A stretch of DNA of 32,000 nucleotides, taken from Fibrobacter succinogenes subsp. succinogenes S85. Its GTDB lineage: Bacteria > Fibrobacterota > Fibrobacteria > Fibrobacterales > Fibrobacteraceae. Location: assembly GCF_000146505.1 (NCBI RefSeq), contig NC_017448.1:30001-62000 (forward strand), read 5' to 3'. Under the pieces are notes generated by a model. That model did no database searches, was not told the DNA's origin, and saw nothing but the letters and a program-made list of their open reading frames with translations. A program made the translations under genes and the position numbers. Position 1 is the first letter of the stretch, and every line of letters begins with the position of its first letter. Positions 1-32,000 of this stretch are shown here, piece after piece.

Positions 1-7
1 CGGTGAG

Positions 8-1234
8 TTATTTACAACACCTGAAACCGACACTCGGGTACTGGTTCTGCGGGTAGAAGCTGAATTTGCTTACGGAACAGCTACTTTCGTTGTTCGTGTT
101 CCATGCGCCACCTGCGACCAGGAACTTGTCCGGGTGCTGCTTGCTTGTAGAGGCTGTCCATTCCCATAGGTTTCCGTTCATGTCGTACATGCCATACCAG
201 CTGCGGCACTGAGCCTTGCGGCCACTTCTCTTGGCGGCCTTCGTGTTGGTGTTGCACTTGCTCTGCTTGTAACCATTACCGTAAGAGAACTTGAAACCGT
301 CCTTGCCACGGCATGCGGCTTGCCATTCTTCAATCGTGCAGAGGTGCTTGCCTTCGTTCTTGCAGATGCGTGCGGCTTCTTCTTGGCTAACCATGTCCTT
401 CGGCGTAGCGTCCGGCTGGTTCGGATATTCGTAAGCATCTACGCAGACAGTCTTTCCGCCAACCGGGACGGGGTAGGCGTTCTTGCCGCAAATGTTATCG
501 CTTGCCATGTCGTACTTGGCTTCTTCCCAAGCGGAGCGGTTACCGACGGAGTCGGTGGCGTAGAAGAACACGGAACCGGTCTTGTTGTATTCAATGCCCT
601 TGCTTGCGTCTTGCGGATTGAGCGTATCGCCGATGGAAACAAACGTCTTGCATTTGATTTCGTCGCACTTGACCTTGAGCTTGATCGGGTCGTAGTAGCG
701 GCCTGCAGGCGGCGTGATTTCGGCTGTGGGCGGGACCTTGTCCGAGTTGCGGAGGCTATCGGCGAAGCGAGCCTTGTTCAGGGAATCCTGGCGGTCTCTC
801 TCGATACGTGCGAGTGAGTCGTTAACGCGGGCGAGGCTATCCCTGCGGAACTTGCGATAGGCACGGATGCTGTCCTTGTTGACTGCCGGGACTTTGGGCA
901 AATTGGCGAGCGAATCTGCCGTGCGGATGGAGTCCGCGATGCGCAAACTGTCTGCGATTCTAGCTTCTTCGAGAGCCTTCAAGCTGTCGGCCTTGGCCTG
1001 TTCGGCGCGGAGGCTATCAAGAATCTGCTGCTGGCGGAGTGCGAGTTCCGAGAGTTTCTGTTCTTCAAGCGCTTGCTGCTTGACCTTGTTGAGCTGGCAC
1101 TGCACTACAAAAAGGCAGATGAGCAAAAGGAACATCAAAATCAAGATGACGAGATTGCGTTTCCCGTTTTTCTTCTTCTGGTTGCCCTGCGCATTTTGTG
1201 CGTTCTTCGTAGAATTCTTTTCGTTGTTTGCCAT
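8..1234 (-). CDS. Single-pass membrane protein with a DS[LI]R-rich coiled-coil spacer and a C-terminal FGE/SUMF1-type (formylglycine-generating-enzyme-like) domain
   Basis: Complete 408-aa ORF. The N-terminus is basic (KKKNGKRN) and is followed by the hydrophobic helix LVILILMFLLLICLFVV. About 11 DSL/DSI repeats follow. The C-terminus carries motifs typical of the FGE-sulfatase family (CVDAYEY, LCTIEEWQAAC, YDMNGNLWEWT, GGAW, GFRCC). The ATG at 1234 lies 3 nt after the cdaA stop, with AAGGTG 6 nt upstream. Confidence 0.75.
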   Translation of the reverse strand: MANNEKNSTKNAQNAQGNQKKKNGKRNLVILILMFLLLICLFVVQCQLNKVKQQALEEQKLSELALRQQQILDSLRAEQAKADSLKALEEARIADSLRIADSIRTADSLANLPKVPAVNKDSIRAYRKFRRDSLARVNDSLARIERDRQDSLNKARFADSLRNSDKVPPTAEITPPAGRYYDPIKLKVKCDEIKCKTFVSIGDTLNPQDASKGIEYNKTGSVFFYATDSVGNRSAWEEAKYDMASDNICGKNAYPVPVGGKTVCVDAYEYPNQPDATPKDMVSQEEAARICKNEGKHLCTIEEWQAACRGKDGFKFSYGNGYKQSKCNTNTKAAKRSGRKAQCRSWYGMYDMNGNLWEWTASTSKQHPDKFLVAGGAWNTNNESSCSVSKFSFYPQNQYPSVGFRCCK

Positions 1235-1237
1235 AAG

Positions 1238-2086
1238 TTACACCTTGTTTTCGACTGCTTCGTTTTCACCTTCGGCTTGATCTTCTTCAATCACTTCGTT
1301 GAAGAGGTCGTGCCAGTGGCGGAAAATTTCTGCTTTAAGTTCTTTCGGGGTGAGGCCGCGTCTCAGGTTGTTTCTGTAAGCGGTAGAAATTTTACCTGTT
1401 TCTTCGGAGACGATGATGATGAGGGCATCACTTTCGGCAGCGAGAGCTTTAGCGGCGCGGTGGCGCATACCGTAGCCTGCATCGCCTTCGGCGTTACCGG
1501 TCGGCATTGGCAAAATACAGCCTGCGGCGACAATCGACTTGCAGTTGAGAATCACAGCGCCGTCGTGCAAAGCGGAGTTCGGGAAGAACAAAGCGCGTAA
1601 AAGTCTGGAGCTGATTCGTGCGTCGAGGTATTCACCTGTATCTGCGTAATTCTTGAGGCCCACGCGCTTTTCAAGCACGATGAGCGCACCGGTTTTTGTC
1701 TTTGCCAAATCCTGAACGGCCGTGCAAATTTTCTGGGCGATGTCATCGAGACCGCTTGCGTGGAAGAGGATGTTTCTCAAGTCCACTTTACTCACGCTCT
1801 GACCGATTCGCGTAAGGGCGCTTCGAATTTCGGGCTGGAACAAAATCACGATGGCGATAATACCGAGCGTAGCGAGGTTACTGAGCATCCATACAAGCGT
1901 ATGGAGTTCCCACCACTGCGCAATGAGCCATGCGAGAATGAGCAAAAAGCCGCCGAAAATCATCTGTGCTGCACGCGTCCCGCGGAACAGCAAAAAGATG
2001 TAATACAGAATGACTGATATGAGGAGAACGTCCAGAATGTCAGCCATACGAACATCGATGATGCCGAATAACTTAAACAGCGTCAT
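1238..2086 (-). CDS. cdaA: Diadenylate cyclase CdaA (membrane-anchored DAC domain)
   Basis: 282 aa. The N-terminal TM region (DILDVLLISVILYYIFLLFRGTRAAQ) and the DAC-domain motifs (ALHDGAVIL, GMRHRAA, SEETGKIS) match CdaA/DacA. The start overlaps the folP 3' end by 14 nt. Confidence 0.9.
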   Translation of the reverse strand: MTLFKLFGIIDVRMADILDVLLISVILYYIFLLFRGTRAAQMIFGGFLLILAWLIAQWWELHTLVWMLSNLATLGIIAIVILFQPEIRSALTRIGQSVSKVDLRNILFHASGLDDIAQKICTAVQDLAKTKTGALIVLEKRVGLKNYADTGEYLDARISSRLLRALFFPNSALHDGAVILNCKSIVAAGCILPMPTGNAEGDAGYGMRHRAAKALAAESDALIIIVSEETGKISTAYRNNLRRGLTPKELKAEIFRHWHDLFNEVIEEDQAEGENEAVENKV

Positions 2087-2987
2087 GGGACTTCAAAGCC
2101 TCCAAATATAAAAGTGATTCTTTTGCTTCGCGAACATCGTGAACGCGGATAACGCTTGCACCGCCAAGGGCAGCGATAATGTCTGCGGTCACGGTCGGGA
2201 TAAGTCTATCGCTTGTTTCAAGTCCAGGCATCTTTCCGATGTAGGACTTTCTCGACGTGCCGATCAAAACGGGGTAGCCGTCCTTGAGCATCACGTCCAC
2301 GGACTTCATCAAGTCTATGTTGTCTTGAACCGTTTTCCCAAAACCGATACCCGGATCAATGCAAATGCGTTCTTTTTCGACACCGGCGTCAAGGAGCTTC
2401 TTCACCTGAGCCAAGAGTTCTTCCTGAACTTCCTGCACCACGTTTGTGTACGGCTTGAAGTCCTGCTGCATCGTTCCGAAGTTCCCGCGCATGTGGTTCA
2501 GCACCACGCTTGCCTTTGTGCTTGCAACGGTCTCGATCATCTTCGGGTCCATCATGCAGGCGCTGATGTCGTTGATGATGTGCGCACCGAGCTTCATGCA
2601 TTCTTCGGCGACTTTAGCCTTGACCGTATCGACCGAGATGTAGAACTTGCGGAATCCCGGATTGTCTAGGTCTTCCGAAATGGTTGCTGTCTGTGCGAGT
2701 GCTTCTACGACGGGGCATACGCGGTCGAGTTCTTCTTGAAGGCTCACGGGAGCGCTTCCCGGACGGCTGCTTTCTCCGCCGATATCGAGAATCACAGCAC
2801 CTTGTTCCACCAACGAAATAGCGTGCTCGTAAGCGGCTTCGGGCGTGTTATGCTTGCCTCCATCAAAGAAACTGTCCGGGGTAACATTCACGATACCCAT
2901 GACAAGCGGCATCCTCGAAGCTGGAATGATGTCGTTTCCAATTTTCCAAGAGATTGCACGATTAGATTCTAATAGAGAGCGGAGCAT
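2073..2987 (-). CDS. folP: Dihydropteroate synthase
   Basis: 304 aa with pterin-binding motifs (VMGIVNVTPDSFFDGG, ILDIGGESSRPG, IINDIS, DPGIGFGK). Confidence 0.9.
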   Translation of the reverse strand: MLRSLLESNRAISWKIGNDIIPASRMPLVMGIVNVTPDSFFDGGKHNTPEAAYEHAISLVEQGAVILDIGGESSRPGSAPVSLQEELDRVCPVVEALAQTATISEDLDNPGFRKFYISVDTVKAKVAEECMKLGAHIINDISACMMDPKMIETVASTKASVVLNHMRGNFGTMQQDFKPYTNVVQEVQEELLAQVKKLLDAGVEKERICIDPGIGFGKTVQDNIDLMKSVDVMLKDGYPVLIGTSRKSYIGKMPGLETSDRLIPTVTADIIAALGGASVIRVHDVREAKESLLYLEALKSHDAV

Positions 2988-2996
2988 TGAGCGACC

Positions 2997-5087
2997 TTAT
3001 TCGTTTCCTTTCACAGAATTTGTAGCGGTTTCGTTGCCTGCTGCAGGGGCCGGCTGGACGTCGGCAATCGGAGCTACCGGCGGTTGGTCACCCGGGTCAG
3101 GCGGCGGAGTGTTTTCTTCTTCGCGCTTCTTTGCGAGTTCTTCCATGGCCTTGTACTGGCGGCTCTTCTTTGTACCGGTGAGCTTTTCGCCAGCCATGAC
3201 CTTGTCGATTTCTTCGCGGTCAAGCACTTCAAATTCAAACAGCGCTTCGGCGAGGTCGGTGAGCTTGTCCTTGTTTTCTTCAAGGAGTTCCCTTGCCTTG
3301 TTGTCCATGCGCTTGATCAAGTTGTTGATGGCGTTGTCGATTTTTTCCGCCATCATTTCGGACATTTCCTTCGGCTTACTGATTTCGCGTCCGAGGAACA
3401 CTTCGCCATCGGCGCGGCTGTAGCAGACCGGTCCGATTTCTTCGTCGAAGCCCCATTCCGTCACCATCTTGCGTGCAAGTTCTGTAGCGCGCTGGATGTC
3501 GTTACTTGCACCCGTGCTCTGGTGGTTGAAGAAAATGAGTTCGGCGAGACGGCCGGACATCATGATCATGATGCGTTCTTCGGCGTATTCGCGGCTGTAG
3601 CTCACCTGGTCGCGTTCGGGCAAACTCATGGTCACACCGAGAGCGCGTCCGCGAGGGATAATCGTAATTTTGTGGAGCGGGTCGGAGTGCTTGCAGAGAA
3701 GCGTCATGAGGGCATGGCCTGCTTCATGGTAAGCGGTGTGGCGCTTTTCTTCGTCGGTCATGAGGAGCGTGCGGCGTTCAGCACCCATGCTGAGCTTGTC
3801 GCGGGCTTCTTCAAAGTCGAGCATCGTTACTTTCTTGTTGTTGAACCTTGCGGCGAGGAGCGCTGCTTCGTTCACCAAGTTTTCGAGGTCTGCACCGGCA
3901 AGTCCCGGAGTTCCCTTAGCGACTGCCTTCACGTCGACATCATCGCCAAGAGGAACCTTGCGCTTCTTCAAGTGAACCTTCAAGATTTCTTCACGACCCT
4001 TGAGGTCGGGGAGACCCACCACAATCTGGCGGTCAAAGCGGCCCGGACGGAGGAGTGCCTTGTCGAGCACATCCGGACGGTTCGTGGCGGCAATCAAAAT
4101 CACGCCTTCGTTAGCGGTAAAGCCGTCCATTTCCACGAGCAACTGGTTCAAAGTCTGTTCACGTTCATCGTGACCGCCACCGAGACCTGCACCACGCTGA
4201 CGACCCACAGCATCGATTTCGTCGATGAACAAAATACACGGAGCGTTCTTCTTGCCGGTTTCAAACAAGTCACGCACGCGGGATGCACCCACGCCAACGA
4301 ACATTTCCACGAAGTCCGAACCCGACATGCTAAAGAACGGCACGCCTGCTTCGCCTGCAACTGCGCGGGCGAGGAGCGTCTTACCCGTACCCGGAGGGCC
4401 AACGAGCAAAGCACCCTTCGGGATGCGGCCACCGAGCTTGTCGTACTTCTTCGGGTCCTTCAAAAATTCAACGAGTTCCTGCAAGTCCTGCTTGGCTTCG
4501 TCGCAACCTGCAACGTCGTTGAACGTCGTCTTCTTCTGCGAGTTCAGCTGGCGCACCTGGCTCTTGCCGAACGAGAACGGGCTCTTACCGCCACCGCCCA
4601 TCTGACGGCTCATCATGATATAGAAGAACGCAATCAGCAAAATGGCTGGCAAGAATGCAACGAGAGTATCAATCCAGGTGGTCGATTCGTGAATGACCTT
4701 GACCTTCACGCCCTTGAAAGCTTCCCAAGTCGAAATCTGCTCGTTCGAAATATCGAGCATGTGGCTCTTGAAATGCTTGTTCTTCGTGTCGGTACTGTTG
4801 CGGGTGAACCTAGCAAGTGCGCTTTGGCTCTTTTTTGCCTCGGCGATTTCTTCCGGGGACATCTCGTAAGCGCCTTCGATAATCACGCCATCGGGAGTCT
4901 TCTGGAGCGTTAGTTCAGTAATGATCTTGGTTGAATCGCCCATCATGGCTAAAAATTCGGTGCGGGTAATATCCTTGCTGGAATCTTTCCCGGTCATGGG
5001 GAACATGACGAAAAGCATGAGGAGCATGATGAGAACAATGATAAAATTCTTGTTCTTAAACGGAGCTGGCTTCTTAGGTTGATTCAT
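2997..5087 (-). CDS. ftsH: ATP-dependent zinc metalloprotease FtsH
   Basis: Walker A GPPGTGKT, Walker [13 protein letters not shown] region [20 protein letters not shown], zinc site HEAGHA. The ORF is open to 5120. I prefer the ATG at 5087 (MNQPKK...), just ahead of the TM helix. Either start overlaps the tilS 3' end. Confidence 0.93.
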
Positions 5088-6255
5088 TATAATCCTTTTC
5101 TTTCTTCTCGCAAGATACAAATTTTGCGGCTGAAAGCGCGTCCTTGAACTCGCAAATCCAGACAGTATGCGCTATTTTGACGACGGAACGTCGGCGATAA
5201 ACCGCCCGAACCGGGATTTTCACGTGGGCAGGCTCCTTAGGACCGTAGAAAAAGCCAATCGGGAACCGAAAACCCTTTTCCGTGAGCCACAACCGGAACA
5301 TTTCGGACAGATCTGCATCCGCGTATTCGCGTAGAATTTTATTGAGTTTTTTCTTGTCTAATGAGACGAAAGACGAGAGACGAGAGACGAGAGACGCGTC
5401 ATCCTGAGGCGAAGCCGAAGTAAGCGGGAATCCCCTTGTGTCATCCTGAGCGAAGCCGAAGGATCTAGAGCACTTTGCCATCACTTTCGCGTACGCTCTG
5501 TCCGCAAGCCCCGCAATCTTGCAAAGCTGTTGGATTGCCCCCGGACATTCTCGTTCCAGATTCGGCAAAAACTCGTGCCTAATTTTGTTGCGTGCGAATT
5601 TTACATCCGCATTGCTTTCGTCCTCGCACCAGCTTAAACCATTCTCGCGAGCATAGGTGAGGAGTTCTTTGCGAGTGACGTTCAGGAACGGCCGGTAAAG
5701 AAAGACGAGAGACGAAAGACGAGAGACGAGAGACGTGTCATCCTGAATTATTCTTACTTCTTGAATCCCGCGGAGCCCGGCAAGCGTTGTCCCGCGCTTG
5801 AGACGCATATACATTGTCTCCGCCTGATCCCCTGCATGATGCGCAGTCACGATAGCTATCGTGACGCCCCCTTCTTCAATGTCATCCCGGACTCCGTTCC
5901 GGGATCGCCATTTTTTATTCAGAGCAATCTCGACTAGCGCTTTATATCTTGCGTCTCGTGCATTCTCTTCAAGCGAACCTTCTGCATTTTTCAGCGCTTC
6001 ACCATCTAGCTTCTTCAAGAAAAAAGGAACGTCATGCGACTTCGCAAATTCTTCTACAAATTTTGCGTCTCTGTCTGCCGTTCCTTCGCGTAGCCCGTGA
6101 TGCACATGCGCAATACCCAGCCATTCAATACCAAGCGCGGCGCTGTTCTCGATAAAATAATGCGCCAAGCAAATAGAATCCAAACCGCCCGAAACTGCAA
6201 GCAGCAGGCGCTTAAAACCATGATGGCGAATGTTTTCAACTAAATTGAGCGACAA
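5074..6255 (-). CDS. tilS: tRNA(Ile)-lysidine synthetase TilS (short form) carrying three in-frame repeat-derived insertions
   Basis: PP-loop SGGLDS near the N-terminus, [28 protein letters not shown] start at 6255. Repeat DNA is translated as [35 protein letters not shown] and SFGFAQDDT...[14 protein letters not shown]. Confidence 0.85.
5362..5465 (+). repeat. Composite short repeat: 5 heptads ([TA][GA]AGACG) followed by two GTCATCCTGAG(G)CGAAGCCGAAG units
   Basis: Read directly. The heptad array tgagacg aaagacg agagacg x3 spans 5362-5396. The gtcatcctgag units span 5398-5420 and 5440-5465. All of this lies inside the tilS coding sequence. Confidence 0.85.
5701..5747 (+). repeat. Second copy of the 5-heptad array (aaagacg/agagacg) plus TGTCATCCTGA
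   Basis: 5701-5735 is exactly 5 heptads. It is followed by tgtcatcctgaa, the same junction as at 5396-5407. The element lies inside tilS. Confidence 0.85.
5881..5907 (+). repeat. GTCATCC-N14-GGATC palindromic unit (8-bp inverted repeat atcccgga/tccgggat)
   Basis: The sequence gtcatcccggactccgttccgggatcg shares its GTCATCC...GGATC ends with the unit at 5440-5465. It lies inside tilS. Confidence 0.75.
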
Positions 6256-6279
6256 CCCGATAGACCTTCTAATAAAGAC

Positions 6280-6314
6280 AAAAGAGAACTGTCTTTTGAA
6301 ACAGTTCTCCTTTT
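6280..6314 (-). terminator. Intrinsic terminator downstream of the 6364-7380 lipoprotein gene
   Basis: A 9-bp stem (gagaactgt/acagttctc, 6284-6292 with 6301-6309) is followed on the minus strand by TTTTGTCTTT. Confidence 0.65.
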
Positions 6315-6363
6315 AAATTAGAATTTTACGATTATTCTGTTTTTACACTCTAAACTATTTCCC

Positions 6364-7380
6364 TTAATTCTTGGCGTACTGGCTCAGCAATTGTTTTGTT
6401 TCTTCTGTAGGAAGTCCTTTTGTGCATTCGTAGAATTCGTTATTGTTGTCAATTTTGAAACCTTCTACAGGACCTTCTTCATAGTAGAATTGCTCTTCGC
6501 TTTTATCGCGGTCGCTCAGCAAAAATTCTGCACTTTCTTCTTTGCACAATTTCTCGTTGATGAATCCCAATCTTTGTGTGTTTGTGCAAGTCTTTCCATT
6601 GCTAGACATTGTTGTAATGTAGTTCATTCCTGATGCATCAAATTTAGGTGCAGAGACAACTTCAAAGAGTTGGTTGCCGATAGAGAATGATTGCTTTAAT
6701 AATTCTTTGGGTTCCTTTGTTATCGTTTTTTCAACAAGCAGTTGCTTGATGATAGCGTCGCCAATATCATAACCAAAATTGCGATCCAAAATGGCTCCGA
6801 TGTTGATATCATTTTGTTCTAAATTTTCCGTATCAACGGTCGTTGTGATATAAACGGAGTCTTTGGTAATCTTCATGGTTCTTGCGATTCCGCTCATACC
6901 ACCAATGAATTTTGAACACTTGATATCAGTTTCTCCGAGTTGTCTTTTGCAACCGGTGACTTTCCACGTTCCGTAAATATCATTGTGGTCATTGCTCAGC
7001 GACAACGTTTCATAGTTACGGTATAAGTCAAGAAACTCTTGTTCGTCCGGATTGTCTGAAACCTGCTTTTCGGCTGGCCCCATCCAAAGTGAATCACCGA
7101 CAATCTTGTAAGAACCCGGATCCAATGATTCTGGATATTCTTCCCAAGCAAACGTTTTTGTATCGGGGTGGTAATTGCAAACGTATGTTCCTTGGTAAAC
7201 ACGTCCCGTTGTTTCATCGTACTTAATCGGGATGACATAAGTGTATCCTTCACCGAAATCAACATTTGTTTGAGCTGATGGATTTGTATTTTGTGTATTG
7301 TTGAGACCCGATGTCGGATTGTCATCGCTACAAGCAACGAACATGAACATGCCAAATAAAACTGCGTAAGCCTTTTTCAT
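6364..7380 (-). CDS. Hypothetical lipoprotein
   Basis: 338-aa ORF. Signal peptide plus lipobox MKKAYAVLFGMFMFVAC|SDD. I recognise no conserved domain. The segment is AT-rich. Confidence 0.7.
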   Translation of the reverse strand: MKKAYAVLFGMFMFVACSDDNPTSGLNNTQNTNPSAQTNVDFGEGYTYVIPIKYDETTGRVYQGTYVCNYHPDTKTFAWEEYPESLDPGSYKIVGDSLWMGPAEKQVSDNPDEQEFLDLYRNYETLSLSNDHNDIYGTWKVTGCKRQLGETDIKCSKFIGGMSGIARTMKITKDSVYITTTVDTENLEQNDINIGAILDRNFGYDIGDAIIKQLLVEKTITKEPKELLKQSFSIGNQLFEVVSAPKFDASGMNYITTMSSNGKTCTNTQRLGFINEKLCKEESAEFLLSDRDKSEEQFYYEEGPVEGFKIDNNNEFYECTKGLPTEETKQLLSQYAKN

Positions 7381-7439
7381 ATTAGAACCCTTCTTTATTT
7401 AACGATAATATATTAAATTTGTCTATTAAGGAGGCTGTC

Positions 7440-7730
7440 ATGGCTAAAAATAAAGATAAAGTGTTCTGCAAGGTTGCTGAAACCGCCAAAGAAAGCGATA
7501 TGATGCGCATGCGACGCATAGACGGCTCTCAAAATGGAGCCACGTTACGGACAAGAGTTATCCGAGACAAGACAAAGTACAACAGAAATTTGAAGCACAA
7601 GAAGTCCCTCGCAGACGCGGGGGATTTCCCTTTTTTATGGGGCGCTTACCCCTTCCATTCGTCTGTTAAGGCGCAGAAGAAATCAGTACTCCATAAGGCT
7701 AGCTTTGAGGAGTCGGCGATAAATGGTTGA
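7440..7730 (+). CDS. Small basic protein; candidate ArfA/BrfA-like factor expressed from a terminator-truncated (non-stop) mRNA
   Basis: A consensus SD AAGGAGG (7428-7434) sits 5 nt before the ATG at 7440. The product is lysine/arginine-rich (LRTRVIRDKTKYNRNLKHKKS). The nominal ORF runs to 7730 and overlaps the convergent abiEii 3' end, but a hairpin plus T-tract lies inside it at 7602-7637. Confidence 0.5.
   Translation: MAKNKDKVFCKVAETAKESDMMRMRRIDGSQNGATLRTRVIRDKTKYNRNLKHKKSLADAGDFPFLWGAYPFHSSVKAQKKSVLHKASFEESAING
7602..7637 (+). terminator. Intrinsic terminator-like hairpin plus T-tract located inside the 7440-7730 ORF
   Basis: The stem tccctcgc/gcggggga (7605-7612 with 7617-7624, one G-U pair) has the loop agac. 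It can be extended by aag/ttt and is followed by CCCTTTTTT. The U-tract is on the plus strand only. Confidence 0.55.
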
Positions 7731-8509
7731 ACATCTCGCTTAGCTTCGTTGAAATCGACTGCGTGGAATCGTTCTTTTAATAGTATTTTCAATTTAGCAG
7801 TTGTTAAGATTTCTGTAGAATTCCAGTGTCCAGTCTGTTCCATGCGCCTTTGCAAGTGTGGTAGATTGACGCTAGTATTCTGAGAAACATACCATACGAA
7901 ATCATAGAAATCGCGTCCTTTGACCCGGTTCTTCCAACCGCGACAAAGCAAAGCGTGGAGTTTCCCTGCAAAAAGTGAAGGCTTGTCGTAGAGCTTAACA
8001 GCAAAAGGTGAGGGCAAAAGTCGATACTTGTTTTCAAATGTCGCCAATTCAGGCGGATTTGTGTCCACCTCAAATTTGATTTTCAAGATTTCATTGCTTG
8101 GTATGGGCAATGGTGAATGCTTGGTTGGCATGATTTTCAGCAGGTGCTTTAGCGTGTTTCCCTTTAAGAATGCAGATTGTACTTGCGAATCGAGTGATTT
8201 AATCTTGCTTTCGACGATCATTTCCAAGCCGACTGCTTGGAGTTCTTGCTCAAGGATATCAAAATAATGTGGCAGTTCAAATTTTTCATCAACTTGGATT
8301 AACGAAAAATCCATATCTTCCGAGAAACGGTCTAGTCCATAGAAAATTCGGAGGGCTGTTCCTCCATAAAATGCGGCTTTTTCAAAAAAGCCGCCTCGCG
8401 AGAGTCCGCATAGAGCGACTTCCTGTGCAATTTCCTTGAGTGCGTTGCGGTAGTCAGATATGTTTTTGCAGTTGTATTTTGTGAGCATTGATTCTATTAC
8501 ACTTGCCAT
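7646..8509 (-). CDS. abiEii: Type IV toxin-antitoxin system toxin, AbiEii/AbiGii nucleotidyltransferase family (DUF1814)
   Basis: 287 aa. The N-terminal signature EIAQEVALCGLSRGGFFEKAAFYGGTALRIFYGLDRFSEDMDFSL is typical of the family. The start lies 2 nt after the abiEi stop, preceded by the SD GAGGT. Confidence 0.85.
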   Translation of the reverse strand: MASVIESMLTKYNCKNISDYRNALKEIAQEVALCGLSRGGFFEKAAFYGGTALRIFYGLDRFSEDMDFSLIQVDEKFELPHYFDILEQELQAVGLEMIVESKIKSLDSQVQSAFLKGNTLKHLLKIMPTKHSPLPIPSNEILKIKFEVDTNPPELATFENKYRLLPSPFAVKLYDKPSLFAGKLHALLCRGWKNRVKGRDFYDFVWYVSQNTSVNLPHLQRRMEQTGHWNSTEILTTAKLKILLKERFHAVDFNEAKRDVQPFIADSSKLALWSTDFFCALTDEWKG

Positions 8510-8511
8510 GT

Positions 8512-9087
8512 TTACCTCATTTTAGAAAGAATGTAAAGATTCTTCTTTTTGTATAAAAGTGCAATTTTGTGGATAAAATTAAAATCTAAGTTGTTGAAGT
8601 CCTCGTTTTCAATTCGCAAATTCTCAAATAAAAACGATTCCATAGCGCGCTTGCTAGTGATAGGACTTTCCTTGTAGAGTCTGTCGCAAAGCGCCTTTTC
8701 GCAAGTTGCCATAGCGTAGGGGCGGTCTTCTATATTCTCGATATTGACTCCGTTAGGGAATACTTCGGTCGGAATGTCGGAGTATGAAAACTCGCCGAAG
8801 GGTGTTTGGTATAGCTTGTTTTTGTTCTTTTGGAATGATGCTGACGTGTATAGGTTTACTCGTTCGGGAATGAGTCCGTGTCTGGATAGGGCGTATTCGA
8901 ACGATAGGTATGAGGGCCCGTAAATGGCTCCGGCAAGGACTTCGCCAGGTGTGTTGCGGTCGGTTTCGTAAAGGCCTCGTATAATCTTGAAAATTTCTCC
9001 ATGTAAAGTCATTTGCCGCAATTTCATTTGCGGTTGCTTGTACTCTTGACTCAGCGTTGAAAGGATTTCTGAGGCTGTCCTTATCAC
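8512..9087 (-). CDS. abiEi: Type IV toxin-antitoxin system antitoxin / transcriptional regulator, AbiEi family
   Basis: Motifs RGLYETD, YGPSYLSFEYALSRHGLIPERV and the position directly upstream of abiEii. The ORF is open to a TTG at 9099. I prefer the GTG at 9087 because GGAGG lies 5 nt upstream of it. Confidence 0.8.
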   Translation of the reverse strand: MIRTASEILSTLSQEYKQPQMKLRQMTLHGEIFKIIRGLYETDRNTPGEVLAGAIYGPSYLSFEYALSRHGLIPERVNLYTSASFQKNKNKLYQTPFGEFSYSDIPTEVFPNGVNIENIEDRPYAMATCEKALCDRLYKESPITSKRAMESFLFENLRIENEDFNNLDFNFIHKIALLYKKKNLYILSKMR

Positions 9088-9100
9088 GATTTCCTCCAAT

Positions 9101-9121
9101 AACTATAAAAATAATATAGTT
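9101..9121. promoter_or_regulatory. Perfect 7-bp inverted repeat (aactata-N7-tatagtt) just upstream of abiEi; candidate AbiEi operator
   Basis: Read directly. It lies 14-34 nt upstream of the preferred abiEi start and overlaps AT-rich -10-like sequence on the minus strand. Confidence 0.4.
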
Positions 9122-9164
9122 ACTGGAGAAAATCAATATATTTTTGAATGTATTTATGATAATT

Positions 9165-9317
9165 TTACCCTCCGCAGAACCATAGGCAACAGACAATCCC
9201 GACGATAATGAGGAAGGGGAGGATTTGTAGCAACAGCGTTATGGCGCAGGCGTCGCCTACACCTCCAAGCCCTAAAATGGCTAGAATTGCAAAAATGATA
9301 AGGAATGTCGTCAGCAT
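9165..9317 (-). CDS. Possible 50-aa two-helix hydrophobic peptide (below the ORF-track length cutoff)
   Basis: My manual translation is MLTTFLIIFAILAILGLGGVGDACAITLLLQILPFLIIVGIVCCLWFCGG, running from an ATG to a TAA. The SD is weak (GAGG). There is no homology evidence. Confidence 0.3.
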   Translation of the reverse strand: MLTTFLIIFAILAILGLGGVGDACAITLLLQILPFLIIVGIVCCLWFCGG

Positions 9318-9379
9318 AAAAACCTCATAACTATAATTTAATAGTTGAAAGTGTCATATACTGACAATTTGCGACTTTT

Positions 9380-9934
9380 TTAAAACGCCACGTCCATTTT
9401 TAATCCGGCTGCGGCCGCGAGGGGATCAACCGTCGGTGTCACGATGATTTTTGAGCCATCCTTGAGCTCTGTGCGCCTGCGTTTGTATATGTCGTAGGCG
9501 CGCTCGTACGAGGCGCGTTTGCTGTTTTCACCTGTGCCACAGATGATGTCGTGTAGGCTGAATGCTAGGCCGATTGAGCCTGCGACGATGAGGCCTACGC
9601 CCGCAATTTGTAATGTCTGCCTGTGGACTTCTGCCCATGAATTCTTGTCAATGTTTCCGTTATCACTAAATGCGACAATTGTGGTGAATACGCCGAATCC
9701 TAAAGTGATTCCGCTGATGATGCTTGTCGTGGTTGCGCGGCTGACCATATCCTTTTCGGATTGGATCAGGTTCTGGTAATAGCCGTCAAAGTCTACCTGC
9801 GTGAATTCTGCATGCTGGATGGCCTGCACTGAATCCTTGTAAAAATGCGTTTGTCCGTTATCTTCGGAGGCGGTTGCCTGCCCGAATCCGAGTGCGGCTG
9901 CGATAATCAAAAATGCAAATATTCGTTTGATCAT
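9380..9934 (-). CDS. Hypothetical exported/membrane protein
   Basis: SD AAGGAG lies 5 nt before the ATG at 9934. There is a signal-like N-terminus (MIKRIFAFLIIAAALGFGQATA) and two internal hydrophobic helices. I recognise no domain. Confidence 0.6.
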   Translation of the reverse strand: MIKRIFAFLIIAAALGFGQATASEDNGQTHFYKDSVQAIQHAEFTQVDFDGYYQNLIQSEKDMVSRATTTSIISGITLGFGVFTTIVAFSDNGNIDKNSWAEVHRQTLQIAGVGLIVAGSIGLAFSLHDIICGTGENSKRASYERAYDIYKRRRTELKDGSKIIVTPTVDPLAAAAGLKMDVAF

Positions 9935-9949
9935 ATTTTCTCCTTGAAT

Positions 9950-9983
9950 AAAATACAAAAACAGACCGCTTGAATGCGGTCTG
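9950..9983 (-). terminator. Intrinsic terminator of metK
   Basis: An 8-bp GC-rich stem (cagaccgc/gcggtctg, 9962-9969 with 9976-9983) is followed on the minus strand by TTTTTGTATTTT. Confidence 0.7.
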
Positions 9984-10027
9984 CCTTGTAAAGTTTGTTT
10001 GCGATTTTGTCGCTGGCTTGCTTTTTT

Positions 10028-11236
10028 TTAGAAGTCGTATTCAGCAACAATTTCTGCTGCTTTCTTCAAAGCTTCGGCCTTGTCGGTCTTTTCCCACGTG
10101 AAGCGTGCGCCTGTACGGCCAAAGTGACCGAGGGCGGCGGTAGCAACGTAACCCGGCTTGCGGAGGTCAAGCATCTTTTCGATGCCTGCCGGAGAAAGGT
10201 CAAAGTTCTGTGCGACAATTTCTTCGATCTTGCGGTCGTCGATCTTGCCTGTGCCAAACGTGTTCACGAGCACGGAAACCGGCTTGGAGTAGCCGATAGC
10301 GTAGGCAAGCTGCACTTCGCAACGGTAGGCGAGGCCTGCTGCAACAATGTTCTTTGCCACGTAGCGGGCTGCGTAAGCTGCGCTGCGGTCCACCTTACTC
10401 GGGTCCTTGCCGCTGAATGCGCCACCACCATGGCGGCCCATGCCACCATAGGTATCAACGATGATCTTACGGCCAGTGAGGCCGCAGTCGCCGTGCGGGC
10501 CACCGACAACGAACTTGCCGGTCGGGTTCACGAGGTAACGGGTCTTCTTGTCCAAAAGCTTGGCCGGGATGACCTTCTTGATAAGCTTTTCGATGATTTC
10601 CTTTTCGATCTGGGAATGCTTGAGTTCCTTGCCGTTCACCTTTTCGTCGTGCTGGGTGGAGATGACGACGGTGTCAACGCGGACCGGCTTGTCATTTTCG
10701 TCGTATTCAACAGTGACCTGGGACTTGGCATCCGGGCGGAGCCACTTGATCTTGCCCTTTTCGCGGAGGTTCTGGATTTCTTCCATGAGCTTGTGGGCGA
10801 GGCTGATCGGGAGCGGCATGAGTTCCTTGGTTTCCTTGACGGCGTAACCGAACATCATACCCTGGTCGCCAGCACCCTGCTGGTCGTCCTTCTTGCCTTC
10901 GGCAGCCTTGGCGTCAACGCCCTGGGCGATATCCGGAGACTGCTTGTCCATAGCGACGAGCACAGCGCAGCCCTTGTAGTCGAACTGGAGGTCCGGGTTC
11001 ACGTAGCCGATGTTCTTGATGGTGTTGCGAGCAACTTCCTGGAAATCAACAACAGCCTTGGTGGTAATTTCACCAGAGATAACGACGAGACCGGTGTTCA
11101 CGAGAGTTTCGCAAGCGACACGGCTTTTCGGGTCCTGGGCGAGGCAGGCGTCGAGGATGGAGTCGGAGATCTGGTCGGCGACCTTGTCCGGGTGACCTTT
11201 AGAAACGGATTCAGAGGTAAAAAGATAATGTGCCAT
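10028..11236 (-). CDS. metK: S-adenosylmethionine synthetase
   Basis: 402 aa with canonical motifs ([38 protein letters not shown]). Confidence 0.97.
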
Positions 11237-11471
11237 TTGGGGCTCCTATAATAATTCTTTCAATTTTCTTTCTATGCGTAAATTTAGTTAAATGCATAGA
11301 TTGTGGCAACGACAATTTAATCCAATAAGGCTTTTTATACCCAAAATCGCACTTTTGTGTTGTAAATAAAAATTATGTATCTATATTTCCTATAGCTAAC
11401 AATAGAAAGTTGGATGGTGGAGAGTTGATTCTGGCATGGTGCCGGGATGTTTTGCTTATCAAGGAGAATTT

Positions 11472-12236
11472 ATGGATCTGCCTTTTATGACCGCATGGCT
11501 TGATGACCTGCTTGACCCGAAATCCTTTAATGATTATTGTGTGAATGGCCTTTGTGTCGAAGCTAATGACAAGGTGACCAGGATTGTGACGGGCGTGAGT
11601 CTTCGCGACCAGCTGATTGATGCCGCCATTGAAGAAAAGGCGGATTGCATCATCGTTCACCATCCGAATGGATTCTGGAAAGGCGAGTCCCAGCTCCCGG
11701 TAGGGAAATTTGCAGAACGTCTCCGCAAGCTGATGAATAATGGAATTTCCGTGTTCGGTTTCCATTTGCCGCTTGACGGACACCGAGAAATCGGTAACAA
11801 TGCCGTGATTGCGAAACTTTTGGGCTTGAATCCAGTCCATGAGTTTGTTCATGTCGGCATGCGTGCCATTGGCGTGATTGCTGAATGGAATACTCCTGCA
11901 ACGAGAGAAGAATTTGTAGACTGCCTGGATGCCGCTTTTGTCCATGGCGTACAGAACAAGTTCTTCCATGGTCCTGAAGAAATCAAGCGTGTCGCTATTT
12001 GTAGCGGCAGTTGCAGTGCTTCGGACATCAAGGAAGCCTTGGAAATGAACTGCGATGCTTATGTTACAGGGAGTATCAAGGAAGATATCCCTATTTTCTG
12101 CCAGGAAAACGGGGTGAATTTGGCTTCTTGCGGGCATCACAGAACGGAAATCTTTGGCGTGAGCGCACTTGCTGAAAAAATTCAGGCAGAACTCAGCATT
12201 CCGTCTAGATTTATTGATTTGGACAATCCCATTTAA
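11472..12236 (+). CDS. NIF3-family dinuclear metal-centre protein (YbgI/GTP cyclohydrolase 1 type 2 homologue)
   Basis: NGLCVE, ADCIIVHHP, FHLPLD and HHRTE motifs. SD AAGGAG precedes the ATG at 11472. The ORF is open from 11436. Confidence 0.85.
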   Translation: MDLPFMTAWLDDLLDPKSFNDYCVNGLCVEANDKVTRIVTGVSLRDQLIDAAIEEKADCIIVHHPNGFWKGESQLPVGKFAERLRKLMNNGISVFGFHLPLDGHREIGNNAVIAKLLGLNPVHEFVHVGMRAIGVIAEWNTPATREEFVDCLDAAFVHGVQNKFFHGPEEIKRVAICSGSCSASDIKEALEMNCDAYVTGSIKEDIPIFCQENGVNLASCGHHRTEIFGVSALAEKIQAELSIPSRFIDLDNPI

Positions 12237-12255
12237 GGGTAATGTCTAGCCTCCT

Positions 12256-12286
12256 AGCTGTTTGTAAACTTTTGTTATAAACAGCT
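12256..12286 (+). terminator. 12-bp hairpin downstream of the NIF3-family gene (candidate terminator, no clear U-tract)
   Basis: The arms agctgtttgtaa/ttataaacagct have one G-U pair and a 7-nt loop. The hairpin starts 20 nt after the stop codon. Confidence 0.4.
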
Positions 12287-12411
12287 TGAGGCGTGCTAAA
12301 TGGCAGTTTGTTTATTACAAAAACCATATAAAATTCTATATATGGCTTGTAATAAAAAAATAGGGATAAATCCTTTGAAATATTCATGCCATTTATTTAC
12401 ATTATCCTCTG

Positions 12412-13332
12412 ATGAATTTTGTTAAGGCATCCATACGCTTCCAGAAGTCGTCGCGGGCGTTGACCGTGAAGGTGCCTTCGTTTGTCTTGCGCGGTTCGCT
12501 TTTTGTGCGGATCGTCGTTGTTGTGGGATTTATCCTTTTCCTTGTACAGGTGCTTTCTACATCCGTTTATGACGGTGTCTTGAATCATGCCTTTTCAAGC
12601 CGCCAGAAGCTGAACAAGGAACTTTCGCAGATCCAGAATACGGTGGATTATATTTCTAGCACGTCCATGGATTTCTTCAAGGCCGAAAAGATGCTCCATG
12701 CCAAGCTTGGACTCCCGCTGCCGGACGAAGCATCTCGCAAGCTTTCGACGGGTGGTCATATTGAACCGAATGTTCAGCTTTTGCGCAAGAGTTCTCCGGT
12801 GTTTGAACGCACGGCTAAGATGCATGAAGACGTATGGCGCATCTTTGGACAGATCCAGAACAACGAAGAATCCTTTAATTCTCTGACTAAGTACATTGAT
12901 CAGAGCCGTTCCGTTTTACGCTACATTCCGTCTATTTCACCTACGAATGGTCGCTATGCCTCCGCTTTCGGTCCGCGTATCCATCCGGTGACGGGTGAAA
13001 TTGGCAAAATGCATCAGGGCATTGATATTTCCAACGATCGTTGGACTCCAATTTATGCCCCGGCAGATGGCGTGGTTGAGATTTCCCAGCTGAGTTCCTC
13101 TTTTGGGAATTTTGTAGTCCTGAATCATGGCAATGGTCTCAAGACCCGTTATGGGCATATGCAGATGTCGGCCGTGACTCCGGGCGAGTTTGTACATCGT
13201 TATCAGATTCTTGGCTATATGGGAAATACAGGTCGTTCTGTTGGTCCGCACCTCCATTATGAGGTCTGGAAAAACGGCGTCCCGGTAAACCCTCTTCCTT
13301 ATATTCTCCCTAACGACTATGAAGTCGACTAA
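12412..13332 (+). CDS. M23-family peptidoglycan metalloendopeptidase with an N-terminal membrane anchor
   Basis: HQGIDI, YGHM and GPHLHYEV zinc-site motifs. TM helix IVVVVGFILFLVQVL. Confidence 0.85.
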   Translation: MNFVKASIRFQKSSRALTVKVPSFVLRGSLFVRIVVVVGFILFLVQVLSTSVYDGVLNHAFSSRQKLNKELSQIQNTVDYISSTSMDFFKAEKMLHAKLGLPLPDEASRKLSTGGHIEPNVQLLRKSSPVFERTAKMHEDVWRIFGQIQNNEESFNSLTKYIDQSRSVLRYIPSISPTNGRYASAFGPRIHPVTGEIGKMHQGIDISNDRWTPIYAPADGVVEISQLSSSFGNFVVLNHGNGLKTRYGHMQMSAVTPGEFVHRYQILGYMGNTGRSVGPHLHYEVWKNGVPVNPLPYILPNDYEVD

Positions 13333-13382
13333 TTCCCGCTAGCGTTTATACGCTTGGATGGGTGCGCCCAGGGGAGGGTGCA

Positions 13383-14591
13383 ATGAATAATTATGGTGTC
13401 GTGCCGGCAATGTGCTTGGCGCTTTTTTCGTGGGCATTCGCATGCCCGGTGTTTACTGAATTCTATCCGGATCCGAAAGATGTTTCGGACCAGGAGGGTG
13501 AGTATGTCGAAATTCGCATGGACGATTTTCGGGCGGAATCGCTTTATGTGCAATTTGAATCCAAGTCGGTCATGGCGTTTGTATGGCCCGAGGCGGAGCG
13601 CTTTGTGCTTGTGCATGACTCGGCGCAATGCCTTGCTCGGGAGGCTGCTCAAGATGCGCCGCAGGCGGGTGTTGCGTGTGGCTCGCTTGGGAAAATCTCG
13701 CTGCCGAATTCGCGAGAGTCCGTTTGGAAACTTTGGGCGGGCTCGTGTATGGATTCTGTGACGGTGATGCAACCAAAGCCTGGGAAAGTCATTCAGCGAG
13801 TGGGGCTGACGGATAACTGGGAATTTGTCGAAGCTTCCAAGGCTGTGTTGGAATCTCAAGAGGCGTCGGATTCTCTATTGGAGGGCGTGATGGCGGGATT
13901 GTCGCCATTGCGGGTGACGGAGGTGCATCATTGCCCGGAAGAGCCGATGCCGGAATGGGTGGAGCTCTATAATTCGAGTGAGTATCCGCTCCCGCTAGAA
14001 GTGTTCCGCTTTTGCGATCGCGGCGGTGCGCTAGGGAAGGCGGGCGATTCAATTCAGCCGTATCAGGCGGTGCTTGTAAGCAAGGATACGTCGACTCTGC
14101 GTGCGGCTCTTAACATTCCCGATATACGGATGATTCAGGTGTCGCTTGGGTTCTTGAACAATACTGAGGGGACGCTGCGACTTTGCTTCCGTGATGAAAC
14201 GATTGATAGCGTTTATTGGAACAAGGGAACGGTATCTTGCCCATCGGGATTTAATCCTCTGACGATGCGGCGGGAGTTTACGCCTGGGTATTTGCCTAAA
14301 AATGTGCGAAATGTGTCGTTGGCAGCAAAAGTTCCTGTTGAATACAAACTATCGTCCCGTGTTGTTTCGAAAAAGGGAGCTCCGCTTCGAGTAATTGTGG
14401 AATCAGAATACAACGTGGCGCTTTCGCTTCTGGATTCGGCGGGGCGGCGCGTGTGGAAAACTATAGTTTCGGCTATGTCGAATGAATGGGTGAAAGTCCC
14501 GGCGCAGGAATACCTTGGAATTGGTGCTGCATTTGTTTCTTTGTCTGTGGGGGAGTACGAGGATGTGGTCGGTATTCTTGTTCGCCCGTAA
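13383..14591 (+). CDS. Secreted protein with two lamin-tail-domain (LTD)-like modules and an Ig-like C-terminal domain
   Basis: SD GGAGG precedes the ATG at 13383 and a signal-like N-terminus follows. LTD-like strings: FTEFYPDP..EGEYVEI and LRVTEVHHCPEE..EWVELYNSS. The C-terminus (ALSLLDSAGRRVW...) resembles a FlgD-Ig/T9SS-CTD-type sandwich; this last point is weak. Confidence 0.6.
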   Translation: MNNYGVVPAMCLALFSWAFACPVFTEFYPDPKDVSDQEGEYVEIRMDDFRAESLYVQFESKSVMAFVWPEAERFVLVHDSAQCLAREAAQDAPQAGVACGSLGKISLPNSRESVWKLWAGSCMDSVTVMQPKPGKVIQRVGLTDNWEFVEASKAVLESQEASDSLLEGVMAGLSPLRVTEVHHCPEEPMPEWVELYNSSEYPLPLEVFRFCDRGGALGKAGDSIQPYQAVLVSKDTSTLRAALNIPDIRMIQVSLGFLNNTEGTLRLCFRDETIDSVYWNKGTVSCPSGFNPLTMRREFTPGYLPKNVRNVSLAAKVPVEYKLSSRVVSKKGAPLRVIVESEYNVALSLLDSAGRRVWKTIVSAMSNEWVKVPAQEYLGIGAAFVSLSVGEYEDVVGILVRP

Positions 14592-15354
14592 TGTGTTTTG
14601 TGCGTGTTTGAGCGCTCGGCTCTGCAGTGGCTTGATTCTGCTTTTGGGTTTGCTGATGGTACCGCGAGCTTTGGCTATTGAGGGGCATGCTTCGTTTGCT
14701 TCGCTTTTGGCGGGAGGGCTTTCCCCTGTCGGGCTTGGCGGCTACCATTCAACTCCGGCGCGGTATGCAGTTCCATCGTACGGCGTTTCTTATTACTGGA
14801 TGGACGATGTGGAGGAATCTTCATGGAATCTGTCGCTTGAATTTGGGAATGGAGCATACCGTGTGGGCGCCTTTATCGCTTATGAGTCAATGGATTCTTT
14901 GTACCGCAATTTGTATTCGGAGACGTCTCTTGCAAAAACATGGCCGCATTTTGCACTCGGCATGAGTTACGGACTCAATATGGAGTGGATACCTGGCGAT
15001 GCTCTTTGGACGCGACATCGTTTCAAGTGGGCGGGAATCTTTAAATGGCATGAGGTCCATTTTGCGGGGATGCTTAGCGGGTTTATGGATGAGGGTGTTT
15101 CACCTGCTGTCGGTGTCCATTGGCTTTCTGATGAGGCTGTTTCTGCGTTTGCGGAAAGCGATTTTGATTATCTGTATGTGGGTGCAAGTTTTCGTTGGAA
15201 AATGGTGGAGCTGTGCTCGTCGTACAGGTTTCCGGACTTTGCTGTGGCGCTACAGATTTCGTTCAGCGGGGCGCATTATGGAGTCTCTTACGCACGGGGT
15301 TTTAAGCATAATTCAATAGGCTGGAATGGTGTTCATCTTAGGAAAATTATCTAA
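14563..15354 (+). CDS. Hypothetical exported protein, possible outer-membrane beta-barrel
   Basis: The ORF is open from 14515. I prefer the ATG at 14563, which gives a signal peptide ending in PRALA|IEG. The sequence shows an alternating aromatic/aliphatic pattern. It overlaps the upstream gene by 29 nt. Confidence 0.5.
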   Translation: MWSVFLFARNVFCACLSARLCSGLILLLGLLMVPRALAIEGHASFASLLAGGLSPVGLGGYHSTPARYAVPSYGVSYYWMDDVEESSWNLSLEFGNGAYRVGAFIAYESMDSLYRNLYSETSLAKTWPHFALGMSYGLNMEWIPGDALWTRHRFKWAGIFKWHEVHFAGMLSGFMDEGVSPAVGVHWLSDEAVSAFAESDFDYLYVGASFRWKMVELCSSYRFPDFAVALQISFSGAHYGVSYARGFKHNSIGWNGVHLRKII

Positions 15355-15363
15355 ATTTGGGTC

Positions 15364-16020
15364 ATGAAACGCATCGTCCTTCTTTTGCTTGCTTTGTCTG
15401 TATTTTGTGTTGCTAAACCTGCGGACGAGTCTACGGATGCGCAGGCCTTGTCCGAAGAAGAGTCTTTGCGTGATTCAACGATTACGGTGTACATCCATCC
15501 TTTGAACTTTATGGTGCCGTATTCGCACTTTTGGGGCGGTCTCAATGTTCCGAACGGCATTACGGACTATCCGCAGTTCTACCTGACACTGGAATGGAAA
15601 CTGATGGAGAAGATTTCCTTGGTTACGGCTCCGCATTATGTACGCGTGGACCGTACCGAAGATGACAATGATGGTTACAAGATTTACGATATCGGCTTAC
15701 AGGAAAGTTTCCGCTTGTATGGTGTTGGTGGCAAGCGCTGGCGCTATTTCCAGGCGGGGATGATTGTGGATCACCTAAATATCGATACGGAAAAGCATGG
15801 GGACTTTAACGGCTGGCTGTGGGGCTTTATGCTCAATGGCGGCGTGAAGAAGGTCTTGAACGATGGGGAAGGTTTCTTTGGGCGTTTTGCCGTGTCCCTT
15901 GATGCCGGATTCGGCTATGTCTGGACGAGTAAATTTGAAGCGGATCGTAAGAACGCCTTCTTTAAGATGGACAAGGGCCTTGTCATCGATATTAACGCCG
16001 CTATTGGATTCCAGATATAG
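15364..16020 (+). CDS. Hypothetical exported protein, possible small outer-membrane beta-barrel
   Basis: Signal peptide MKRIVLLLLALSVFCVA, amphipathic strand-like segments, C-terminal ...AAIGFQI. Confidence 0.55.
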   Translation: MKRIVLLLLALSVFCVAKPADESTDAQALSEEESLRDSTITVYIHPLNFMVPYSHFWGGLNVPNGITDYPQFYLTLEWKLMEKISLVTAPHYVRVDRTEDDNDGYKIYDIGLQESFRLYGVGGKRWRYFQAGMIVDHLNIDTEKHGDFNGWLWGFMLNGGVKKVLNDGEGFFGRFAVSLDAGFGYVWTSKFEADRKNAFFKMDKGLVIDINAAIGFQI

Positions 16021-16061
16021 ACGAAAGAACGCCACTTTGTGGCTACAGAGTAGAGACGAGA

Positions 16062-16090
16062 GAAGCCTTGCTGTGCAAGGCTTTTGTCTT
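16062..16090 (+). terminator. Intrinsic terminator of the 12412-16020 gene cluster
   Basis: The stem gccttgc/gcaaggc (16065-16071 with 16075-16081) is extended by A-T pairs and followed by TTTTGTCTT. Confidence 0.6.
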
Positions 16091-16102
16091 AGTGTAGCTC
16101 AA

Positions 16103-16140
16103 TAAAAACGAAAAAGCACTTCTCATTGAGAAGTGCTTTT
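16103..16140 (-). terminator. Intrinsic terminator after tRNA-Asp copy 1
   Basis: The stem gcacttctc/gagaagtgc (16116-16124 with 16128-16136) is followed on the minus strand by TTTTTCGTTTTT. Confidence 0.7.
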
Positions 16141-16143
16141 AAG

Positions 16144-16219
16144 CGGGATAGACGAGGCTTGAACTCGCAACCTCCGGCGTGACAGGCCGGTGCTCTAACC
16201 AAAATTGAGCTACCACCCC
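16144..16219 (-). tRNA. tRNA-Asp (anticodon GTC), copy 1
   Basis: Manual cloverleaf of the reverse complement GGGGTGGTAGCTC...CCGGC-CTGTCAC-GCCGG...TTCAAGC...CTATCCCG. 76 nt, CCA not encoded. Confidence 0.9.
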
Positions 16220-16244
16220 AAAATCGTTTCCGATTCTTCGGTAG

Positions 16245-16319
16245 TGGACGATAACGGATTCGAACCGCTGACATTCTGCTTGTAAGGCAGACGCTCTGAA
16301 CCAGCTGAGCTAATCGTCC
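16245..16319 (-). tRNA. tRNA-Val (anticodon TAC)
   Basis: Manual cloverleaf of GGACGATTAGCTCAGCTGGTTCAGAGCG-TCTGC-CTTACAA-GCAGA...GGTTCGAATCC...ATCGTCCA. 75 nt, CCA not encoded. Confidence 0.9.
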
Positions 16320-16325
16320 AAATGA

Positions 16326-16517
16326 TTACTTGTCTTTGTCCTTGCCGCTGTAAAGGATTCCGAGAGGAATGATCACAACGTAAGCAATCGTCAAGATAAT
16401 CGGTGCAACAGAAAGGCTTACCGGATTATCTGCAGGGCCTGTACCCAAGCAAATAAAACCAATAATGAGTAGTAAAATGCCAATACCGATAAGAATAAGA
16501 TTCTTTTTGTTCAACAT
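16326..16517 (-). CDS. Small two-TM membrane protein (DUF3098-like)
   Basis: 63 aa, MLNKKNLILIGIGILLLIIGFICLG...IILTIAYVVIIPLGILY, with a lysine-rich tail. A near-consensus promoter lies upstream. The stop codon is 6 nt before the tRNA-Val 5' end. Confidence 0.6.
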   Translation of the reverse strand: MLNKKNLILIGIGILLLIIGFICLGTGPADNPVSLSVAPIILTIAYVVIIPLGILYSGKDKDK

Positions 16518-16543
16518 TTTCTACAACCTCGAGTTACGAGCCA

Positions 16544-16571
16544 AATATACAAATATTAAAAGTCTTGTCAA
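16544..16571 (-). promoter_or_regulatory. Sigma-70-like promoter TTGACA-N16-TATATT for the small membrane-protein gene and downstream tRNAs
   Basis: On the minus strand, TTGACA is at 16571-16566 and TATATT at 16549-16544. This is about 27 nt upstream of the ATG at 16517. Confidence 0.45.
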
Positions 16572-16669
16572 CCGGAAACGGTGTTTTTCGCGAAAAAAAG
16601 TGAAAAACTTTAAAGGAGATTCTTGCTCGGTGGCGGGCATGACAGAGGAACCGGTCCAATGATTTGAGT

Positions 16670-16703
16670 ATAAACGAAAAGACCTCTCTTCCGAGAGGTC
16701 TTT
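16670..16703 (-). terminator. Intrinsic terminator after tRNA-Asp copy 2
   Basis: The stem gacctctc/gagaggtc (16681-16688 with 16693-16700) has the loop ttcc and is followed on the minus strand by TTTTCGTTT. Confidence 0.65.
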
Positions 16704-16707
16704 GTCG

Positions 16708-16783
16708 CGGGATAGACGAGGCTTGAACTCGCAACCTCCGGCGTGACAGGCCGGTGCTCTAACCAAAATTGAGCTACCACCCC
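16708..16783 (-). tRNA. tRNA-Asp (anticodon GTC), copy 2
   Basis: Sequence identical to copy 1 over the 76 nt I compared by eye. Confidence 0.9.
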
Positions 16784-16818
16784 AGTGGTTTAATTCAGTC
16801 TTTCAACCGAACGACCCA

Positions 16819-16847
16819 AATATAAAAAGAATTAATTAGTGTGTCAA
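16819..16847 (-). promoter_or_regulatory. Sigma-70-like promoter TTGACA-N17-TATATT upstream of tRNA-Asp copy 2
   Basis: On the minus strand, TTGACA is at 16847-16842 and TATATT at 16824-16819. This is about 35 nt upstream of the tRNA 5' end. Confidence 0.45.
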
Positions 16848-16880
16848 GGGATATAGGCGATTTTCTTTAAATTTTTTCTC

Positions 16881-16914
16881 TTAAAAAAGGAAATGCCCGC
16901 TTGGTGGCGGGCAT
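16881..16914 (-). terminator. Intrinsic terminator of the phoH-pgpH operon
   Basis: An 8-bp stem (atgcccgc/gcgggcat, 16893-16900 with 16907-16914) is followed on the minus strand by TTCCTTTTTT. Confidence 0.7.
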
Positions 16915-16954
16915 GACATCTCTCGTCTGTAGGCTCTTAGAGCCGTTCTCTCGT
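16915..16954 (-). repeat. AGACGAGAG-type repeat pair flanking a ggctc-tta-gagcc mini-hairpin, joined to GTCAT plus the terminator hairpin
   Basis: The minus strand reads acgagagaacggctctaagagcctacagacgagagatgtcatgcccgcc. This is the same repeat/GTCAT/palindrome grammar as the elements in tilS. Confidence 0.6.
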
Positions 16955-19231
16955 CTATCTCTGTCCAGGGTATTTGACGCGCGTGTGGTACGTGCCGTCA
17001 AGACTGTGGAGGAACGCTTCTTCAAGCTTGGAAAGTTCCTTTACAGACAAATTGCTCTCGTTGAACTGCCCATCCATGAACTTGTCAAGAATCGTCTTGT
17101 GGATCATGGATATAAGCGCTTCGGATGAGGTATCTGCCATGGAGCGACTAGTCGCTTCGATAACGTCAGCGAGCATGAGAATAGCGGTTTCCATGCTTTG
17201 CGGACGCGGACCCTTGTAGCGGAAATCTTCTTCCTTGACTTCTTTGCCGGTTTCCTTGGCGAGTTCTGTCGCCTTATGGTGGAAGAACTGGATAAGCGTT
17301 GTGCCGTGGTGTTCCTGGATGCCGGTGGCAACGAGTTCAGGAATCTTGTATTCCTTGGCAAGCAACATTCCCTGCGAAACGTGGCCGGTCAAAATCTTGA
17401 CGGACTGGTACGGATCAAGGTTGTTGTGCGGGTTTACGCCCTGCTTCTGGTTCTCGGTGAAGTATTCAGGGCGCATCGTCTTGCCGAGGTCATGGTAGAG
17501 CGCCATCACGCGGACAAGAAGCGAATTTGCGCCAATGCTTTCGGCAACGCTTTCGGCGAGGTTCGAAACCTGGATGCTGTGGTGGAACGTACCCGGTGCA
17601 AGTTCAGAAATCCGCTTGAGGGCCGGGCGGTTGAAGTCCGACATTTCCATGAGCGTAAGCACGGTCGTGATGCTGAAGACCTTCTCGACAACGTGAATCA
17701 AAAGCACGGATGCGACTGCGGTAAAGATGATGATGTTTGCACTTGCCGCAATCAGCGTTTGGTAGAACGTTGCGAAGTTGAAGCGGTTGCGGAGGAGGAG
17801 CATGATGCTCACAGATGCGGCTGCAGCAACGACGCCTGCAATCATGCTCCAGGCGAACTGCACACGGTAACGCATGCGGAAGAGCGGTGCGATTACGGCG
17901 ATGTTTACGACCAAGCTTGTGAGTGTTGCGGCAAGGTCGTAGCCGTTCAAAATGCCGTAGAATCCGGCAGAGAATGTCGCAAATGCAAGTCCCATGCGGG
18001 CATCGTAAAGCACGACTGCAATCACGGGCGTAAACGTAATCGGGTACAGCCACATGAAGTCAATTGCATCGGGGAGAATGCTTTCGGGTCTGCTGAGTGT
18101 TCCTGAAAGGTTATGGATAATCCAGAAAGCTAGGAGCTGCAATACGGTCAGGAATATGAGGCTCCACAGCTGGCGCGGCGTCTTGAACATCGTACGCGTA
18201 GGTGTGTAGAGGCAGAACATGATGAGGAGCGTAATGATGATGACAAAGACGAGCACGTTACCGTACGGGGCGGTGAGCATCTTTGAGTTTTCTTCATTCT
18301 GCTGTGCTTGCTGGAGTGCGTCAATTTTTTCAAGGATTTCCTTGGTGATTGGCGCGCCCTGCGCTACGATTTCCATGCCTCGCGGGACCATGCCCTTGAT
18401 AAGCGTGACCTTGTTGCTGGCGTCAAGCTTGCGTGCTTCAGTTTCTTTTTCGAGGTAGAATACGTTCGGGCTTGTAAAAACGTAGAGTGCTTCATAGAAG
18501 GCGCTCTGCAAACCCTGCTCGGCGGAGAACGAATTTTGCAGTTGGCCAAAAGCTTCTTCGATGCGGCGTTGCATCGGCTGAACTTCGCTGATTTCAAGCG
18601 TGCTTTCTTCGTTGTCCTTGATGAGCGAAATGTTCGGCTTGTTGTAGATGATGTTCTTGATTTGCTTGATGTTGTAGCTGTTGCAAAACAGGTTGACTTC
18701 GGTTTCGGTCTTGGCAAGGAGGGTGTTCGAAACACCTTTCTGCATCATCTGGTAGAACACGGACATCAAGGAATCACGGGCGATGGAATTCGTGCTGAGC
18801 GGCTTGATGGCGGTAATGGAAAGCCTTTGCTTCAACTGGTCGTAGATGCTCGACGCTTCCTTGATTTTTTCTTGCATGGAGGCGCTTCCGTCATCTTTGC
18901 TGCTGCTGATGACTGCTTGCATCTTGCCGTACTGTTCGAGCTTTTTGAGGTACTGTTCTAGTTCACGCAGCTGGCGCGTGGTTTCATCGGCGTTGAACTC
19001 AAAGATGGCATTGATCTTATCGGCGGCGCGAGCTTTTTCGTTCTGGATTTCCTGCTCGGTCTTCGGGACTTCAAACTTGAACGGGGCGACAATCGTCCTG
19101 GTACTGAGCTGTCCCAAGTGCGGGCGCTCGGCGCGGAGGGCGATATTCTTGTCCGGGAATAAGAGTATGGCGATGAGGATTAAGATAACCCAGCCAATAA
19201 ATAAATGAATCTTTTTCTCTTTCTTGTTCAT
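16955..19231 (-). CDS. pgpH: 7TM-receptor HD-domain (HDIG) phosphohydrolase, PgpH/YqfF family (candidate c-di-AMP phosphodiesterase)
   Basis: 758 aa with an N-terminal anchor, an extracytoplasmic domain and seven hydrophobic helices. HD domain: [12 protein letters not shown]...ALYHDLGK...QEHHGT. It lies immediately downstream of phoH, which is the usual synteny. Confidence 0.85.
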
Positions 19232-19242
19232 TTAAAGCTCTT

Positions 19243-20205
19243 CTATTTTTTTTGCTCGTTCTGTTCGTAAGCTAGCAAAATGTCTTTGACTAGATGATGA
19301 CGAAGAACGTCAGTAGCGCTAAATTCGACTTCGGCAATTCCCCGAATCCCCTGGAGTATTTTCATCGCGTGTTCAAGACCGGAAGTTTGGCCTTTGGCGA
19401 GGTCAATCTGACTTGTGTCGCCGGTGATAATCGCCTTGCTGTGGGGGCCGAGTCGGGTGAGGAACATTTTCATCTGGGCGATAGTTGTGTTTTGAGCTTC
19501 GTCCAGGATGATGAAGGCGCGTTTGAGCGTGCGGCCTCGCATGTAGGCGAGGGGTGCCACTTCTATGGCGCCCGTTTCTTCGTAACGCTTGAGCTTCTCG
19601 GCGGGCAAAAGCTCGGAGAGGCTGTCGTGGATCGGACGGAGGTATGGGGCAATCTTTTCTTTAAGGTCGCCGGGCAAGTAGCCAAGCGATTCGCCGGCTT
19701 CGACAGCGGGGCGCACAAGGCAGATGCGTTCGGCTTCGCCGCGTTCTAGGCTTGCGACGGCAAGCGTTACGGCAAGGAAAGTCTTGCCTGTGCCTGCAGG
19801 TCCTTTGGCGAAAATAATGTCGTTTTTCTCGACTGCCTTGACCAGTTCCGCCTGAGCAGGGGTCTTTGCAGAAACGCTGATGCCGAACCTGTTCCTAAAG
19901 ACGGGACTGTCGGGAATGAGTTCGGTGTAGCTCGCTTCAGATGCTTCCTTGGGGCCGAGCATGCGTTCAAGCTGGGTGGCGTCTAAAATCTCGCCGTTGC
20001 GTGCGGCGATTTTGAGCTGGTCAAGCACGGCCAGCAAGCCTGACAAGTCGGCACCTTCCTGGGGGATGAGGTCCAGCCCTGGAAGTCGGGTGCGTATTTC
20101 AACGCAAAAACGGCTCTCCAGTAATCGGAAAACCGTTTCACGTTCGCCTGAAATAACTCGTTTCAGGTTGTCAGACAGTGAGTAATGCCTTATACTACTC
20201 TTCAT
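19243..20205 (-). CDS. phoH: PhoH-family ATPase
   Basis: Walker A GPAGTGKTFLAV, ILDEAQN, GDTSQIDL. The ORF is open to 20235. I prefer the ATG at 20205, though the start is uncertain. Confidence 0.9.
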   Translation of the reverse strand: MKSSIRHYSLSDNLKRVISGERETVFRLLESRFCVEIRTRLPGLDLIPQEGADLSGLLAVLDQLKIAARNGEILDATQLERMLGPKEASEASYTELIPDSPVFRNRFGISVSAKTPAQAELVKAVEKNDIIFAKGPAGTGKTFLAVTLAVASLERGEAERICLVRPAVEAGESLGYLPGDLKEKIAPYLRPIHDSLSELLPAEKLKRYEETGAIEVAPLAYMRGRTLKRAFIILDEAQNTTIAQMKMFLTRLGPHSKAIITGDTSQIDLAKGQTSGLEHAMKILQGIRGIAEVEFSATDVLRHHLVKDILLAYEQNEQKK

Positions 20206-20551
20206 CTGTAGAAGGTTGCTGAATCGGGAGACCAAGCTTGGTCCTTGCTTCGAAGATTTCCTTGCGGAGCTTGTGGTTGTCTTCGTTAGCGGCGACTGCT
20301 TCGTCCTGAGTCTTCTTCAGAGTCTTTTCGTTGATGACTTCCTTGGGCGGTTCCTTCTTTGCAGGAGCAGCCGGCTTAGCGGCTTCGGCCTGGTTTTCGC
20401 TGTAACCCGTGTAAGAAGAGGATTCAGAAGTGGATTCGTTGCTTCCCGTATAGCCAGTGTCGCTGCTGCCAGAGTTAGAAGAACCTGCGCAAGCTGTGAA
20501 AAGTGCTACAGAAACAGAGGCGAGAACTAATTTCCATTTTTTAAGAGACAT
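20195..20551 (-). CDS. Small lipoprotein with a low-complexity Ser/Gly/Thr linker and a charged C-terminal helix
   Basis: Lipobox VALFTAC|AGSS. 118 aa. No recognised domain. Confidence 0.6.
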   Translation of the reverse strand: MSLKKWKLVLASVSVALFTACAGSSNSGSSDTGYTGSNESTSESSSYTGYSENQAEAAKPAAPAKKEPPKEVINEKTLKKTQDEAVAANEDNHKLRKEIFEARTKLGLPIQQPSTDEE

Positions 20552-20633
20552 TATTAAGCTCCATTCTAGTCTTTGATGGCTAAAATATATATAGTTGTGG
20601 CAGAAAAAATGTTAAAAAAGGTAAAAATTGACT

Positions 20634-22009
20634 ATGCAAGCACGTAAAAATGACGTTCAGGCCTATTCTCAGGTCTTTTTATCGTCCAAAAATTACGATT
20701 CCAAGAAAATTTATGCGAAAAGACGCAAGTCTTTGATGGAAAAGCTAGACTCTTTTTGCGTTTTTGCCGGGATGCCCATTGAACCGGGGGGCGAGGAAGC
20801 CTTTGTACAAACTTGGACACGCTTTGTGCAGGACCCTGCGTTTTTGTACTTGATGGGCGTGAACCAGGCGGGTTGCTATCTGGTGTTGGACCCGCGTGCT
20901 ATGCGTTCGACGCTCTTTGTGCCGCGCAAGGACCCGTTTAAGGAATTCTGGAACGGCAAGCGCCTTGGTTTTGTGGATGGCGAAAATGTTGTTGCTCGCT
21001 TGACGGGCGTCGAGGAAGTTCGGCCGATTGACGAACTTTGGGATTTTGTCGAGTCGCTTGCGAAGAAATATGCGAACGGCAAGAATGCGGTGGACCACGC
21101 TTATGCTTTCTATTACGAGAAGTTCAAGGGCGACCATAATGAAAAACTTAAGAATGATTTGAAGAAGGTGCTCCGCCCTTATAAGTTGAGCGTTAAGAGC
21201 TGTGCCGACAAGCACTTTGAAGACCGCCTAGTGCTAGAACCGGAGCGCATTGATGATGCCCGCGTGGCGCAAAAGATTACGGACGAGGCGTTCCGTGCGC
21301 TTTTGACCGAGATGAAGAATATGAAGACCGAGCGCGATGTGGCGCTGTTCCTCAATTACGAAATGCAGCGCCGTGGCGATGGCGACCTCGCGTTCCCGAC
21401 AATTATTGCGGGGGGCAAGAATGCTTGCTGTCTGCATTACGTGAAGAACGACGAGCAATTGCGCGATGGTGAACTTGTGCTCTTTGACTTTGGTGTGCGG
21501 TTCGGGACGCTCCACAGCGATATCTCGCGCACCATCCCTGTAAATGGCAGGTTTGACCCGCTTCAAAAAATGTTGTACGAAATTGTGCTCGAATCTGCAA
21601 AGGTGTACCAGCGCGTGGTGCGTCCGGGTGTTGCTCTCAAGGAAATCGGCATGATTTGCTGGGAATTCATCATGATGGAACTCGACCGCCGCCTTTAAAG
21701 GGGGCGAAGGGGAGTTTCAAGCTCTTGTACGACAAGAGGCCGCATGGGGTGAGCCACTTTATCGGGGAACATATCCACGAAGGCGACCCGGGTTCACGTT
21801 CCTTGGATGTGGTGCTTAAGCCGGGGATGCTCATCTCTTGCGAGCCGGGGCTGTATGGCGATTTTACGGCGACAATTGATGGCAAGCGCTACCGCGAAAG
21901 TATCGGCATCCGCATCGAAGATGATTTAATTATTACAAAAAGCGGTTTTGAAAATATTTCGGAGCATATTCCGCGCACAGTAGGGGAGATTGAGGCGCTC
22001 ATGAAGTGA
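20634..22009 (+). pseudogene. pepP: Xaa-Pro aminopeptidase (M24B, PepP-like) split into two ORFs by a 1-nt frame disruption near 21691-21704
   Basis: ORF 20628-21698 carries the N-terminal domain and the first metal ligands (LVLFDFG, HSDISRT). ORF 21656-22009, in the -1 frame, carries PHGVSHFIGEHIHEG, EPGLY and GIRIEDD. The junction falls in the homopolymer-rich palindrome CCTTTAAAGGGGG. Confidence 0.75.
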
Positions 22010-22059
22010 TTTTTCTATCTTTGGACAAAAGGACATTTTGCAAAAAAAGGGTTTTGTAA

Positions 22060-25000
22060 ATGTGGAAAGTTAAAGGTTCTATAAGATTCTTCTTATCTAT
22101 CCTTGCAACAGCTTTTGTTCAGGCGGGTGTGTTTATTTACGCCCAGAAAATTCTGTCGGGATCGTTCTTTGCCAAAGACGGTATCATCTGGCAGAACTTC
22201 ATGCTCCAAATCTTCTTCCTCGCGCCATACGTGTTGATGGTGTTCTTTGCGGGGTTCTTCACCAATAAGTTCTCGAAGAACAAGGTGATGGCGTGGTCGT
22301 CACTCATGATGACGCTATTTGTGATAGCGCAGTCGGTCTTGGTGACGGTCGATTTCCCGCGAATCGCATTCTGGCTCTCGATTGGGCTTAGCTGCGGTTT
22401 TGCCATCCACAGTGCGGCTAAGTACGCAATTCTTAAAGAAATGTTTGGCGTGCGCAATTTGAGCTACGCTAACGCATTCCTCCAGATATTCAGTATCAGC
22501 GGTATTATCGCGGCGTCCTGGCTTGCGATTGTCGGCGTGAACCTGATCAACTTGGACCAGCTCGTTTCTTACGAAGCAGTGCGTCGCATTACGGAAAAGT
22601 CCGTCGTGATTCCGTGGATTTTGACGGCAGTGAGCGTGCTGGGTACGGTTGCAAACTTCATGATTCCACGCGTGAAGTTCGAAGACTTGAACGTGAGCGT
22701 TGACAAGGTCAAGCGCCACTTGAGTCTCGGTTTCCGCGTGCCTACGCTCCGTGCGTCTATCATCGCCCTTTCGATGTTCTGGGCTTTGGCTCAGGTGTTC
22801 GTGTTGATTTACCAGGACGTGTCCGGTTCTTCGACCGTGAACATGATGCAGGACTACATGTCGTTTGCGATTGTGGGTCTCATGGTTGGTACGATTGTGG
22901 CTGCGCACTTCTCCAAGGACTTTATTGAATCCGGCTTTGTGCCGCTCGGCATGTTTGGCGCCTCGATTTGCATGTTCCTCGTGCCGTTCCTTGTACATCC
23001 GGTTGCACTTGTGCTTCTTTACTCCTTGACCGGTTTCTTTGGCGGTCTCATTTTGGTGCCGGTGAATGCGCTTTTGCAGTATAACACGCGTCCGAATAAC
23101 TCCGGTTCCGTGATTGCTCTTGCAAACTTGATCCAGGCTGTGGTGCTTGTGGCGTTCCTGTTCGTGTTCACGATGATGGTCCGCAACACCGATGTCCGTC
23201 CGCAGAACTACTTCATTGGCCTTGCCGTGATTTCTGTGGGTGTATTCGTCTGGTCAATTTCGAACTTGCCGCAGGCTATGCTCCGTACGCTTTTACGTTT
23301 TGTGTTCAGCCGCTATAGAATCCGCGTGTTGAACGTGCAGAACATCCCGAACGAAGGTCCGATTCTCTTGGTCGGTAACCACCACAGCTTTATTGACTGG
23401 GCTATGGTGCAGATGGCTTCTCCGCGTCCGCTTTGTATTGCAAGTAACAAGGACCATTTTGACAAGTGGTACTTGCGCGCCGTGCTCAAGCGCTTGGGCA
23501 TGATCCGTATTGATAACCGCAATCCCAAGGTTGCGATGGATAAGATTCATGCAGCCCTCCTCGCAGGTAAGGCTGTCGTGATTTTCCCGTCGGGCGAAGT
23601 TTCCAAGTCTCCGCACGTGGAACCGTTTACGATTGATTATTCCTCCGCTGTCGATGGCACGAAGGCCCAGGTGATTCCGTTCTACATCCAGGGCTTGTGG
23701 GGCTCTAACTATAGCTATAGCTCTTCGAACATGTTCGGTGCTTCGGCTGAACGTTCTGTGACGGTCGCCTTTGGAGAAGCACTCCCGGCCAATACGCCGC
23801 CTAACGAAATCCGTGCTATTATCCGTCGCATTTCTATTGACGCTTGGAACTACGCTGTTTCGTTTGTGCATCCGATTGCCGATAGCTGGATTCGCACTTA
23901 CAAGAAGTATGTGAAGAACGGTCCTGCTATTTATAGCCCGGATGGCGCTCACTTCTCGGGTTACAAGCTGATGGGCGCAGTGATGGCTTTCCGCGGTTAC
24001 CTCAAGAAGACGCTTGGCAAGAACGAACAGAACGTGGGTATTATGCTCCCGCCGAGCCCTGCTGGCGTGATTGTGAACCTTGCGCTTTGGGTGATTGGCA
24101 AGACGAACGTGAACTTGAACTACACGTCTTCTGTCGAAAACGTGAAGTTCTGCTGCAATCGCGCTGAATGCTCGACCGTGATTACGAGCCGCCAGTTTGT
24201 GCAAAAGCTGAAAGGCCGTGGTAACGATTACTCGCAGATTGCATCGGACAAGGTGCGCTTGCTCTATGCCGAAGATATCATGAAGGAAATCCCGAAGGCA
24301 AAGATTGCTGCTTTCCTTGTGCTTTGCATCCTCATGCCGAGCTGGCTGATTCGCCTTGTGTTTGTGAAACATCGCAACATGGACGACAATGCTGTGATTG
24401 TGTTTAGCTCTGGCTCTGAAGGTACGCCGAAGGGTGTGGAACTTACGCAGCGCAACTTGATGGGGAATATTCAGCAGCTCGCTTGTATTTTGAACGTGAG
24501 CCGTGGCGATGTGATGCTCTCGGAACTCCCGCTGTTCCATAGCTTTGGCCTTACGGTGACGACGCTCTTGAACCTTACGGAAGGCTGCCCGATTGTGGCT
24601 GTGGCTGACCCGACCGACGTGAAGACGATGTCTCGCGTTTGTGCGGAATTCCAGGTCACGTTCCTTGTGGCAACTCCGACGTTCCTTCGCGCCTTTACTG
24701 TGAGCCGCTATGTACATCCGTTGATGTTCAAGTCTGTGCGTATCATTATCGCTGGTGCTGAAGCGCTCCGTCCGGAACTTGCAACGGCATTCCGCCTCAA
24801 GTTCGGTAAGGAAATTTACGAAGGTTATGGCTGTACCGAAACGGCTCCGGTGGCCTCGGTCAATACCGAAAATACGTTGTTCGATGACTATACCACTTTG
24901 CAGGTGAATAACAAGCCGGGTACGGTTGGCCCAGCGCTCCCGGGTACGCAGTTCTTGATTGTCGATCCTGAAACAAACGAACCGCTCCCGACTGGTGAAG

Positions 25001-25485
25001 CGGGCATGATTCTCATTGGCGGTTGCCAGGTGATGAAGGGCTACCTCAAGGATGAAGACCGCACGAAGAGCGTGATTGTCCAGAAGGATGGCATACGCTA
25101 TTACCGCACGGGCGACAAGGGCTATCTTGATGAAGACGGCTTCCTTACGATTGTGGACCGCTACAGCCGCTTTGCTAAGCTTGGCGGTGAAATGATTAGC
25201 CTTGGCGCTGTCGAAAAGAAAATTCAGGATACGCCTGTGTTGCAGGGTTGCGATTACGTTGTTACGGCAATCCCGGATGCCACGAAGGGTGAAAAGATTG
25301 TTCTTTTGTACCAGGGCGAAAAGGATCCGAAGGATGTGCTCTCGGAATTGCGTGCAAGCGGCATGCCGCCTCTCATGCTCCCGTCCGCTGCGTTTAACGT
25401 GGATGTGATGCCGAAGCTTGGTTCTGGCAAGGCTGACTTTGTGACCGCAAAGAAGATGGCAAAGGAACTGGTGGAGAAAAAGTAA
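22060..25485 (+). CDS. aas: Triple-fusion lysophospholipid transporter (MFS, LplT-like) / PlsC-type acyltransferase / acyl-ACP synthetase (Aas-like)
   Basis: 1141 aa. About 12 hydrophobic helices occupy the first roughly 400 aa. The HX4D acyltransferase motif GNHHSFIDW follows. Adenylation motifs: SSGSEGTPKGV, YGCTETAP, YRTGDKGYLDEDGFLTIVDR, GKAD. Confidence 0.85.
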   Translation: MWKVKGSIRFFLSILATAFVQAGVFIYAQKILSGSFFAKDGIIWQNFMLQIFFLAPYVLMVFFAGFFTNKFSKNKVMAWSSLMMTLFVIAQSVLVTVDFPRIAFWLSIGLSCGFAIHSAAKYAILKEMFGVRNLSYANAFLQIFSISGIIAASWLAIVGVNLINLDQLVSYEAVRRITEKSVVIPWILTAVSVLGTVANFMIPRVKFEDLNVSVDKVKRHLSLGFRVPTLRASIIALSMFWALAQVFVLIYQDVSGSSTVNMMQDYMSFAIVGLMVGTIVAAHFSKDFIESGFVPLGMFGASICMFLVPFLVHPVALVLLYSLTGFFGGLILVPVNALLQYNTRPNNSGSVIALANLIQAVVLVAFLFVFTMMVRNTDVRPQNYFIGLAVISVGVFVWSISNLPQAMLRTLLRFVFSRYRIRVLNVQNIPNEGPILLVGNHHSFIDWAMVQMASPRPLCIASNKDHFDKWYLRAVLKRLGMIRIDNRNPKVAMDKIHAALLAGKAVVIFPSGEVSKSPHVEPFTIDYSSAVDGTKAQVIPFYIQGLWGSNYSYSSSNMFGASAERSVTVAFGEALPANTPPNEIRAIIRRISIDAWNYAVSFVHPIADSWIRTYKKYVKNGPAIYSPDGAHFSGYKLMGAVMAFRGYLKKTLGKNEQNVGIMLPPSPAGVIVNLALWVIGKTNVNLNYTSSVENVKFCCNRAECSTVITSRQFVQKLKGRGNDYSQIASDKVRLLYAEDIMKEIPKAKIAAFLVLCILMPSWLIRLVFVKHRNMDDNAVIVFSSGSEGTPKGVELTQRNLMGNIQQLACILNVSRGDVMLSELPLFHSFGLTVTTLLNLTEGCPIVAVADPTDVKTMSRVCAEFQVTFLVATPTFLRAFTVSRYVHPLMFKSVRIIIAGAEALRPELATAFRLKFGKEIYEGYGCTETAPVASVNTENTLFDDYTTLQVNNKPGTVGPALPGTQFLIVDPETNEPLPTGEAGMILIGGCQVMKGYLKDEDRTKSVIVQKDGIRYYRTGDKGYLDEDGFLTIVDRYSRFAKLGGEMISLGAVEKKIQDTPVLQGCDYVVTAIPDATKGEKIVLLYQGEKDPKDVLSELRASGMPPLMLPSAAFNVDVMPKLGSGKADFVTAKKMAKELVEKK

Positions 25486-25598
25486 GCGGCGGAGCCGCAG
25501 TTACTAGTTATTAGTTGGTAGTTATTAGATTAAAGTTTGGCGGCTATGCCGCGATTATTATGACTAATGACCATTGACTAATGACTAAAGACTAGGAG
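25486..25598 (+). repeat. Composite structured element: two GCGGC-N3-GCCGC mini-hairpins, each followed by about 5 heptad repeats (TTAnTAG array, then TGACTAA array)
   Basis: Read directly. Mini-hairpins at 25486-25498 and 25540-25552. Heptads at 25501-25535 and 25561-25595. The two arrays are reverse-complementary apart from G-U positions. Confidence 0.8.
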
Positions 25599-25603
25599 AA
25601 AAA

Positions 25604-26521
25604 ATGAAAAGCTTGACCCCTGTACGTACTGCGCGTTTGGTTGCATCACTGATTGCAATCCTTGGAATGTTCTTCTTTGCTGCCGAACGTGTGCTTGCGA
25701 AAGTCTGCGTTATGGCAAAAGACGGCGTGCAGATGGGGCTCAACCGTTATTCCAATTCGTTCACGGGGCGCTTTGCTGCCGAGAATTTCTCGGATGACAA
25801 AAAGCTCTTGGATGTTCTCCGTCAGGCGAATGAGCTTTTCCCGATTGCAGAGAAAGTCTCGCTTGCCTTGTTCATTATTTGCTTGATTCTCTTTATCGTG
25901 GCTGCTTTTGGAATTGCGTTCCCGAAGCAGTTCTGCCATGTACTTGTGGCGATGAAGCTCCTCAAGTGGCAAGACGGGATTGTTTTGCAGGATATGAAAC
26001 TCTCGGGAACTCCGTCAGAGGGGCCTAGCGTTTCTGATAAACTTAAGGAACTTTGCGGAAAAATTGCCGCTGCTGCGAAAAAAGTTCAGCCGAAGTACTG
26101 GATTTTTATCGGTTGCTCGCTCGTATTTGTGCTGGTTCTCGTCTTTGGCGTGCGCGGTTGCTCGGCTCCGAGCGTTTTCGGTGGCTCGCAGGCTGTGACC
26201 GATGATTTGAACGGACAGACTTTGTACTATATCCAGGCACAAAAGTCGTTCTTTGCAAAGACGAATAAGGTGGGCGGGCCGAAATCCCTCCAGATGCCGG
26301 ATTCTTTAGTGTCTGACTACTTTACGTATCGCATTACGGGCGGTAAGTTTACGGCGACTTTGAACAAGAATGTCAAGGATTGCCCTGCCGGTACCCGCTG
26401 GTCGGTGAGTGCGGCCACCAAGGGAATTTTCACCTTGGATCTAGTGCTTTATCGCTCTGCGCCAAAAGACACCAATTGCGTGTTCATTTCGCCTGATTTT
26501 AAAAATCTCGGAAGAAAGTAA
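25604..26521 (+). CDS. Hypothetical three-TM membrane protein with a C-terminal extracytoplasmic domain (possibly pilin-like)
   Basis: SD AGGAG lies 5 nt before the ATG. Hydrophobic helices at about residues 10-30, 85-105 and 165-185. The C-terminal roughly 110 aa contain two Cys and a pilin-like string (YYIQAQKSFFAK...YFTY...F.A). Confidence 0.6.
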   Translation: MKSLTPVRTARLVASLIAILGMFFFAAERVLAKVCVMAKDGVQMGLNRYSNSFTGRFAAENFSDDKKLLDVLRQANELFPIAEKVSLALFIICLILFIVAAFGIAFPKQFCHVLVAMKLLKWQDGIVLQDMKLSGTPSEGPSVSDKLKELCGKIAAAAKKVQPKYWIFIGCSLVFVLVLVFGVRGCSAPSVFGGSQAVTDDLNGQTLYYIQAQKSFFAKTNKVGGPKSLQMPDSLVSDYFTYRITGGKFTATLNKNVKDCPAGTRWSVSAATKGIFTLDLVLYRSAPKDTNCVFISPDFKNLGRK

Positions 26522-26635
26522 TCTCATACGGGTTGTCCCTAGACAACAATTTGCTAGTTGATTCTTGCGCTTGAGGGGGCGAGAATATATATTAGTAATA
26601 CCTAGAATGTTCTAGGGTTGTTTATGGGTGGTGGT

Positions 26636-28957
26636 ATGAAATTTACGCAGATAGTCTGTGCTATGGCGGTGGCGTCGTTTGCCGACGTGACGTGGGTCCC
26701 GCAGTGTGAAGATAACGGCTTTACGCTAATCCGTTCTTCGGAACATTTTGAAGTTTGCAAAAAGCCAAAGACCGACGATGGTGCGGCGAATAATGTTTCA
26801 ATCTCGACTTCTGATGCCGAGGGTGTGCTCCAGTCGCTAGAAAAGGTGTATTCGTTCTACATCGATTCGCTCGGCTGGATGTTGCCGTTCCCGAAAAGTT
26901 CGGATAAAAAGCTCAAAAGCAATATTTATGTGTTTGAAACATTGCCGTCCTTGTACGGTGGTCAGGATTATGTGAAGGCTTTGAATGGCGAGTATGGGCC
27001 TGGCATGTGGATTGGAGTCGCTTCGCTCAAGGATTATTGGGGGACTTCGCACGAGTTCGCGCATGGTTTGCAAGGCGTGGCCGGTTGGCTCGGGAACAAC
27101 AGTCATTCGGGTTGGATGGCGGAATCGCATGCGAACTGGATGGCGCATCAGTACAATCCGAATGATGCTCATTGCTCGGAATATCTGATTAACTTTCCGT
27201 ACTTGTATTATGGCTCCACGCGAGACCGCTATTGCAATTGGCAGTTCCTGGAACATTTGAAAGAAGAATTTGGTGGCGGCAATAAAGGCGCGCACGAGGT
27301 CAATCGCATCTGGATGGAATCGATTCGTGATGGCGAAGACGGTCGTATGGAGCAGACTCCGTTTAGTGCGATGATGATGGTTTACGGCTGGACGTTGGAA
27401 CAGCTGAATGATCAGTTCGGCAAGTTCGCGATGAAGAATGCAACGGTGGAGTACGCTCCTGCCAAGAAAACTTTGTACAAAAAGTCCTGGGGCGATTACG
27501 AATTTGCGACTCGTCGAACGCACGATGGCTGGGGAGACTTGTATCGCAGACATTCTCGCGTGACCATGCTGAACAAGATGAAATGCGAAAGTTCCGAGAA
27601 TTCGGATGGGAATGTCGCGGCCGAGAAATGCGCGGACCGTTACATTTCGCCGATCTACTGGGCTCCGCAGCGCTGGGGCTATAACTTGGTGCGAATTTAT
27701 CCGGATTCGGCAGGGAAGGTGACGGTCAAGTTCCGTGGAATTGTGCAGGAAAAGCCGACGGTTAATGGTTACACTTGCTTTGGCGATAACACAGACTATT
27801 ACAAGGGCAAAACTTATAAATGGTGCAATTACGCACCGGACAAATTGCCTGATCCTGCATCGGGTTGGACGGTTGGCTTGGTTGCGGAAGGTGCAGATGG
27901 CACGCCACGTTACAGCGAAATGAAGCATGGCTCAGGTTTCAATCTTGAAATCGAAACGAAGGCGAATGATAAGGCTTTGTGGCTTGCGGTGACGGCGACT
28001 CCGACGGAAATGCAGACGATTCTTTGGGACCAGTTCTACTACAGCATTTATCGCTATCCGTACATGATTGAAGTTGTGAACGGCGAGCCTGAAGGTTATA
28101 CGAAAGATTTCTGGAAGCCTGCTGGATTTAATGGAACGACTGCTTCGGGATATGCGCAACATAGCAATGGCGGTGGCTGGGTCAGCAGTAAGGCGAAGGT
28201 TGCTGCTACGGCTTATGTGGGACCTGATGCGGTTGTGAATGGCGGTACTGTTTCGGGGAATGCCCGCATTGAAGATTTTGCCGTCGTGAATGGCGGAACC
28301 ATTAGCGGTAACGCCGTGGTGCGCGGGCGTGCTCTTGTGACTGCAGGCTCAATTGGCGATGACGCCGTGCTTGAAGACGATGCTTGGCTTGTAAGCGGAA
28401 CGATTAGCGGTAAGGCTAAAGTCGGAGCACTTTCGATCATCGTGAACAGTACCGTGACGGACAACGCTCAAGTCTACGGCGTGATGTGGGCTGTCAGCGG
28501 CAAGAAGTTGAGCGGAACAGCACAATTGCGTGGCGACCTCGAAAACAATTTTGACAAGGAAATTACGAAAGGTGTATTCTACGGCATGGTCAATACCGAT
28601 ATGCTCACCAATGCAAAGTTTGGCGCAAGCCTCACGACGCCCCCGACGGATGCGACTGCAAGCATTGAAAAAGCCAAATGGTATGCGATTGCGGATGATT
28701 CCACGCAGACAGATCCTGGGCCAACGGGTATTGTTTCTAGGGTGGCTGCGCTACAGTTGAGTGGTGTGAATGAAAACTTTGATGTGTTTGATTTGAACGG
28801 GAAACATCTCGGTTTTGCGAAAGTAACACCCTCTGAATGGAATGCGCTTGGCCACAAATCTTTACAAAAAACGCTTAGTGCATCAGGATTCAACGCTGGA
28901 ATGTATATTGTTCGTGCAAAACGTTCGCACCGCCTGGTTCGTGTAAACGTGCGTTAA
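26636..28957 (+). CDS. Secreted multidomain protein: HExxH-containing N-terminal domain, left-handed beta-helix-like repeat region, C-terminal sorting-type domain
   Basis: Signal peptide MKFTQIVCAMAVASFA. HEFAH within TSHEFAHGLQG. Repeated G-[TS]-[IV]-SG-[NK]-A units span about 28200-28520. The C-terminus FDVFDLNGKHLG...GMYIVRAK..LVRVNVR resembles a T9SS CTD or the Fibrobacter basic terminal domain. The start could also be 26618 (TTG) or 26624 (ATG). Confidence 0.7.
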   Translation: MKFTQIVCAMAVASFADVTWVPQCEDNGFTLIRSSEHFEVCKKPKTDDGAANNVSISTSDAEGVLQSLEKVYSFYIDSLGWMLPFPKSSDKKLKSNIYVFETLPSLYGGQDYVKALNGEYGPGMWIGVASLKDYWGTSHEFAHGLQGVAGWLGNNSHSGWMAESHANWMAHQYNPNDAHCSEYLINFPYLYYGSTRDRYCNWQFLEHLKEEFGGGNKGAHEVNRIWMESIRDGEDGRMEQTPFSAMMMVYGWTLEQLNDQFGKFAMKNATVEYAPAKKTLYKKSWGDYEFATRRTHDGWGDLYRRHSRVTMLNKMKCESSENSDGNVAAEKCADRYISPIYWAPQRWGYNLVRIYPDSAGKVTVKFRGIVQEKPTVNGYTCFGDNTDYYKGKTYKWCNYAPDKLPDPASGWTVGLVAEGADGTPRYSEMKHGSGFNLEIETKANDKALWLAVTATPTEMQTILWDQFYYSIYRYPYMIEVVNGEPEGYTKDFWKPAGFNGTTASGYAQHSNGGGWVSSKAKVAATAYVGPDAVVNGGTVSGNARIEDFAVVNGGTISGNAVVRGRALVTAGSIGDDAVLEDDAWLVSGTISGKAKVGALSIIVNSTVTDNAQVYGVMWAVSGKKLSGTAQLRGDLENNFDKEITKGVFYGMVNTDMLTNAKFGASLTTPPTDATASIEKAKWYAIADDSTQTDPGPTGIVSRVAALQLSGVNENFDVFDLNGKHLGFAKVTPSEWNALGHKSLQKTLSASGFNAGMYIVRAKRSHRLVRVNVR

Positions 28958-28990
28958 CGTCTTGTCGTTTTGGCAATAAAATAAATTTGA

Positions 28991-29016
28991 GAAACCTCGA
29001 AATGGGGTTTCTTTTT
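28991..29016 (+). terminator. Intrinsic terminator
   Basis: The stem gaaacc/ggtttc (28991-28996 with 29006-29011) is followed by TTTTT. Confidence 0.6.
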
Positions 29017-29054
29017 GGTTATAATAATATTGGTTGGATATTTATGGAGTAAAA

Positions 29055-30080
29055 ATGGTTAAAAAGTTTTTGTTTTCGCTTGCTGTTTTGGGAGTGGCGT
29101 CTTTTGCTCAGGACCCGAACTTGCATATTTACCTCGCTTATGGGCAGTCCAATATGTCGGGGCAGGCGACCATTACGGATACGGACCGTCAAACGAATCC
29201 GCGTTTCTTGGTGTTACGTGCTGGGAATCATTCCAACCAGAAAGTTGGTGAATTTTATCCGGCGGCACCTCCCATGGGTCATAGCGGTTCCAAGGTAGGC
29301 ATTGTCGATTTCTTTGGTCGCAAAATGATTAAGGAACTCCCGGATAGCATCACGGTGGCTGTTGCTAATGTGGCGATTGGCGGGCAGAGCATTGATCTAT
29401 TCGATAAGGACCGTAATGCAGCTTATGTGCAGAATGCCAAGAACAAAAACGATACTTGGTGGATTCAGTATCTGAATGAATATGGTGGTGATGTTCATAA
29501 GCGCATTGTTGAAATGGGAAAAATTGCAAAGCAGAAAGGTGTGATTAAGGGATTCCTTTTCCACCAGGGCGAAGCGGATTACCAGATGAAGGACTGGCCC
29601 GAACGCGTCAAGAAGGTTTATGACCAGTTCATTGAAGAACTGGAGCTAGACCCGGAAAAGACTCCGATTTTGCTTGGGGAACTTGCGCCTACGGGCGATT
29701 TGGGTTGGCGAAACGATGCCGTGAAAGAGGCGGCTGACTTGATCCCGAACGGCTATGTGATTTCGGCTCAGGGTTGCCCTGCAATCAAGGAACCGAACTA
29801 TACGCTCCATTTCACTCGTGATGGCTACCAGACTTTGGGCGAACGCTATGCTGAAAAAATGCTTGAATTGCTCAAGGCTCAGGAACCTGCTCCAGATACG
29901 AGCAAGAAGGATTCTGTGGCTACGGATAGTACTAGCTCCATTCATAACTTGTCGGTTGTTCGTGTGGTTGAATCGCATATGCCGAGATTATTCTATGATG
30001 TTCGCGAACATAGTTTGTTTGTGCGATTCAAGAAAAACGGAGTTGAATATCGCTATCATTTGACTGGGCGAAAACAGTAG
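29055..30080 (+). CDS. Secreted SASA/CE6-type carbohydrate O-acetylesterase (acetyl xylan or sialate O-acetylesterase family)
   Basis: Signal peptide MVKKFLFSLAVLGVASFA. GQSNMSG catalytic-serine motif, FHQGEAD, HFTRDGY. A basic C-terminal tail. GGAG precedes the ATG at 29055. Confidence 0.75.
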   Translation: MVKKFLFSLAVLGVASFAQDPNLHIYLAYGQSNMSGQATITDTDRQTNPRFLVLRAGNHSNQKVGEFYPAAPPMGHSGSKVGIVDFFGRKMIKELPDSITVAVANVAIGGQSIDLFDKDRNAAYVQNAKNKNDTWWIQYLNEYGGDVHKRIVEMGKIAKQKGVIKGFLFHQGEADYQMKDWPERVKKVYDQFIEELELDPEKTPILLGELAPTGDLGWRNDAVKEAADLIPNGYVISAQGCPAIKEPNYTLHFTRDGYQTLGERYAEKMLELLKAQEPAPDTSKKDSVATDSTSSIHNLSVVRVVESHMPRLFYDVREHSLFVRFKKNGVEYRYHLTGRKQ

Positions 30081-30103
30081 AATTGGAGCTGTCTGGAGTT
30101 TTT

Positions 30104-30128
30104 AAAGTGGGCTTATGCCCACTTTTTT
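30104..30128 (+). terminator. Intrinsic terminator of the esterase gene
   Basis: The stem aaagtgggc/gcccacttt has the loop ttat and is followed by TTT. Confidence 0.7.
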
Positions 30129-30142
30129 GCTAAATTATTCAT

Positions 30143-32000
30143 GTGAACTCTATACGCTTTTTTAAACTATATCTTTTGGCTGTCTTGGCTGTGTTCCTCG
30201 TTGCCTGTTCCGATGACGATGATGGGGCCGAATTCATGTTTGATAGGGAAATTTCCGAAGTATCCGTTCTTTATGAATGCGATTCGGATACGGCAAGCGA
30301 ACCTTGCTTTAAAATCAGGTACCGCTATCCGTATCGTCTTGACGATTATGCGGGTCTGTGCCTTTGGTTCGATACGACAATTGTTAACGACACTTCTAAG
30401 GCGGTAAGCGATAAGCAGATTCGGCTTGCTCACGATACCACAAATGAGGAAACTTATTTCCACGAGTACAAGAAGTCGGGCCGTTATTACGACACAATTG
30501 ATGTGTCTAAAATGGTTGCGCCGTATATCAAAGATGGTTATGATTCTCTTCAGGTTGCGATGTTTAGTGAATATACTGATGGTGGCGACCCTGGTGCCGT
30601 GCAACGTGCAGTGCTTCGCTTTAAGGATAATGAGCCTCCTTCTGTCGTTGTGCCAGAAGACTCTGTTTGGTCTAAAGGTGTGATGCTTTCTTGGGATCGT
30701 CCAATAGACCAGACCAATTTGCAGGGGGTCGGGAACGGCAAAATCTTAGGTTATAATATTGTCATTTATGCGATTGATCGTCCGGATGAGGATATTCGCG
30801 ATTTGAAGGTTTCTTTGCAAACTCCGGCTGGCCTTGACTACACGGGGGGCAAGTACTATAAGCGCAGCGCTCAGATAGTCCGTAATACGGACTCCGTCTA
30901 TATTCAAGAAATAAAGTCTAGCGATAAGGATAAAAACTATCTGCGCTTGGTCGTTCTGGATGGTGGGGCTTACGATAGCAAGAATCCTTCGAATAACCAC
31001 TTCCGCATGTTTATCGAAGGCCTCCGTACGCGTTCCAATACTGAAGATTACGAGTACAAGGTGGGATTCTCGTCTTGGGATATCGTCGGCAATCGTAGTG
31101 GCTCGCAGGGCGATACCAAGGTCAGTCCCAAAGACTGGCGTGGATTCATGACAACGGATTCCATTGCTCCTCTGATGTCTAGAAAAATTTTCACAGAAGA
31201 GGATTCGCTTTTCCCGGGCTATGCAAAGCTTGATAGCAACAACAGAGTCCGCATTTTCTGGAGCCGTAGTGTAGACCCGCTCCAGTTCAAACATGGAATT
31301 GAAGTTGATTCCGAATTGGTCATTCCGAGAGGCTGCAACATTCATGAATGTTACAGGGCTGTGACTAGTTATACCGTTGAGTATTATAATAAGCTGGACA
31401 AATCCTGGAACCTGTATCAAGATAACGAGAATATTGCTGGAACCCGCTATATTAAGGGTAAAGATGGTAGCTTCAGTGTCGATGCCTTAGATACGGCTAG
31501 TTTTGTGGGCTATACCATTCGCAGGGTTGCTCCTGGTGATACGCTGATTTTGCGCATCCTTTCTGTTGACAGTTCGGGCTATAAATCAAAGGTTTTGCAG
31601 GATTCAATTTTAGTTTCACCGGGGACTCTCGCGTCGGAACTCCAGTGTCCAGAAGGCTATGTCGCTGTTTCCACGTCTGATACGACTTCGTTCTGCATGG
31701 AACGGTTTGAGCATCGTGATGCAAAAGGCAATTTCATGACAAACGTTCTGCATTCTGAAGCTATGGCTGCTTGCGAGGCTGTCTCTGCGAGCGGTTTTGA
31801 AGTGTCGCTTTGTCGTGAACGCGATTGGGAGCTCGTATGCCTGTCGGGAGGGTCTTTGTCTTATGGTGTTATCGAAGAGGAAGATTCACAGGCTTCGGAC
31901 TACTTGTTCTCTGTATGCAATGTGAGTACAAACGATTCTGCAAGTGCCGCTAATATTGCAAAACGCGATCCGCACTGCATGAACCCGATGGGTGTTCATG
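30143..32000 (+). CDS. Large lipoprotein (partial; runs off the window end) with Ig/FN3-like middle region and the start of a C-terminal FGE/SUMF1-type domain
   Basis: This ORF is not in the supplied track. My manual translation in frame 2, from the GTG at 30143 (the first start after the in-frame TAA at 30131), is open to position 32000. N-terminus MNSIRFFKLYLLAVLAVFLVAC|SDD has a lipobox. Near the end, CPEGYVAVS..FCMERFEH...LCRERDWELVC matches the FGE-domain opening seen in the 8-1234 protein. Confidence 0.7.
   Translation, partial: MNSIRFFKLYLLAVLAVFLVACSDDDDGAEFMFDREISEVSVLYECDSDTASEPCFKIRYRYPYRLDDYAGLCLWFDTTIVNDTSKAVSDKQIRLAHDTTNEETYFHEYKKSGRYYDTIDVSKMVAPYIKDGYDSLQVAMFSEYTDGGDPGAVQRAVLRFKDNEPPSVVVPEDSVWSKGVMLSWDRPIDQTNLQGVGNGKILGYNIVIYAIDRPDEDIRDLKVSLQTPAGLDYTGGKYYKRSAQIVRNTDSVYIQEIKSSDKDKNYLRLVVLDGGAYDSKNPSNNHFRMFIEGLRTRSNTEDYEYKVGFSSWDIVGNRSGSQGDTKVSPKDWRGFMTTDSIAPLMSRKIFTEEDSLFPGYAKLDSNNRVRIFWSRSVDPLQFKHGIEVDSELVIPRGCNIHECYRAVTSYTVEYYNKLDKSWNLYQDNENIAGTRYIKGKDGSFSVDALDTASFVGYTIRRVAPGDTLILRILSVDSSGYKSKVLQDSILVSPGTLASELQCPEGYVAVSTSDTTSFCMERFEHRDAKGNFMTNVLHSEAMAACEAVSASGFEVSLCRERDWELVCLSGGSLSYGVIEEEDSQASDYLFSVCNVSTNDSASAANIAKRDPHCMNPMGVH

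Follow-up and report, generated by a model that had tools for sequence, protein, structure and literature searches.

In-frame mosaic repeats at three hypervariable sites of tilS in Fibrobacter succinogenes

The superfamily of CGTC-tagged REPs, which includes RPE-4 and RPE-6 of Rickettsia and dRS3 of Neisseria, is defined by an unpaired terminal CGTC tag (TGTC and CCTC are allowed), a stem of 8-9 bp with A-T pairs at its first two positions, a loop of 4-5 nt and a short unpaired tail, with consensus CCA (PMC3733652). Its members are found in many dispersed, predominantly extragenic copies, where head-to-head dimers predominate, and, according to the published account, are apparently devoid of a dedicated transposase (PMC3733652). 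The Rickettsia palindromic elements (RPEs), as cited in PMC3733652, are in-frame insertions in protein-coding genes. REP, BIME and REPIN systems are mobilised by RAYT tyrosine transposases (PMC2817692, PMC3116915); in such systems the gene for the RAYT, a Y1/HUH transposase, would be expected in the same genome, with REPs on either side. Heptanucleotide direct repeats are represented by the TAACTGA sets of Beggiatoaceae, cyanobacteria and Bacteroidetes (MacGregor 2015, PMC4679880) and by the long simple sequence repeats (LSSR) of Mrazek 2007, as summarised in PMC4679880. Literature searches for the repeat sequences described below, and for Fibrobacter together with REP or heptamer, returned nothing relevant.

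The case reported here is, by analogy, like that of the RPEs, but composite and hypervariable. As in RPEs, to the extent that the citing paper describes them, small palindromic repeats lie both between genes and in frame in conserved functional genes, where they add peptide segments; the Fibrobacter repeats occupy spacers and, in frame, conserved genes, and are absent from the orthologues. The likeness is one of description. In Fibrobacter, moreover, a single gene accumulates several different units at the same three sites, their content varies between strains almost identical elsewhere, heptad arrays are involved, and the host lives freely in the gut instead of being an intracellular bacterium with a reduced genome.

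Composition of the three tilS sites

The gene involved, tilS, is essential in model bacteria. In the window, i.e. the whole stretch of 32,000 nucleotides analysed, its ORF is intact, and the product matches PF01171 (E=6e-48) and PDB entries 1wy5, 1ni5 and 3a2k. Repeats are found at three sites, indicated as hotspots A, B and C:

5074..6255, minus strand: tilS, tRNA(Ile)-lysidine synthase, short two-domain form of 393 aa, host gene of the insertions
5880..5910, plus strand: hotspot A, complete TGTC-tagged REP, read on the minus strand
5701..5735, plus strand: hotspot B, part 1, five heptads of the [AG]AGACG type (CGTCTCT on the coding strand), from TRF
5736..5746, plus strand: hotspot B, part 2, TGTC tag and single REP arm ATCCTGA, read as (I)QDD
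5362..5396, plus strand: hotspot C, part 1, array of five heptads, from TRF
5397..5439, plus strand: hotspot C, part 2, chimeric unit, from comparison with intact units in L003, L004 and L005
5439..5465, plus strand: hotspot C, part 3, TGTC-tagged QDD-type unit (ATCCT...AGGAT, 5-bp stem), read as SFGFAQDD

The REP of hotspot A is composed of tag (5880-5883), stem ATCCCGGA (5884-5891), loop CTCCGT, stem TCCGGGAT (5898-5905) and tail CGCCA. It folds strongly as RNA, into a hairpin with an 8-bp stem (-16 kcal/mol, z = -2.96), and is absent from 1wy5, 1ni5, 3a2k and outgroup TilS; its 25-nt core recurs unchanged between genes of L006 (16977-17001). In hotspot B the array (AAAGACG AGAGACG AAAGACG AGAGACG AGAGACG; TRF period 7, 4.7 copies) is followed by TGTCATCCTGA (5736-5746), a half-REP without partner arm, because the GIQE codons upstream are native to TilS. 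In hotspot C the array (TGAGACG, AAAGACG and three AGAGACG; TRF period 7, 4.9 copies) is followed by CGTCATCCTGA (5397-5407), within the chimera, where a CGTC tag and ATCCTGAGGCGAAGCCGAAG, from a QDD-type element, are fused to AAGCGGGAATCCCC, one arm of a ATTCCCGC-type REP. The 44-nt modules of B and C are 93% identical. The three-heptad pattern has 6 matches, confined to the two arrays, vs 0.01 expected; GTCATCCTGA occurs exactly three times in 32 kb, every time within tilS. The window features YGTC tags at 5397 (CGTC) and at 5439, 5736 and 5880 (TGTC). A search of Rfam at E <= 10 finds no family for the region.

A preliminary description of the window had noticed two modules of five heptads followed by YGTCATCCTGA: both are present, none of the elements breaks the tilS frame, as it maintained, and the low-complexity translations it quoted are right. 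Two GTCATCC-N14-GGATC palindromes, also reported there, are found at 5440-5465 and 5881-5906, the latter only being a strong hairpin. The 5440 unit (5-bp stem, z = -0.65) and the 5398-5439 piece, where two element types are joined, fold no better than shuffles and, by their folding energy, are ruled out as real hairpins. In other alleles, the tilS hotspots contain 51 units of the same QDD type as that of 5439-5465.

The protein was modelled by AlphaFold with a diverse alignment (AF2, pLDDT 86.7), a Fibrobacter-only alignment giving a poor model (pLDDT 53.7); compared with Aquifex TilS 2e21, the predicted model has a TM of 0.72. On it, all three sites fall between secondary-structure elements and coincide with dips in confidence (residues 121-130, 171-180 and 271-290), in agreement with the loop position initially suggested. 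The inserts are probably variable, disordered surface loops. Their removal leaves about 339 aa, instead of the 320 first estimated; insertion-free Fibrobacter alleles measure 339-347 aa, and outgroup TilS P0128 measures 337 aa. Purifying selection on the catalytic core remains strong, with core dN/dS about 0.1 (range 0.07-0.16).

Repeats outside tilS

A 430-kb sample of Fibrobacter DNA contains 23 perfect TGTCAT REPs, about one per 19 kb, vs 0 in shuffles. Thirteen of the 23 lie outside long ORFs, 21 carry the TGTC tag and 20 have an 8-bp stem; all stems start with AT. Loops of 4, 5 and 6 nt are found in 4, 6 and 10 copies (6 nt in the window unit), while tails (CGCCA, CACCA, CTCCT, CCCCT) are C-rich, with CCA in some only. 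These units resemble the CGTC-tagged REPs in the CGTC/TGTC tag and the 8-bp stem starting with AT and, less clearly, in the short loop and the C-rich tail (CGCCA, CACCA, CTCC), as well as in being dispersed and mostly extragenic, with some intragenic copies. They differ in several respects: loops measure 4-6 rather than 4-5 nt; in tilS, units follow one another head to tail instead of forming head-to-head dimers; fusion to heptanucleotide arrays and nesting of one unit in another are observed; and Fibrobacterota is outside the five phyla listed for CGTC repeats. QDD-type units (ATCCT..AGGAT, 5 bp, long variable interior) fit the definition poorly, and the half-unit at 5736-5746 has no stem.

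Period 7 is dominant among tandem repeats (136 of 371 TRF rows). Heptad arrays feature about 40 unit classes, with a modal length of 31 nt, and 70 out of 105 lie outside long ORFs. The preliminary description had treated the heptads as part of REP-like elements: judging from sequence, they are a separate, much broader class, often fused to REPs, as in the approximately 25 heptad/GTAG-REP composites of the 430-kb sample. Comparable heptanucleotide repeats are the STRR of cyanobacteria. Like LSSR and TAACTGA-like sets, the Fibrobacter arrays consist of tandem 7-nt units, with few copies per set, at many, mostly intergenic, loci. They differ in having about 40 unit sequences rather than one and a modal length, about 31 nt, common to them all, in being fused to tagged REPs, and in lying inside conserved enzymes rather than at protein ends.

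Further copies are found in the window, between genes:

16893..16957, plus strand: intergenic full composite, fold z -2.49
16612..16644, plus strand: degenerate intergenic REP copy (..GGTGGCGGGCATGACA), adjoining tRNA-Asp
16048..16063, plus strand: intergenic remnant of an AGAGACG array (GAGTAGAGACGAGAGA), 3' of the gene at 15364-16020
25487..25594, plus strand: intergenic heptad arrays of other types, AGTTATT x4.3 and ATGACTA x5.0, from TRF

The composite at 16893-16957 comprises an inverted REP (ATGCCCGC-TTGGTG-GCGGGCAT-GAC), TCTCTCGTCT, a GTAG-tagged hairpin (GGCTC-TTA-GAGCC) and GT-TCTCTCGTCTA; its final CTA provides the gene at 16955-19231, on the minus strand, with its stop codon (TAG). 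A hairpin with a T-run directly follows the remnant at 16048-16063. A small GC hairpin precedes each of the arrays at 25487-25594, which end just ahead of the GGAG-N6-ATG of the gene at 25604.

In-frame copies, in both orientations, are also present in other proteins: an HrpA-like helicase, CobA/HemD, MnmE (two species), a GT4 glycosyltransferase, FeoB, an RlmL-like methylase, Omp85 and an ABC ATPase. The proposal that REP-like, mostly intergenic elements have colonised TilS loops is supported by their presence in intergenic DNA and other genes.

Tagged hairpins in mosaic clusters are a trait shared with REP/BIME/REPIN systems, GTAG-tagged hairpins being nested in CGTCTTT arrays in Fibrobacter; inverted doublets, however, are not dominant in tilS. 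When about 640 kb of Fibrobacter fragments were searched by tblastn with E. coli RayT, no match was found, nor was any transposase or other mobilising function found there. A phage origin was dropped, viral contigs having only 9 heptad-pattern matches.

Variation among tilS alleles

The solved TilS of Aquifex, E. coli and Geobacillus align to the window protein with gaps exactly at residues ~114-127 and ~172-186, and in outgroup TilS both site A and site B are empty. Within Fibrobacter, site A is empty in L155, L160, L161, L167 and L171, and the last four also have little or nothing at site B. Every allele of the F. succinogenes-like clade has something at site C, and most also at A and B. In 120 orthologous proteins and 55 tilS DNA sequences, lengths of 9-79, 10-115 and 24-138 aa are encountered at the three sites, respectively. 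The alignments suggested in the preliminary description bear it out, and, on sequence grounds, the segments are insertions rather than ancestral TilS sequence. Three sites were indeed to be expected from that description; they are, however, hypervariable hotspots, where as many as 5-6 units stand in tandem or nested, instead of single insertions. A target-site duplication, or a clean empty/filled pair at nucleotide resolution, could be established for none of the tilS inserts; a candidate target is the GAC/GTC present at empty sites. MITEs, which would feature terminal inverted repeats of 15-30 bp and a target-site duplication, were rejected, neither being found to flank them.

Repeats can mislead assemblers, and the window (P0001) comes from a short-read assembly: mis-assembly, or else old low-complexity TilS linkers unrelated to mobile repeats, might be invoked. 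The same architecture, however, is found in the isolate genomes UWB16, UWB13, UWB4 and F. succinogenes, and in dozens of independent metagenomes; copies exist outside tilS, and the segments are missing from outgroups and solved structures. Of all the explanations considered, this is the one we credit least.

Several observations indicate that the tilS inserts are repeats at the DNA level rather than conserved peptides. The 20.6 kb of hotspot DNA contain 171 copies of ATGAC, vs 12 in the remaining 49 kb of tilS; 51 of the 171 sites have a perfect 8-bp stem anchored on AT, with compensatory arm variants (ATCCCCGC, ATTCCCGC, ATGCCCGC, ATCCCGGA, ATTCCGGC). One 23-nt REP, identical in sequence, encodes DPRLRGDD at site A but IPACAGMT at site C, and a 78-nt nested composite is shared, without any difference, by site A of L004 and site B of L006. 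Orientation within tilS, on the other hand, is strongly one-sided (171 vs 10, head to tail), contrary to what purely random insertion would predict.

Frame was followed in 55 metagenomic alleles, retrieved independently of ORF calls: all 55 keep one frame, stop-free, through the three hotspots, with 46-48 distinct contents per hotspot, although, the alleles being phylogenetically related, these counts are not independent events. The only true frameshift, in L185, is a 1-nt deletion in conserved core codons, outside the hotspots. Apparent premature stops were traced to C-terminal read-through of the tblastn match.

This pattern bears on whether the inserts are translated at all. GC-rich hairpins in coding sequence resemble bypass elements, and the inserts might be cut out of the mRNA, or the ribosome might skip them, as happens with the mobile bypass elements of some yeast mitochondria or in phage T4 gene 60. 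Skipping would free frame and stops to vary, while frame is kept throughout in spite of the variety of contents; ATGAC in the hotspots is never in the TGA frame, and half of the non-AGAGACG heptad arrays of the 430-kb sample have stops on both strands. Non-translation is therefore considered very improbable. Intein- or intron-like readings were dropped, no splice or intein signatures being present, as was slippery-site frameshifting, CGTCTCT not being an X XXY YYZ motif.

Heptanucleotide arrays are slippage-prone and their copy number varies between alleles, as would suit a contingency locus switching tilS on and off. The hotspot B array, for example, is missing in L003 and L131, and three heptads shorter in L130. 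This single length difference traced, a 7-aa indel (LVSRLSS), preserves frame, in keeping with the earlier remark that a 7-nt period does so only at certain copy numbers. With not one of the 55 alleles out of frame through the hotspots, and with tilS essential in model bacteria, phase variation is hardly credible.

The window and L001 have a core dS of only 0.10, yet their content differs at all three hotspots: as far as sequence can tell, this shows that content is gained, lost and swapped faster than synonymous sites diverge. The same comparison weighs on domestication, i.e. the recruitment of the modules, as insert loops or as hairpins in the tilS-ftsH mRNA, for a function kept by selection. 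Functions envisaged are tRNA or partner binding, translation regulation and mRNA stability. The constant filling of site C in the F. succinogenes-like clade, and the frequent filling of A and B, favour it, and the uniform orientation would fit a role at the RNA level; but close relatives differ in content, in length and even in the frame in which one and the same element is read, insertion-free alleles exist, and the same units are found, in both orientations, in many unrelated proteins. Domestication appears improbable. Of the two terms of the initial proposal, "tolerated or domesticated", the first holds, while the second is at odds with one REP being read in two frames and with content changing at very low synonymous divergence.

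Proposed origin and significance

We regard it as probable that selfish mosaic repeats have entered TilS, where they are translated as tolerated loops, with fast turnover at landing-pad hotspots. Their source would be the non-coding, mostly intergenic repeats that populate Fibrobacter genomes, of two kinds, often fused as mosaics: stem-loops with an unpaired YGTC tag, and ~31-nt arrays of 4-5 heptanucleotide units. Entry would have occurred at three protein-loop positions, each occupied site then acting as a landing pad for further units. These would be added head to tail, nested into hairpin loops, or swapped with other copies by recombination or gene conversion, while array length would change by slippage. 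Because TilS is needed, only in-frame, stop-free configurations would survive, so that the inserts would be translated as variable loops. The sequences show that the units are identical as DNA, that they were inserted into tilS and keep its frame, that they nest and grow in tandem, turn over rapidly, and recur in spacers and in other genes; we infer that the inserts are translated, as read from frame conservation, and neutral. Spread may proceed by hairpin-directed single-strand DNA cleavage and joining (RAYT/IS200-like), by ectopic recombination, or by both.

A bolder reading, which we find rather unlikely, is that of a so far undescribed composite repeat system, where a dedicated nicking or templating enzyme would generate ~31-nt multi-sequence arrays and move them with tagged hairpins, actively remodelling loops of essential proteins; otherwise, slippage and recombination would together account for the repeats passively. 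If true, such a system would be a natural generator of strain-level peptide-insertion diversity. Judging from a genome scan, Rikenellaceae, Gemmatimonadota, Planctomycetota and others might perhaps have it too.

With repeats sitting in frame in three TilS loops, these differ greatly between strains, while the core is conserved. Selfish DNA within coding genes, of the Rickettsia type, would thus extend to a free-living, ecologically important rumen bacterium, in a more dynamic form, where the landing-pad loops of an enzyme that model bacteria cannot do without stay fixed. The hotspots can serve directly as strain markers, and the inserts would explain the inflated, erratic protein lengths and low-complexity segments of Fibrobacter annotations. 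In effect, nature has also performed a mutagenesis experiment here, testing at which loops TilS, MnmE, FeoB and other proteins accept an additional 10-100 residues. Finally, two poorly understood classes, CGTC-type REPs and heptanucleotide arrays, are joined in one composite, which provides a concrete place to seek the mobilising activity.

Additional segments in tilS

The window gene at 5074-6255 (minus strand) codes for a PP-loop ATPase of 393 aa (PF01171, E = 6e-48, with the match split over two stretches), whose closest named relatives are TilS proteins of Fibrobacter species. It carries about 54 additional residues (18 + 15 + 21) at three positions, indicated as sites A, B and C. The heptad arrays and GTCAT units placed here by a preliminary description of the window are confirmed in the sequence, and their translations had been quoted correctly; the ORF is intact, as also claimed there. 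The repeats are:

5362-5396, plus strand: heptad array, five [AT][AG]AGACG units, then CGTCATCCTGA
5440-5465, plus strand: GTCATCC-N14-GGATC unit
5701-5735, plus strand: heptad array, five [AT][AG]AGACG units, then TGTCATCCTGA
5881-5906, plus strand: GTCATCC-N14-GGATC unit

Tandem Repeats Finder assigns period 7 to both arrays, with 4.9 (5362) and 4.7 (5701) copies; the two 44-nt array modules are 93% identical. Within the window, a three-heptad pattern has six matches, confined to these arrays (0.01 expected), and all three sites of exact GTCATCCTGA lie in tilS. Both GTCATCC-N14-GGATC units had been described as palindromes: by RNA folding this holds for the 5881 unit, the sole strong hairpin among the window tilS units (8-bp stem, -16 kcal/mol, z = -2.96), but not for the 5440 unit, whose 5-bp stem folds no better than shuffled sequence.

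The ftsH ORF as listed starts with TTG at 5120, giving a 47-nt overlap with the end of tilS (5074-5120); since called overlaps in related loci are 14 or 32 nt, the true start is probably further downstream. [quoted passage not shown]

When the protein is compared by phmmer to the structurally solved TilS from Aquifex (1wy5), E. coli (1ni5) and Geobacillus (3a2k), gaps open at window residues ~114-127 and ~172-186 in all cases. In more distant TilS homologues (P0128, 337 aa; P0129-P0143), the first two sites are bare and a short, variable linker occupies the third. When 120 close orthologues (370-562 aa) are aligned, three blocks prove hypervariable, with 62, 67 and 88 distinct contents. Metagenomic tilS genes, retrieved by conserved peptide words independently of gene calls, yielded 55 near-full-length alleles; complete ORFs from these, the window gene and five further tilS loci make up the 55 sequences compared below.

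Lengths of the three sites over 55 sequences, and their position in the protein model
Site A (5880-5910): 9-79 aa, window 27 aa; between helix 95-112 and strand 132-136
Site B (5701-5746): 10-115 aa, window 25 aa; between strands 167-170 and 184-187
Site C (5362-5465): 24-138 aa, window 45 aa; after helix 240-267

Site A is empty in L155, L160, L161, L167 and L171; in the last four of these, site B too holds nothing or almost nothing. Several of the alleles with an empty site A or B encode just 339-347 aa. The orthologue alignment, with two sites empty in some alleles and in outgroups, bears out the earlier reading of the segments as insertions: they are shown, as judged from alignment, to be additions relative to the ancestral protein. 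Alignment of the window protein with the more distant homologues also indicates that TilS of the F. succinogenes-like clade stops after the second domain, the C-terminal domain of other Fibrobacterota homologues (P0129-P0143) being missing.

An AlphaFold model, built with a diverse alignment (mean pLDDT 86.7, pTM 0.86), matches Aquifex TilS 2e21, a short two-domain form (E = 3e-19, TM 0.72 on target). Its pLDDT dips at 121-130, 171-180 and 271-290, corresponding to sites A, B and C, and the model fits the location of all three in putative surface loops.

Repeat units within and outside tilS

Nearly every tilS insert unit ends, on the coding strand, with ATGAC, found 171 times in 20.6 kb of hotspot DNA, against 12 in the 49 kb that make up the rest of these genes. 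Of the 171 sites, 51 have a perfect 8-bp stem positioned precisely on the AT, and 51 more have a 5-bp ATCCT...AGGAT form, while stems at random positions reach 2-3 bp. The 8-bp stems feature compensatory arm variants (ATCCCCGC/GCGGGGAT, ATTCCCGC/GCGGGAAT, ATGCCCGC/GCGGGCAT, ATCCCGGA/TCCGGGAT, ATTCCGGC/GCCGGAAT). On the opposite strand, the unit reads YGTC, AT-stem (8 bp), loop (4-6 nt), stem and C-rich tail.

An identical 23-nt REP (small tagged hairpin repeat), ATCCCCGCCTGCGCGGGGATGAC, is read as DPRLRGDD at site A in four alleles and as IPACAGMT at site C in three others. Identical copies of a 78-nt composite, where a second hairpin element is nested within the loop of an ATGCCC...GGGCAT REP, are found at site A in UWB4 and site B in UWB16 and, judged by peptide, also at site C of the homologue P0092. 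Units are further arranged in tandem head-to-tail runs (five, for example, at one site C), half-units and chimeras, such as the window segment 5398-5439. All this shows that the DNA itself is the unit.

The supposed repeat copies outside tilS were found in window spacers, in a 430-kb Fibrobacter sample (the window, the five tilS loci L001 and L003-L006, and 39 genome fragments) and in other genes. In the window they are:

16893-16957: complete intergenic composite, made of an inverted REP ending ATGAC, TCTCTCGTCT, a GTAG-tagged hairpin and GT-TCTCTCGTCTA; its last CTA is the stop codon of the neighbouring gene
16612-16644: degenerate REP piece
16048-16063: degenerate repeat piece

In the same region, tRNA-Asp(GTC) is found twice in a 108-nt repeat, 87% identical (16113-16220, 16677-16784), with tRNA-Val(TAC) beside the first copy.

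The 430-kb sample contains 23 perfect TGTCAT REPs (none in shuffled sequence), 13 of them outside long ORFs; in UWB16, one intergenic REP has a core identical to the genome's own tilS site A unit. The composite TCTTTCGTCTTTCGTCT-GTAG-hairpin-GT-TCTTTCGTCTAA has about 25 copies in the sample; L151, L157 and L181 also carry it at tilS site A, in frame. In this composite (for example window 16929-16957 and L003 6386-6431), the GTAG-tagged hairpin is nested in a CGTCTTT heptad array; the whole often forms the entire spacer between two co-directional genes, with a stop codon at one end and, at the other, a purine-rich leader before the next start codon.

In the sample, 35 of 105 heptad arrays are flanked on either side by 60 or more codons of the ORF that contains them. 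For ten of the 35, Pfam identified the hosts as an HrpA-like helicase, CobA/HemD, MnmE (two species), a GT4 glycosyltransferase, FeoB (two), an RlmL-like methyltransferase, an Omp85 protein and an ABC ATPase. In-frame hosts include:

L030 5370-6875 and L104 6848-7999: MnmE of two species, module in the same region of the G domain
L085 and L075: FeoB
L025: HrpA-like protein
L052: Omp85 protein, four arrays in tandem

Either orientation is read in these hosts, with heptads appearing as SLVSRLSS or RRETRDER and the tag as QDD or VILS/CHPE, which argues against a selected peptide. The inserted units are shown to be nucleic-acid repeats common to spacers and other genes, not conserved peptides.

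Heptad arrays as a separate class

Heptad arrays form a separate repeat class. Of the 371 tandem-repeat rows in the 430-kb sample, 136 have period 7, with 40 different unit sequences and a copy-number peak at 4-5. Lengths in the AGAGACG class peak sharply at 31 nt (26 of 72 arrays exactly), and a modal length near 31 nt (4.4 units) is common to arrays of about 40 unrelated unit sequences, which is not predicted by simple slippage. In tilS, all but two of 104 period-7 rows, with more than 20 unit types, are within hotspots, and arrays often start within a few nt of an ATGAC. Half of the non-AGAGACG arrays of the sample contain stop codons on both strands; CGTCTCT and CCCCATA arrays are stop-free on both.

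A scan for three AGAGACG units, with one genome per species, found at least 120 stretches (L007-L126). Among the matches listed, about 40 are in Fibrobacterales, others in Rikenellaceae/Alistipes, Gemmatimonadota, Planctomycetota, Acidobacteriota, Nitrospirota, Sorangium, Kapaibacterium and further hosts; they are often beside other heptad arrays (GAGGCGA, GAGACTA, GGGACGG), sometimes beside GTCAT hairpins. Just 9 heptad-pattern matches occur in 2.9 million viral contigs.

At 25487-25594, directly after the stop of the 22060-25485 gene, the window features hairpin GCGGCGGAGCCGC, AGTTATT x4.3, hairpin GGCGGCTATGCCGC and ATGACTA x5, ending just before GGAG-N6-ATG of the gene at 25604. About ten arrays (L082 1585-1631, L111 1838-1881, L098 2875-2920, L041 5112-5155, others) directly follow CAAAnnTAgaaatt. 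On the opposite strand this reads TAnnTTTG, the -7 promoter box of the Bacteroidetes type, which would place the array at roughly -12 to -45 relative to a divergent promoter.

Turnover, proposed spread and known systems

A single frame runs through the three hotspots in all 55 metagenomic alleles; the only contig with a frameshift, L185, has lost 1 nt from conserved codons around residue 101, outside the hotspots. Hotspot ATGAC is read in two frames (134 and 37 times), never in the one reading TGA. In-frame, stop-free states are the only ones seen. That only certain heptad numbers would keep the frame, as previously suggested, agrees with an allele pair (including DDESLVFLY) differing by LVSRLSS, 21 nt or three heptads. 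Core dN/dS is 0.07-0.16 over 287 codons, indicating that tilS is functional whatever its insert load. The window and F. succinogenes L001 differ by a core dS of only 0.10, yet carry different elements in all three hotspots: turnover is fast.

Comparison of alleles shows units piling up at the three sites as they are added in tandem, nested into one another and exchanged. Primary spread may rely on an enzyme of the RAYT/IS200 kind that cuts and joins single strands at hairpins; a search of ~640 kb of Fibrobacter fragments revealed none, and the literature knows no transposase for CGTC repeats. Inserts would be translated as tolerated loops, and a first insertion could render the site attractive for more, providing homology for gene conversion and hairpins as targets, while heptad number would change by slippage. 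Insertion-free alleles carry a GAC codon at each of the two empty sites, a hint that the GTC tag may be a target sequence and not belong to the element itself. Neither the strict REP orientation in tilS (171 vs 10) nor the array length common to many unit sequences is accounted for by this mechanism.

CGTC-tagged REPs, a superfamily including Rickettsia RPE-4/RPE-6 and Neisseria dRS3, have a tag that is often TGTC, stems of 8-9 bp starting with A-T pairs, loops of 4-5 nt and a short tail (PMC3733652). The tilS hairpins share the main defining features, with loops of 4-6 nt rather than the published 4-5. Heptanucleotides are reportedly the commonest long simple repeats in bacteria; heptamer direct repeats, in two to six copies, are found in Beggiatoaceae, cyanobacteria and Bacteroidetes, mostly just upstream of start codons, occasionally in ORFs (PMC4679880). 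The layout of the Beggiatoaceae TAACTGA repeats, upstream of start codons, is similar to that at window 25487-25594. In-frame REPs are already known, as Rickettsia RPEs and as intragenic GTAG/CGTC repeats in several species. Fibrobacter is not among the hosts in the published REP surveys searched, and a literature search for these repeat sequences found no mention. What appears to be new is Fibrobacter as a host lineage of such REPs, tagged hairpins physically joined to heptad arrays of many sequences, and the presence of hypervariable multi-unit hotspots in tilS, a gene essential in model bacteria.

What the first reader, a model, noticed from the sequence alone, without database searches (positions are those of the whole stretch)
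7428..7730. Small basic ORF with an intrinsic terminator inside the reading frame: candidate ArfA/BrfA-type ribosome rescue factor
Seen directly:
- A consensus SD (AAGGAGG) sits 5 nt before the ATG at 7440.
- The product is highly basic, ending ...LRTRVIRDKTKYNRNLKHKKS.
- A GC-rich hairpin (7602-7627) followed by CCCTTTTTT begins at codon 56. The in-frame stop is about 92 nt further on (7728-7730), inside the convergent abiEii gene.
- The U-tract exists only on the plus strand, so the structure is a terminator for this ORF and not for abiEii.

Established knowledge: E. coli ArfA and B. subtilis BrfA are translated from mRNAs truncated before the stop codon, by RNase III cleavage or an intrinsic terminator. 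The active truncated peptide therefore accumulates only when tmRNA is limiting.

Inference: the basic stretch loosely parallels the ArfA tail ([21 protein letters not shown]), but the N-terminus does not resemble ArfA. This could be an analogue, and I do not know of one described in this phylum.
Basis: partly seen in the sequence, partly recalled or inferred. Interest (0 to 1): 0.72.

Follow-up and report, generated by a model that had tools for sequence, protein, structure and literature searches.

The report
Candidate non-stop ribosome rescue peptide
A small, very basic Fibrobacter gene has a transcription terminator inside its reading frame, so it probably makes a back-up factor that frees stalled ribosomes only when the main rescue system (tmRNA) fails; no such factor has been described in this phylum.

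Summary
A consensus ribosome-binding site and ATG at 7440 open a 96-codon ORF. A 12-bp GC-rich hairpin (7601-7628) plus CCUUUUUU sits inside the frame, 92 nt before the stop.

- The gene is in 51 Fibrobacter/Fibrobacterales species genomes and more than 500 protein clusters.
- Conservation runs from a promoter-like motif through residue 65 and collapses right after the U tract.
- 50 of 51 loci keep the hairpin and have no in-frame stop before it. Tails vary freely, with the stop 9-234 nt later.
- Substitutions are mostly synonymous, so it is translated.
- A divergent lineage changed both hairpin arms in a compensatory way, changing amino acids to keep pairing.

This is the design of arfA and brfA. 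The peptide fails ArfA (Pfam) and BrfA membership. It does share ArfA's core motif ([LF]RxRV...YxRxxKH, including the Lys-His pair), with a profile score no shuffle reached.

A published survey found that F. succinogenes S85 has tmRNA/SmpB but no ArfA, ArfB or RqcH.

Distant homologues lie on jumbo-phage-like contigs, several next to tRNA arrays, and most have ordinary stops.

Verdict: probable new ArfA-like rescue-factor family. Function is unproven.

The parts
7414..7421 (+). Promoter-like element TAAATTTG (TAnnTTTG type), 6 nt upstream of the SD
   Evidence: A TAnnTTT(G/A/C) motif is conserved at this position in most of the 51 related loci, and DNA conservation rises from about 7405. Assigning it as a Bacteroidota-type -7 element rests on established knowledge and was not tested.
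7428..7434 (+). Shine-Dalgarno AAGGAGG, 5 nt before the start codon
   Evidence: Read directly. AAGGAGG is present in nearly all related loci.
7440..7634 (+). Conserved coding part (codons 1-65: MAKNKDKVFCKVAETAKESDMMRMRRIDGSQNGATLRTRVIRDKTKYNRNLKHKKSLADAGDFPF), the predicted non-stop product
   Evidence: 21 invariant residues across 26 diverse sequences taken from the Fibrobacter loci. For residues 18-56, synonymous to nonsynonymous codon differences are 14932:6828 in frame, against 1724:19819 and 1634:20504 in the other two frames. Conservation ends at about 7637.
7542..7604 (+). ArfA-like core motif TLRTRVIRDKTKYNRNLKHKK (residues 35-55), with Lys52-His53
   Evidence: hhalign aligns it to ArfA 24-47, [24 protein letters not shown]. 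P is 3-6e-4, and 0/300 column shuffles of either alignment reach the score. The KH motif of ArfA and BrfA contacts 16S rRNA in the mRNA channel (PMC6881298, PMC8012679).
7601..7628 (+). Terminator stem-loop (12 bp, loop AGAC) inside the reading frame, encoding K-S-L-A-D-A-G-D-F
   Evidence: It is kept in 50/51 loci. One pair changes C-G to A-U in 5 sequences and to U-G in 4; another shows G-U, A-U and G-C.
7629..7638 (+). U-rich tract CCUUUUUUAU, the predicted transcript 3' end (about 7634-7638)
   Evidence: A T-rich tail follows the stem in nearly all related loci (L050 has a weaker one). The 3' end itself is inferred, not measured.
7635..7730 (+). Unconserved read-through tail and first in-frame stop (TGA 7728-7730), overlapping the 3' end of abiEii
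   Evidence: Tails differ completely in sequence and length among homologues. The stop lies 9-234 nt after the stem end, median 60 nt.

Best explanation
The locus is a self-contained transcription unit of about 220 nt, with a conserved promoter-like motif, a strong SD, and ATG at 7440. Its transcript ends at an intrinsic terminator lying inside the ORF (hairpin 7601-7628 plus a U tract), so the mRNA has no stop codon.

Ribosomes reach the 3' end carrying a basic peptide of about 64-66 residues. While trans-translation works, tmRNA-SmpB tags this product for degradation, so little accumulates. When tmRNA capacity is exhausted, the untagged peptide accumulates.

By analogy with ArfA and BrfA, the peptide would then do three things:
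- insert its Lys/Arg-rich C-terminal part (…RDKTKYNRNLKHKK, with a Lys-His pair) into the empty mRNA entry channel of stalled ribosomes;
- use the preceding TLRTRVV segment as a beta-strand to dock a class-I release factor, most likely RF2;
- thereby trigger stop-codon-independent peptide release.

Shown here by sequence comparison: the gene is translated and under purifying selection, the in-frame terminator is conserved and structurally constrained, there is no stop before it, and its core motif resembles ArfA.

Inferred: termination at that site, SsrA tagging, ribosome binding, and release-factor recruitment.
For: 1. Architecture.
- The hairpin and U tract lie inside the frame in 50/51 species-level Fibrobacter loci.
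- The in-frame stop is always downstream of the stem, by 9-234 nt.
- All 120 listed homologous proteins run through the terminator-encoded ...DFPF-type segment (occasional substitutions) into unrelated tails; their lengths are 70-143 aa.

2. Conservation is high from about 7405 to 7637 and collapses afterwards.

3. Coding. The synonymous to nonsynonymous ratio is 14932:6828 in frame, against about 1:12 out of frame.

4. RNA-level selection on the hairpin.
- 94.9% of positions pair, against 39-59% for slid controls.
- A divergent lineage has TCCATCGC/GCGATGGA in place of TCCCTCGC/GCGGGGGA. This turns SLADAGDF into SIAxAMDF while keeping the pairing.
- A 27-nt insertion variant keeps the terminal hairpin.

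5. Similarity to ArfA's functional core.
- The family profile against an ArfA profile gives hhalign P 3-6e-4, and 0/300 column shuffles of either alignment reach the score. BrfA scores at background.
- HMM alignments are in the same register.
- E. coli ArfA and this peptide both touch Pfam DUF7230, starting at the same profile position (19-38 and 19-35).

6. Lys52-His53 lies about 11-13 residues before the predicted 3' end. A KH motif is likewise the one notable sequence feature shared by ArfA and BrfA, and there it binds 16S rRNA in the mRNA channel.

7. arfA genes of Neisseria, Vibrio and Shewanella, and brfA, all carry a hairpin plus a T-rich stretch before their stops (PMC6881298).

8. Need. 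F. succinogenes S85 has smpB and ssrA but no arfA, arfB, smrB, rqcH or mutS2. Across the FCB group, 0/1956 genomes have arfA (PMC11633108).

9. Translation context. Distant homologues on phage-like contigs sit beside arrays of 4-12 tRNA genes, and one sits beside a Thg1-like tRNA-His guanylyltransferase.
Against: - No experimental data of any kind were available: no 3'-end mapping, tagging or activity.
- The peptide is not a member of ArfA by Pfam (no hit at E<=10). It lacks ArfA's N-terminal DNAxxAL helix and its KGKGS motif. It shows no similarity to BrfA beyond composition.
- The U tract is interrupted (CCUUUUUU; in some relatives UUUUCCUUUA), so termination efficiency is unknown.
- Most distant phage-type homologues have an ordinary stop soon after KHK and no hairpin. 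One Fibrobacterales genome (L038) replaced the hairpin with a stop and a separate terminator. The non-stop design is therefore not universal in the family, though a constitutively made short form is compatible with the model.
- The AlphaFold model is uninformative (pLDDT 56).
- The presence of RF2 in Fibrobacter was not checked.
Confidence: 0.68

Rival explanations
1. The gene is expressed from a non-stop mRNA and gated by tmRNA, but the peptide is not a release-factor-dependent rescue factor. It could be another kind of ribosome- or nucleic-acid-binding effector that should appear only when trans-translation fails. Examples would be a translation inhibitor or hibernation-like factor, a stress signal, or a domesticated phage protein that manipulates translation.
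For: - The non-stop architecture itself only shows coupling to tmRNA.
- The peptide fails ArfA and BrfA family membership.
- The closest profile matches are families of unknown function: DUF7230 and phrog_2701/18092/6310.
- Many relatives are phage-borne with normal stops.
Against: - The only programmed non-stop genes described in the papers consulted here (arfA, brfA) are rescue factors.
- The motif match is specifically to ArfA's release-factor-docking and channel-binding core, including the KH pair.
- Fibrobacter lacks every other known back-up.
Confidence: 0.18
2. It is an ordinary small basic protein. The hairpin is merely a leaky terminator or attenuator that overlaps the ORF end, and the read-through product ending at the downstream stop is the functional one.
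For: - Gene callers annotate the long forms (70-143 aa) as hypothetical proteins.
- The U tract is imperfect.
Against: - Tails after the U tract are unrelated in sequence and length. In this window the tail runs into a strain-specific AbiE insertion that is absent from the close relative L005.
- DNA conservation stops at the U tract.
- The distances to the first stop are widely scattered (9-234 nt, mean about 23 codons), which looks unselected.
Confidence: 0.05
3. It is not a protein-coding gene but a small RNA, or a leader peptide/attenuator controlling a downstream gene.
For: It is a short transcript with a strong hairpin and terminator.
Against: - There is a strong frame-specific excess of synonymous changes, and 37/39 third positions vary against 19 and 15 for first and second positions.
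- The SD and ATG are conserved.
- Downstream genes differ between genomes, and here the next gene is convergent, so there is nothing constant to attenuate.
Confidence: 0.02

Closest known systems
ArfA (alternative ribosome-rescue factor A; Pfam PF03889; E. coli, Neisseria, Vibrio, Shewanella)
   Same: [quoted passage not shown]
- A shared core motif in the same order and spacing: [LF]-R-x-R-V ... Y-x-R-x-x-K-H. The family consensus TLRTRVVxDKK---KYxRKxKHK aligns with Vibrio ArfA's LFRTRVVKAKKGKGSFQRKAKH.
- The profile match is beyond composition.
- The length of the predicted active product is similar: about 55-60 aa for ArfA and about 65 aa here.
   Different: - There is no Pfam ArfA hit, and scores are only 5-14 bits.
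- It lacks the conserved KGKGS loop (a 3-residue gap) and the N-terminal G-x-I-x-DNAxxAL helix that carries A18.
- It has its own conserved N-terminal motif instead: KES..R..RIDGSQNGA.
- It occurs in Fibrobacterota and phage-like contigs, whereas ArfA is restricted to beta- and gamma-proteobacteria (PMC11633108).
BrfA (YqkK, Bacillus subtilis group)
   Same: - An intrinsic terminator inside the ORF. brfA has 71 codons and a product of about 62 aa; this gene has 96 codons and a product of about 65 aa.
- The U tract is read as Phe codons in both (…DKDFFV against …AGDFPF).
- A basic C-terminal region carries a Lys-His pair about 12 residues before the mRNA end. Both products start MAK.
- Both have a narrow, lineage-specific distribution (PMC6881298).
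   Different: - There is no sequence similarity beyond composition (hhalign P 0.32, score 9.5, equal to the shuffle background).
- BrfA's structure has N-terminal helices that contact 23S rRNA H69 and H71. Whether this peptide's N-terminus does anything similar is unknown.
Pfam DUF7230 (PF23876) and PHROG families phrog_2701, phrog_18092, phrog_6310 (all of unknown function)
   Same: - These are the best database matches. They are short (42-46 position) profiles that align to the basic core, residues about 35-57.
- The window peptide scores 20.6 bits against DUF7230 (cut-off 27). Of 40 sequences scanned (the window peptide plus 39 distant relatives), 19 match at E<=0.01.
- PHROG E-values are 1e-5 to 1e-4 for the window peptide, and down to 7e-8 among relatives.
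   Different: - The match is below the Pfam gathering score.
- These families have no described function and no reported non-stop design.
- E. coli ArfA touches DUF7230 only weakly (E 0.083).
ArfT (Francisella tularensis) and ArfB/YaeJ
   Same: Both are back-up rescue factors for non-stop ribosomes. ArfT is release-factor dependent, as proposed here.
   Different: - ArfB carries its own GGQ catalytic domain; this peptide has no GGQ (read directly from the sequence).

Membership tests
ArfA (PF03889) | Sequence matches the family HMM above the gathering score (25.5 bits) | tested here: not met
   No PF03889 hit at E<=10 for the 96-aa or 66-aa forms, nor at E<=0.01 for the window peptide and 39 distant relatives. 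A local ArfA HMM run with --max gives about 5-9 bits for the best dozen. Genuine ArfAs score 77-90 bits.
ArfA (PF03889) | Conserved N-terminal G-x-I-x-D-N-A-x-x-A-L helix and KKGKGS loop | tested here: not met
   ArfA alignment A6 has I11, D13, N14, A18, L19 and K34-G35-K36-G37-S38 invariant. The Fibrobacter family has RIDGSQNGA and a 3-residue gap where KGKGS would lie.
ArfA (PF03889) | Core segment [LF]RxRV...YxRKxKH (release-factor-docking strand plus mRNA-channel tail) | tested here: met
   hhalign of A7 against A6 aligns residues 35-55 with ArfA 24-47. P is 5.8e-4 / 3.1e-4 and the score is 22.8. Column shuffles give 8.8 +/- 1.9 and 9.0 +/- 2.1, maxima 15.4 and 18.3, with 0/300 reaching the score for either alignment. 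This shows a shared motif, not proven homology.
ArfA/BrfA-type regulation (programmed non-stop mRNA) | Hairpin or terminator inside the ORF upstream of the stop codon, conserved among relatives | tested here: met
   50/51 loci. The hairpin shows covariation. Conservation ends at the U tract.
ArfA/BrfA-type regulation (programmed non-stop mRNA) | Transcripts actually end before the stop, and the product is SsrA-tagged and stabilised without tmRNA | not testable with these tools
   Needs 3'-RACE or Term-seq, and immunoblots in an ssrA/smpB-depleted Fibrobacter strain or a heterologous host.
RF-dependent rescue factors (ArfA, BrfA, ArfT) | [quoted passage not shown] | not testable with these tools
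   Monomer AlphaFold2 gave pLDDT 56. No complex prediction or biochemistry was available.
RF-dependent rescue factors (ArfA, BrfA, ArfT) | Positively charged C-terminal region with a Lys-His motif | tested here: met
   K52 is invariant, and H53, K54 and K55 are invariant or nearly so, in the Fibrobacter alignments. KHK is common in distant relatives. The role of KH comes from PMC6881298 and PMC8012679.
BrfA (YqkK) | Sequence similarity to the Bacillus BrfA family | tested here: not met
   hhalign of A7 against A4 gives P 0.32 and score 9.5, equal to the shuffle background. The family profile finds no PDB chain at E<=10, and PDB holds ArfA chains and should hold BrfA.
DUF7230 (PF23876) | Score at or above the gathering cut-off (27 bits) | tested here: not met
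   20.6 bits, E 5e-4, covering only profile positions 19-35 of 42. 19/40 scanned sequences match at E<=0.01, best 4e-6.
Intrinsic (Rho-independent) terminator | GC-rich stem-loop directly followed by a U-rich tract on the transcribed strand | tested here: met
   12-bp stem with 7 G-C pairs, a 4-nt loop, then CCUUUUUU. There is no T run on the opposite strand. In vivo termination was not tested.
ArfB (YaeJ) | GGQ-containing peptidyl-tRNA hydrolase domain | tested here: not met
   The 96-aa product has no GGQ and no Pfam RF-1 domain hit.

The most novel reading that the evidence does not exclude
ArfA is only the proteobacterial tip of a much wider, unrecognised superfamily of mRNA-channel-binding rescue peptides. 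Its other branch, with consensus KExxRxRxERIxGxxNGxTLRTRVVxDKxKYxRKxKHK, lives in Fibrobacter chromosomes and in jumbo phages of gut and rumen bacteria.

In this reading, the phages mostly encode it with a normal stop, so it is constitutively active, and place it next to their tRNA arrays. That would let them keep ribosomes free, or subvert termination, during infection. Fibrobacter and some phage-like elements instead keep it under tmRNA-sensing non-stop control.

If so, it would be the first alternative rescue factor in the FCB group and, as far as the literature searches here found, the first phage-encoded one.
Probability: 0.35. Interest if true: 0.82.

Novelty: new variant of a known kind. 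Interest (0 to 1): 0.72.

Why it matters
Release of non-stop ribosomes is essential in all bacteria tested. By current surveys, however, F. succinogenes has only tmRNA-SmpB and no known back-up.

The authors who described BrfA predicted that many bacteria harbour unidentified rescue systems. This locus offers a concrete, testable candidate in a new phylum:
- it was recognised by the same regulatory signature (a terminator inside the ORF);
- its motif links it to ArfA's functional core.

It also suggests two further things. Scanning for conserved in-ORF terminators can find such factors systematically. And large phages may carry rescue-factor-like peptides within their translation gene sets. 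Both bear on how trans-translation inhibitors would work as antibiotics, and on how phages take over translation.

Tried and rejected
- NCBIfam and Pfam scans of the peptide gave no curated family apart from a sub-threshold DUF7230 match.
- A family-profile search of all PDB chain sequences gave nothing at E<=10.
- An AlphaFold2 model from a 25-sequence alignment had pLDDT 56 and two long helices. It was judged uninformative, so no fold search was run.
- tblastn of three family members against 50,697 GenBank phage records found no match, even at E<=1 for two of them. The phage link therefore rests on IMG/VR contigs and metagenome contigs only.
It was rerun with window and database proteins.
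- The listing of cluster members on ten distant relatives returned no organism names, so their hosts remain unknown.
- The supplementary alignments in the BrfA paper are images. The brfA sequence came instead from Table S2 of PMC11633108.
- The sRNA/leader-peptide idea was rejected because of the frame-specific synonymous excess.
- The idea that the read-through protein is the real product was rejected because the tails are unconserved.
- No tmRNA gene lies in the window.
- Literature searches found no prior description of a Fibrobacter or phage ArfA-like factor, and no paper mentioning DUF7230.

Full report
**1. The observation**

- AAGGAGG lies at 7428-7434, followed by five bases and ATG at 7440.
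- The ORF has 96 codons and ends at TGA 7728-7730.
- A stem-loop has its arms at 7601-7612 and 7617-7628, with loop AGAC, followed by CCTTTTTTAT.
- The consensus scan reports 12 pairs, 7 of them G-C.
- The centroid fold is -20.6 kcal/mol. The surrounding 56 nt fold with z = -3.2 against dinucleotide shuffles.
- The hairpin begins at codon 54/55, not 56, which is a trivial correction.
- The stop lies inside the convergent gene 7646-8509, a clear AbiEii toxin (E 7e-31). An AbiEi-like gene sits next to it.
- The opposite strand has no T run after the hairpin.

**2. It is a real, translated, conserved gene**

A search of about 5.8 billion proteins found 529 relatives. All those carrying a name are "hypothetical protein" from Fibrobacter or metagenomes.

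Their alignment is nearly invariant up to ...KHKKSLADAGDFPF, about residue 65. After that it breaks into unrelated tails, giving total lengths of 70-143 aa.

A scan of one genome per species returned 51 loci, all from Fibrobacter or Fibrobacterales. For residues 18-56 across these loci:
- 37 of 39 third codon positions vary, against 19 first and 15 second positions;
- pairwise codon differences are 14932 synonymous to 6828 nonsynonymous in frame;
- the other two frames give 1724:19819 and 1634:20504.

This excludes a non-coding RNA.

DNA conservation rises at about 7405, stays at 0.7-0.97 through 7637, and then falls to about zero. The conserved block starts with a TAnnTTTG-like motif, a few to about 15 nt upstream of the SD depending on the locus, and includes a nearly invariant AAGGAGG.

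The gene is chromosomal. tilS, followed by ftsH in this window, lies divergently upstream in 42 of 51 loci. A lipoprotein gene sometimes sits between them.

**3. The terminator inside the frame is the conserved feature**

- In 50 of 51 loci the same hairpin and T-rich tail occupy the same codons.
- The first in-frame stop is always downstream of the stem, by 9 to 234 nt (median 60, mean about 23 codons). The wide scatter looks like unselected sequence.
- On an alignment of 31 distinct hairpins, 94.9% of cells form standard pairs, against 39-59% when the partners are slid.
- One pair cycles through G-U, A-U and G-C.
- Another pair switches from C-G to A-U in five sequences.

Those five sequences come from a divergent lineage in which TCCCTCGC/GCGGGGGA became TCCATCGC/GCGATGGA. 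This changes the encoded peptide from SLADAGDF to SIAxAMDF but keeps the stem. Selection there acts on the RNA, not on the amino acids.

A common variant with a 27-nt insertion (P0095, seen on 127 contigs) still ends in the intact hairpin and U tract, with the stop 24 nt later.

The single exception is L038, a Fibrobacterales MAG. It lost the hairpin, acquired TGA after ...KKSLADVM (61 aa), and has a different canonical terminator after the stop.

In this window the tail runs into abiEii only because the AbiE pair is a strain-specific insertion. The close relative L005 goes directly from the terminator to the homologues of the 9380-9958 gene and metK.

**4. What this design means**

Two characterised genes are built this way.
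- brfA of B. subtilis has 71 codons with a Rho-independent terminator inside the coding region. Its product is about 62 residues and accumulates only without SmpB. Destroying the terminator abolishes this control (PMC6881298).
- The arfA mRNA likewise lacks a stop codon and is repressed by trans-translation (PMC10107115 abstract).
- Folding the arfA genes of Neisseria, Vibrio and Shewanella, taken from Table S2 of PMC11633108, shows hairpin-plus-T-rich structures before their stops too.

The Fibrobacter gene therefore carries the regulatory signature of the RF-dependent alternative rescue factors.

**5. Relation to the known families**

Membership fails.
- There is no Pfam ArfA hit for the window peptide at E<=10, nor for it and 39 distant relatives at E<=0.01.
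- There is no NCBIfam hit.
- There is no PDB chain at E<=10 for the family profile.
- ArfA's invariant DNA..AL and KGKGS motifs are absent.

A specific resemblance nevertheless exists. Profile-profile comparison aligns residues 35-55 (TLRTRVIRDKT---KYNRNLKHKK) with ArfA 24-47 ([24 protein letters not shown]) at P 3-6e-4.
- The score is 22.8.
- Column shuffles of the ArfA alignment give 8.8 +/- 1.9, maximum 15.4.
- Column shuffles of the family alignment give 9.0 +/- 2.1, maximum 18.3.
- No shuffle out of 300 reached the observed score for either alignment.

Supporting details:
- Vibrio ArfA even shares RTRVV.
- The register agrees with the weak hits of both proteins to Pfam DUF7230, which both start at profile position 19.
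- BrfA scores at background (9.5).

According to the structural literature, the aligned stretch falls in ArfA's middle and C-terminal regions.
- The middle region supplies the beta-strand that docks onto RF2.
- The basic C-terminal region occupies the empty mRNA entry channel.
- The Lys-His pair binds a pocket there and is the only notable sequence feature shared by ArfA and BrfA (PMC6881298 and PMC8012679).

In the Fibrobacter peptide K52 is invariant and H53 nearly so. They lie about 11-13 residues before the predicted mRNA end.

I conclude that the peptide works like ArfA and may be a very distant relative. It is not a member of the ArfA or BrfA family as currently defined.

**6. Why Fibrobacter would need it**

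A survey of 15,259 genomes found arfA in none of 1,956 FCB-group genomes. For F. succinogenes S85 it lists smpB and ssrA as present, and arfB, arfA, smrB, rqcH and mutS2 as absent (PMC11633108). An earlier survey found no ArfB in the Fibrobacteres/Acidobacteria group (PMC4235212). Full-text searches found no description of a Fibrobacter rescue factor.

**7. The wider family and a phage connection**

An exhaustive profile search of 1.84 billion cluster representatives found 106 clusters at 50% identity. Distant members are 46-75 aa long and share the consensus KExxRxRxERIxGxxNGxTLRTRVVxDKxKYxRKxKHK.

They come in two architectures.
- Some keep the in-frame hairpin and U tract with free tails.
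- Most have an ordinary stop a few residues after KHK and sit in tightly packed, same-strand arrays of unknown genes.

Fifteen loci lie on IMG/VR viral contigs of 26-415 kb.
- Neighbours mostly lack Pfam domains. The exceptions include NAPRTase, an NMN-adenylyltransferase-like protein and a Thg1-like tRNA-His guanylyltransferase.
- Five loci carry 4-12 tRNA genes within 3 kb of the homologue.
- Three PHROG families of unknown function match the basic core.

This association with phage translation modules is independent support for a translation-related role, though only circumstantial. The identity of these contigs as phages rests on IMG/VR classification and gene content. No GenBank phage matched.

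**8. Verdict**

Best explanation (confidence about 0.68): a tmRNA-gated, ArfA-like, release-factor-dependent ribosome rescue peptide made from a programmed non-stop mRNA.

Rivals:
- A tmRNA-gated peptide with another ribosome-related function (about 0.18).
- An ordinary small protein with a leaky terminator (about 0.05).
- A non-coding or leader element (about 0.02).

Nothing about transcripts, tagging or activity has been measured. The experiments under decisive next steps would settle it.

The finding is a new variant of a known kind: a new family and phylum, plus phage relatives. It is not a categorically new mechanism.

Noticed in passing
window 7646-9099 (minus strand): The AbiEii toxin (Pfam E 7e-31) and an AbiEi-like antitoxin form a strain-specific insertion between the small ORF's terminator and the 9380-9958 gene and metK. 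The close relative L005 (neighbouring lipoprotein 99% identical) lacks them. Only L001 retains a 52-aa AbiEii fragment.
   Followed up: partly
L052, L056, L057, L058 (within about 3 kb upstream of the homologue); L069 (about 1-2 kb downstream): Distant homologues with normal stop codons sit beside arrays of 4-12 tRNA genes on phage-like contigs of 10-248 kb. In L060 a Thg1-like tRNA-His guanylyltransferase (phrog_4717, 2e-58) lies directly downstream.
   Followed up: partly
L038:3001-3237 (Fibrobacterales bacterium Fibro_02): This is the only genome in which the in-frame hairpin is lost. A TGA follows ...KKSLADVM (61 aa), and a different canonical terminator (ACCCCGAAAGTTG...CAACTTTCGGGGTTTT) follows the stop. 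It may be a naturally 'stop-containing' version of the peptide.
   Followed up: no
L070:1660-1750 (P0095 cluster, seen on 127 contigs): A 27-nt insertion partly duplicates the 5' arm of the hairpin (…KKSLGFCYGLKSLADAGDFPF). Another variant duplicates LKHKKSLADA (P0109). The terminal hairpin and U tract stay intact in L070.
   Followed up: partly
window 7390-7421 and the equivalent upstream regions of L001-L051: A conserved TAnnTTTG motif, often with a TTTA/TTTG element about 19 nt upstream of it, resembles the Bacteroidota-type -33/-7 promoter. The same motif (GCTATATTTG) recurs just downstream of the homologue in the phage-like loci L055 and L059-L062.
   Followed up: no
window 2997-7380 (minus strand) and 42 of 51 related loci: The small ORF is divergently linked to tilS across the genus, and to tilS-ftsH in this window. 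FtsH is one of the proteases that degrade SsrA-tagged proteins (from my own knowledge). The linkage may be coincidental.
   Followed up: partly
window 3084-4913 (+) and 9995-11251 (+): Very long ORFs (609 and 418 aa) lie antisense to ftsH and metK. They are most likely shadow ORFs of the GC-rich coding strand, not genes.
   Followed up: no
window 6280-6313: A palindromic hairpin flanked by T runs on both strands lies between tilS and the lipoprotein gene. The scan detects it on both strands, so it looks like a bidirectional terminator.
   Followed up: no
window 16143-16783 (minus strand): A tRNA-Asp(GTC), tRNA-Val(TAC), tRNA-Asp(GTC) cluster. There is no tmRNA gene anywhere in the window.
   Followed up: no
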